Positions 1 through 64,000 of a DNA stretch of 64,000 nucleotides are shown one piece after another (the first letter of the stretch is position 1; every line of letters starts with the position of its first letter). The notes under the pieces are model-generated. The model had not been told where the DNA came from and did no database searches. It saw only the letters and a program-made list of their open reading frames with translations. Position numbers and translations under genes: made by a program. The DNA is taken from the NCBI RefSeq assembly GCF_018977255.1, contig NW_024704742.1, positions 38,628,001-38,692,000 of the forward strand, in the 5' to 3' direction. Origin of the DNA: Callorhinchus milii. Lineage: Eukaryota.

Positions 1-725
1 TGGAGAGAGGGAGGTGCCAGGAAGTGAATGGATTTCAACATGTGTTTGAGGATCTTGAAGTCGATCCATTTAGTGATGGGGAGCAAGTGGGCTCTGGCCA
101 GAACTAGTAAGGTGGGGGTACGAAGTTTGGCCGGGTAAGTATGCGGGTGGCAGAGTTCTGAATGAGTTGGATTTTTTGAATAGTGGAGCTGGGGAGACCG
201 GCGAGGAGTGTATTTGCGTAATCCAGGCGAGAGGTGACACTCATGCCTGGTGGTTTCGGCTGCATTTGGGGTAAGGTACAGTTGGAGGCGGGCAATGTGT
301 CGGAGGTGGAAGAAGGTGGTCCTGGTCAGGGACTGGATGTGAGGATAGAAGGACAGCTGGGAGTCTAACCGGATGCCTAGATTGCGCACTGGTTCGGTGA
401 GAGGGAGAGCCCAGGGAGGTTGAGGAGTTCAGATCCACAGGAGTGAAGACGTTGACAGGAGCCAAGGAGTATGGCTTCCGTCTTGTCCACATTCAGTTGC
501 GGGAAGTTTGCACTCATCCAGGCCATGATGACTGCCAGACAAGCTGATAGAACATCGGTGGACCTGGAGTCAATACTGGAGGAGGCAAAGTAGATTGTGT
601 GTCATCTGCATACATGTGGAAGTTTACCCCAAGCATATAGATAAGAAAAAGAAGAGGGCTAAGGATGGAGCTCTGAGGTACCGGCAGCTGACTGGGCAGG
701 GGCGGGAGGAGAAACCATTTGCCGA
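1..725 (-). mobile_element. L2 LINE fragment (RT region)
   Basis: Minus-strand translation [28 protein letters not shown] and a YADD motif near 600-615. Confidence 0.85.
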
Positions 726-791
726 GCTAACTGAATAACATCTGCAGGTCAATACCCAGAATCAAGAAGTAGCTCAAATAATAAAATATAT

Positions 792-960
792 TAATAATCC
801 TTGCATTTGATATAGTGCAATTTACGTCTTATAGATGTCTCAAAGCGCTTCACAGAATATACTGTAAAGTGAATTGACTGTATATTTGTGGGGAAAACGT
901 GGCAGCCAATTGCGCACAACAGTGTCCCACAAACAGTCGTGGATTGAAGTGACCAATTTT
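792..960 (-). mobile_element. SINE 3' part (same family)
   Basis: AATAATCCTTGCATTTGATATAG.. tail and body. Confidence 0.85.
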
Positions 961-3661
961 ATATATTGTTTTCCTCTCAAATATTTTTCTCTGCCAGATT
1001 TATTACTTTCATTTTCTTTGTTTGGGCCGAATTAGGGCCTCTGCAAATGTTGTGTAAACTGGCTGATAGGAAGTGCACAGGAGTAGCGGAGGTTCATTCA
1101 TGCAATCTGCTCTCCTTGTTGTTGGGAAGCATCTAACCAACGCTGAGCGCTTCCTATAGATACATATCTGAAATTGAGAACTCTACTGTAGAAGGAAATT
1201 GAACCTGCTATTCTGTAGTATTGAACATTGGTGCTCCCAGGCTCTGAATTACCTGGAAGAACGTTCAATATCTTAAAATAACTTTGAATATTTACACTCA
1301 TTAAAATACCTAGAGGATTGAAACAGTCTCAAAACACTACACAGCAATTACTGTCAAGTGCAATGCAGTGACTGTTATTTGTAGGCAAACATTGGATCAT
1401 GTTGCTCCGCTCCACAATCAGCCACAAGGTGAATGAAGAAAGTCAAACAAACAAACTGCCATGCAGAAGATGAATGCAGCCAATTCACCACACAATTAAC
1501 TCCTGCCCTTTGTGTATTATTTGGGAGAAAGGGGGTGTAGATCCAAGGTACTTCATCAAACGAAGAGAGGTTAGATCATAGGTCACATCAATTCAACTCA
1601 TGGCCGCTTCTGAGCAAGGGTCTGAAGGTCTCATTACGTAATACAAAATAATCCTTGCATTTGACATAGCATCTTTCAAGTTGTATATCTTTCAAGTTGG
1701 GAGCACATATCTAAGCATTTCAAAGCATTGCGTATTTTGTGACTGTGTATTTTGTAGGCAAACGCAACAGCCAATTTATGCACAGCAATGCCCCACAAAC
1801 AGCCATGAAGTGACTGAACAATTTTAACTGAGGGGTTGTTGGCCAGGCCAGAAACTCTTTTCAAATACTACCATGGGTTCTTTGCCCCCCCAACTGAACA
1901 GGCAGACAGGACCTCAGTTTAACATCTCAACCAACCTCAACCTGCATTAGAGTATCAACCTAAACAATACAAGTAAAATATTCTCAATGTGGGGCTTGAA
2001 CCCTTAACATTCTGACTCAGAGGTACAAGTGCTACCAAGTGTGTCATGCTGACACACAATAAATGTTCTTGGGAAAGACATGTTATTCAGCACAGCCCTC
2101 AATTTGCATTACCTTTTTCCTATTTGTTTTGGTTGGTTTCATCTCTTTGAATTGTTTTTTGAGGTGCAGGTGGGGTGGGGGGGGGGGGGGGGGTGGGGGG
2201 TGGTGGATGGGAATCGTCTCTCATTTTCTCTTGTGCTGTTTGCGGAATAAAGGGAAAAAATACAAGAAATACATCTTCTTGTTTTTCTCTCCTCATTTTT
2301 ACTCATATTTTCCATTCACTACATGATAAGACTTTCCTGTTTTTCGCATTCAGCACGTTATCTCACTACTCCATCTCTGTCTCACACACCCACCTTTTCA
2401 TCTACTTTTGCTTGCTAGGCGAGGAATTTTCTTTGATACTATTAAAAGTGGCACCAGTCAATCTCATTCACCTATTAGATACTTTAATAGTATCTAAAGT
2501 CACTCTGAATCTAATGAAGTGTTGGCTTTACATGGGAATAAAGATAAAGAGAGAGACCAAAGACAGGAAACAAAAAAGGGAGTGAGAAGTAAGCAGAGAT
2601 GTAGAGAGGCAGCCTTCACCAATCCTTGCTGTGAGCAGTGGCTTCCACTTGATGTTGACAAATTCACTTCCTATGTTCTGTTGACAACTTCTGAAGACTT
2701 AGTTCTGCAGCATTTATCTTGATGCATTTATTCTTTTGATTGCTGTTAACCATACTCCAAGGAGAAATGAATTGCACTTCACCTGGTCTTAGCCATTCGA
2801 TCTTTGTCTTAAAATTTAAGATTGTGCAGAATTTTGGACAATTCTTAAATTCAGTCCTAATTGCAAAGCTTTTGAACCATAGGATGTCAAGGAATTCAGG
2901 TGAGTGCCTAGGGTCAAGAAGTAATAAAAACAACTTGCACTTACATAGCACCTTTGCAGATAAACTTCTAGATGTGCTTTACAATGATGATGGGGATCAT
3001 TAAACAGACAGGGGAGGAAAGGGAGGTTGAGGGTATTGAACCAAGGATAGCCTGTTTGCCATTCCGCCACTTTTTCTATTTATTGTGGATTGTATTTGAA
3101 GGTATTAAATAATTTAATTATGTCACAGCAGCACAGCATAAAAGGAATTTATGAAGCGTCTGAATAAAAGAAGAGTAGGAGCCAAGCAAAACTGTGTTGC
3201 TAAAAGAAGCAGAGATGGTAGGTAGGGTAGGTGCAAAAATAGAAATAATGATCCTTGCATTTGATATCCAACAATTTTTATTTACATATCACCCTTCACA
3301 TTGGATAACATCATAAAGCGGTGTACTTTAAGATGGCGGATTGGATGTTGAGCAAGGAAGAAGCAAGCGGGAGGTGAGCGAAGTGGTCGAAGAGGTAGGT
3401 TTTCAGGTAGGATTTAAACTTGACAAAAAGCGGCAAGGTGGAGGGATTGAGACAAGAAGGTCCAGAGATAAGGGCCATTGTAGCTGAAGGCATGGCCACT
3501 AATGGTGCTGCAGAGGGGTTGAGGGACATGGAAAATATCTATATTAGCTGGGTCAGCAGTCCCAAAGCACTTCACATGATATACTGTAAAGTGGAGTGAC
3601 TGTGTATTTTGTGGGCAAATGATGGGAAAACAGCATACATGAAACCCAGTTAAAGTGACTT

Positions 3662-3964
3662 TAATAATAATAATCCTTGCATTTGATATAGCGTCTTATC
3701 ACGTCTTCTAGACGTCTCAAAGCACTTCACAGAATATACTGTAAAGTAAGTTGACTGTATATTTGTGGGCGAAATGCAGCAGCCAATTGCGCACAGCAGT
3801 GTCCCACAAACAGTCGTGGATTGAAGTGACCAATTTATTATTGTTTTTTTTTCTTGATGGATTATTATCAGGCGTGTGGAGTAAGGAAACTTGTCCAAGG
3901 TTTTGCCCTGCTGGGAATTGAACCCAGGTCTCTCGCTTGCGAGGCGAGTGCCACAGGACTCCAT
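3662..3964 (-). mobile_element. tRNA-derived SINE (same family)
   Basis: Colinear with the 10572-10921 copy. Confidence 0.88.
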
Positions 3965-5220
3965 ATAGTAAATACGCCTCAAATTGTAATTTCTACATGC
4001 AGTAACCTTTAATTTGCATTGAATTTGATTTATCAGTAATCAGAACAGGTGCAATCCATGTTGATTTCTCTTTTCAAGACCTTGTGTACCTCCTTTGATT
4101 TCACAATTCACCCTACATCTGCAAAATTTATTACCTTGGATCTAATGGTCCCAGCATGGACTTTCAGACGCCCCACTGAATACTTCCTACCATTTTAACC
4201 TCACTCTGCTATCGGTTACTCTGTTTCCTTTCTTCAAAACATTTACTACAAATCTTGATACCAGCGTGTAAAGGAGTTTTTATGCATTTCTTTGGAAAAT
4301 ACTCATTTGGAAGGCTATATGTAGAAAATCATATGATTTCCCACTGCCAAATTTGAATGTCACCACCTCAAAAAATGTCTGAGGTTGGTCAAACTTGATC
4401 TACAACTTCTGAAGTTATGTTCACAAGTACATCACTGACACCTTCCTTGAATATGGAACATTGCCAGTGTTGATTGACTGTCAAACTGTTTGTCAGAACT
4501 TCACAATTCTCCTTCCTTTTCTCTATATGTACTCCAGTGCATAGTTCATCTGTCTTAGAAAAATTAGTGTTTTTCAGTTCTTTTAACCTAAACCAATGAC
4601 TCTTTTAAAGTTACAAAATGTTGATTTGCACGATTTAGCGCTCTCTAATATACAGGGAATACAAACTATAGTAAAGGAAGAGGATGAAAACAGAGAAAAA
4701 CCATAACAGTGTGGTCAGAATGGATTAGATAGTGACAAGAACAAAAAAGAATATGACATGAAAGAAATTCTCTTATGTACTGTGAATGATTAGTAGAAAT
4801 AATCTATTATTATTATTTGCTTTATAATAAACCTTCATAATTTTGAAGACCTCCATTAGATAACTCCTTTAATCCTTAACTTTCAGAATCCTAGTGTAAA
4901 AAGCTTTAAATTCTCATGTGTTTATTCGTAAGTGAAACCTCTCATCCCTGGTTACATCCTAATGCATCTACAATGCAGTTTTCTATTGTTTTTATGCCCT
5001 TCCTACAATGCAGTTCTCAAAACTGTACAAGATACTCCCATCTGTGGACGAACTAAAGTCTTGTACAAGTTATAATCCTTGCATATGTTGTAGGGTCTTA
5101 TCATGTGATCAGTATGACTCACGGCTCACAGCTTCACAGGATTTTACTGTGAACTGTAATACTGTGAAATTAGTAGGCAAACACAGCAGTCACTTTGCAC
5201 AGGCAGCTTGAATTTTTTTT

Positions 5221-5720
5221 TGGTCAGCCAGATGTCTGACAAATGCGGAAACCCATCACCACGATTAAGCATATCCAAACCAAGCTGAGATTTCCATCAT
5301 CTCACCTACATGTGGAAGTCCCAGAGAAATTATTGGAATGTAATGCACCCTCTCTCCCTGGAGGGAAGCATCCTGCCTACCTAATTCCGGAAAGTATTAG
5401 GCACAGGTTGGCAGGAGCAAAGGCTTGGGAACCCCAGAGTGTGCATTGGGGTACTGCTGGAGTGTAACCAGCTAAACCATATAGCTTGTCATTAATATTG
5501 CTGTCCAGCAAGCTTTTCAACTGCTTGTCCAGCTAGGACCACCCTACACATTAAGACTTTGGTTTGCAGGGTTAACAAGAGCTAAGTGGGATGATTCCCT
5601 GCCCCCAGTGACTAGTCTGCCCTTTCAGGTCCTGTCGATGAGCCACACTGGCTGTGCTGTTATCGGCAGTGCCATGGAAAACTGGCAGGTTGAACATTAC
5701 CTCCTTGCCTTTCTATTCTA
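5221..5720 (+). repeat. Unclassified old interspersed repeat; other copies ~6430-6760 (+), 26500-26740 (-), 46850-47105 (-)
   Basis: Shared GATGTCTGACA..GGAAACCCATCAC and TCTCTCCC.GGAGGGA.GCA.CC..CTTACC.AATTCC.GAA blocks. Confidence 0.7.
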
Positions 5721-5809
5721 CCTCTAGATATAAAACAAGAATTCTCTTTGCTTTTTCATGGCCTTATCTACCTGACCCTGTCATCTTTATTGACCTGTGT
5801 ATCTGCACA

Positions 5810-6046
5810 CAAAGGCGTCTCTCCATCCCGCAGTCCCTCCGCCTCACCCCCTCACTTACCTCTTTCAAGACCCATCTCAAGACCTTCCTCTTCGACCGTG
5901 CCTTCGGTTACCCTCCTTCCACCCCTGCCCTCCACCCTCCCCAATCCCGACCTCCAGCTCAGGTCCAAAACACTTGATTGTGCAGCCGCTGGGGACATCC
6001 TCCTGACATGAAAGGCGCTACAGAAATGTAATTTTGTTGTTGTTGT
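5810..6046 (+). mobile_element. L2 3' end
   Basis: FKTHLKTFLFDRAF*; tail TTTTGTTGTTGTTG. Confidence 0.85.
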
Positions 6047-7389
6047 CTCTCCTCATTTATTTTTTAAATCATGCAGTATTTTGTTTTCTACAGTACTAAT
6101 TGCAGTCTGGCAGGCCACTTGTTTTCTGCTGTCTGCTTTAGTGATAAATAGAACTGTGTAGATAGCAAACACCTGCTAGGGACAGAAGAAAGAACACACA
6201 ACTGTTCCTGAAGAGACAGAATATTTGTTTACAATACAGAACACACAAGCTATTATTCTAATAGCTATTAGCTATTATTCCCTCCCCAACAAATGTGTTT
6301 CCACAGCAGCTGAGAGGTGTTAGATAAACTAAAATCCTTGCATTTCATTTAGTGCTTCGAAGGAGGCTATATCTCAGCACTTCAAAGGTAATTGCTGTTA
6401 AGTGTAGTGACTGGGTATTTGTATCTTTTTAGTCAGGAGGGTGTCTGACACATGTGAAAGCCTGTCGTTAAGAGACCTTAAAGAGCGTCCAAATCAGACT
6501 GAATTTCACTTATTCATTGACAACTACGTGTGAAAATTTCACTGTCTGGAATGTGCATTCTATCCCCAGAGGGACGCACCCTGCTTACCTAATTCCAGAA
6601 AATATTGGGAGCAGGTTTATGACAGCTGAGGTTTGGGAACTCCAGAGTCTGTGTTGGGGTACTGCTACGGCTAAAACACGAAGCTTGCCATTATAAACAC
6701 TGTCTGACAGGTTCCCTATCACTTGGCTTTTGCTTTCAGGGTTAACGAGTGGGAAGAATGGTCTGTTCCCCGAGATCAGTCTACTCTTCTTACCAACAAG
6801 CCAAGCTGTCTGGTCTGCCATTAGTTCTGAGTTACAGGTTAATGTAGGCCAGAGCCCTCCCTCTGACCCTCTCTGCAGTCGCTGGGAATCTGTAGGCAAA
6901 TGCAACAACAGCAACAACTTACAATGTGGTGGTGCCTTTTATTCACAAGGGGTGGCATCTCAGACTGCTGAAATGCAGCAGCCAATTTGTGCACAGCAGG
7001 GTCCCACAAACAACTATGAAGTAAATTAGCAATTTATCTGGATGAGTAATGCCTTGGACACTAGAAGAAACTCTATTCTTTTCAGAATAGTGTCAAAGGA
7101 TACTTAAAGTTCATGTAAACAGGATAATGAAGCCTCAATTCTCAACCAAAGGACTGCACTTCCATCAATGCAGCACTTGCCCAGTACTGCAATAGGTTGC
7201 CTTGAGTATGAACTCAAATTCCTGATGTGCAACTTGAAATTACAACTTTCTGACCCACCTGCGTGACACTGAGCCAAGCTGATACCTAAAACTAATACAA
7301 ACAAATTAAGGAAACGTGAGGCAAATAAACGTAGTCCTGCAATTCTCACAAAATTGCAACAAAGAAAACAAGAATTAATACAATTCAAT

Positions 7390-7975
7390 ACAAAATGACA
7401 TTTGTACAGCGCCTTTCACGTCAGGAGGACGTCCCAAGGCGCTGAATAGACAGGGATTTGGATCCGAGCTAGGGGTCGGGATCAGGATCGGGGAGGGTGG
7501 CGGGTAGGGGGATGGCCGAAGGCTCGGTCAAAGAGGAGGGTTTTGAGACGCGCCTTGAAGGAGGCAAGAGAGGGAGAGAGTCAAAGGGAATTTGGGTGGA
7601 GTTCCAAAGGGTGGGAGCAAAAAGGCTGAAGGCCTGACTGCCGATGGTGGGGCGGGCCGAGCGAGCGACTTGGAGCAGGTCGGAGCTTGCTGAGGTTGAT
7701 GTGGGGTCAGCAGGTCGCAGAGGTAGGAAGGAACAAGGCCGTGGAGGGTCTTGAAGGCGAGGATGAGGATTTTGAACTCTATCCACTGGGGGATGGGGAG
7801 CCAGTGAAGCTGGGCAAGGGTGTGGGTGATGGGGTCACGAGCCTGCCGCAGGAGAGGACATGAGCTGCAGAGTTCTGGATGATCTGCAGCTTGTGGAGGG
7901 AAGAGTTGGGAAGGCCGACAAGCAGGGAGATGGTGTAGATGTGATGAATGCATGGATGAGGGTTTTGGTGGCCTG
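7390..7975 (-). mobile_element. L2 LINE 3' fragment
   Basis: LQIIQNSAA..LAQLHWLPI..FKIL motifs and L2 3' tail. Confidence 0.88.
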
Positions 7976-8114
7976 AACAATTTAGACAAAACCAGATGAA
8001 CAATAATAAGAATAAATAAAAGTACAAGTAGGGGGAAAAAGTCAGTGTGATTCTCTGAAGAACTGTAAAATGAGAAGGGAGAATCAACCAAAGTATTTTT
8101 TAACAAGTTTATTA

Positions 8115-10123
8115 TCTATACTAATAAAGATGAAATATCTGTGTGTCTGTCCGCCAAGAGCACAATGACTGATTGACATAGAGACATGATTTATACCTCA
8201 TTGGAAAGGTCTTGCCTGGGGGAGTGTCATGGGCATATTTTTTTACGGGGATCTCCTATCTCCTGATGAGCTATGTTTAAAAAAATGCTTTAATTGAGCC
8301 CCAAAAGATAAGGTATGCATGGTTTCTGCAACAAAGTAGCAACAGAGGAAATCACACACCCTTCTAGAGAGATACATCTATACTAATATATTCTGCAACA
8401 AAGTAGCCACAGAGAAAATTACACAACATGTGACCTAAGTAAGCTCATTTCACAGGAGTCCTCCTAACCACGAGTCAACAACAACAAAATTACATTTGTA
8501 AAGCGCCTTTCACGTTTGGAGGACGTCCCAAGGCGCTGGACAGACAGACAGTTATGGACCCGAGCTGAGGGTCGGGGTGGAGGAGGTGGGAGGGCAGTGG
8601 GGAAAGCAGGGAGATCAAAAGCACGCTCGAAAAGGAGGGTCTTGAGATGGGTCTTGAAGGTGGCGAAGGAGGGGGAGAGGTGGAAGGACTGCGCAATGGA
8701 GTTCCAGAGGGTAGGGGCAGAGTGGTGTAAGGACCGCCTGCCTTTAGTGGGGCCAGCGAGTTGGGGAACGTGAAACAGGCCGAAGCCATCTGAACCGAGG
8801 GAGCGAACAGGGTGGGAGGGGCTTAGGAGGTCAGAGAGGTAGGGGGGAGCAAGACCATGGAGGGCTTTGAAGGTGAGGACCAGTATCTTTAACTGTATGC
8901 TCTGTGTGATGGGAAGCCAGTGGAGCTGGGCAAGGATGGGGGTGATGGGGTCGCGGAGCCTGGTGCGGGAGAGGACACGGGCTGCAGAGTTCTGGACGAT
9001 CTGCAGCCTGTGGGGGGAGGAGTTGGAGAGGCCGACAAGCAGTGAGTTTGCATAGTCAAGCCTCGATGTTATGAATGTGTGTATGAGGGTTTTGGTGGCC
9101 TGCGATGTGAGACAGTGTCGGAGCCGGCGACGTTGTGGAGGTTGGGGAAGACAGAGCGGGTCATGGCGCTGATGTGGGGTAGAAAGGATAGTTGAGGGTC
9201 AAACAAGACGCCAAGGTTCTGGACTGGCTTAGTAAGGTGGAGTATGCAACCAGGGATGGTGACGCTGTCGGTGCCTGAGGTGAAGAAGCACTGACTTGAG
9301 CCAAGCAGGAGAGCCTCGGTCTTGCTGACAGTCAGCTATCGAAAGTTAGCTCTCATCCAGGACTTGATGTCTGACAGACATTCTGTCAGGACAGCAGTGT
9401 TCCTGGAGTCAAGGGTGGAGGCAGAGAGGTAGAGTTGGGTGTCATCCGCATACATGTGGAGGTTGACCCCATGTCTGCGAATGATGTCACCGAGTGGGAG
9501 CATACAGATGTTGAAGAGGAGGAGATCAAGGACAGAGCCCTAAGGAACGCCGCACAAGACAGTCCAGGGGCTAGAGGAGAAGCCACTTGAGGAGATGAAG
9601 TGCAGGCAGTGTGAAAGGTATGATCTGAACCAATCAAGGACAGCGCTGTGGAGGTTGAGGTGAGATGAGGTGGTGGATGAGGATAAAGTGGTTGACGGTG
9701 TCGAAAGCAGCAGAGAGGTCGAGGAGGATGAGGAGGCAGAGGGAGCCCTGGTCGCAGATGGACAGAATCGAGGATTTTTTTGTGCCATAAATTAAAATAG
9801 TCAAGTACATTTTTAGCCCCAAAGTAGCCTACATAATACACATGCTATATAATATTTATATTATAAGATACAATTAAAAATTTAAAACATCATTTTCTAT
9901 ATTGTTTTAATTTTTTTTAAATTAAAAAAGCCTTTTAGAAATCGTCGACTTTTTTTATTTTGGGGGAATCTCCTATCATATAAAGTATAATAATTGAATA
10001 TAAGGTATAATAATATAATGTATAATAAAGTATAATAATCTAATATAAAGTATAATAATACTGAAATCTACATTCCATATTGGATCCTTTGATTACAAGT
10101 GTAGCTGCAACAGGTACAGCTAG
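8115..10123 (+). mobile_element. Candidate non-autonomous Helitron, interrupted by an L2
   Basis: A|TCTATACTAATAAAG.. 5' end; 3' end TGTAGCTG-CAA-CAGGTACA-G-CTAG|T; no TSD; second TCTATACTAATA at 8377. Confidence 0.55.
8476..9776 (-). mobile_element. 5'-truncated L2 LINE with (TTG)n tail
   Basis: LILLDLSAAFDTV, YADD and LHWLP motifs; CAACAACAACAAAAT tail. Confidence 0.9.
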
Positions 10124-10571
10124 TTATTATTAATAAATAGAACAAACAATAAAGGAAAACATTCAGGAGTAACAATAACAGTTTTTAAAAAGTGCCTAAG
10201 CTATTATTTATTAACCCTTTTAGATTCATTGTTATAATTTATACAAACCCTGAATTATTTTGAACACAACTATTAGGTTGCTTATGATCTTTGTTTCAAC
10301 AGTTTACAACATCAGTTAATTACAAATGGCAGACGATAATACAAGCCAGAGACATTATATTTAGGCATTCAGTTCCTATCATGATTTTTGGAACTTATCG
10401 TTATTGGATAAACACGGATTTCCTTTTTTGTTTCGTAAAGATTTACCGGGGGCGGCGGAGCGGGTTACAAACAAAAATCAGAAACCCTAATCAAATTGTA
10501 TAATTTCGGACTTTAAAGGCAAAGTTGTAATCGTGTGTCTTGCGTCTTCCCAAATGAAAAGTTGTGGACAT

Positions 10572-10921
10572 CATAATAATAATAATAATCCTTGCATTTG
10601 ATATAGCGCTTTTCACGTCGGGAGGACGTCCCAAAGCGCTTCACAGAACACACTGTAAAGTGAATTGACTGTATATTTGTGGGCGAACGCTGCAGCCAAT
10701 TGCGCACAGCAATGTCCCACAAACAGTCGTAGATTGAAAATAACCAATTTATTATTGTTTTGGGTTTTGGAGGGATTATTATTAGGCTCTGTGTGGAGTA
10801 AGGAAACTTGCCCAAGGTTTCGCCCTCTGCCTGGAATTGAACTCAGGTCTCTCACTTGCAAAGCGAGTGCTCTAACCACTGAGCTACAGGACTCCACAAC
10901 CACTGAGCTACAGGACTCCAC
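10572..10921 (-). mobile_element. Young tRNA-derived SINE with L2-type tail; doubled 5' end
   Basis: Head GGAGTCCTGTAGCTCAGTGGTTAGAGC (A box), GAGTTCAATTCC (B box), TGC anticodon-like loop, (TTA)n tail. Confidence 0.92.
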
Positions 10922-11748
10922 ATCTGGGTTCTTACCCTGACCTGTATATTTGTGTTGCAATATGATACTGGACATTGAATAAATAATTGTTGCATTTGAT
11001 TACAAGGCTATATAATATCAAAAGGGTGGGCGGGGGCTCATGTGGAGTATAAACACTGGTGCAGACTTGTTTGGCTGAGAGACCTGTTTCTGGCTGCAGA
11101 TTTCTATGCAAACGTTTGCAAAACGCACCCAAAGAGCTTCATTCACGCAGAGAATTGCTGTCACGATCCTGCGACTGTGCACCTATTATTAAGGGCAAAC
11201 AATCCTCGATTTTTATTGCAGAAACCATAACATTGCGAGCACACCTCGAAGAGGAGATTCACCATAAAACGTAACGTGTACAGAGAAAGCATCGATCAGT
11301 AAGTGTGTGTGTGGAGCAAAATCCCACAAGTGGCCAATTGACCTGGAGGTGGCGGTGGCGTGGGAGGACTCGCCAACCCGTCTTGGGATAGCGCGCGACG
11401 TCACAAAGCCCCCCCCCCCCTCCCAAACCACCGCCCCTCTTGTTCAAACGCGCCTCTCGTTGGCGTCGGGCGGCGCAAGCGCGGAAAGCGCATCCTCGTT
11501 TCCCTCCACCAACCCCCCCCCCCCCCCCCCCACCCGCACTCCCGCCGCCGCCTCCCTCCGATTGGCCGGAGGCCGTGCGCCACGTGACCGGCAATCGGCA
11601 GGGCGGGGAGAGGAGCGGCGGCCATTTTGTGTAGAGTCCATTATTTAAAGAGAGGACCGTGCGGCGCCTCGCTCTCTGCCGGCTCCAGCCCCGGGGCCAG
11701 TGCTGCTGCCCGACCGACTGGACTGTGAGAGCGCAGCGAGTCTGTCTC

Positions 11749-11779
<31 letters not shown>

Positions 11780-11784
11780 AGAGA
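11749..11784. repeat. (CA)n(GA)n microsatellite in the probable HNRNPD 5'UTR
   Basis: Directly visible. Confidence 0.95.
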
Positions 11785-12026
11785 GGCCAAAGGGAACACC
11801 GGTCACTCGGGGAGGAAACGGCCACGGCAGCTTCTCATCGCCCTCAGTGAGCCGGCGGGCCCGAGGCCAGGCCGTTGCGTGCTCCGGTTCGCTGTCTGCC
11901 GTGCGTGTGATCTTTTTTTTCTTGCCTCGGGAGTCGGTGCGTGGATTTCCCCCCTCACCCCCTCTCACCCCCACCACCACCCCCTACCTGGGCGGCGGCG
12001 GCGGCAGAGGCGGAGGCCCGAGGCAT

Positions 12027-12334
12027 ATGTCGGAGGCGGTGCAGTCCTCCGGGATGGAGGAAGCGGGGGCCGGGCAGAAGCCGGAGCAGGTCCCGGCTGC
12101 GGGAGCGGGAGGTGAAGACGCGGCGGTGGCGGCGAAGGCCGGGACCGGCGAGTCGGGAGCGAATGGTGGCGCTGCAGCAGGAGGCGGCGGCGGCGGAGGA
12201 GGAGGAGGAGGAGGAGGCGGCGGCGGCCCTGCGGCGGAGGCCGCGCAGCTCGCCGAGGGCGCAGAGTCGTCGGTTTCGGTGATAGAGACGGAAGGAGCCA
12301 AGATCGACGCCAGTAAAACGGAGGAGGACGAGGG
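12027..12334 (+). CDS. HNRNPD: HNRNPD coding exon 1 (Ala/Gly-rich N-terminus, Gly16 tract)
   Basis: ATG at 12027 (MSEAVQ..), ends EEDE-G|GTGAGC, phase 2. Confidence 0.9.
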
Positions 12335-15300
12335 GTGAGCGAGGGAGCGGGCAGTGGGGGCGGGAGGGAGGGGCGGGAGGGAGGGGGGCGGCCACACACC
12401 CACCTGTTTAACGAGTGACTGCGAGCCCGGCCGGGCCTGAAGCCCCCCCACCCCCCCGCCCGGCCCGGGGGGTCGCGGTGCACCCGGATGGCGGGCGCTG
12501 CCATGTCCTTGAGAGCCCTGTCTGCACTTGCGCCGTCTCTGCGCTTTCGCTCACCGCAGCCCTGTCGTGGTGTCGGGGGCCGCGGGGGAGCCTCGGGGTA
12601 GTGCTGCCGGTCCTCGCGGAGGTTGTGGAGGCAGTCGCATTGTCCAAACTTCGTGGAGGGAATAAGAGGCGTTCACTGCGTTTTCCCCGCGCGCTCGGTT
12701 TTCAGGATTGAGTTTTTTTTTAAAAAAAAGAAACCCGGGATTTTTTTTGTATGTCTGTGTGTGTGTGTGTGTGTGTCAGAAGGTTTTCGTTGCCATTGAA
12801 AGATGCCGCCAAAAGGCGGTCGGTATTCATTTGTGTGTGCGATGCGCCGGATGCGAAAGTGGACAGAGAGGCGCAGTGAAGCCAGTGGCGGGAGCAGAGC
12901 GGGGGAGGGGGGGGGGGGGGAATGGAGTTAGAGATGTTACCGTCTTGAGTTAATACTATTGCGATTGGATTTTTGCACGTCCCAGTGTTCAAGTAAAATG
13001 CCGCGATTATGTGCATTTGGGGGTTAAAACCTTTTTTTTTTTTTTTGCCCGCGTTAGCGCAGTGCTTTCTTTTGCAACGAGTTGCTCCTTTGCCACCAGC
13101 AAGTGTGAAAGGCAGTAAAATGGCGTTTAGTGTTTCCATTATATGCACAGCGTTGTTCTCGGCGGTGCCTTCTCTGTGAGCCGTGCACTGCTACCCGGGG
13201 GCTGCCTGGTTATGGGAAATGGTGTCTCAGGTCTCTCGCAAACTTAACTCAAAGTCAAAAGCGAGAGTCCGATTGGGTTTTTGGGGGTCGGGTCATCATA
13301 AAACGATCCCTTGTTGAATACCTTTGAATTTTGTATTCTTGTTAAACGCCTCGTCTTTTTAATTCCCTCATAGCTTTTTGTGGTTTCGCTCGGTGCAGGA
13401 AGCGACTTCAGTACTGTTGTGTATAATGCTGGCATCTTGTATTGTGGGTTTTCAAAATAATTTTACTGCACGCTGCCTGCCCTTCTTTTCATTGCTGAAG
13501 ATAATTGCATCAGTTCTGCAAAATATTTAAAGAAAATGGGTGCACCCGCCGATTGTGAAGTGCATAGAAATTTTCAATATTGTACCTTATGTGTGCATAG
13601 TTTTTTTAAGGTGCAAGCTGCGTGGCATGTATTTGTGCTCTTTAAATGAAATTGACTGCTCAAATTGGACTAATACTCTGTATGTGGACTGAGACTCCTT
13701 CTACAGTGTAGTCATTGGGATTCGATCATGCCTCCATGACCGTCCTGTGCTACTTTATTCTGAGACTACTCATTTGAAAAATTACTAAGAGCACCCATTT
13801 CCTGTGGTTGTGAAATGATGGGAATTGTGTATGCAATGAAAATGTTATGGAGAAATTGGATTCGGTGCTGTTTTGAGTGGCCGAGGCCTTGGAAATTGTA
13901 TTATGTGATGTGTAGAATTTTCAACTTTGAGTCCAGTTTTCTGGCTTAGTATACTTGGGAAATGCAGGGTTGCTTGTGTAGAACTGGTGGAGCTGAATGT
14001 TCCTGTTTTGACCTTGTTTTGTCTTTTCCCCCCAACACAAACCTCTGATGGAACAGTTGAGCTAATTTCAATAAAATGGTTTACATAATCACAACTATTG
14101 TTCCTGTCTAGGCTAAATGCAGTTTCTAAGGTCCTTTTGGCCAGATTTTTGTTCTCTGTGGATTTGTCGGTGGTGTGTGTATCCAAATTTGAATTAAACA
14201 TTAAATTAAACGAAATACATCGGGTGCATAACATTACTGATTTACAATGAAATGTACACATATAGTGCCTTTGATGTCAGAAAGATTCCTCAAAGCGTTC
14301 TACGAAGCTGGGTGGGACCTGTGTGGCAGGGAAAATTTGATCAAAAGTCTGGTCAGAGGTATGTTTCAACTTGAAAGCAGCAGCCCTGATCTAAATCATC
14401 TTTTTTCTGCCCTTTTAGTAGTTTAAAGTGATTTACATTTTGAAGCTAAATGTAAAACTAAATTACTTCCAATAATTTTTAGATACTTCATTAAAATAAA
14501 CCATTTTATTGTGATGTTTTAGATTGAAGCTGGTCTTTCCTGTGTGGGGCAGGGGATGTGTTTTGGGATAATATTAGTCAGAATTAATAGTCAATCATTT
14601 CACTTTTGGTGTTTTGATGTGTTAATGGGTGGTGCTGTATTAAAGCACTATTCAACAATGGCACAGCAATAGAGTTAGATATATCAATGTAACTTGTCAG
14701 TTGGTGTGTATATTAGTGATTAAATCCAGGACTTAAATCCAGGACTCTACTTGGCTCCTGCAATGTGTTCTGCGGTGCTCTTTTTTTCATACAACACTGC
14801 AAGGCTTTTTATATTTAAAAAAAATGGTTCACAGGCTGTACATCAGAAGAACAATCTAACCAATTAAATGCTTTAAATAAACTCTTGATGCTGCATCTGT
14901 TAAATTTAAATCACAATGTATAAAGAATAGCCTTCCACTTGTCCATAAAACTGTTTTTGCTTGCATTCCTGATACTTGAATGCTTGGGGTGGGAAAGATC
15001 TGGTTACTGAATGAGGCCGATTTAACTTTTGATTTGGCTATTGATTTATACTTCACTGTTTCTGCAGAAAAATGTTTGTGGGTGGCCTCAGCTGGGATAC
15101 CACAAAGAAAGATCTGAAGGACTATTTCTCTAAATATGGAGAGGTAGTAGATTGCACATTAAAGTTGGATCCCATTACAGGGCGCTCAAGAGGATTTGGA
15201 TTCGTCCTGTTTAAAGAGGCTGAAAGTGTTGATAAGGTATTTGATCATAAAACCTTGGGTACGAAGCTGGATTCAGAAGAATGGTTTGATAAAACCATAT

Positions 15301-17798
15301 TTGTGTGCCAGTTTACTGAAGTGATGTTGAATTTTTTTAATTTCTTAATTTTATTCAGGTAATGGAAATGAAGGAACATAAGTTAAATGGCAAGGTAATT
15401 GATCCTAAAAGAGCAAAGGCAATGAAAAGGGAGCCAATAAAGAAGATATTTGTGGGAGGCCTTTCACCAGATACGGCTGAGGAGAAGATCAGGGAATACT
15501 TTGGAGCTTTTGGAGAAGTATGTACACAATATGCATGCCTTAAACTGTTAATTTCTTAATCACATCAAACTGTGTTAATGCTGTTTCTAGCAGTCTCTTT
15601 TGGCACTGCATTGAGTAAATGAAGCAATTTTTGAGTGCCCTGTTTGCTATAATCTTCTAAATGACGGTAGCTGCTCAGTATTGTAGTGGTGTATTAATTT
15701 GAAACTGCATTTGTAGCCGTGTACAGCATTCTTCCTGGTTGTAAAACATCAATCCTGGTTAATCTGAAGGCTTCGCCCAATACTTTCACTTATTGAGACT
15801 GTCCAGTGCCCAAGAGGGTTAATGAAATGAAGATCTAGAAGCCAGTATATCAAAGTTTAGCAGACATTTGTCAACTTTACACATTTAACCCTGTGTAATT
15901 GAACTAGAAATTCTAACAAAGTTATTTTGATCCTTTGATGACTTTCAGTGTAAAGGTGGACAATTAATGCTACCTCGTGTGTTTCTTGTGATGGAACAAA
16001 GCTAATTTTGGGGAAAGTAGGCATTGAAGCGTGGAAAATAAGACCACTTTTATAAATTGCCCCCTTTAGGTTGAATCAATAGAACTTCCTATGGATAACA
16101 AGACAAATAAAAGGCGAGGATTCTGTTTCATAACCTTCAAAGAGGAGGAGCCGGTGAAAAAGATTCTGGAAAAGAAGTTCCATAATGTTGGACTCAGCAA
16201 AGTATGTTGTACCATATTGATCATTGCTTGTGTGTTTTTAATTTCAATCCATAATCTGAAGATGATTGAGTGGGGTTTTGGCTTTAGGGTGGGTTTCTGT
16301 GTAGTGCTCACGTCGGTGTGCTGATATAAGATATGCAAGTTGTCCCAGTTTAGCACTTGTATTAAGACCTCAGTTTTGCTTAAGAGGAAGTATGTTTGCA
16401 GCAAGCATTTAAATGCATTCCATTTCCTTGTGCATTGCTCCTAATGTGGGGGGGGGCACACTAGATTTTTAAAATAAATTTAATGCAGTTAAAATGTTTA
16501 CAACCCAGCCCTTTTTAACCAAGGTATAATTGTGCAACCCTGTGCTGGAATGCTTTTTAATCTGTTTTATCATTGAGAAGCTCTATGGTGTGAGCCTTTA
16601 CTGGGATATCCGTTTATGGCATATTGACATTTGTAATAAATGGTGACTTCCAATCGTAGATTTTACTTTAACTTTTTAGTTCTATTCTGATTAACTGTTG
16701 TGAAACTGGACTAATAGATATTTTTTTTTGCCAGTGTGAGATCAAGGTGGCAATGTCAAAGGAGGTCTATCAGCAGCAGCAGTGGGGGGGAAGCAGAGGT
16801 GGCTACACTGGCCGGGGTCGTGGAAGAGGAGGAGCTGGAGGCAGTGCAGGAGGTATGTATATTTTGCATTTAGATTGATTTAGGTTGCGAATGGGTTTGT
16901 TCTTGTATGGTTCTAACTCCTTTTTGCACAAATTTCAGCCCCAAGCCAGAACTGGAACCAAGGATACAATAACTACTGGAATCAAGGCTATGGGAGCTAT
17001 AACTATGGTTATAACAGCCAGGGGTATGGAGGTTATGGTGGCTATGATTACCCAGCTTATAATAACTACTATGGATATGGTGATTATGGCAGTAAGTGTA
17101 CTCTAAATATTCATACAGAATGCATGTGCTAATCTTTAAACTAAAAATGCCATTCCATATTTGAATGCTGAATCTGCAGACTCAGAAATGTGGAATGACT
17201 TGCAAAAGCTGAACTAAGTGCATGTTTGATCTTGTTCTGCTGCATCCTCCCTGCCTTTTCCCCTGCCATGTTGCTTTTTTCTGCCAGAAGGATGGGACAA
17301 TCTGGGGTTGGCGGTTATAATCCGCTGATAAGGATGTGTGCTCCTGTGGGATGGAACTCGCCCTGCTAGTTCCTGCTGTGGCCTTTACCCCCATATTTGG
17401 AGGGAGTGTTCTATATCTGAACAGTGATCCCACCTAGTGGCCTGTGTGAGAACTGGCAAAGATAACCCATTAAAGGCAGACATGAACAGGCTTGAAATCA
17501 AGACAAGGTTGAGGTTCACAACCCATGCTGCAGCTCTTTTATATTTGGAAGTTAATCCCAGTTAGTCAAATTTCAAATGATCTTAAAACCTGCGTAGGGT
17601 GGAAGTTGGATACATGTTGGGTTTTTTTCACATCCAAACAATTTTTCCAGCTACAATGTGAATTCAGTTTTGGTGCATGTGAAATGGATGATTGAGCATC
17701 TTGTGTAAATGCTAAAAAAAAATGTTACAGATCAACAGAGTGGTTATGGAAAAGCACCACGTCGTGGAAGTCACCAGAATAGCTACAAACCATACTAA
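12027..17798 (+). CDS. HNRNPD: hnRNP D0 / AUF1, join(12027-12334,15068-15236,15359-15517,16070-16201,16735-16852,16939-17091,17731-17798), 368 aa
   Basis: Two RRMs ([38 protein letters not shown]), Gln/RGG and Tyr/Gly-rich region, C-terminus [22 protein letters not shown] and N-terminal [14 protein letters not shown] match HNRNPD rather than HNRNPDL/AB. All junctions GT-AG; frame continuous (1107 nt). Confidence 0.95.
15068..15236 (+). CDS. HNRNPD: HNRNPD exon, RRM1 first part (169 nt)
   Basis: ttctgcag|A AAA ATG TTT.. to ..GAT AAG|gtattt. Confidence 0.96.
15359..15517 (+). CDS. HNRNPD: HNRNPD exon, RRM1 end / RRM2 start (159 nt)
   Basis: ttattcag|GTA ATG GAA.. [25 protein letters not shown]|gtatgt. 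Confidence 0.96.
16070..16201 (+). CDS. HNRNPD: HNRNPD exon, RRM2 (132 nt)
   Basis: cctttag|[27 protein letters not shown]|gtatgt. Confidence 0.96.
16735..16852 (+). CDS. HNRNPD: HNRNPD exon, Gln/RGG region (118 nt)
   Basis: ttttgccag|[33 protein letters not shown]..|gtatgt. Confidence 0.94.
16939..17091 (+). CDS. HNRNPD: HNRNPD Tyr/Gly-rich exon (153 nt; equivalent of mammalian alternative exon 7)
   Basis: tttcag|[42 protein letters not shown]|gtaagt; length divisible by 3, phase 1-1. Confidence 0.93.
17731..17798 (+). CDS. HNRNPD: HNRNPD last coding exon (PY-NLS); exon continues to donor after 17827
   Basis: ttacag|[25 protein letters not shown]; donor CAG|gtatgt 29 nt after the stop. 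Confidence 0.95.
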
Positions 17799-18136
17799 GA
17801 TTTGTCCCTGCAGCCCATTGGAAGCAGGTATGTTAGCTATTCATTTAAATTATAATTTAATATATTTAACTTTGTAAAACTTGTATCTATATTTTGATAA
17901 TTAATTTACATACTTGAAATTTCACAGCACCCTTAAGTGCTTTTTTAGAGAAAAAAATAGTGACTTTGAAGTTTTAACGCAGGCGCTGTAAAAAGCTTTA
18001 TGGCTTTTGCCCTTTTAACAAATTTGTAAATTTAACAGGTAAAGTACTGCTAATGGGTACAAATAAAGGACACATCAAGACAAAAAAGAAAACTATTGTC
18101 TGCTAACTGACATTGTACCTTGTTTGTACCCGCCAG

Positions 18137-18243
18137 CGGGAACTTCATTGCAGGCCATGTGTCACCCTGACCACACGATTCTCACAGGCCCGCTCAATGC
18201 GGACAGAGTACGAGACGCTCGCGCTCTCGAATGCTGCCGTTTG
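18137..18243 (+). other. HNRNPD: HNRNPD 3'UTR cassette exon (107 nt, exon-9 equivalent, NMD-inducing)
   Basis: tttgtacccgccag|CGGGAACTTCATTGCAGG..GAATGCTGCCGTTTG|gtatgg; recalled as the highly conserved HNRNPD/DL autoregulatory exon. Confidence 0.88.
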
Positions 18244-18358
18244 GTATGGTCTCTTCCAACATCCTGTATCAGCATTAAAAATAAAATGGATACTTCAAGC
18301 TTTGCCTTCACTTATTTCTTGCTTATTATATTAATTTAATTTAATGTATTTTTTACAG

Positions 18359-19310
18359 GCCCCAGTAATGGTTAAATACGACTGCTTACAGAATAATTCA
18401 TTCTTCTATGGATACAGCTTGTCTTTGGACATTTCCAGTGTCTTAATATATTTCTAAAATTTATTAAATGCTTGCTTTCCCCATTTATAGACTTGTGTAG
18501 TAATTGCAAATACTCCATGAGCCAAATCCAGAGAATACCAGGGGGTGGGATCAGGGTTAATGGACCTTTTTCTACGCTATTGCATTTCCTCCACAAGGAA
18601 GATGTAACTTCATTAAATAGTTTTTATATTGGCACAACACAATTAGGCTACTATTAAATATGTATTGTTTGTGATGGTGCAGTAATTGGGGTGCTATTTT
18701 GCAGCTTCTGGAATTTTGGCTTATGGACTGTTATTGAGCATTTAACTAAATAAGAGTATTGTAAATATTTTGTCTGAATTAACTATCAATTTAAAACTCT
18801 AGGTATATATGGGTGGGTATTTAAGAGTATTGATGTAAATATGTATTTCATATATAGTGTTGTGTATTTGAATTTATATTAAATCCTTTGAATGACTGTA
18901 ACTCCCAACATCCAATCTCTTGTTTGGTTTCTTTTAGGTGAAGGAACAGTATTTTACTCCAGATAGAAGATTCATAGGAAGTGGTGTTTAGGCCTCTTAA
19001 AAAGCAGCATTTATTTGTTACAACTTTTATGTTCTGTATCATTTTTTTCCCAAGAACTGCTGCCTCAAATCCCATCTCCAAAAATTAAGTTCAGTTCGGA
19101 TTTAAGAAATATTGCTTTTATTATTTTATTCCCCAGTAGATGTGTTTTTCTATGTGACCAACTGCTTTTCTTTTTTTGTACATTTCCCCCCATATGAATT
19201 GTTGCATTGGATGCATATATGTTCAGTTCATTGTGATGACATTTAGATATGGTACATGTACCTATTGGATTGTTCAAGTTTTTTAATAAAACTTTTGTAT
19301 AATTAAAATG
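18359..19310 (+). other. HNRNPD: HNRNPD terminal 3'UTR exon
   Basis: ttttttacag| acceptor at 18357-58; AU-rich; AATAAA at 19285-19290, ATTAAA at 19302-19307, then GT-rich sequence. Confidence 0.75.
19285..19290 (+). terminator. HNRNPD polyadenylation signal AATAAA
   Basis: Canonical hexamer followed by tgtgtgttctt downstream element. Confidence 0.7.
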
Positions 19311-20219
19311 GCATTGTGTGTTCTTGCTGCGTCCCCTCCACTGGTGATCCCACGACTGAAGCTCATGGTCCTTTTTACTCTGCCAATTGATTCTTAATTT
19401 TGATCATGCTTAGCCTAATATTTGAAGTCAGCAGCCCTTTTGCATCTTGTTAACAATGAATCAAACCTTGGTTTGTGTAACTGCAAGACACATGGTGCAT
19501 TTATCCACAGGAAAGCCAATGCTCGTCTTCAAATAAATTATTGGTATCTTCTCAAAGTATGCTGCAATCCATTTGGGTCTTTAAGCTGTTCCAGCGTATT
19601 AATTGTTTTTTCACCTGTCTGACTGACTTTATGTAACCTTGAATGAATCTTGGTTGAATTTATTGCTTGCAGCTGTCTTAAAATGTTATGGAGTACCAGG
19701 GATTGCTGCCTATGTAATCCTTTCACTGCCATGTGCTATCCCATTCTTCAACAATTCTGGCACTAAAGTTTACAGTGGATTGTTCTCAACCAAAAATCTT
19801 GAGCTTTGTCTGAAAAGAAACCTATTTCAAATGGCTTTGTTTGAACTGGGTTCAAAAGATCATTGGAAGCAATGCAGAAAAGGTAAACTAGTGGACAATT
19901 TACAGGGCTCACATGGCAGAAAAGGCTCACTGCACCAATTCAGTTGTACGTGGGTGTTTCTAATACTGGTGTTAATTGTTGTTTGAGAACTTGCCTCAAA
20001 TGTGAGAAGCCAATTTAGGACAAAAATGCAATTTGTTGACAGTGCCTGCAATGTTGCATCTGTAGTTTTCAATAATCGACAATTTCAGTTACTATATAAA
20101 CTGACCTAGTTTCTGTTATGCAGTGTGCAAAGATGTCAATGCAATGTGCTGTTCTGTCTAATGTTACCTGCACATAGATCTTCGGTGTGATATGTCTAAA
20201 ATTACTGATCGGGTGTAGG

Positions 20220-20720
20220 AGCATAGAAAATCAGCCCATTGTGTCTGTTGGCTCCTTCAAGAGCAATCGTTTCAGTTCCACTTACCTGCCCTTTTCCCTC
20301 TTTCCTCTTTTAGCTGATTCTTTCTAAGGTATTCCCTCTTGAAGACTAGTCTGGATTTTGCCTCAAATACTGCTTCCAGCAGAGCATTCCATAATTTTTC
20401 TGGAAAAAATTCCACTAACTGTCCCACTTGCTCGTTTACCGACTGTCATAAATTGATGCCCTCTGGTTACTGACTCACCAACCAATTAAATAATTTCTCC
20501 TTATTGACTCTCAAACTCCTCATGATTTTAAACACCTCTATCCTGTCATCCCTCAAACTTTGCTCCAGCAAAAAGAAATCCCAGTTTTTCCGATCTCTGT
20601 TCAAAGGCTGAATCACTCATTCCCAGTATTCCAGAAAGTCTGCACCCTCTTGCCTTGACATCTTTGTTTGAGTGGAGTGGACAATACTAGACCATATATT
20701 CTAACTCCAGTCTTAACTGA
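20220..20720 (-). mobile_element. CR1 LINE 3' fragment
   Basis: CATAGAA tail and antisense CR1 3' motifs. Confidence 0.65.
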
Positions 20721-20927
20721 CAATTATATATGTTTAGTGTTGCAATGTAGCACAGGAATAAGACCATACAAAAAAAATCTGAATCCTGGGTCATTTCTCC
20801 ATAGCTGTACTTATTTAAAATCTATTGTCATTTTCCACTTATTCCCAAGGAAATTTCATAAATCACACTATTGCTTGATTTTAGGGTGATAATCAAATTT
20901 TATTATGGCAATATGCAGTTTGGTCAT

Positions 20928-21290
20928 GGGAGTCTTGTAGCTTAGTGGTTAGAGCATTCACAAGCGAGATAACCTTGGTTTGATTCCTGGGCAGAGTGAA
21001 GTGTTGGGTAAGTTTACTTTACCCACCTGTTTACCCAGCAGTAAGTAGGAACTTGATTGTTAGTCTATTGGTGGATCACTTTTCCGGGGGTCATCCTTCA
21101 CAAAAATGTCTTAGAGATAATTTGGTCACTCAATCCCAACTGTTTGTGGGTCACTGGTGTGCGCAATTGGTTGCTGTGTTTTACCTACAAAATATATAGT
21201 CGATTCACTTTGCAGTATACTGCAAAAGTGATTTGGGATGTTTCAGAGGTGAAAAGGTGCTCTTATCAAATGCACGGATTATTATTATTT
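20928..21290 (+). mobile_element. Older, longer variant of the tRNA-SINE
   Basis: A/B boxes plus extra internal segment TGTTTACCCAGCAGTAAGTAGGAAC..GGATCACTTTTCCGGGG. Confidence 0.85.
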
Positions 21291-21437
21291 TTCTGTGTAT
21301 CTGAATTTCTTGCTTCAGTCTAAAGGCCAGTTTTGTAATTAGAATGCTTTCTACAAGTCTGCATGTTTAGAGTTGTGGTAGTGTTGGTTGAAGGAAGATT
21401 GAAGAAACTGATGAATTAACATTAACTGACAGCCCTA

Positions 21438-21725
21438 GCATAGAACATAGAAACAGGAGTAGGCCCTTCGAACATTTTCTGCCACTCTATAAGATTATGG
21501 CTGATCTGTACCTTGAGTCCAATTATCCCTTAACACCCTGACCTAACAAATCTATCCACCACAATCTTGGTTCACACCATTCAGTCTTTTGGGGAAGAGC
21601 GTTCCAGGTACCCACTACCCTTTGGGTGAAAAACTGTCTCCTAATTTCACTCCTAAATGGCATAGCTCCAATTTTAAGACTGCCCCCTTGTTCTGGATTC
21701 CCCATCAGAGGAAATAGTTTATCTG
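21438..21725 (-). mobile_element. CR1 LINE 3' end
   Basis: FRSEIRRQFFTQRVVGTWNALP; (CATAGAA)n tail. Confidence 0.8.
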
Positions 21726-22657
21726 TATATTTTCCTTGGTGTTCTGGCCAACAATCCTGCAGATAAAATTGGTCATTCTGTTTGTGGGCTATTGCTATGC
21801 GCAAATTGACTGCTGTGTTAAATGCAAGCCTGCAGAATACACACTTCACCTAAATCCTGTGAAGCACTTTAGGATGCCCTCCTGATGCAAAAGGCACTAT
21901 TATCAAATACAATTATTATTTTTAATTATGTGATGTAATGCGGACACCCAAGTGTTGCAGGGAAGTCTGAGAAAATGTAATTGAATTATGTTATTCCCTC
22001 TTAGTGACTGTGTTCAAATCCATGTCTGTGCTGAAGTCTCTGATAACATCTGGGGCAGCAATTAGAGCACTGCATTTTAAAGAATCAGAACTATACAGCA
22101 CAGAAGGAGGCCATTCAGCCCATCGTGTCTGCTGGCTCAATCCCACTCCCCTGCTCGCTCCATAACCCTGCAAACTTGTCCTCCCCATCTCAATAATCTG
22201 AAACAGAAGTGGGGTAATCTGCCAGTTTCCAATCCTGCTAGAGGTGTGAATGTGGGTGAAGGCAGGATCAGATGAAATGGCCTTTCTCGTTTCATTTTTT
22301 GTGCTCAAGTATTGATTGTCCGTTGGAGGCTGAACAGCCCCTAAAGCAGTGGGGTCCAAATGTTTCTTGATTTATGCCTAAATCTATGTTATTTCTATGA
22401 TCATTTTATTGACTAACCGAAAGGGGCACCACTGCCCTAAAGCTCTATATCGTAGCATGATCTTAACACCTTGAAGAGAGAGAATGTTGAGCTGTACAAT
22501 AAATAACAGATATCCCCAGTCTGGGTGAAGGGGCAGAGATGAAAATGTCAGATATAACACAAGTTAATAACAATAATCCTTACATTTGAGTTGGTCTTCC
22601 TGCAAAATTGAATCAATAATGCAGAATTCCAACAAAGTGCATTTCAAATATAAATAT

Positions 22658-22663
22658 TTTATT
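22658..22663 (-). terminator. Candidate polyA signal of the VAMP8-like gene (second candidate 22405-22410)
   Basis: AATAAA on the minus strand ~150 nt after the stop. Confidence 0.55.
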
Positions 22664-22813
22664 GTTGAACTATTAAAATTTGCTTTTTAAGGGATAGCAT
22701 CAATACATTGCAGAAAAGCTGCATTATGTACAAGAAAGGTAAGAAGCTGGTCCATTGAAACAAAATGGAGGTTGAGGGAAGAGCAGGTGGGCAGTTGGGG
22801 GGTAGGTGTGCTC

Positions 22814-22957
22814 CTAGGTTGGAATGACCCCGGTAGCAAAGAGAATGATGAGGGTGATGACTATAGCTGTAATCACTAGGATGATGACCATCATTTTTGT
22901 GTTTTTCCACCACATCTTCCTTGCTATCTTGGTGGATGTTTTCTGAAATGAGTCAGC
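22814..22957 (-). CDS. VAMP8-like exon 3 (juxtamembrane WWKN + TM)
   Basis: ctatctgtttgcag|[50 protein letters not shown]. Confidence 0.92.
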
Positions 22958-25900
22958 CTGCAAACAGATAGGATAGGGATCAGAGTGAGTGGCAACAGCA
23001 TAAACCCACCTCCCTGAAACACATGAGCAGGCAACACCCAATGGTATGAGCAGTGAGGTATGGAAAGCCTCCCTCCTGGTCTTTGTCTCCCTCCCCACCC
23101 TTCATCACAGCTCTGGACCATTTCCCAAGTAAGGGAAAATCCTCCAAATTCCACCTACTAGACCATAAAAGTATTTTTTTCTTAAACATTTAAGGGTTCT
23201 TGCACACAATCAGTAGATTGTTTAATGCAGCCTTAATTTGGAAGCTAATTCTTTTTAACAACCACAGAAAAGATCTTCCAAATTATGACTGGATTTTAAG
23301 AATTTTCCACAATTCTGCGTGGATTAAAGTTTTAAGACAAAATGGTCTTGTGCCTCCATTGATCCCATTCTGCATGTGTGTGAAGATGGGTCAGGTGTGA
23401 CTGATGCCTTTCAGTCTCTGAATGAGGTACACATGAAACCCCAAGTATACAACTATACCCCCAGTAGAACGACAAGAGTCAAAATGCGTTCAGGAAGAGG
23501 AAAGGAAATGATTGGAAAAGGACATTTGGCAGAGAGTGCAAAACAATCTTTGTTAGTGACCCACAAAGGTCTTTCTTACCACAATGACCTACAAATGGAC
23601 AACTGCAGCATCTCACTGTGCCCATGTTCATTCAGTTTATTCACATGTTACAATTCCTGAGAAACTATTTTCTCCAGTTATAATGGAAGCAATTAAAAGA
23701 ACTTGAAACAATGTTGAGAAAATAAAACAATAGTGACAAATCTACTGAAGGAAATGGTACCTCAAAACAGGTATCTTCATGAAGTCTAAACTGGGTTGTG
23801 CTAACAGCCCACAGGCTAGCTACATTCAAACACAACAAAAATGATTACAAGTGATCCTATAACCTGTATTGAATCATTATATATTAAAAATCACCTGTGA
23901 ATATTTGAACATGATTAGCCCATGTGCTCATACCCCAATCTGTATTTTAGACCCCAAATGACCCAATTGCTGTCTTCTAACATATCCTTCCAGCAATTTT
24001 TAAAAATAAAAATGTTTTGTTGCATTGCACAAAAGCTCTGCCTGATCCCTGACTCTTTCATCTCTAACCTCTTGCAAGTAGCAGCCTCATTTCATTCTCT
24101 ATTTTACTGATGCGGACAAATGCAAAATTATACATTTTGGGAGGAAGAATAAGCATATGTTGTTTGGTAAAGTATTAAAAGGAGTGGAAGAGGAAAGGGA
24201 CTCGGCAGGAATTAATTTGCATAAATCCTTAAAGATGGGAAGGCAGGTGGACAAAGCTGTCAAAAAGCAAATGGAATCTTAGGTTTTATAAATAGGGGTA
24301 TAGAATATAAAAGCAAACAGGTAAAGCTAAACTTATATAAATTGTTAGTTAGAATATTGTGTCCAGTATTGGTCACACCACTTTAGAAAAGATATCAAGG
24401 GGTGCAGTGGACATTTTACAGGGATAAGTGGTTTGGCCAATGAATGGAGGAACTGGGACTTTTTCCGCTGGAACAAAAGTTGAATGGTGATCTGATTGAG
24501 GCCTTTAAAATTATGAGGGCTTTAGATAGAGTCAGTGGGGAGAAATTATTTCACTGGAAATGAGTCAGAAAATAGAGGGCATCAATTTAATATAGGTAGT
24601 AAACAAGAAAATGGGGAGGATAGTTGAAAGTTTTTCACACAGAGTAGCCAAGATATGGCATTCTCGGCTGGGAGCGGTGTTTGAGGCAAAAACTATATTG
24701 GCCTTCAAGAGGGAACTAGACAAGATACCTTAAAAAGAGACAACTACAGGTGTGCGCAGAAATGGCAGGTAAATGGGTTTGAAAAGATTCTGTGCTATAA
24801 ATTTCTATGGTTTTATGATACTCCCATAGACATTACCCCTCTGAAACCCTCCTTCCTTGTTCCTGCTAAGCTCCAGAATGGCAGCCAGGCTAGGCTTCCT
24901 CTTTGTAGTATTATTGTAGAAATCAAAGTAAACAAAGTGTTTCCTCCGTAAACTCATTCTTCTCCAAGATCTCAGGACTGTGGATCTCCTCTCTTTGCTT
25001 TGTCTTCCCTCCTGCAATCTGCAAGCTTTCAAGATTCGGACTTCTTCACAATTTATCTCATCTACTGTTCTGTTTAACTTTCTACCCTGTACTATGTGCC
25101 TTGGCCTGGCATCTAGCTTACTCAATAAAAGGTACAACAGAAATAGCATTGCTCTTTTTGCAGTCTGGTGTCCAATACGGAGATCCTGCCAATGTTACAC
25201 ATTGTAAAGGAAACAGCCAAGGTAAACAAAACTGACAGGAAACATTTTTCAGAGAATGAGTCTCCTCTCTCCCGACATCGTCACTTTCTTTCTCATACTG
25301 TATCACTCACTCTCTCTACACACACTCTCAGTCCACCATTTCCCCACTCTGCTTGTTTCTCGAATGTTTTCTGTCTCCCGCTCTCACGGGACTTGCATTT
25401 CCTCTTTGCTCAGTCAACATCCTGAAAGTCCCCCTCCTTGCCTCATTGTTCAATGATCCCCATCCGCTATGTAGATGATGCCTGAATACGCAGACAAAAC
25501 CTTGATTTAATATCTTATCCGAAGGCTGAAGTAAGTTCTTACTCATAAAGATATGGTTTGACGTTTTTGACTGGGACCAAGGTTATCTGTGACTGGAGAT
25601 TCCAGTGTCAATATCATACTCAGTTAACACAGTAACATAATGGGAAGTGCTCACATGGAATCATTAAGATTTGGTTACTAATATGAATTGCAAAATGATT
25701 TGAATATCTATTTGAAGTTGTTTAGAATAAGGACAACTGATGTGAGAGTAGAAGGATTCACCCTAGTGCAGTAGAGAGTGGCCTAAGAATTTACTTTATT
25801 AGGACAGAGTAAAGAAAGCTTTACCCTCTGGCCATTAGGAGAGCAATGACAGAAGGTTCAGCACAGAAAGAAGCTGTTTAATTCATCATGACTATGATGT

Positions 25901-28900
25901 CAGCTCCCCTTCTTTTAGCTGCTCAAATCCCATTGCCTTGCTGTTATTCCAGATCCTCTATTATCTTCATTCTATAAGTTTTATATCTAGTTTCCTGCTA
26001 AATGTTGTAATTGACTTATCTTCAGGTACATTGACGTGGTTGTAAAACTAGGTGAACATATTTCTAAAAATACATGTAAGTGAGAGTCACACAACCTCCT
26101 CTAATGTTCCTATCAATAAACTCAATTAAGTTAGTTAGAAGCGACCTACCTTTTAAAAACCACACTGGCTGTCCCTGATCAGTTCATACTTACCCAACTG
26201 CTCAGTTACTCTGTCCCTGGTGATGGATTCTAGTCATTTTCTCACTACTGATGTTAAACTCACCGGACCATATTTACTTTCTATTTGTCCCTTCCTCCCT
26301 TCTTGATTATTGGGTGACAATCTTCCTGTATTACTCTTGAATCCAGAGAGCTTTGAAAGAAGGGACAAACCAAGTAACTACAGTATCTCAGCATATTTGA
26401 ACCCCTGACTCTCTGCTCTGTATGGCTCAGTTGGTTTATTTGCCCACTACACCCACTGAAAAGCGATCAGTTTTTTTAAAAAAATGATTGTTACATAATA
26501 TTATGTAAGGGCAGTGGTTTGGAATCAGGACTTCAAGGAACAAGGCTACTTCCATCGTCCGTTGTTTTAATGAAAATACGTTCTGTAATTAGGTAAGCAG
26601 GATGCATCCCTCCAGGGAGAGAGTGTGCATTCCATTCCACCAATCTACCTCTGGAATGTGAGGTGGGATCCATGGAATTCTCAGTTTGGTTTGGATCCCC
26701 TTAAGTATGGTGATGGATGTCCACATGTGTCAGACCCCCCCAAAAAAAATTAATGAGAAACTCGAATGAAGGGGAAATACTCACAGAGCAGGACACCAAC
26801 CAAGATTGGAAACAAAGAGGAGAGGAGATTAGACAAAATAAAGAAATATTTGTTCGATGATTTCCACCTTGGGCTTAAGAAGTTTGCAGATGGTAGGAGG
26901 AAGGGAATAGTGAGGGAATCATAGAATCATCGAATTGCAACACACACGGAAGCCATTCAGACCATTGTGCTTGTTCCAACTTAGTCACTGAAGCTAACTC
27001 CTCCAATCCTAGTCCTCTGCTCTTTCCCTGTACACATTTACATTTTTTCTCTCTTCATTTATTCAATCCCTTTTTGAATGTTCTGGTTTCGAAGACTGAG
27101 GGAAGTGAGAGGTTTGGTTCGATATTTAAAGTTATCAAGGGATATTTTTGTTAGGACACCTCCACAGTCAAATCGCAGTGTGCCTGAAACTTGCGGATTT
27201 AATGATTGAGGCAAAAGTATATTTTACAACAAGTTCAATCTGCCACTCTAATAAACTCTTGGCCTGGGTCACAACAGTCAGGCGTTGAATGGAGGCTGGG
27301 ACTTCCTACAGGCAGGAGACAGAAGAGAAGTGTGGTGTCAGCTGCTGTCATACACATGCTAATCGCAGAATCAGGCTGTGAATGACACGCTCTTTGACAG
27401 AAACACCAACAACAACAGATGAAGAATTGGTCTTAAGGCAATTTTGAAGGTGCAGAGGGAAGGGAGAATGGTGGAGGGATACTGGAATGGAATTCCAGAG
27501 AACTGGAGCAGAGTGGCTGAAAGCTTGCCCAATGATGGTTGGGTGGAGCGGGCAGGGAATGTGAAGCATGTTTGCTGAACAAATGCAGCAGCCAGGGCTG
27601 TCGGGTCGCAGGAAGTCACAGGAGCTCAAGCTCCAATGTGAGGCTGGAACTCACAACCTTCTGACCCAGAGGAGAGAGTGCTGGCAACTGAGCCAAGTCG
27701 ACAGCTGATATGACATTGATATCTAATTTCCATAATCAAGTGTTACTGCACACAGAACAGGGTTAGAGCAACCAATTAGAGCGGCACTGCCAAGCTCAGG
27801 AGTGTAACATTGCTGAAACAGGATGAAAAAACATTCAGGATAAAGATAATCTTGAGATGCTACGCTCTGCTAATTTTGTAGCCACCATTCCTGCGGGAAA
27901 TGTAATTGTTTAAAACACTACTAATGGTAGAAAGGGAATTTCCAAACAATTGGCTGTAAAGAACATTTTTTTTTTAAAAAAGGAAACTGCAAATCCTATG
28001 TCAATGGGATTGCAGTTTCCCAACGGCAATAATTATTTTTAAAAACTAATTAGGTGAAAGCAATGCAATATTTTTTTTTCTTTGAAAACAAATGACCTTG
28101 GTTACAAAATAGTTTACAGCTACGCCAACATACCTGAAAGCCACGTCAATTACAACATTTAACAGGGAGTTAGACAAAATCAGTTGAAGAATGAAGATGT
28201 GAAATGCTATGGGGAAGGAACAGGGGAATGGGACTAGAGTGGATAGTTCCAGTGGGAAAGATTGCACCAGCACATGCACTATAAATTAATGGCCATCTCT
28301 GTGGTGAAATGGCTAAGATTTCCCAGTGGGTAAAGCTACTTCTTAGTACAGCACTAAGCCATTTAGTGAGGAGCAATTCCACCTGGGGCTAACATTACTC
28401 TTATTTATGTAGTATTAGAGCATTCAAGAGTTTGGCAAATTGTCAAATTCAGTCTTAACTTTGAAATTTGTCTTCTGTAGGCTCTTATAACAACTTATGA
28501 GTATCAGCAGCAGCTGGCCTTGTGACCATGGCAGGAGGTAGTCAGACCCAATCCTGAGCCACCCTGTATCATGTACATGTCCTGCAAAGGAACTGGATTG
28601 CAGTAGGAAAGTGCTGCTCTCATTTTTCTCCAGTCTAAAGGTGCTGAGGCCAGTTGAAGTGACACTTTGACCAATATCAGACAATTCAGCACAGACTGGA
28701 TAAAACCTGTAGATTCCTGCCTGGTTGACTTGACTGAATTCCACTCAATTCCAGGGGTATTGAGATGAAAGTCTTTTTTCTGTTTGCTATCAAATTGGAC
28801 CATCTCAATCCAAGGTGTCTACGCAGCAAAAGATGCTGAACATTCAGCACAAATCAAGCAATCTAATGGAAATGTTACATTGTACAATAAGGGGTGCGCT

Positions 28901-31900
28901 GTGCCTGAACTGGGAGACTGTATAACTGTGCTGTGTCTAAACTATGATTGATGCACTGGGCAGACTGAGATGGATGTTCTTGAAATGTTCCACCAGCTAA
29001 TACCATTAGACAGCATTTATATTCAAGTATATACACAAACATATTTAAACATGCAACTAACTAACTGTGTGCACACATCTATGGCGCTGGTACAGCACTC
29101 ACAGAACACACATAAAACCAAATTATTGTATTCATAAAAAGGAGTGGGAAACCAGAAAACATCCCCAACACTCTGAGGCTTTGGTCACACTCAGGACACC
29201 CATGAACACACACACACACACACACACATACTAGGCAGGCAGATAGTTTTGAAGACTTCACTAAAACAGATGAGCTGTTGAAAAGCATCTCCTCACCGTT
29301 GCCTGGAGATCATCAGTTTTGACGATCAGGTCATCCAGCTTCTCGCCTCTTTCCAAAACTTTGTCAATGTTTTGTCTCATGATGCCGCTGACATCATCGA
29401 CTTGATCCTGCAGATCGGACAACTTGTCTGGGTTTGGATCCACAACATAACTCGCCTGCCAAGAAAGGAATCACTTTCAGTGCAGTTGTGAAAGGCTCAG
29501 TCAAATTATTACAAAAATAAACTAAAAGTTAACTTAAAAATCATCCCTAAGTCCAGAAACCTGATTGATGGATATGTTCAAGTCAATGTGTTTCCAGAGT
29601 GGAATTCTCTCGAGTCTAAGTGATTTGGCTGATTCACTTCCAGTAACCTGAAGGTTAATAATAATAATAATCCTTGCATTTGATACAGCGCCTTATCACG
29701 TTTGGAAACATCTCAAATAATAATCCCTCCAAAACCAAAAACAATAATAAATTGGTCATTTTCAATCTACGACTGTTTGTGGGACATTGCTGTGCACAAT
29801 TGGCTGCCGCGTTCACCCACAAATATACAGTCAATTCACTTTACAGTGTGTTCTGTGAAGCGCTTTGGGACGTCCTCCCGACGTGAAAAGCGCTATATCA
29901 AATGCAAGGATTGTTATTATTATAAAACGCTCAAAGAATATATTGTAAAATGGAGTGACTGTGTGTTTTGTGGGCGAAATGCAATTTCCCCATTCGTAAC
30001 TCAAAATATTTATAATAACAATACAAAATATTTATTAAGGAATGCCAGTTTACTTCAAGCTTCACGTCCCCTGTGAACGAGTCGGATCTGCAGTTTAGAT
30101 CCAATGTATTAAAATTCCTCCTTGGCCACTCTCCCTGTGGCTCTGCAGGTAAACACAACAACTTACATCTAGTATCTTTTATCTAGTAGTAAGTAAGAAC
30201 TCACTTGTTAGTCGATTGGCGGATCGCTTTCCGGGGATAATAATCCCTTCAAAATAATTATAGTTTGGTCACTCAATCCACGACTGTTTGTGGGACGCTG
30301 CCGCATTTCGCCCACAAATATACAGTCAATTCACTTTACAGCATATTCTGTGAAGCGCTTTGAGATGTCGAGAAGACGTGAAAAGCGTTATATCAAATAC
30401 AACGATTATTATTATTATTATTATTACATTTGTATAGTGTTCTTTATGTAGAATAAGGGCAGGGACGAGAGCCATGGAAGAGGTGACCAAAGGCATGACC
30501 AAAGTAGTTTTTAAGCTGGCACTTAAAGACAGAGAGGGGATGAGACAGGGAGTCGAGGGGGTGAGTTTCAGAGGTTAGGGGCGTAGAAACAGAAAGTTCA
30601 GCCTCTGTTGGTAGGGCGGATATGCCACCTGGTGGGATACAAACCAGTAAAGATCCCAGCTTTGATGCCCAGTCCATGCTGAGTTAGCTGATCTCAGGCA
30701 GGGCTGCCATTATTAATCCTTACATTTGATATAGCACGGTTTAAGTTGTCATGACATCTCCAAGAGCTTCACAGGATTAACTGTAAGTAGATTGTGAGAT
30801 GTGTATTTTGGGTATACGTTAAACCTGTGTATGAGACTTTAAACCAACGGGACCTCGGTTTAATGTCTCATCTGAAGGAGGTACCTCCAACAATGCAACA
30901 CCCCCCAGCACTGCATTGCAGTGACATCTTAATTGTGATTTCAAGTCCCAATGTGGGGCTTGAACCCACAACCCTCTGACTCACAGCAAGTGTGCTACCA
31001 CTATGCCAGGCTGACACACAAGAGGGTCACTAGTATTGGGTTCAAGACTCCTGGTTCATTAAGATGAGAAAAAAATCAACCAGAGCTCCAGCTCTTTCTC
31101 CCTCTCCTGAGACCCCTGCTGGAAACAGTGTGGATATGCATTCTGAGTGAGGAGAGGATAATAATAATAATAATCCTTGCATTTGATATAGCGCTTTTCA
31201 CGTCGGGAGGACGTCCCAAAGTGCTTCACAGAACACACTGTAAAGTGAATTGACTGTATATTTGTGGGCGAACGCGGCAGCCAATTGCGCACAGCAATGT
31301 CCCACAAACAGTTGTAGATCGAAAATGGCCAATTTATTATTGTTTTTGGTTTTGGAGGGATTATTATTAGGCTCTGTGTGGAGTAAGGAAACTTGCCCAA
31401 GGTTTCGCCCTCTGCCTGGAATTGAACTCAGGTCTCTCGCTTGCAAAGCGAGTGCTCTAACCACTGAGCTACAGGACTCCAAAGGATGAGGCTTGGCGAC
31501 ATTGTGCCCTCACTATCTGGGTTCACACATAAAGGTCACTTGGTTGAGGTATGGGAGGGTGTCCGATGAAGATGGAACAATAAGGTGGTGTTTTCAGGAA
31601 AGGAGGAGTCAGCCTGCACAGGCTACAGATCATCCAGAACTTTGCAGACCGTGTCCTCTCCCACACCAGGCTCTGCGACCCTATCACCCCCATCCTCACC
31701 CAACTCCACTGGCTTCCCATCACACAGAGGATACAGTTCAAGATCCTGGTCCTCACCTTCAAAGCCCTCCATGGTCTTGCTCCCCACTACCTGTGCAACC
31801 TCCTTACCCCCTACCATCCTGTTCAGTCCCTCCGCTCAGCGGGCTCTGGCCTGCTTCATGTCCCCACCATTGGCCACTTTGTGCCACACTGCCCCACCCT

Positions 31901-32937
31901 CTGGAGCCCCATTCCGCAGTCCCTCCACCTCGCCCCCTCCCTCTCCACTTTCAAGACCCGTCTCAAGACCCTCCTCTTCAACCGTGCTTTCGATCTTCCC
32001 GCTTCCCCCCATGCCCTCCACCCTCACGCACTCTGACCCCCAGCTCGGGCCCGTAACTCTGTCTGTCAAGTGCCTTGGGACTTCCTCCCGACGTGAAAGG
32101 CGCTATACAAATGTCATTTTGTTGTTGCTGTTGTGAGGAGGGGAATCCTTATCCGAGTGTCTTTGAGTATATGCAGCATTGAAATGACAATGGAACAAAT
32201 AACAATTTGACATGTGAAGAATCAGCAGGGTTCAGTGGCTTATATACAGGGTGACCAAAAAGTCGTGATACCATTACAATGTCTAATAAATCTTAAAGAA
32301 ATGATAATTTTTTTTAGATAATAGGGAAGCTGAAAAATAGGCCTTTTTGGTCCAAATTACAAAAGCAAACAAAGCTTTGAGGAGGCGCTGTCTGTGCCAG
32401 GGAGGAAATAAACAGCCGAACATCACTTTGTCTCTCATGTGAATCATGCAAAGACAAGTTGCCACAAGGTAGAGCTGCCTTAGTCAGGCCTTTGCCAGAG
32501 TTTGCTTGTTTTTCACCTTTTTCCCAAAGACTTTCCAATAAAGACCAGCAGTGCCCCCTGTAAACTGTTCACAGTTTCACAAACAAGATCGACAAACAGA
32601 GGTAAACAACATGCCACGTCAGGAGAATTAAAACACCAAAACAAAGCTAAACACTGTAATTTCTTACTTCAGGCTACAGTATTCTTACTCGTGTTTCTAT
32701 CTAATCTGTTAACCTCTCATTTATTAAGTAAAATCAGGATCCTATGTCGAATTGTCATGGCAATTATTCTCTAACAAAGCTGGTGACTCAGTCTCTCCCC
32801 GGACTGAGGTTTCTCTCTAGAGCAACACGCTTACCTTATACACACCCTCCATTGAAAGTCGATATTTTATTCTACTCAATGGCAGCCGCTTTGTCAAACA
32901 AACGCGTCTGCCTTCCGATAATGTGCAAACTTACCAT
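22814..32937 (-). CDS. VAMP8-like R-SNARE, complement(join(22814-22957,29297-29455,32935-32937)), 101 aa
   Basis: SNARE motif [61 protein letters not shown] with zero-layer Arg, then a C-terminal TM ending [12 protein letters not shown]-only exon 1, 159-nt exon 2 and phase-0 junctions resemble VAMP8. Confidence 0.88.
24110..24780 (+). mobile_element. CR1 LINE 3' fragment
   Basis: [22 protein letters not shown] and FFTQR-like motifs, degraded. Confidence 0.8.
29297..29455 (-). CDS. VAMP8-like exon 2 (SNARE coil, 159 nt)
   Basis: ttcctttcttggcag|[22 protein letters not shown]|gtgagg. Confidence 0.92.
29717..29922 (+). mobile_element. 5'-truncated young SINE nested in an older antisense SINE
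   Basis: Flanked by minus-strand SINE tail (29656-29716) and body (29925-29985). Confidence 0.85.
30180..30426 (+). mobile_element. SINE (long variant, 5'-truncated)
   Basis: Colinear with family; (TTA)n tail. Confidence 0.85.
30710..31020 (-). mobile_element. Old Deu-domain SINE (SacSINE/AmnSINE-like); related copies ~1650-2060, 6960-7285, 36445-36830, 45955-46195
   Basis: GGACCTCGGTTTAATGTCTCATCTGAAGGA..CCTCCAACAATGCA core and tRNA head GGGGCTTGAACCCACAACC. Confidence 0.7.
31159..31480 (-). mobile_element. Young full-length tRNA-SINE
   Basis: Near-identical to the 10572-10897 copy. Confidence 0.92.
31590..32133 (+). mobile_element. L2 LINE 3' fragment
   Basis: Same family; ends TTTTGTTGTTGCTGTTG. 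Confidence 0.88.
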
Positions 32938-33250
32938 TGTTTCTCTCTCAAAGTTGAGTGCGACACAGAAAACCCACGAGTTAATATTTGACTCAGGCGA
33001 GGGGAGTCTCGATGAGACCAGAGACTGTAGAGAGTGAGCTGTGCGGTGACTTCCCTCTGCTGGGTCTAGTGATGCGCAACCCCTGACATTGCCTGTTAGT
33101 GGGTCAATCACAGCCCCATTTCAGCCCGGTGAAGCTCTCCCTACTTGCCGGGTATTTACTACACAGCAGCAGTAAATACTGTGTGTGCATCATGACCCAG
33201 CCCCTCAGAAACCAACCCGGCCCCACGACAGGCAGCAGCTGGCTTCCTTG
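32800..33250 (-). promoter_or_regulatory. Putative VAMP8-like promoter / first exon region
   Basis: Local CpG enrichment around the ATG-only exon in otherwise CpG-poor DNA. Confidence 0.5.
32935..32937 (-). CDS. VAMP8-like exon 1 coding part (ATG only)
   Basis: Minus strand GAGAAACAATG|GTAAGT: A at -3, perfect donor, in a locally CpG-enriched patch; phase 0 fits exon 2. Confidence 0.7.
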
Positions 33251-34919
33251 CTCATTCCCTCATGATCATCTTCACCTACCATTGCAGATGCTGCTATACC
33301 CAGTGAGATGTCGGAAGTTCACCTAGCTTATGGGAAGGGGCAACGGCAAACTCTTGGCAAACCTGAAGCAAAAGGAATAAAACATAGAATTACATACAAC
33401 ATTAAAGCATGGGAAAAAGGCCATTTGGCTAGACTAATCTGTGCTGGTGTTTCCACCCCACACCAGCATCCATCCCTCCTATTCCCCTCACCTGATTCCC
33501 TCTATTCCACTCTCTCTCATCTATGCATCAAGTTATGTCTTAAATACATTGACTATTCTTGTGCTTCATCCACAGCTTCCTGCAGTGAGTCGGTTGATCT
33601 CTTTGCATGGGGTTGTAGGGAAGCAAACAAAAGAAAAAAACTTACATCGTCTTGTCACATCAAAAAGTCTCAAAGTGCTTCACATGTACTTACTGTCATG
33701 TTTAGTGACTGTTTTTGTAGAGACCTGGCAGCTATTTTGTACCAGCAATATCCACCACTCAATATTATTATTCTTTTATTATTCAGTTATTGGCAGATGA
33801 AGAAGAGGCTCAGAATAATATAATTATGTGGATAATAATGAGGATGAACGACTGACTATGCTGATACTTCAGTCATATGTACTGTGTATTTGTGCCGCCT
33901 GTAGGATTCAGTCTGGGTCTGACAAATGATTAACCTCTGGAGGACACAGTACAACTTGAACTTTGCACCTAAAGTACAGTTTCTGTCAGAACCTAACAGG
34001 AGCTCTACTTATTCCCAGGAAAACACATTGACATCATGATTAAAGAACCCTTCACTTGTTCTAACTAGCTTTTTGCTGTTTAACAGTGGGAGTGAGCAAT
34101 GGGAGCCAGCAATCGATGTGAACACCTAGACCGATTCCCAGATGGTGAAGTGCAGGCCTGGATCAGGGGTTGTTAAGAGGGGATTTAATAAAGGCTTTCT
34201 GAAATACGGTTGGTTCTGATAATGATAAATAGAGCAAGGAGGGCATTGGAAAATCCAGTGAAAATACTTGTTGATAAATATTGAGTAAAGGCAGCATTGG
34301 GCTGAGCTAAGAACACGCATTGACCAGTCACACACACTTGAATGTATAGGAGCTGATGGCAGTCACTGACAAACCCCAGCAAGTCAACATGTTCAGCAGG
34401 GAAAGTGGGGCTAGAATTGGTGGAGGGAGAGAAAATTAGGTCAGGAAGGTAAGGACGTCTGCATAAAAGTACAAAGCAAATAAAACAAGAGATAGAGGAT
34501 GAATTACACATTCCTCATTCTCAAATGTCTACAGATTGAAAAGTAAAAAGTCTCACTTACACCAGTGAAGCTATTATGAACAATCAAACAAAGGCAGCAC
34601 AAATGCTGTGTTGTTCAACACTGTCTCTCCAGTGCTTAAATATGTTGCATTATCAGTAGTTGTATATACAAACAGATACTGTATATAATAATGATAATAA
34701 TCCTTATATTTGGCATAGCCCCTTTCATGTCAGGAAGACGTCTCAAAGTGCTTCACAGGATATATTGTAAGGTGCAGCGACTGTGTGTTTTGTGCGTAAA
34801 CACAATAGCCAATTTGGACACTTTGTGCAGCAGCTAATGTCCTGAACTCCTGCCAGTTTTTAGTGTCTGTTTATTGGAGATAAACTCTCCTTTTTAATAT
34901 CTATATGCTCCTGCTTGCA

Positions 34920-35480
34920 ATGGCATCCTCAGGCATGGAGTCAATTTCCACAAGTATGCAGATAACACTTTCTCTGGCTCTACCTTCGATTCCAAGACCA
35001 CTGCTGTTCTGACTGAGTCTGTCAGTCACCAATTGCTGGATAAGAGCTAACTTTCTCCAGTTGAATGTTGACAAGACAGAGGCCTGCCTGGTTGACTCCT
35101 GTCAGTTCAGACATTGACTAGTAATCTCATGGAGTCAGTGCGGAACCTCAGTGTTTTGTTCGACACCCACTTATTCTTTAAACACCATAACAGTGCTCTG
35201 ACCCATTCAACTTTGCCCACCTCTGTAACATTGCCCACCTCCAACACTCCCTCTGCCCTTGGGCACGGAGACCCTTATACACATATTCATCATGGCCAGG
35301 ATTGACGCCACCTACCCTCTGCTTGTCGGACTCCTTCCTCCATCAGCTGCAGACCATTTAGAACTCTACAGTTCGTGTCCCACACCGGGCTCAATATGCC
35401 CATACCCCCATCATCGCCCGGTTGCACTGGCGCCCATCCCCCAGAAGATAGAGTTCAAGATCCTCATCCTCACCTTGGAG
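34920..35480 (+). mobile_element. Degraded L2 fragment
   Basis: YAD-like, FLQLNVDKTEA and IEFKIL motifs. Confidence 0.75.
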
Positions 35481-35527
35481 CTCGCTGCTTTGCTATCCCT
35501 CAGAAATTGTGTAATTTCCCCAATAAC

Positions 35528-35852
35528 TGGAGTCCTGTAGCTCAGTGGTTGGAGCAAGCGAGCGGACCTGGGTTCGATTCCTGGCAGGGTGAAATGTTGG
35601 GCAAGTTTACTTACTCCACACGCCTCTGTTTACCTAGCAGTAAGTGGGAACCCGGTTATTAGTCAATTGACGGATGGCTTTTCTGGGGGTAATAATTTCT
35701 TTAAAAAAATTGTTCACTTCAATCCAGGACTGTTTGTGGGACACTGCTGTGCGCAATTGGCTGCTGTGTTTCATCAACAAAATATGCAGTCAATTCACTT
35801 TACAGTATATTCTGTGAAGCGCTTTGAGACATCTCGATCAAATGCAAGGATT
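35528..35852 (+). mobile_element. tRNA-SINE (long variant)
   Basis: A/B boxes and extra internal segment. Confidence 0.85.
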
Positions 35853-37544
35853 GTATCTATATGGATCTTTTGAACCCCGTAAACTACACTCTGTTTTGCT
35901 GTAAAGGATTTTGGTACAAAAACTTCTAAAAGACTGATGTCAAAACCCATGACCCAACGGAATTTCGATCCCATAGTGAGCAGCGTGCCGGGTGGTTGGG
36001 AGAGCGGTCACCCCTGAGTTTAACAACAATGCCTCAAAGTCACTCTTCAAAAGCAGTGGTTAGTTCCAAGTTAATTGTTACCTTGACAATCTTTCTAGCA
36101 TACAAAATCAATTTTGCTAGAGCAAACGAAACTCTGAGGAGGTGCATAGCAGATTGAATGTGTCAGAGGATTGGGCCTGCATTGGTAGATAAGACTCCTA
36201 AAATAGTTTGGACTATTTGCATATTATACAAAGTTTAATCTTTTTTGGGTGCCAATTTCTCCCCTCCTGAAGGCATGGACCCACGCAAAGGAACACAATG
36301 ACCTACCAGCTGCCCTCGGGGGGAATGCTTCTTGTGTGCCTTCACAAGAGTTAAAGGTCCCACAGTTTGAAAAGAGAAGTTTTCCCTGGTGTCCTGGGCC
36401 AACATTTTCCAGATAAATTGGTCATTCATCTCATGGCTGTTTGTAATAATCCTTGCTTTTAAAATAACTCCTTATCACATTGTCGAGACGTCTCAAAGTG
36501 CTTCCCACGATAATCTGCATAATGGTGTTACTGTGTTTATTTTGTGGGTGAATGTGGCAGCCAGTTTGTGCAAAGCAATGCCTCACAAACAGTGAGGAAG
36601 TGAGTGACCAATTTTATTTGGGTGGGGGGGTGGTGCAGGATTGTTGGCTGTGACAAAAGGAGTAACTCCCTTCTCCTTTCGAATGGGATCTTTAATGTCC
36701 ACCTGGACAAGCAATCAGGACCTGGGTTTAACGTCTCATCTGAAGGACAGCACCTCCGTCAATGCAACAACCCCCAGCACTGCAAATGGTACATCATCTT
36801 CGATTATATAGGTTCCAAATCCCAACCTGGGGCCTTGCTGGTGTAAAATGGCTTCTGGGTTTGCCTGCAAAATCAGTCACTATAATCGACTATAAAATAT
36901 GAAGATTTAAACTATTACTGTAAAGTGCTTCAAGACATTTCAGGGTGAGAGCATTATAAAATGAAAGTTCTTTCTTTCTGCCATGACAGTCCACAGGCAA
37001 TTCAATTGTGGAGGCATCAAATCCAACACTGGCCAGCCAGTTGGTGGCCCTGAGAAGGAGTCCTAGCTTACTTCTCTCTTGATCCTGGGCATTCAAGCTA
37101 AATACAGAGGCCTGGATTTCATCCCACAATCTTCCGTGTCCGTATGACTTAGTGCTATACCACGCTTTTACCCATTAAGCCATGGGGAAATGAACTCCCA
37201 ACCTGTTTGTGAAATGTATTACAGGAAGCTTGTGTATGTTACCAATATTGCTGTGTTTACACAGTAGATAATAGTAATAAAAAATTGATGTGTCCGTTTA
37301 TTAGGTCCTTTGTTTCCCTTTAATCATGAACAACAGTTAGTAGCCACTGTCAAGCCTGTCTCATCCACAAACCAGGACAATTCATTGTGGATTCTACCCC
37401 ACCCTCCAATTTTATGCCCTGTGGTAAAGTTCTGCATTATAATAATAATCCTTACATTTGTACTGTGTTGTGAACCTTACATTTGATAAGAGCGCCTTAT
37501 CACATCTTCGAGACATCTCAAAGCGCTTCACAGAACATTCTGTA

Positions 37545-38411
37545 AACAGAATGTCTGTCAGACATGAAGTCCTGGATGAAAGCTAAATTTCTTCAGTTGA
37601 ACGTCAACAAGACTGAGGATCTCCTGAATGGCTCCCGTCAGCGCCTCCACACTTCAGGCGCTGACAGCATCTCCGTCCACGGTTGCACACTCCACCTTTC
37701 TAAGCCAATCCGGAACCTTGGTATCTTGTTTGACCCTCAACTATCCTTTGTACCCCACATCCGTGCCATCGCCCGTCTCCACCACTGTCTCACACCGCAG
37801 GTCACCGAAACCCTCATACACGCATTCATAACATCGAGGCTTGACTATGCAAACTCCTTGCTTGTTGGCCTCCCCAACTGCTCGCTCCATAATTTGCAGA
37901 TCATTCAGAACTCTGCAGCTCGTGTCCGCTCCCGCACCAGGCTCCGTGACCCTATCACCCCTATCCTCGCCTGACTCCACTGGCTTCCCATCACACAGAG
38001 GATACAGTTCAAGATTCTGGCCCTCACCTTCAAAGCTCTCCCTGGTCTTGCTCCTCCCTATTTCTGCGACTTCCTAACCCTTTAACATCCTGCCCGCTCC
38101 CTCTATTGAGCGGGCTCAGGCCTGCTTCACATCCCCTGCCTCGCCAATGGTGGGCGGGCTTTGTGCCACTCTGCCCCACCTTCTGGAACTCCATCCTGCA
38201 GTCCCTCCACCTCGCCCCTCCCTTGCCTCCTTCAAGACCCATCTCAAGACCTTCCTCTTTGACCGTGCTTTCGATCACCATGCTTCCCCCCCCTGCCTTC
38301 CACCCTCCCCGATCCCGACCCCCAGCTCAGGTCCGAAACACTGACTGTCCAGCGTCTTGGGACGTCCTCCTGACTTGAAAGGTGCTATACAAATGTAATT
38401 TTGTTGTTGTT
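37545..38411 (+). mobile_element. L2 LINE 3' fragment
   Basis: ORF 37564-37974 (KSWMKAKFLQLNVNKTE..SRLDYANSLL); (TTG)n tail. Confidence 0.9.
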
Positions 38412-38700
38412 GTAAAGTGAATTGACTGTGTATTTTGTGAGCGAATTGCGCATAGCAGTGTCCCATAAACAGTTGTGGATAGTGACCAAATTGTTATTTA
38501 ATTAAAAAAATCATTGTTTTGAAGGGATTATTACCCCCGGAAAAGCAATCCGCCAACAACTGGGCACCTACTTACTGCAACGTAAACAGAGATGTGTAGA
38601 GTAAGGAAACTTGCCTAATGTTTTCCTTTGCCTGGGAATTGAACCCAGGTCTTCTCACTTGCGGGGCAAGTGCTCTAACCACTGAACTACAGGACTCCAC
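38412..38700 (-). mobile_element. tRNA-SINE (long variant), interrupted by L2
   Basis: Head at 38640-38700; probable 3' part at ~37480-37545. Confidence 0.8.
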
Positions 38701-38870
38701 AAATGATCCCCCCCAAATAAATAAGTAATACTCCATCTCCACAACTCCACCCTGGTCTGTTGTCTGCTTAAGGGGGGAGAGCCTTGTGCTGCTTTCAGAC
38801 ATCCTCCTGTATCAGAAACATCCTACTGTGCCTCTAGTGCCATCTCCAGCCAGTATGAGAAAATAATATT

Positions 38871-39920
38871 TATATACACACTGATTGATCACAGGTACAC
38901 ACACACTCACTGATCACAGATATACACACACTCACTGATCACAGTTTTACACACTCACTGATCACAGGTACACACTTACTCACTGATCACAGTTATACAC
39001 ACACACTGATTACAGATATACACCATCACTGATCACAGATATACACACTCATTGATCACAGGTACACACACACAATCACAGTTATACACACTCACTGATC
39101 ACAGATATACACACTCACTGATCACAGATATACACATTCACTGATCACAGATATACACTCATTGATCACAGGTACACACACACAATCACAGTTATACACA
39201 CTCACTGATCACAGATATACACACTCACTGATCACAGATATACACACTCACTGATCACAGATATACACACTCACTGATCACAGATATACACTCATTGATC
39301 ACAGGTACACACACACAATCACAGTTATATACACTCACTGATCACAGATATACACACTCACTGATCACAGATATACACACTCACTGATCACAGATATACA
39401 CACTCACTGATCACAGATATACACACTCACTGATCACAGATATACACCATCATTGATCACAGATATACACTCATTGATCACAGGTACACACACACAATCA
39501 CAGTTATACACACTCACTGATCACAGATATACACACTCACTGATCACAGATATACACACTCACTGATCACAGATATACACACTCACTGATCACAGATATA
39601 CACCATCATTGATCACAGATATACACTCATTGATCACAGGTACACACACACAATCACAGTTATACACACTCATTGATCACAGGTACACACACTCACTGAT
39701 CACAGATATACACACTCACTGATCACAGATATACACACTCAATGATTACAGGTACACACACACAATCACAGTTATACACCCACTCACTGATCACAGGTAC
39801 ACAGAAATTCACTGATCACAGATACACACACACTCACTAATCATAGTTACACACACACTCACTGATCACAGGTACAGACCCACTCACTGATCACAGGTAC
39901 ACACTCCTCACCTCACTGAT
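38871..39920. repeat. 23-bp tandem repeat (CTCACTGATCACAGATATACACA) with higher-order variants
   Basis: ~1 kb array directly visible. Confidence 0.97.
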
Positions 39921-41239
39921 GACATGGTCCCCTCTCCGCTAATGGGCATACAACCTGAGAGACCTGAACTGAAATAACGTCCATTAGAAAATGTCAAAAG
40001 TAGCCTCAGTGTCTCCTGCAGATCCCAATGGCTTCAGTGAGGCTGTGTCCCCAGTGCTGTCCTCTGGCTCTGGCAGTCAGGGAGTTGTTGTGGATGTGGC
40101 TCTGATCCTCACTGGACACCAGAAACAATCCCCAGTAACAGCTGTGGAACCCACATTCATAAGATGCAGCTCAGGTCAGTTATAGCATCTCACAGAGAGC
40201 ACAAGCTGCTGATCTCAAAATCAGCCTCAAAACAGTAGTTTGTCACAAATTCCACATTCACTTCGACTTCTTGAATCCCAAAGACTGAGGTTTATTCTCT
40301 GCCCATTAACCAACCGGCTTGAATTGTGCAAGTTAGCCTGATGTCAGTAAGACAGCGCTGGCCTATCTTTCCCAGTCAACCCAAGTCCCATCGCTCTCTC
40401 TGCCCAATAACTTTAAGACCTAAACCCCCATCTCCTGGCTAAAGCTCCTGCTGTATTCCTTATCTAACAGATGTAGTCTTATTAATTGTCCTCATTCACC
40501 ATTTCTCCCGACATCGCCTGCACTTTCTTTTTTGTACTCTTTCTAATTCTAATATTAATACTGCTACTGGGTGTTGGTGTTTCTACTGTTTGATCAGGAG
40601 AAATGAGGGAAAACTCAATAAAGGGAGCAGTGCGCAGTGTAATACACTATTTGACTTTTCCCCTGTAATATTTTAAACTGCCCTTTGGTATTCTCAGCCT
40701 GTCCCTATTTCGGCAACTGATTTTATTTTACATTTGGAACGTGCTTGCTTGGTCCTTGTTCATACAAAGTGGTCAAGGATCGGTTTGTTGTCTTGCATAT
40801 TGTTTTTCTAAACATATAAATATGTAAACACGTAAACAATGTAGTTTTCTACGATACTTGTCCTGATATAACGGCCTTGCTCCCTGTGATCTCTTCTCTT
40901 GTTCCCAACTCTGAGTCTGGAACAGGGTGATCTGGTCTTCAGCTCCTCCAGTGGCAACACTAGACAGTTTGTGCTCAGAAAGTTGTTTCTGGCTCTTGTC
41001 ATCTTTAATAATTGGAACATTTAGAAACACATTGAAGAAGAAAATGTTTTTTTTTCCCCTTTTTTTAATTAAAATCGCAAAGAGAATTTCTCGCGTTTAC
41101 AAATCTGCTGATCGCTTTCCAATTATTTTCGATGTATCCGTTTCAAAACTAAACGTTTACTCTCTGTGCCTTTAAGTGTTGTTTGGTCCACGTTCAAACT
41201 TTACATTTGAATACAATGTTTAAAGGAAGCTTTAGAATA

Positions 41240-41470
41240 AACTAGAAATAAACTGCTGTATATTACAATATACACAATGAACTTATTTACAATCTATATA
41301 ATGAACTTTATTATAATCTAAATAACTATATTACAATTTATATAATAAACTGTATTACAATCTATAAACCAAAATAAAATATACACAATAAACTATAATC
41401 TACACAATAAATGATATAATCTATACAATAGCCCACACTATAATCTACATCAGTCTATATAACTATATTT
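41240..41470. repeat. Degenerate AT-rich tandem repeat (ACAATCTATATAATAAACT-like)
   Basis: Recurrent tacaat/ataaact motifs. Confidence 0.6.
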
Positions 41471-41592
41471 CGCCCGCAAAACAGTCACACTTTACAGTAC
41501 AGTCTGTGAAGCGCTTTGAGGTGTCTGGAAAACGTGATAAGGCTCTGTATCAAATGGAAGGTTATTACTATATTATAAAGTATATTACAATA

Positions 41593-41886
41593 ACAATCCT
41601 TGCAACAATCCTTCTCGACGTCCCAAAGCGCTTCACAGAACACACTGTAAATTGAATTGACTGTATATTTGTGGGCGAACGCGGCAGCCAATTGCGCACA
41701 GCAATGTCCCACAAACAGTCGTGGATTGAAAATGACCAATTTATTATTGTTTTTGGTTTTGGAGGGATTATTATTAGGCTCTGTGTGGAGTAAGGAAACT
41801 TGCCCAAGGTTTCGCCCTCTGCCTGGAATTGAACTCAGGTCTCTCACTTGCAAAGCGAGTGCTCTAACCACTGAGCTGCAGGACTC
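41593..41886 (-). mobile_element. Young tRNA-SINE just upstream of the OSTC promoter
   Basis: Colinear with family, small deletion in the tail. Confidence 0.9.
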
Positions 41887-41989
41887 AGTATTGCGATCTA
41901 CAGGACAACACACAGATCACCCATGTGATCACCCATGATGCTCCGGGGGGGCAGGTGTAACCATAGTGATGGGGTGTTCCCGTGTGTGT

Positions 41990-42197
41990 GTGTGTATCAC
42001 CAGCTACAGGAGGCATCGCAATGCCACGGCCACAGACACTTCCGGCCACGCAGCTCAGCGAGGATCGGAGGCGGAGCCGGCCTGCGTCATTTCCTGCACA
42101 CGTGTCGCTCCGGACAGGAAGTTGGAGCCGGGGCCGCCGCGTCGACACGGCTCGGGGAGGGGGCGGGGCTTGTGGAAAGGAAGTGACGTGTGCAGTG
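41990..42197 (+). promoter_or_regulatory. OSTC CpG-island, TATA-less promoter
   Basis: Several ETS cores (CACTTCCGG, CAGGAAGT), ETS-CRE composite GGAAGTGACG 42179-42188, E-box CACGTG, GC box GGGGCGGGG. Confidence 0.8.
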
Positions 42198-48305
<6,108 letters not shown>

Positions 48306-48429
48306 AAGTTGTCAAATCAGAGGAGCCCAAGCCAGAGTGTCCAGCATTAAAGAAAACAATCAAAAATTGTTTTAACAAAACGTTTTATGTTGTAAAGTCC
48401 GGATGCAGGAACCATTTGTAAAGGAACAC

Positions 48430-48435
48430 AATAAA
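48430..48435 (+). terminator. OSTC polyA signal AATAAA
   Basis: Canonical hexamer 125 nt after the stop. Confidence 0.7.
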
Positions 48436-49379
48436 TACATTTTTACATCATTTGTAGTTAAATGTGATATAGCTTCATTACTTGTTGTGAGCTGGTTCCG
48501 CTTCACTGTAAAATGCTACCAAGTCATTATTCTGGTAATATGTTGCTGATTGATGATCAATAGATTTTATAAGTGAATAGGACCAGTGAGCTGATATTTT
48601 GAATAGTACAAGAGTTTTAATGAGAGAGAGTTGAAAATGATACGTATCGAATTGTGTACATGTACCACATTGATCTGTGTGAACTCCACTCGGACACGGT
48701 CTCCTTCCTTCCTCTGAACTGAATCTGCATGATCCATATACGATTACCGACAAGGATTCAATCTTTACAACTACTGAAAGCCAGGTCAATTATAGTCTTT
48801 AAAAGGCAATTAGACAAACAGTGAAACACAGTGGAGTTGTGTTTGGGATCCATAAATTCCCACCATGTAATAAGAGTGGGACATGATTTACATAAGGTTG
48901 TACAGCACAGAAACAGACCATTTGGCCCAACCAGTCTGAGATGGTGGTTTCACTGTGAACATGTGCGGGTGGCTGATTCAATCTCTGAGCGTTGTCTGGC
49001 CAAAAAGAAAAATTTATAACTTCTGGGTCATTAGATTACCCCACCATTGCTTCCTGTTTGCTGCACACGAGCAAGGCAAGAACAGGAAGTCAGGTTGGCA
49101 GTGACCTGATAAACCAAAGTCAGCCTTTTTTTTTAGGGGTTAAAATGGCTGACTTCCAAATAATGAAGTGACTGGCAACACCATCTCTTGCTTTGCACAT
49201 GTGCAACAAAGCAGGAATTGATGACAACAACCTAATGACCCCAAAGTTGGCCATTTTAGCATGAAAACTGGCCACCGTATGGGACATGAGCAGGGTGACT
49301 GGATTGAGAGGTTCACAGTGCAACTGCATATTAACCTGGGCCAATAGAAAAGTGCGGCTGCAATTTTTCCATGGAATCC

Positions 49380-49835
49380 GCTACAAGCACCCCCTCCGCT
49401 TACAAACAAAGCCTCCAGTACAAACACACCCTCCACCACAAACAAACCTTCCGCCAAAAACACCCCCTCCACGACAAACATCCTCTGCTACAAACACCCC
49501 ATCTGTCAAGTCAGTAGGATATTCCAAGTTGCTGGACAATGAGGGGTTTGCACCTGAGCTGCGGGTTGGAATCAGAAAAGGGTGAAGGGCAAGAGGGGCA
49601 GAGGAGAGAAGATGACTGAAAGCATAGACGAGCTGAGAGTTGGGATCAGAGAGGGTTGGAGGGCAAGTGAAGCTGCCAGATCTTGAGGTGTGTAGGCACT
49701 GACGGAGCCGATTAGGAGAGCCTCTGTCTTGTCGACATTCAACTGTAGGAAATTGCCTCTCATCCAAGACTTAATGTCTGACAGACAATCCGTCAGAACA
49801 ACAGTGGTCCTGGAGTCGAAGATGGAGACAAAGTG
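49380..49835 (-). mobile_element. Internally deleted L2 derivative with degenerate 18-bp minisatellite tail (copy 1)
   Basis: FLQLNVDKTEALLIGS joined directly to L2 3'UTR; tail of CTACAAACACCCCCTCCT-like units. Confidence 0.7.
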
Positions 49836-50159
49836 CATCTGCATTGAAACCAAATTATACAAGGGAAAGCAGGAGCTGAAATGTGGCTCTAATAACCCTG
49901 GTGGTGTAACACAGGGTGTGAACTGTTTCAAAAAGTGGGAAGATTTATTTTTGTGAAGTATCTAAAATTGTATCTATAACCATACCTACGTCACCATCTT
50001 TAAATCTTGTAAAGTGCTTCGAGCCATTCTTTTATGGGAAAGGCATTATGTATATAAATTGAGTTGTAGCAGCTTCAGATTTGTAAGTAGAAAGGGGAAA
50101 GCAAAATAGCCAGGTAGAGCATTTTAGTTTCATCATGGAGCAACGTCCAATATTTAAGC

Positions 50160-50630
50160 AAAATACAAAATATTGCAGATGCTGGAAATCTGAAAACAAA
50201 CACAGAAGTCGCTGGGAACACTCAGCAGGTCAGGCAGCATCTATGGAGAAAGGAAAGTGAGTCAACGTCAACAAAAAGGGGTGGTGGTGGGGAGAAAGAA
50301 CTTGCAACAAAAAAAAAGCATCATCTTTGCCCCAGACACACCTTTTCTCTCCCTGATCTGCCTTTTTTGTTACAAGTTCTTTTTTCCTCCCCTTTTTTGT
50401 TCCGCTTCATTAACACCTCTTTAACCCATCATCCCCTGTCTCCTACCCCATTTTCTCCTTTGTCTTCCTTGTCCTGCCTCCCCACTCTCTGTTGGTCCTT
50501 AAAAGCCTCTCCCTCCCAACATACCCCAGTTCTGACGAAAGGTTGTGGCCCCGAAACATTGACTCACTTTCCTTTCTCCATAGATGCTGCCTGACCTGCT
50601 GAGTGTTCCCAGTGACTTCTGTTTTTGTTA
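50160..50630. mobile_element. Non-autonomous Penelope-like element: inverted pLTR arms, hammerhead motif, 14-bp TSD
   Basis: 74-bp inverted repeats 50195-50268 / 50556-50629; CTGACGA..GAAAC core at 50532-50557; flanking TCCAATATTTAAGC (50146-50159) / TCCACTATTTAAGC (50631-50644). Confidence 0.8.
50526..50566 (+). ncRNA. Minimal type-I hammerhead ribozyme motif (probably mutated)
   Basis: AGTT-CTGACGA-AAGGTTGTGGCCCC-GAAAC-ATT-GACT; the inverted copy retains ACGTTGAC, implying ancestral GAAACGTT. Confidence 0.6.
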
Positions 50631-50947
50631 TCCACTATTTAAGCCCCCAGTGGCCAAATGGATAGCCATACTAGCCACCCAAAATACAGCACAGGAGTAC
50701 TCAGCTTAGTAGATCAGTAGGTATCAGGTTTAAATGTATTTTTCAAGATGTTGCAATGTTCTGTGATTTTATAGGAATCTTGATCCACAATGTTTTGGCC
50801 GGGAGGTTCTGTGTCACACTTGTATTTAAAAAACGTTCAAAAGACTTCCCAAATATAAGGAGAACTGATCCCGATGTGAAAGGTGCCATATAAATGGATT
50901 TATTTTGTGGTTGTTCCTAACTTTGATTGACTCGACAATAATGACTT

Positions 50948-51425
50948 CACTACAAACATCCCCTCCTCTACAAACATCCCCTCCTCTACAAACAACCCCC
51001 TCCTCTACAAACGCCCCTCCTCTACAAATGCCCCCTCCTCTACAAACGCCCCCTCCTCTACAAACACCCCCTCCTCTACAAACACCCCCTCCTCTACAAA
51101 CACCCCCTCCACTACAACCACCCACTTCACCATAAACACCCCTTCTGCTAAAAATACCCCCTCTGCTACAAACATGCCCTCCACTACTAACACCCACTCT
51201 GTCATGTCAATAGGACATCCCAAGGTGCTTGAGAATGAGACATTTGCACCTGAGCTGCCGGTTGGGATCAGAAAGGGGTGAAGGATATGAGGGGCAGAGG
51301 AGGGAAGATGACTGAAGGCATGGACGAGCTGTGGATTGGGATCAGAGAGGGATGGAGGACAAGTGAAGCTGCCAGATCCTGAGGTGAGGAGGCGCTGGCG
51401 GGAGCCAATCAGGAGAGCTTGTGTC
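50948..51425 (-). mobile_element. Internally deleted L2 derivative with 18-bp minisatellite tail (copy 2)
   Basis: Colinear with 49500-49720; array of CTACAAACACCCCCTCCT units 50948-51195. Confidence 0.75.
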
Positions 51426-52179
51426 CTCTCCTGGGGCACAAGAATATATCATCTCAGGGACATTTTTTAACGCAAGCAGTTGCCTTTTTTTGTGCCCCAC
51501 TCACCAAAAAATACACCGTCAATCCACTTTACAGTATATCCTGTGAAGCGCTTTGAGACATCTCAACGATGTGATAGATGCTATATCAAATACAGGAATA
51601 ATTATTATTATTAAAACTGAACATAATGTTTCAGGTGTGGTTTGTTCCTGATGTGAAAGATGCCATACAAATTGATTTTTTGTTGTTGATTGAGTCCCCT
51701 ATAATGCAAGTTCCTCAGAAAAACAATTAAGATATAACTTTGCCAAAATTGCTAATAGCAGCAGCCAGAAGAGAACACAATGACCTTGGCCCTTATTTAC
51801 CTTTGCAATAAATAATTGTAATAAAAAGAGACAGGGTGCTGTCTGACAGTAGCACAGCACCAGAAAAAATCATTAAACCCAGGAGAAACTCGGGGAAAAA
51901 AATGAATAATATTGTATCAGCAGTACTGAATGATAGTAATACTGGAAGATCATAAGGTTCCCAGTTTAGCATGTCACTCAGAGAGAAAAATAGTGTACCT
52001 ATCAAATTGCATTTAATGATCGGGCAAAGCACGCCAGGGTTCACAAGAGTTACTGGGTGCAATGCTCCCAGTTCCCTGAAATCTCGTGTCATCCCTGTGT
52101 GTGTGGAAATACTGTACTGAATAGCTGCCTGAAATGTATTTGTTTTCTCAAGATAGCACATTGTGACTGATGCTTCCCA

Positions 52180-52505
52180 GGATAGAGAAACTATTTCCTC
52201 TGGTGAGGGAATCCAGAACAAGTGGTATAATTTTAAGATTAGAGCTAAGCCGTTTAGGAGTGAAGTTAGGAGGCAGTTATTCACCCAAAGGGTAGTGGAA
52301 ATCTAGAACTCTCTCCCCCAAAAGGCTGTGGATGTTAGATCCATTCACATGGTCAAGACTAAGGTGGATAGATATTTATTCGGTCAGGGTATTAAGGGAT
52401 ACAGGCAGGTAATTGGAGTTGAGATACAGATCAGCCATAATCTTATAGAATGGCGGAACAGGCTTGAAGAGCTGAATCGCCTACTCCTGTTCCTATGTTT
52501 CTATG
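52180..52505 (+). mobile_element. CR1 LINE 3' end
   Basis: FRSEVRRQLFTQRVVEI.NSLPQ; tail TTCCTATGTTCTATG. Confidence 0.8.
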
Positions 52506-52756
52506 CTACTCAGAGCTGAGAATCTCAGGGAAAGGTTAGCAGTCAGATGCACGATCAGCAAAAATGACAGAGATAGCAAAGGATTTTAAAAAATGCATTG
52601 TTTTTGACGCATATCGAAGATTCCGCGGTTGTGACCTCATGTGAGCAAGATTTTGCGACTGGTGTGGCTCACACTGTTCATGAGTCACACACATGGCTCA
52701 GTACAAATCTAGGTTCGACGAAGTTGTCCAAGGGAAATCTCCTTAGAATTCAAAGG

Positions 52757-52773
52757 CACCACAAGATGGCGAT
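52757..52773 (+). promoter_or_regulatory. Possible CTCF/YY1-like motif CCACAAGATGGCG
   Basis: Resembles the CTCF core; lies in a mildly CpG-rich unique patch. Confidence 0.3.
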
Positions 52774-54268
52774 CTGAGACTGGTTTTATGCCACAGCTCC
52801 ATGTGATTCAGAGGATACAGCGCATCGCGACTCAGATTCACCATGGGTTCACTTATAGCGTAAATGTACTGTTGACCTGTGCAGGCTATACTGGAAGCAG
52901 TAAACCCAACCTCTGTTACCCTTCTGTTGCAACAACAACAATAACCTAACTCGTATATAGCGCCCTTCACATTGGAAAGATGTCCCAGAGCGCTGTTACC
53001 CCTTGTTTAACATGGGGTCTGATCTTACGGACCCAGACTATCGTGTTATAACGCTGAGCTGTCCAATACATTAAGCACTAGTCACTTATTGCGAATTAAG
53101 AATCCAGAGGCACTGAAACTGTATTTTTGATTAGTAAATAAAGAATGAGTAATCGACACTATCGTTGGGAATGTGATCTCAATATCCACATTCACATGTT
53201 GTATGCATGTGTACATTGACCTTTTTGTGCGTTTGATGGTAAACTGGTTAAACGAAAAGCAGTGTGTTGCTGATGGGATCTGCTGATGCTGCAATTTGGA
53301 AACATGACTGAGACCAACTCTGTGCTGAAAATGTGACAAAATGTCCTGACTGAGGGCCAATATCTGTTTTTGCGAATTGCAGCCTCCCAGCTGCTTTAGG
53401 GGCTCTCTATTACAGAAAGCAAGAATGTACATTTACTGCGTGTAGTGCCATATCGAATTGGAAAGTCTCATTACTGTCAAGTGTAGTGACTTTTTGTAAG
53501 GAAACATTGCATCTATTTGTGCCAGAAAAAACTGACATGTATTGAAATGGTCTTAAATTTTTCATCTCTGTCACTTTTGCTGGTTGTGTATCTCACTCCT
53601 AACATTTCTCTGAGATTCTCTGCTCTGAGGAACACTAGAAAGGATCAGTTACAATTTGCTGTCTTGAGAAAACAAATTTATTTTACAGAGCAAAAATTAT
53701 TCCTGAGTGTTGGGGTCTACATGTGAAAGAGAGAAAAAATAAAAGCAATCATTTTCTGTGAGAGATTAAGAACTGTGGGAAGAAAAAAACTTTCTAAATA
53801 TAGACTGAATGTAAACATTTTCCAGAATTCTGCATTATTCTAACTTTAATGATTATGGTCTTAAGGTTGAGACCATGAGATATGTTTGGTGGCTGCCTAA
53901 ACCTCGTGCAGTGTGACTCACGGGTTTCTGGAGAGGAGAGGAGAAAAGTGTAAGGAAAATTAAACACTGACAACAAAAGAAAACTCAAAGTCATAACTGT
54001 TTTTCTTGCAGAGCAATCTCTCCTGGCACCAACTCGGTGATTTGAAATCCGGGGTTTGGGGGAAAAAACAATTATTATAGCTGACAATCACAACCATACC
54101 CCTGTTTTCTGGAACTTGCTCTCGGTAAATTCCAGCAGTTTCCCAACGGACATTTTGGGGTTAAGATTTGGTCACTCAATCCACGACTGTCTGTGGGACA
54201 CTCCTGTGTGTATTTGGCTAACGCATTTCACTCACAAAATACACAGTCAATCCACTTTACAGTATGAA

Positions 54269-54582
54269 GTGGAGTCCTGTAGCTCAGTGGTTAGAGCACT
54301 CGCTTTGCAAGCAAGAGACTTGAGTTCAATTCCCGGCAGGGTGAAACCTTGGGCAAGTTTCCTTAATCCACATGCCTGACAATAACCCCTCAAAAAAACC
54401 CAATAATAAATGGTCATTTCAATCCACGACTGTTTGTGGGACACTGCTGTGCGCAATTGGCTGCCGCATTTCGCCCACAAATATACAGTCAATTCACTTT
54501 ACAGTCTATTCTGTGAAGCGCTTTGAGATGTCTAGAAGACGTGAAAAGCCCTACATCAAATGCAAGGATTATTATTATTATA
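54269..54582 (+). mobile_element. tRNA-SINE, full length
   Basis: A/B boxes, body, (TTA)n tail. Confidence 0.9.
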
Positions 54583-54639
54583 ATTATATCCTGTGAAGCA
54601 CTTAGAGATGTCTCAACGATGTGATAAGGCGTTATATCA

Positions 54640-55410
54640 CCATGCCTCGCATATTCTTCACTCCCACTCCCACTGCGTGGAAATGCTGGACTTCCTCGAG
54701 TCCAAAATCGAGAGAATCTGCTCAGCTGCCACTGACCTCCCAACTTCCACCTGCTCCCTACCCCCCACCCCACCCCCACACTCTGACCACTACCCATTCC
54801 TCCTTCCACACCTTTAAACCTGTCACCCCCTACTCTGTCATCACCACCATATCCTCCATGAACCCCACCACCTGCTCCCTGGACCCCATCCCCACCCCTC
54901 TCCTTAAATCTTAGCTCCACCTCCTTGCCCCACTACTCGCCGACATCATCAACCTCTCCCTGTCATCTGGCACTGTTCATACCCCCCTCAAAACAGCCAC
55001 TATCACCCCACCTTGAAGAAACCTTCCCTTGACCCGCTATCCCTATCCAGCTACCGGCATTCTCAAGGACCTTAGACAGTCAATTCACTTTACAATCTAT
55101 TCTGTGAAGCGCTTTGAGACGTCTAGAAGACGTGAAAAGCCCTACATCAAATGCAAGGATTATTATTATAATTATATACTGTGAAGCACTTTGAGATGTC
55201 TCACTCTTTCCTCTCCTCCCACTTCCTCCACATCCCTCCAATCAGGTTTCTGTGCTGCCCACAGCACGGAAACTGCTCTGGTCAAGGTCATAAATGACAT
55301 CCTGACCATGTGTGACCATAGCTCCCTGTGTCTCTTCGTCCTCCTTGACCTTGGGACGTCCTCCTGACATGAAAAGCGCTCTATAAATGTAATTTTGTTG
55401 TTGTTGTTGT
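54640..55410 (+). mobile_element. Rearranged L2 fragments with an embedded SINE-tail duplicate
   Basis: TTCSLDPIPT.LLK and QSGF..HSTETALVKV motifs; L2 tail 55350-55410. Confidence 0.8.
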
Positions 55411-58400
55411 CTATGCTGCCATGGGTAGGGGACACAGGCAAGGTGCCCAGGGCAAAGAGTGACCCCAAGGGTGATACCTTCACACCCTTAGAGTCATGGT
55501 GGTCCACAGTTTTACTTTGCAATTGCAATATTTCCCTGATGGTGATGGCTCTGAAGGTACAGAAGGTACTAGAATTTGTATTAATACAATAATAATCCTT
55601 TCATTTGTTATAGTGCCTTATCACATCATTGAAATGCCTCAAAGAGCATCACTACTGTAGGTGAATATACATATTGCCAGGGATTGTACTTGTTTATTAA
55701 GCTCGTGAGATTTGTTTGACTGAACCATGGCCTGGGAATAGATCGGAAATGCAAATGTAATCTACAATAATGAATTAATCTGGCAATGTATTGCACATGA
55801 CAGCACTAAGATATAAAATACGTTGAGTAAAAGAGTCTGAAAAGATTTTTGAAAGAAATAGAAGAGTTGCTGTTTGGTTTTGCTAGAACTGAACTGCAGC
55901 TCGATCAGATAAAGGGAGAAAGATTGTGCAATATGGACTCTCTCCAGCATGTCAAACATGCCCAGCCTTGCACCCGTATGACGTATGTTTTGTGCTTTTT
56001 GATTTTGTGTCCGACTGTAAAATTCCATCGAAAGAATAAAGCTCCCATTCCCAAGCCAGGAAGTAGGCTTTCCAAAGGTCCAGATTGTTGATCCCTGACC
56101 TCATGTTTTAGTGCAAGGACAAACTTTATTGATCCGACAAATTGCACCAATAAACATCTTGATCTGGGGATAAAAGTTAGAAGGAAGAACTTACATTGTT
56201 CCAGCTCTTTATCACATCTGCTTTTCCCTCTCCTCAAACCCAAATCAGAATTGGTTCCCCGCCCTGCCCGCCCCACCTTTGGTGGTCAGGCTCACCTCAT
56301 TCAAGGTCTGCCTCAATATCTTCCTCTTTGACTGCATTTTCGACCACCTTACTCCCCACCCTTAGCACGGGTCCAAACCTTAGAGTGTCCATCACCCTGG
56401 GGATATCCTCCCAATGTGAAAGGGGTTCCACAAATGTAAATTTGAATTGTATTGTGATTGGTTGCCAGATACTGTTTTAAAAATACATTTAAAAGTGTTT
56501 AAAATTAAAAAGCCCAAAATGTTTCATGGTTTTAGGCCTAAAACCATTATCTTGCAATTTGGGATCATGTGTAATTTGGGCTAATTCTAAATGCAGGCTT
56601 AATTTGCAGTCTTTTTAACAGCTGTGGAAATCCAGCTTCCAAATTTTAGATTTTTCCAAAATGCCAAAGGTTCTTAAATTTTAAGATAATCGCCTTAAAC
56701 CTAATAACATGAAGATGTTTTTCCCTTTCCTCCCCTTCCTTCTCCCCTTGGATGTGCTGATCCTTTAAGAAAAGAAATAAATGATCACATTCTGCGTAAT
56801 GAAATAACTACTCAGAATTATGGGTGTGTTGGAGCAGGGCAGGGGTTCAAACCTGAAATTGCTAACCTCACCCCCTGCTTCTGGCAAAACCTGTTTCAGA
56901 GCAGCCCTGAGAGATCCAGGATAAGGTCTCAAGGTGCTAGGTAGCTTGTAACACAGGGAGACCAAACAACAACAACCAAAATTTGCATTACAGTGCACTT
57001 CACCCAGGTCAGCATTTCGGAGAATTTAACAGTACTGGAGCCTGACACCGAGCCAGAGAGAGGGAGGAGGTGACCGTAGCACCAAGAGCTGAAAAGGGGC
57101 ATTGAAAAAGAATACTGTAGTTGTTGCGATTACTGATGCTACACAGACTCATTTGGCTTCCCTGAACATAAGCAGACTTTAAGATAGATCATAAGACATA
57201 GGCTGAATACAGTGCATAGCAACACTGAATGACTTTTTATGGAAACAGACATACTGGCCCTTACATCCTTATTAGTTATGGATTGAACTCCACACATAAT
57301 ATACACACATAGACACAATATGATCTAAAATGATATATATGCTGTAGGTATGATCTAAAATTATACCTTCAATTCAAAGCTTAGATTGTTTTTAAAAACC
57401 TATATTGCGTTTATAGAATCATAAAATGATAAAGTGTTTACAGCGCAGGAGGCCACTCAATCCATTGTCTGTGCTGGTGCTCACTTCCCCCACTTCAGCT
57501 ACCTTCGCTCATCCAATTCCCTTGCCCGTTCAGTGTTATTTTTATACAGTCATTCCAAGGCAGTAGATATCATGAGCCTGGCTCCACTGATTTAAGTCAA
57601 CACCTCAATCCCTCGGGTGTCTTACTAGCCTTGTAACATCCCACTCCAGACTCTGTTTTACCACATTTGGCGTCAACTCTTTATGAAATTGAAACTTTCT
57701 AAAATTCAAACAGGATTGTTTAGTGTGCGACTTGAGGAGGATTTAAGCCTACCAGGTTTGCATTACATTATCCGCAAAGATGTTGCTATAAATAATGTGG
57801 CCTCCTGGAAATTGTAAAATCAGTTAGACTGGTGATTTGTCACAGTGGATTAAAAGCAGCATCAGCCGTTGCTTACTTTTTCCACCGAGGCTGCAGTAAA
57901 TCACTAAATTGCTCAGTGTGTTCAACTAAAAATATTTTCAACAGCTTATTTTTCTTATTTTCTTGCTTCATTTGTTGCTTCCTTGTGAGTTTTTCTTTGC
58001 TGCTTCACTTTATTCTCTCCCTCCTTATCCCTCCCCTCATCGGCACCATCAGACCTCCGGTACCTCACTTGTCACATGTGAGCCATTTGTAATGGGCTAT
58101 AGGGACATCACGTCCTACAATGCAGACAGCCTTATTAGTGAGGGATTGAACTCCACATATTACGTACATGAGATCTAAAATGATACCTACATTTTCAATT
58201 TTAGATTTATTTTTAAATCCCATATTGCAATCATGGAATCACAGAATGATAACTTTACAAGATAGAAGGAGGCCATTCAATCCATTCTCTGTGCTGGTGC
58301 TCGCTCTCCCTTTCCCTTTAATGTCCTGTTCCAATATCTACACCCACATGCACTTTCACAAGTCATGAGGTAGCAATTGGTAACAGGAATACTGACTGAT

Positions 58401-58769
58401 TCCTCTCCTCCAATTCCTTAGTTCAGAGGTGCTGAGGCCTAAAATGAGGCACTTTATTATTGTCCATCTAACAAACTCAGAACTGGGCAGGGATGAAAGC
58501 TGGGTCTGCTTGTCTCAGTATCAGTGTGATACCAAATAAACAGGTGCCACAGTATCTCACATTTTCCAATTTCGTCTTCTCTGGCTCGCTTTGTGGGAGG
58601 ATGTTGATACAATAATGATGGTGGAAGGGCACCAGTGGGGGAAGAGACTGTTCCTGCTTGTCTTTGTATTCTCCATAACAGCTCACTGTGCAAGTGCACT
58701 AGTAGACATCCACACTGGGTCACGTTATCTGATGTGTAATTTAGCCTTGATAACTAAGAAAGCCAAAGA

Positions 58770-59210
58770 TTCAATCTATGCTGAGTTTGAATCAATCAAC
58801 GTGGAGGCACACTCCATCTCACAGAACCAGCGGGGAACCTCAGTGTCTTGCTCAACTTTCAACTGTCTTTTATATCCCTGCTCTGAACTGTTCAGCTTTC
58901 CCCAACTCCTCAACATTGTCCGCCTCTGCCACTATCTTTCCCCTCAGGCCAACAAGACCCTATCCATACTTTCATAACAACCACATTCTGTGACCTTCTT
59001 AAACCCTACCAACCTGTCCACTCTCTCCAATCAACAGGCACATACCCTGCTCCGCAGATCAAGCCCATTTTCAAATCACACTTGAAGACTTTCCTCTTTG
59101 CCCGTGCCTTTGATCACCACCCCTTCCTTTCTGGCTCGGCATCAAGCAATGCCACTATTAAGTGCTCTGAGACGATACCCGTGTGAAGGCACTATATAAA
59201 TGCAAGTTGT
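58770..59210 (+). mobile_element. Degraded L2 fragment
   Basis: Similarity to the other L2 copies; tail AAATGCAAGTTGTTG. Confidence 0.65.
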
Positions 59211-62059
59211 TGCTATGCTTCTTGTGATGATTGTCTGTCCTGAAATTGCCTTTTTACAACCCTGACCCAGTGTCCTCCTGTAATGCTGTATCAGTGCATC
59301 CAAAGAAATAGCTCTGACTAGTTTCTCAATCGCATTTAAAGAGGGCTGTAAACCTCCCATCGATCATTGAGCTTTGCTGGATTTCGGTCTGTACCCCAAT
59401 TCTTCCTGAGATGTCTGAACACCAACACCCACTCTCCAATTGCAAGTGAGCTATGTGTGAGTGGACACCAGGCTGCCGAGACTGCTCTTGGTGACCCTGT
59501 GGGTTATGTTACAAAATAACCTCATGGTTATTCCAGCTTCATGTCTGTTAGCTGAACCAAATAAGCAAACAGGAGCAGGTTACATGATTCACCAGAACTG
59601 GATGGTTATTAACCTTGAACCAGGTTCAATGGAATAGTACTGCTATTTTTTCTTAACTTTCTCTCTACAATAAACTGAACACATGCAAACAAAGGAGGCT
59701 TACACTGCACTTTCTCTCTCTTTCATACTTAACACTATACAGGTCATTGTTTTAAGCACATCATACCAGATCAGCAATAAGAAGGTATAGATTGAGGGTT
59801 ACTAAAAGAAGACAATTATTTTTCTCTTAGACTGATTTTCACACATGTCGTTTGAAGTTAGGGATGGTGATGGCAATGGTGGGAGTGACAGTGGAGAGAG
59901 ATGCTGAGGAGAGATGGTGGAGTGCAAGGGTGACACTCATTTTAACCTTGATATGTTACGCTGCTTTTCACCCTGAGATTTCCTTCCAACATTGCACTCC
60001 ACCTGTTTCTTCAGGCAGTATCTTTTCACTTAAGGATACAAATGCATCTCACCTGGCAGTGTAACCTGTTCAAAGAGGGTAGAGGCAAAGCTTGTCAATC
60101 ACACTAAGGACATCAGCAATCTGCAGCATCACATTGCTTTCAGTTTTCAGTCTTGACTCATTCTGGAGGGAACAGCTATTCTGACTCCAAAAACAATTCA
60201 GTCAAACTTGATGGAGTCAAGAAATCCAGGCATTTTGTGTTATGAAGTGCATATAAACATGGGCTTGCATCAGATAACATGAAAGGATCATTAAGTGTTT
60301 TTATGATATTAATATAGTGGAGCAGTCAGCACGAGCAAAGACATGATGGGCTGAACGGCCTCCTTCTGTGCTGTAAACTTTCCATGCTTTATAAAGTACG
60401 TGAGTAGGAATGTAGGAACAGGAGCCAGCCAATCAGACCATCAATCATAGGATATTTTCCCACTTTAAACCATATCGCATAATCCCATAATCTTCCTTTG
60501 AAACATCCCAATTGATTCTACCCAGTCCCAGGAATTCCAGGAAAAAGATTAACAGAAGATTAACATAGAAGAGTTCACAGAAAGTCAGGTTCTTTGTTAA
60601 TAAGTACTATTTACCTCGCCCAGGAGAGTGCATGAATTAGCACATTGTTGTGCATGAGTTTGGGGTAAGAAGGCTTCTCACTCACTGCTTCTTGCTCTGG
60701 ATTTTCTCAAATTACTGCATTCAACCCCTGCAGTTTAACCATTTCAATAGTTGCTTTACTCATTATATGTTCCCAATAAGTGACTTCAGGTTAGTGCTTC
60801 GAATAAGAACGCATGATTTGCTTACAGTATTTTGACTAACTCCTTGATTAAATATACACACAAACGTACACATTAGCTAACATATTGTGGATAAATGTTT
60901 CCTGTTAGTGCTCGCTTTTATTAATGGATAATGCTTTGAGTAGTGACTTACCCTTGAAAGAGTTCATTTTTTCATTGAATGAATTGCATTCATTGAATTC
61001 ATTGAATGAATTGCATTCAGAAAGAGAGAGAAGGTGTCCTCATGGGGCAAACTCTGGGCCTTACTGACTGAATTTACTGATAAATGTAAATTGTAATCAA
61101 TTGCTGTCCCTCGACACTCATGAATGCTGAGGCCAATTATACATCTCCCAACAGCAGCCTGGATGAGATCTGAGGCTCAAAACCTCTTATGATCATAGTC
61201 TTAAAGATCATTCTTTAAAATCTAAGATTCTGCAGAATTTTGGAATACCCTTAAATTCAGTCTTGATTTGAAAGCCAGTTCTTATTACGAACTATGGAAA
61301 ATTGGCTTAAAATTCTAAATAATTATCTTATGAAATTCTGCATTTTTCATCTCAAGTTTTTATTCACTGGTTTCAAAGGAACGTTTTTTTTATTTGAACA
61401 GTAACATGTATCAGTCCTTTCTTGCTGATGCCAAATTCATGACGTTCTTAGCAAAGAGTTACTGTTTCTTGTCTTGCGGTTGCGACTGCTGTTTGTTGGT
61501 TTGAGTGGGAAAGCCTGAAGCTGCTATTTGAATCTGTTCTTCATTTTTCGTCTCCCAACTTCACCCCAAAAGATACAACAAGAATAAAAGAAGACCAATC
61601 TGAGGTCATATGCCTCCACATGCCATATGGGGAATTGTCAGTGGCATTGGATTGGCAGGAAGGGATTACTGGCTGAAAGCAGGAATCTTGCAATGGTAAG
61701 AAGTGAAATCATTTTAATTTACTCTATGCAGTGGTAATGAAATCTTCCTACATCTGTCACTGAAAATCAAAATCAGGCACATATTGATAGGAAAAACGCC
61801 CTGCCATCTCTGAAGCCCTTGTGCTGGGCTACCTCAGTGTTGTGCAGCTCTAGGAAGTAAATGAATTACGCCAAACCCACTCCACCTCCATGTTCTCAGT
61901 GAAGCTCACCATATTGATGTAGTCCAGCACAAGGGTTTCAGACCTGGCAAGCCATTTGTCCTATCAGTACAATTACAGGGTTTTTTGGAGCAAACACTGT
62001 TTGCATTACAGGCATCTCTAGGTGGTAAACGTCCTGGAGAATATTTTAGACATCAACGT

Positions 62060-62545
62060 ACAACAACAAAAAATTGCATTTATCTACTGCCTTTCATGTC
62101 GGGAGGACGTTCCAAGGTACTGGACAATGAGGGCTTTGCACCCGAGCTGTGGGTTGGGATCAGAGAGAGTTAAAGGGAAAGTGGGGGTGGAGGACGGAAT
62201 ATGACCTAAGGAATGATTGAAAAGGAAGGTCTTGAGATAGGCCTTGAAGGAGGCAATGGAGGGGGCAAGGTGGAGGGGCTCCAGGATGGAGTTCCAGAGA
62301 TGGGAGCGGAAAGGCTGAAGGACTGACCGCCGTTAATGGAGCAGGCAAGGCGGGGGACGTGGAGCAGACCAGTGTCTATAAAGTGGAGGGGACAGACAGG
62401 TTGGTGAAGTTTTAATAGGTCTCAGAGGTAATGAGAAGCAAGACCATGGAGGGCTTTAAAGGTGAGAATGAGGTTCTTGAACTCAATTCCTCTGGGGGAT
62501 ACGGAGCCAGTGAAGCCGGGTGAGGATGGGGATGATCGGCTCACG
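62060..62545 (-). mobile_element. L2 3' fragment
   Basis: CAACAACAAAAA tail, 3'UTR and LHWL/IEFK-like region. Confidence 0.8.
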
Positions 62546-64000
62546 AAGCTTAGTACCTTGGAAGTCCAGCCAACATTGTCAAGTTCTTTAAGACATCATC
62601 CCAATGTAAGTGTTAATTTTATAGTATTGTATAAAGACCTCTGTTCAGAAATTGCAACACAAGCAATTTTGCAGAGAAATTCCACCAGGGTCTAGATATA
62701 CTCTAGTTGTGAAGCATTTCAGTGCATCCAGAATTTGTCTAATTCTTAAAAACAGAAATGCACTCTCAAAGTAAAGACTGAATTCAGGAATTTGCCAAAT
62801 TATGGATGTTCGAAAATGCCTCATAAATGGAATAAATCTAGACTTGGAAGACATCCGTCCTGGTTTGCTGGGGGCAGAGTAGAGGGAGCTTCACTCTACC
62901 ACTAGCTGTACTGTTTCTTACCTGGGAATCGATGATGGATGTCTGAAATGGGAAGACATCCATTTATTGGCAGTGACTTTTTTTTCAAACAAAGTATCAT
63001 ATTATTCATCCAAACACATGAATGATGAGCTACTGCATTGATCTTGGGCGAATTGCTTTGCTGGTTGTTAGTCAAGGTCACACAAGCTGTCACATGAGCC
63101 AAGTTGTCACTATTGTATTTCCAGCTGATGGAAGGAATGGTAATCGTATCTGACTGTAAGCTGCTGCTCTTTATCTCTTAGACTTAGTGATGTTATCACA
63201 TATCATAGATACCTCAGCTGTTGCCATCTGCTGACTCTAAGGATCAAATTACCTTGGAGATGGATTCAGGGTGTTTTGCAAAGTAACACTGTTCAGCCCT
63301 GAGAGGCGTGAGTTTGTATCATGATAGGATCAGATATTTTTGACTCATCTGAGGTTACTGGGTACATGACACCTGTTCCAACAACAAGGCGGAACTCAGT
63401 GATGTTGCACAGGAACAGAGTACTTCGCTTTGAGGGAGGTGGAGAGAGATTTTAATAATAATACTCGGATTTGATATAGACCTCTATCACATCGTCAAAC
63501 CATTTCAAAGTACGACAATTCCAGTGGACCAGAAATTCACAGGTCCTGCTTGGTTGGTTGGTCATTGAACACTGCAAAAGAACATAAATGAAGTGGGTGG
63601 TGAGAAAAATAAACATATTATTAAAAGAGTGAAAGGCACATGGAACAAACAAGCAGCATGAGACATTAAATACATCTCCCTGGTGTCAGGACTTTCAACT
63701 CACAGCACCTCCAGGCTGATACCTCAATGTAGTGCTGGGATACAATTTCCATCTGTCTGTAATGGAGTATGCCTTCTGTCTCTGGAGGGATACAGCTGCT
63801 CACTAATCCTCCATTGCAGAGCAGCAACCTGGGCAAAGGTAGCACCTTTAGGAGAAGAGAGGAGATGATTGAAGGGGGAGAAACATCACAGACCTGAACA
63901 ATTCTGGAAATTCTCAACAGTTTGAAAGATAAGTTAAAGCTTCAAGCTTCTGTCACAAAACCGTCCTTGGGTTTGGGCAAGTTCTACCCGACTGTCTTAC

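Follow-up and report, generated by a model that had tools for sequence, protein, structure and literature searches.

The described R-SNAREs closest to the gene reported here are VAMP8 (endobrevin), VAMP7 (TI-VAMP) and VAMP5 (myobrevin). To our knowledge, lists of vertebrate R-SNAREs usually end at VAMP1-5, 7 and 8, SEC22 and YKT6. PMC6143360 states that in earlier phylogenies endobrevin descends from a VAMP7-like SNARE that lost its N-terminal fold.

The window, which is the whole stretch of 64,000 nucleotides of Callorhinchus milii DNA that was analysed, carries an intact, tail-anchored short ("brevin") R-SNARE gene of the Synaptobrevin family (Table 1). We call its paralog group the W type; the zebrafish-derived name is si:ch73-234b20.5. 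Like W, VAMP8 is a brevin with three coding exons, a layer-0 arginine, a WWKN motif and a similar anchor end, and it forms the sister clade in the best tree. Unlike W, VAMP8 has VAMP5 beside it, lies on another chromosome among other neighbours, carries different diagnostic residues throughout the coil and sits on a much longer stem; in C. milii the two proteins are 55% identical. By a count made by eye, W is about equally near VAMP2 and VAMP8 (33/64 versus 33/65 identical positions). VAMP7 belongs with W to the same larger group, but it has a longin domain, a different C-terminal end and a place on another contig (C15). VAMP5 is also a brevin and adjoins VAMP8 in the paralogous block, but its very long branch stands far from W in the tree, it has no WW motif, and a long tail follows its anchor. 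The intron within the SNARE motif is at the same place in W, VAMP8, VAMP5 and VAMP7, whereas VAMP1-3 have that stretch in one exon.

Table 1. Features of the W gene, its neighbours and the canonical VAMP8 locus of C. milii (positions in the window unless a contig is named)
Feature	Position	Strand	Content and basis
W-gene exon 1, coding part	32935..32937	-	Start codon only, then donor GTAAGT; sequence read and splice check
W-gene exon 2	29297..29455	-	53 aa from 159 nt; covers the N-terminal tail and the SNARE motif as far as the +4 layer, with R37 (taken as the zero layer); AG before, GT after
W-gene exon 3, coding part	22814..22957	-	47 aa and TAG; end of SNARE motif, WWKN juxtamembrane motif, C-terminal membrane anchor
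Alternative first coding exon	32835..32852	-	6 aa, NCBI isoform X2 (P0003); donor GTAAGC; located by script
Alternative terminal exon	26237..26350	-	NCBI isoform X2 (P0003), without membrane anchor; located by script
hnRNP D-type neighbour, RRM exons	15045..16321	+	Pfam RRM_1 in ORFs 15045-15359, 15341-15556 and 16070-16321
OSTC neighbour	42198..47368	+	Exon 1 from ~42198, exons ~45746-45841 and ~47171-47368; borders approximate
Canonical VAMP8 exons	C28:4401667-4402517		Genome-wide Synaptobrevin search of C. milii
VAMP5-like gene	C28:4408366-4409069		6 kb downstream of canonical VAMP8

The preliminary description, made from the DNA letters, had reported a clean R-SNARE of three exons and 101 amino acids, convergent with HNRNPD and divergent from OSTC, and all of this was borne out. 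Splicing the three W exons by script gave a reading frame of 306 nt with GT/AG at 4/4 splice dinucleotides, and the product matched P0004, the C. milii protein UniProt A0A4W3HMR9 (A0A4W3HMR9_CALMI), at 100%. In annotated orthologs of sharks, rays and coelacanth, the initial methionine is likewise followed by the exon-2 residues. Exons 2 and 3 were each found alone in a genome-wide Synaptobrevin search (E 5.3e-11 and 2.7e-9, respectively). The joining of the three exons in C. milii is a predicted gene structure that matches an independent database model. Read cover came from four of the 14 listed runs, the RNA status of each being only a guess, and repeats of intron 1 dominate the joint table, in which no exon-exon joint was among those displayed. 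In run X2, whose RNA status is likewise guessed, a contig of depth 584 spans 22669-22958, ending where the acceptor of exon 3 lies, and cover in the bin of exon 2 reaches a depth of 42.9. High-copy repeats fill intron 1 at 29540-32250. The exon-1 bin had no read cover in the four runs, and nothing is inferred from the missing cover.

NCBI isoform X2 uses an alternative first coding exon and an alternative terminal exon. The tails of the isoforms without a membrane anchor (P0003, P0234 and P0259, from C. milii and other sharks) are unrelated to each other. Since they are wholly different between species, the terminal exon of isoform X2 is probably not functional, and the idea of a conserved soluble W form was dropped.

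A Pfam scan of the neighbours was run on stop-free ORFs. The best single-domain PDB match of the RRM exons was hnRNP D0 (123 bits, versus 111 for A/B and 99 for D-like). These exons are on the plus strand, and thus their gene is convergent with the minus-strand SNARE gene. OSTC was identified by its match to PDB 6s7o_H (131 bits) and by short motifs; in Pfam, where no model detects OSTC, the protein (P0309) matched 0 families. OSTC is read from the plus strand and starts at ~42198; it and the SNARE gene are therefore arranged head-to-head, with about 9.3 kb from start codon to start codon.

The window protein matched Pfam Synaptobrevin (PF00957) with 116.9 bits (E 3.6e-34, cut-off 26.4) over profile positions 3-88 of 89 (86/89). 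It aligned with VAMP2 without gaps over 83 residues. Reading the 16 core layer positions by eye on this alignment gave arginine for layer 0 and a small or hydrophobic residue for each of the others. R37, which we take to be layer 0, aligned gaplessly with the LER-motif arginine of the VAMP2 and VAMP8 chains. Among 16 aligned W and VAMP8 proteins, R37 was nearly invariant, and V20, V23, N30, L41, L51 and F58 were invariant. About 22 hydrophobic residues follow WWKNTK and align with the transmembrane stretch of VAMP2 in 3hd7, an assignment made by alignment, and the protein is predicted to be tail-anchored by this single C-terminal anchor. Only 10 residues precede the SNARE motif. In the window, tblastn with 12 longer relatives found no longin exon, and a longin profile made from 14 longin parts had its best match at E 0.056 on the opposite strand. 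The protein is thus of the brevin type, without a longin domain.

The genome contains a separate, canonical VAMP8 gene. It lies with a VAMP5-like gene on contig C28, while in the window and its surroundings the only Synaptobrevin matches were the two W exons. Against the human VAMP8 chain 7bv6_A, the C28 product (P0094) scored 107.2 bits and the window protein 69.2 bits. The coil of human VAMP8 used in the preliminary comparison agrees with the PDB sequence. The window gene is not the closest to mammalian VAMP8, is outside the tetrapod VAMP8 clade and has no adjoining VAMP5; it is not the VAMP8 ortholog. The VAMP8-VAMP5 pair on C28 upholds the earlier view that the window holds a second gene of the VAMP8 subfamily and not a VAMP8 that had moved.

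In a FastTree analysis of 284 rows, support was 85 for the W clade, 97 for the VAMP8 clade and 89 for W together with VAMP8. For the careful trees we chose 26 of ~94 W rows and 21 of ~71 VAMP8 rows, and the alignment had only 101 columns. In the IQ-TREE mixture-model tree (71 rows x 101 columns), which was the best tree, W and VAMP8 were sister clades with 92/92, a support that falls below the star threshold of the tool; this agrees with the place in the VAMP8 subfamily that had been proposed. The VAMP8 clade (100/99), with its rodent, bird, frog and turtle members, excluded 26/26 W rows. W as a single clade was weakly supported, with 51/23 in this tree and 29/23 in another. W, VAMP8 and the VAMP7-type longins grouped together with 98/88, and VAMP4, VAMP1-3 and VAMP5 were outside. 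W changes slowly and has a much shorter stem in the tree than VAMP8, which is on a long one. Cartilaginous and bony fishes are present in both the W and the VAMP8 clade, and thus the two genes split before these fishes diverged. The sequences identified for the trees include none of lamprey, hagfish or amphioxus; the trees therefore bound the split on one side only and do not place it relative to the two rounds of duplication.

The W type is retained in sharks, rays, lungfish, coelacanth, bichir, gar, bowfin, paddlefish, many teleosts, turtles, crocodilians and Anolis. Identity to the window protein is 81% in catshark, 73% in lungfish, 69% in gar and 60% in turtle. The search for relatives, which detects only those that share exact words, returned 94 candidates, 90 of them at E<=0.001. 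Fourteen of the 90 are unnamed, and most of these come from Logan assemblies as contigs of ~0.9-4 kb with whole reading frames. We read these contigs as spliced W transcripts of other species, their RNA origin not being stated by the source. None of the 90 relatives was from a bird or an amphibian, and since the search was limited to exact-word sharers among 94 candidates, this gap is no evidence of loss. Ten species named in both lists of relatives have both the W and the VAMP8 type. In several species (e.g. Scyliorhinus, Latimeria, Erpetoichthys, Mustelus and Chanos), the two are on contigs of different size.

The preliminary description also had the gene "kept here and lost in mammals". This is too strong, because W is kept very widely and divergent members are annotated in two marsupials (wombat and Tasmanian devil) and one monkey. 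The marsupial and primate members cluster with reptile W copies (97/95), and an AU test rejects placing them with VAMP8 (p 0.0165). In the primate protein, layer 0 holds lysine, and a proline lies close to the last layers; a look-up in the ESM Atlas returned generic synaptobrevin clusters only. Among the W proteins, those of two marsupials and of two salmonids contain a partial Longin domain (26.6-30.6 bits, Pfam cut-off 26.2). The marsupial and salmonid longin parts are 30-32% identical to each other, and either is 30-35% identical to shark VAMP7. Given this low mutual identity, the marsupial and salmonid parts are no more than candidate orthologs.

The surroundings of the two genes are also paired. 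Three marker families, Ant_C (anthrax-receptor), ELMO_CED12 (ELMOD) and Frag1 (TMEM150), were picked beforehand from the paralogy of human 2p and 4q. Ant_C has only three loci in the genome, at C28:3.30 Mb, at C1:35.52 Mb on the contig of the window, and at C7:6.87 Mb. ELMO_CED12 occurs on five contigs, among them C28 (3.94 Mb) and C1 (30.04 Mb). For Frag1, one copy lies 10 kb beyond VAMP5 (C28:4.419 Mb) and another 61 kb from the W gene (C1:38.590 Mb). The SNARE family and the three marker families each have one member in a 1.1-Mb span of C28, a contig of 4.6 Mb, and one in C1:30.0-38.7 Mb, and a third block on C7 has Ant_C and Frag1. On C15, the contig of VAMP7, the three families had no match. 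The TCF/LEF family has a member on C1 and no match on C28. The Frag1 exon on C1 scored under the Pfam cut-off (28.2 versus 30.3 bits) and had its best within-genome match on C5, not C28; thus it is called TMEM150C only presumptively, from its position. The Frag1 exons had no PDB match, and within-genome BLAST did not decide between TMEM150A and TMEM150C. Three further duplicated families in the blocks of W and VAMP8 are what ohnologs would show, and they fit the origin by whole-genome duplication that had been suggested for the pair.

Our preferred reading, which we consider probable, is that the window gene is an intact brevin R-SNARE from an unnamed vertebrate group that is sister to VAMP8 and arose as its ohnolog in the early vertebrate duplications. 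W might instead be an offshoot or ohnolog of VAMP7, in which case the short brevin form would have arisen twice, in W and in VAMP8. An AU test did not reject W beside the VAMP7-type proteins with VAMP8 outside (p 0.185, log-likelihood difference 5.0), and the partial Longin domains of the marsupial and salmonid proteins would suit such a descent. Furthermore, the SNARE domain of W scores higher than that of VAMP8 against invertebrate VAMP7 (98 versus 76 bits for P0215, 96 versus 66 for P0217), but these scores may only reflect the slower change of W. We regard a VAMP7 origin as unlikely, since W joins VAMP8 both in the best tree and in the FastTree analysis, since W and VAMP8 are alike in exon layout, short N-terminus and kind of C-terminal end, and since the marker families link C1 to C28 but had no match on C15.

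The tandem pair of VAMP8 and VAMP5 shows that local duplication does occur in this family. W and VAMP8 could therefore come from a small local duplication before the divergence of jawed vertebrates, with one copy moved later and with common neighbours that are coincidental or segmental. With four families, the SNARE genes included, paired between C28 and C1 and two of them on C7 as well, this course of events seems quite improbable. A third reading, in which the window holds a true VAMP8 ortholog that simply moved beside hnRNP D, or an unexpressed pseudogene, is hardly credible. NCBI labels many W proteins "vesicle-associated membrane protein 8", and read support in C. milii is thin. However, a separate gene beside VAMP5 is far nearer to mammalian VAMP8, W falls outside the well-supported VAMP8 clade, and the intact reading frame is 60-81% identical to orthologs of other species, across splits that we take to be more than 400 million years old.

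Under the preferred reading of an ohnolog sister to VAMP8, the W and VAMP8 lineages were already separate in the last common ancestor of jawed vertebrates, and their split would most likely be a product of the early vertebrate whole-genome duplications. Each gene sits in one of two paralogous blocks: W, the slowly changing copy, on C1, where a TMEM150-type gene, hnRNP D and OSTC are its neighbours, and VAMP8, on its long stem, on C28 with VAMP5 and another TMEM150-type gene. As in other members of the family, the 101-aa protein would be inserted into the membrane by its C-terminal anchor, and its single helix would contribute the arginine layer to a four-helix bundle with three Q-SNARE helices, leading to membrane fusion. 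By analogy with VAMP8 and VAMP7, W is likely to act in endosomal, lysosomal or granule traffic.

More tentatively, W might be an ancestor-like copy of endobrevin in which the change from longin to brevin is caught midway, with longin exons kept in marsupials and salmonids and the core decaying in primates. The partial longin domains of marsupial and salmonid W would then end at the same point, and sharks and most fishes would make the short form only. We hold this to be possible but doubtful. If it is true, there were two endobrevins at the start of vertebrates, and fishes and reptiles use an unstudied endolysosomal or granule R-SNARE that placental mammals dispense with.

W genes are already in databases as "VAMP8", "VAMP8-like" and "si:ch73-234b20.5". 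UniProt names the window protein after the zebrafish gene si:ch73-234b20.5, and thus both belong to the same family, as do many "VAMP8" and "VAMP8-like" entries; the family lacks a name of its own, and no study devoted to it was found. In NCBI, "VAMP8" denotes the W type or the canonical type, depending on the species. In a full-text literature search, the zebrafish gene name ch73-234b20.5 was in no paper, and no description of W as a separate paralog was found in the literature searched.

W is thus a further well-conserved R-SNARE in most jawed vertebrates. Since databases file it as its sister gene, work on "vamp8" such as orthology tables, knock-out designs in fish and expression studies may mix the two. 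With the zebrafish copy, one can directly test what W does and how far it overlaps with VAMP8 and VAMP7 in the fusion of lysosomes, autophagosomes or granules. W is also a clean case of an ohnolog that is widely kept yet divergent or decaying in mammals.

The window gene (hereafter W), on a stretch of the 992-Mb C. milii assembly (G000:C1:38628001-38692000), is real, intact and conserved. When its GT/AG-bordered exons were spliced by coordinates, they gave a 306-nt frame of 101 residues identical to P0004 (UniProt A0A4W3HMR9, Callorhinchus milii, named 'Si:ch73-234b20.5'), and the 3-exon, 101-aa R-SNARE of the preliminary description thus stands. The protein matched the Pfam Synaptobrevin family in full (116.9 bits), and its gap-free alignments span 83 residues of VAMP2, membrane anchor included, and 65 of VAMP8. 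In these alignments, the central-layer arginine (R37) and the hydrophobic core positions of SNAREs are present. Like VAMP8, W has three coding exons, the first of which is very short (1 residue in W, 7 in VAMP8). An intron at one common point of the motif is found in W, VAMP8, VAMP5, and VAMP7; in VAMP1-3 this stretch is encoded by a single exon. NCBI also models a 97-aa isoform without the anchor. Such anchor-less tails showed no relatedness across shark species, and therefore this isoform carries no weight. Intron 2 contains, some 50 nt past the exon-2 donor in the minus-strand reading direction, a (TG)n microsatellite (window 29200-29245), and reads were reported cut there, at 29197-29242.

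In run X2 (presumed RNA), a contig at 22669-22958 with a depth of 584 ends at the W exon-3 acceptor, and the flanking intron contigs have a depth of about 8. The bin with exon 2 is at depth 42.9, and no exon-exon joint was displayed in this run. W orthologs have complete reading frames on short Logan-assembly contigs, and thus these contigs look like spliced transcripts from other species.

Features of the window and R-SNARE loci of the C. milii genome (C numbers are contigs)
Feature	Position	Strand	Evidence
W exon 1, coding part (ATG)	32937-32935	-	donor GTAAGT directly after
W exon 2, 159 nt	29455-29297	-	AG before, GT after
W exon 3	22957-22814, TAG included	-	sequence read
97-aa isoform (NCBI model), alternative first exon	32852-32835	-	located on window
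97-aa isoform (NCBI model), terminal exon without anchor	26350-26237	-	located on window
hnRNP D-type RRM exons	15045-16321	+	best match hnRNP D0
OSTC	start ~42198; later exons ~45746-45841, ~47171-47368	+	PDB 6s7o_H, 131 bits
tRNA-like match in W intron 1	31412-31474	-	Rfam
W, two exons	window (C1)	-	Synaptobrevin profile
VAMP1-3-type, three loci	C11, C41, C24		Synaptobrevin profile
VAMP4	C5		Synaptobrevin profile
VAMP7	C15		Synaptobrevin profile
YKT6 and SEC22-type exons	C. milii genome		Synaptobrevin profile
Gene pair 6 kb apart	C28		Synaptobrevin profile

The first RRM of the hnRNP D-type neighbour scored 123 bits against hnRNP D0, compared with 111 for A/B and 99 for D-like. Since this gene and OSTC are both on the plus strand, W is convergent with HNRNPD and divergent from OSTC, as had been described; W and OSTC stand head-to-head with about 9.3 kb between their start codons. 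Very high-copy repeats lie at 29540-32250 in W intron 1 (summed contig depth up to ~695,000 in the runs used), and the window has eight tRNA-like Rfam matches (at 3903, 10827, 31412, 35531, 38623, 41818, 45286, and 54273); together these look like copies of a tRNA-derived SINE. Directly after OSTC exon 1 are two adjacent GC-rich minisatellite arrays (42392-43709; 27-bp units, 32 and 28 copies, 88-91% matches), owing to which about 1.6 kb is open in all six reading frames. A 331-aa open frame within an OSTC intron (43995-44990, plus strand) has a YADD motif like those of reverse transcriptases and is probably part of a LINE. Plus-strand A-to-G differences cluster at 24385-24708 in contigs of runs X1 and X6 (e.g., four consecutive at 24688-24691). 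This could reflect A-to-I editing of a transcript read from the plus strand downstream of hnRNP D or, alternatively, allelic variation.

A Synaptobrevin profile search of the whole genome gave the R-SNARE inventory in the table. The first gene of the C28 pair has a SNARE exon 98% identical to P0094 (listed for C. milii in UniProt as 'VAMP8-like'), and its product scored 107.2 bits with the human VAMP8 chain 7bv6_A versus 69.2 for the window protein. The second lacks the WW motif and has a long tail after the anchor, the look of VAMP5. Therefore C. milii has a canonical VAMP8-VAMP5 pair besides W. With a closer VAMP8 match beside a VAMP5-like gene, W is not VAMP8 itself; it shares 55% identity with the VAMP8 protein of the shark.

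The preliminary description took W for a second VAMP8-subfamily member. In a FastTree analysis of 284 of 301 domain-trimmed rows, each covering at least 70 profile positions, W (94 leaves, support 85) and VAMP8 (71 leaves, support 97) formed clades that joined in a group of 167 leaves including two extras (support 89). For IQ-TREE with a site-mixture model (71 rows × 101 columns), we used 26 chosen W and 21 chosen VAMP8 rows, 20 representatives, and shark VAMP1-3, VAMP4, VAMP5, and VAMP7 rows spliced from the genome. The branch supports were 100/99 for VAMP8, 51/23 for W, 92/92 for W plus VAMP8, and 98/88 for the group of W, VAMP8, and VAMP7-type proteins; VAMP4, the synaptobrevins, and VAMP5 fell outside the last group. 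VAMP8 has a long stem (0.6 changes per column), and the W subclades have short ones. A tree in which W groups with VAMP7-type proteins and VAMP8 lies outside was not rejected by the AU test (p 0.185), and thus sequence alone favours, without proving, that W is the sister of VAMP8. Both trees speak against the VAMP7-type placement, and so do the genes around these loci, since none of the tested marker families had a match on C15, the VAMP7 contig.

Human 2p (the VAMP8 side) and 4q21 (the HNRNPD side) have duplicated families in common, and four such families (Ant_C, ELMO_CED12, Frag1, and TCF/LEF) were searched for in the shark genome. The anthrax-receptor family, Ant_C, is confined to three loci (C28:3.30 Mb, C1:35.52 Mb, and C7:6.87 Mb). 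ELMO_CED12 is at C28:3.94 Mb and C1:30.04 Mb, with others on C4, C2, and C18. Exons of Frag1 (TMEM150/DRAM) lie 10 kb past VAMP5 (C28:4.419 Mb), 61 kb from W (C1:38.590 Mb), and at C7:7.58 Mb. This pattern fits what whole-genome duplication leaves and pairs W with the VAMP8 block. The proposed duplication origin thus gains three families shared by C1 and C28, although TCF/LEF is present on C1 (6.19 Mb) with no match on C28, which totals only 4.6 Mb, and the Frag1 pairing is weak: the C1 exon is slightly under the Pfam cut-off and, in this genome, has a closer relative than the exon on C28. Besides an Ant_C gene, the C7 block (6.87-7.58 Mb) has a Frag1 gene, the exon of which shares 55% identity with that of C28. 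The genome-wide search gave no Synaptobrevin match in this block, which may therefore be a paralogous region whose SNARE gene has been lost.

A search with P0004 gave 94 candidates, and 90 of these matched at E ≤ 0.001. Their sources were chimaera, sharks, rays, lungfish, coelacanth, bichir, paddlefish, gar, bowfin, many teleosts, and six sauropsids (two crocodilians, three turtles, and Anolis); 14 are unnamed, and there was no mammal, bird, or amphibian among the 90. The C28 exon matched 70 of 99 candidates, every one of the canonical type. Ten species have both types (Callorhinchus, Scyliorhinus canicula, Mustelus asterias, Protopterus, Latimeria, Erpetoichthys, Chanos, Pelodiscus, Gasterosteus, and Pseudoliparis). 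NCBI naming is inconsistent, with the same names swapped between the types across species. An exhaustive search of cluster representatives gave 6700 matches at E ≤ 0.001. Canonical-clade representatives carry the names of rodent, turtle, frog, bird, and teleost VAMP8, and the closest outgroup representatives are, by name, VAMP7-type proteins of bryozoan, horseshoe crab, rotifer, and snail.

The best 150 of these 6700 included three mammalian proteins: P0261 (wombat) and P0305 (Tasmanian devil), of 180 aa and called 'VAMP7', and P0269 from the monkey Rhinopithecus bieti (98 aa). They grouped with reptile W proteins (97/95), and holding them with VAMP8 was rejected by the AU test (p 0.0165, for a group named after the tree was seen). 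They also carry amniote-W residues (e.g., REE in place of RGE following the central arginine, and DRTD within the coil). W is thus divergent in mammals, and the earlier supposition of its loss from them is too strong. The marsupial proteins retain the central arginine. In P0269, the central layer has a lysine, one residue is deleted, and a proline stands close to the last core layers; it is also the sole member of its 90%-identity cluster. This suggests decay in primates or at minimum highly relaxed constraint.

A partial Longin domain (26.6-30.6 bits, above the Pfam cut-off; profile positions ~12-56 of 84) occurs in the marsupial proteins and in two W proteins of salmonids, P0166 (Salvelinus) and P0058 (Oncorhynchus); its end point is identical in both groups, and it is joined directly to the SNARE exon. 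These parts are only 30-32% identical between marsupials and salmonids. They are 30-35% identical to the shark VAMP7 longin domain, and thus they were not borrowed from the VAMP7 gene. No longin exon was found within the 64-kb window. An earlier view, recorded in one paper (PMC6143360), derives endobrevin from a VAMP7-like SNARE through loss of the N-terminal fold. The W lineage may retain a trace of this longin-loss step, which we regard as a lead rather than a result.

Database predictions of W were already known under confusing names, and the literature reached by our searches held no description of this paralog. W is a sister paralog of VAMP8, most likely an ohnolog, and its type is widely retained in jawed vertebrates.
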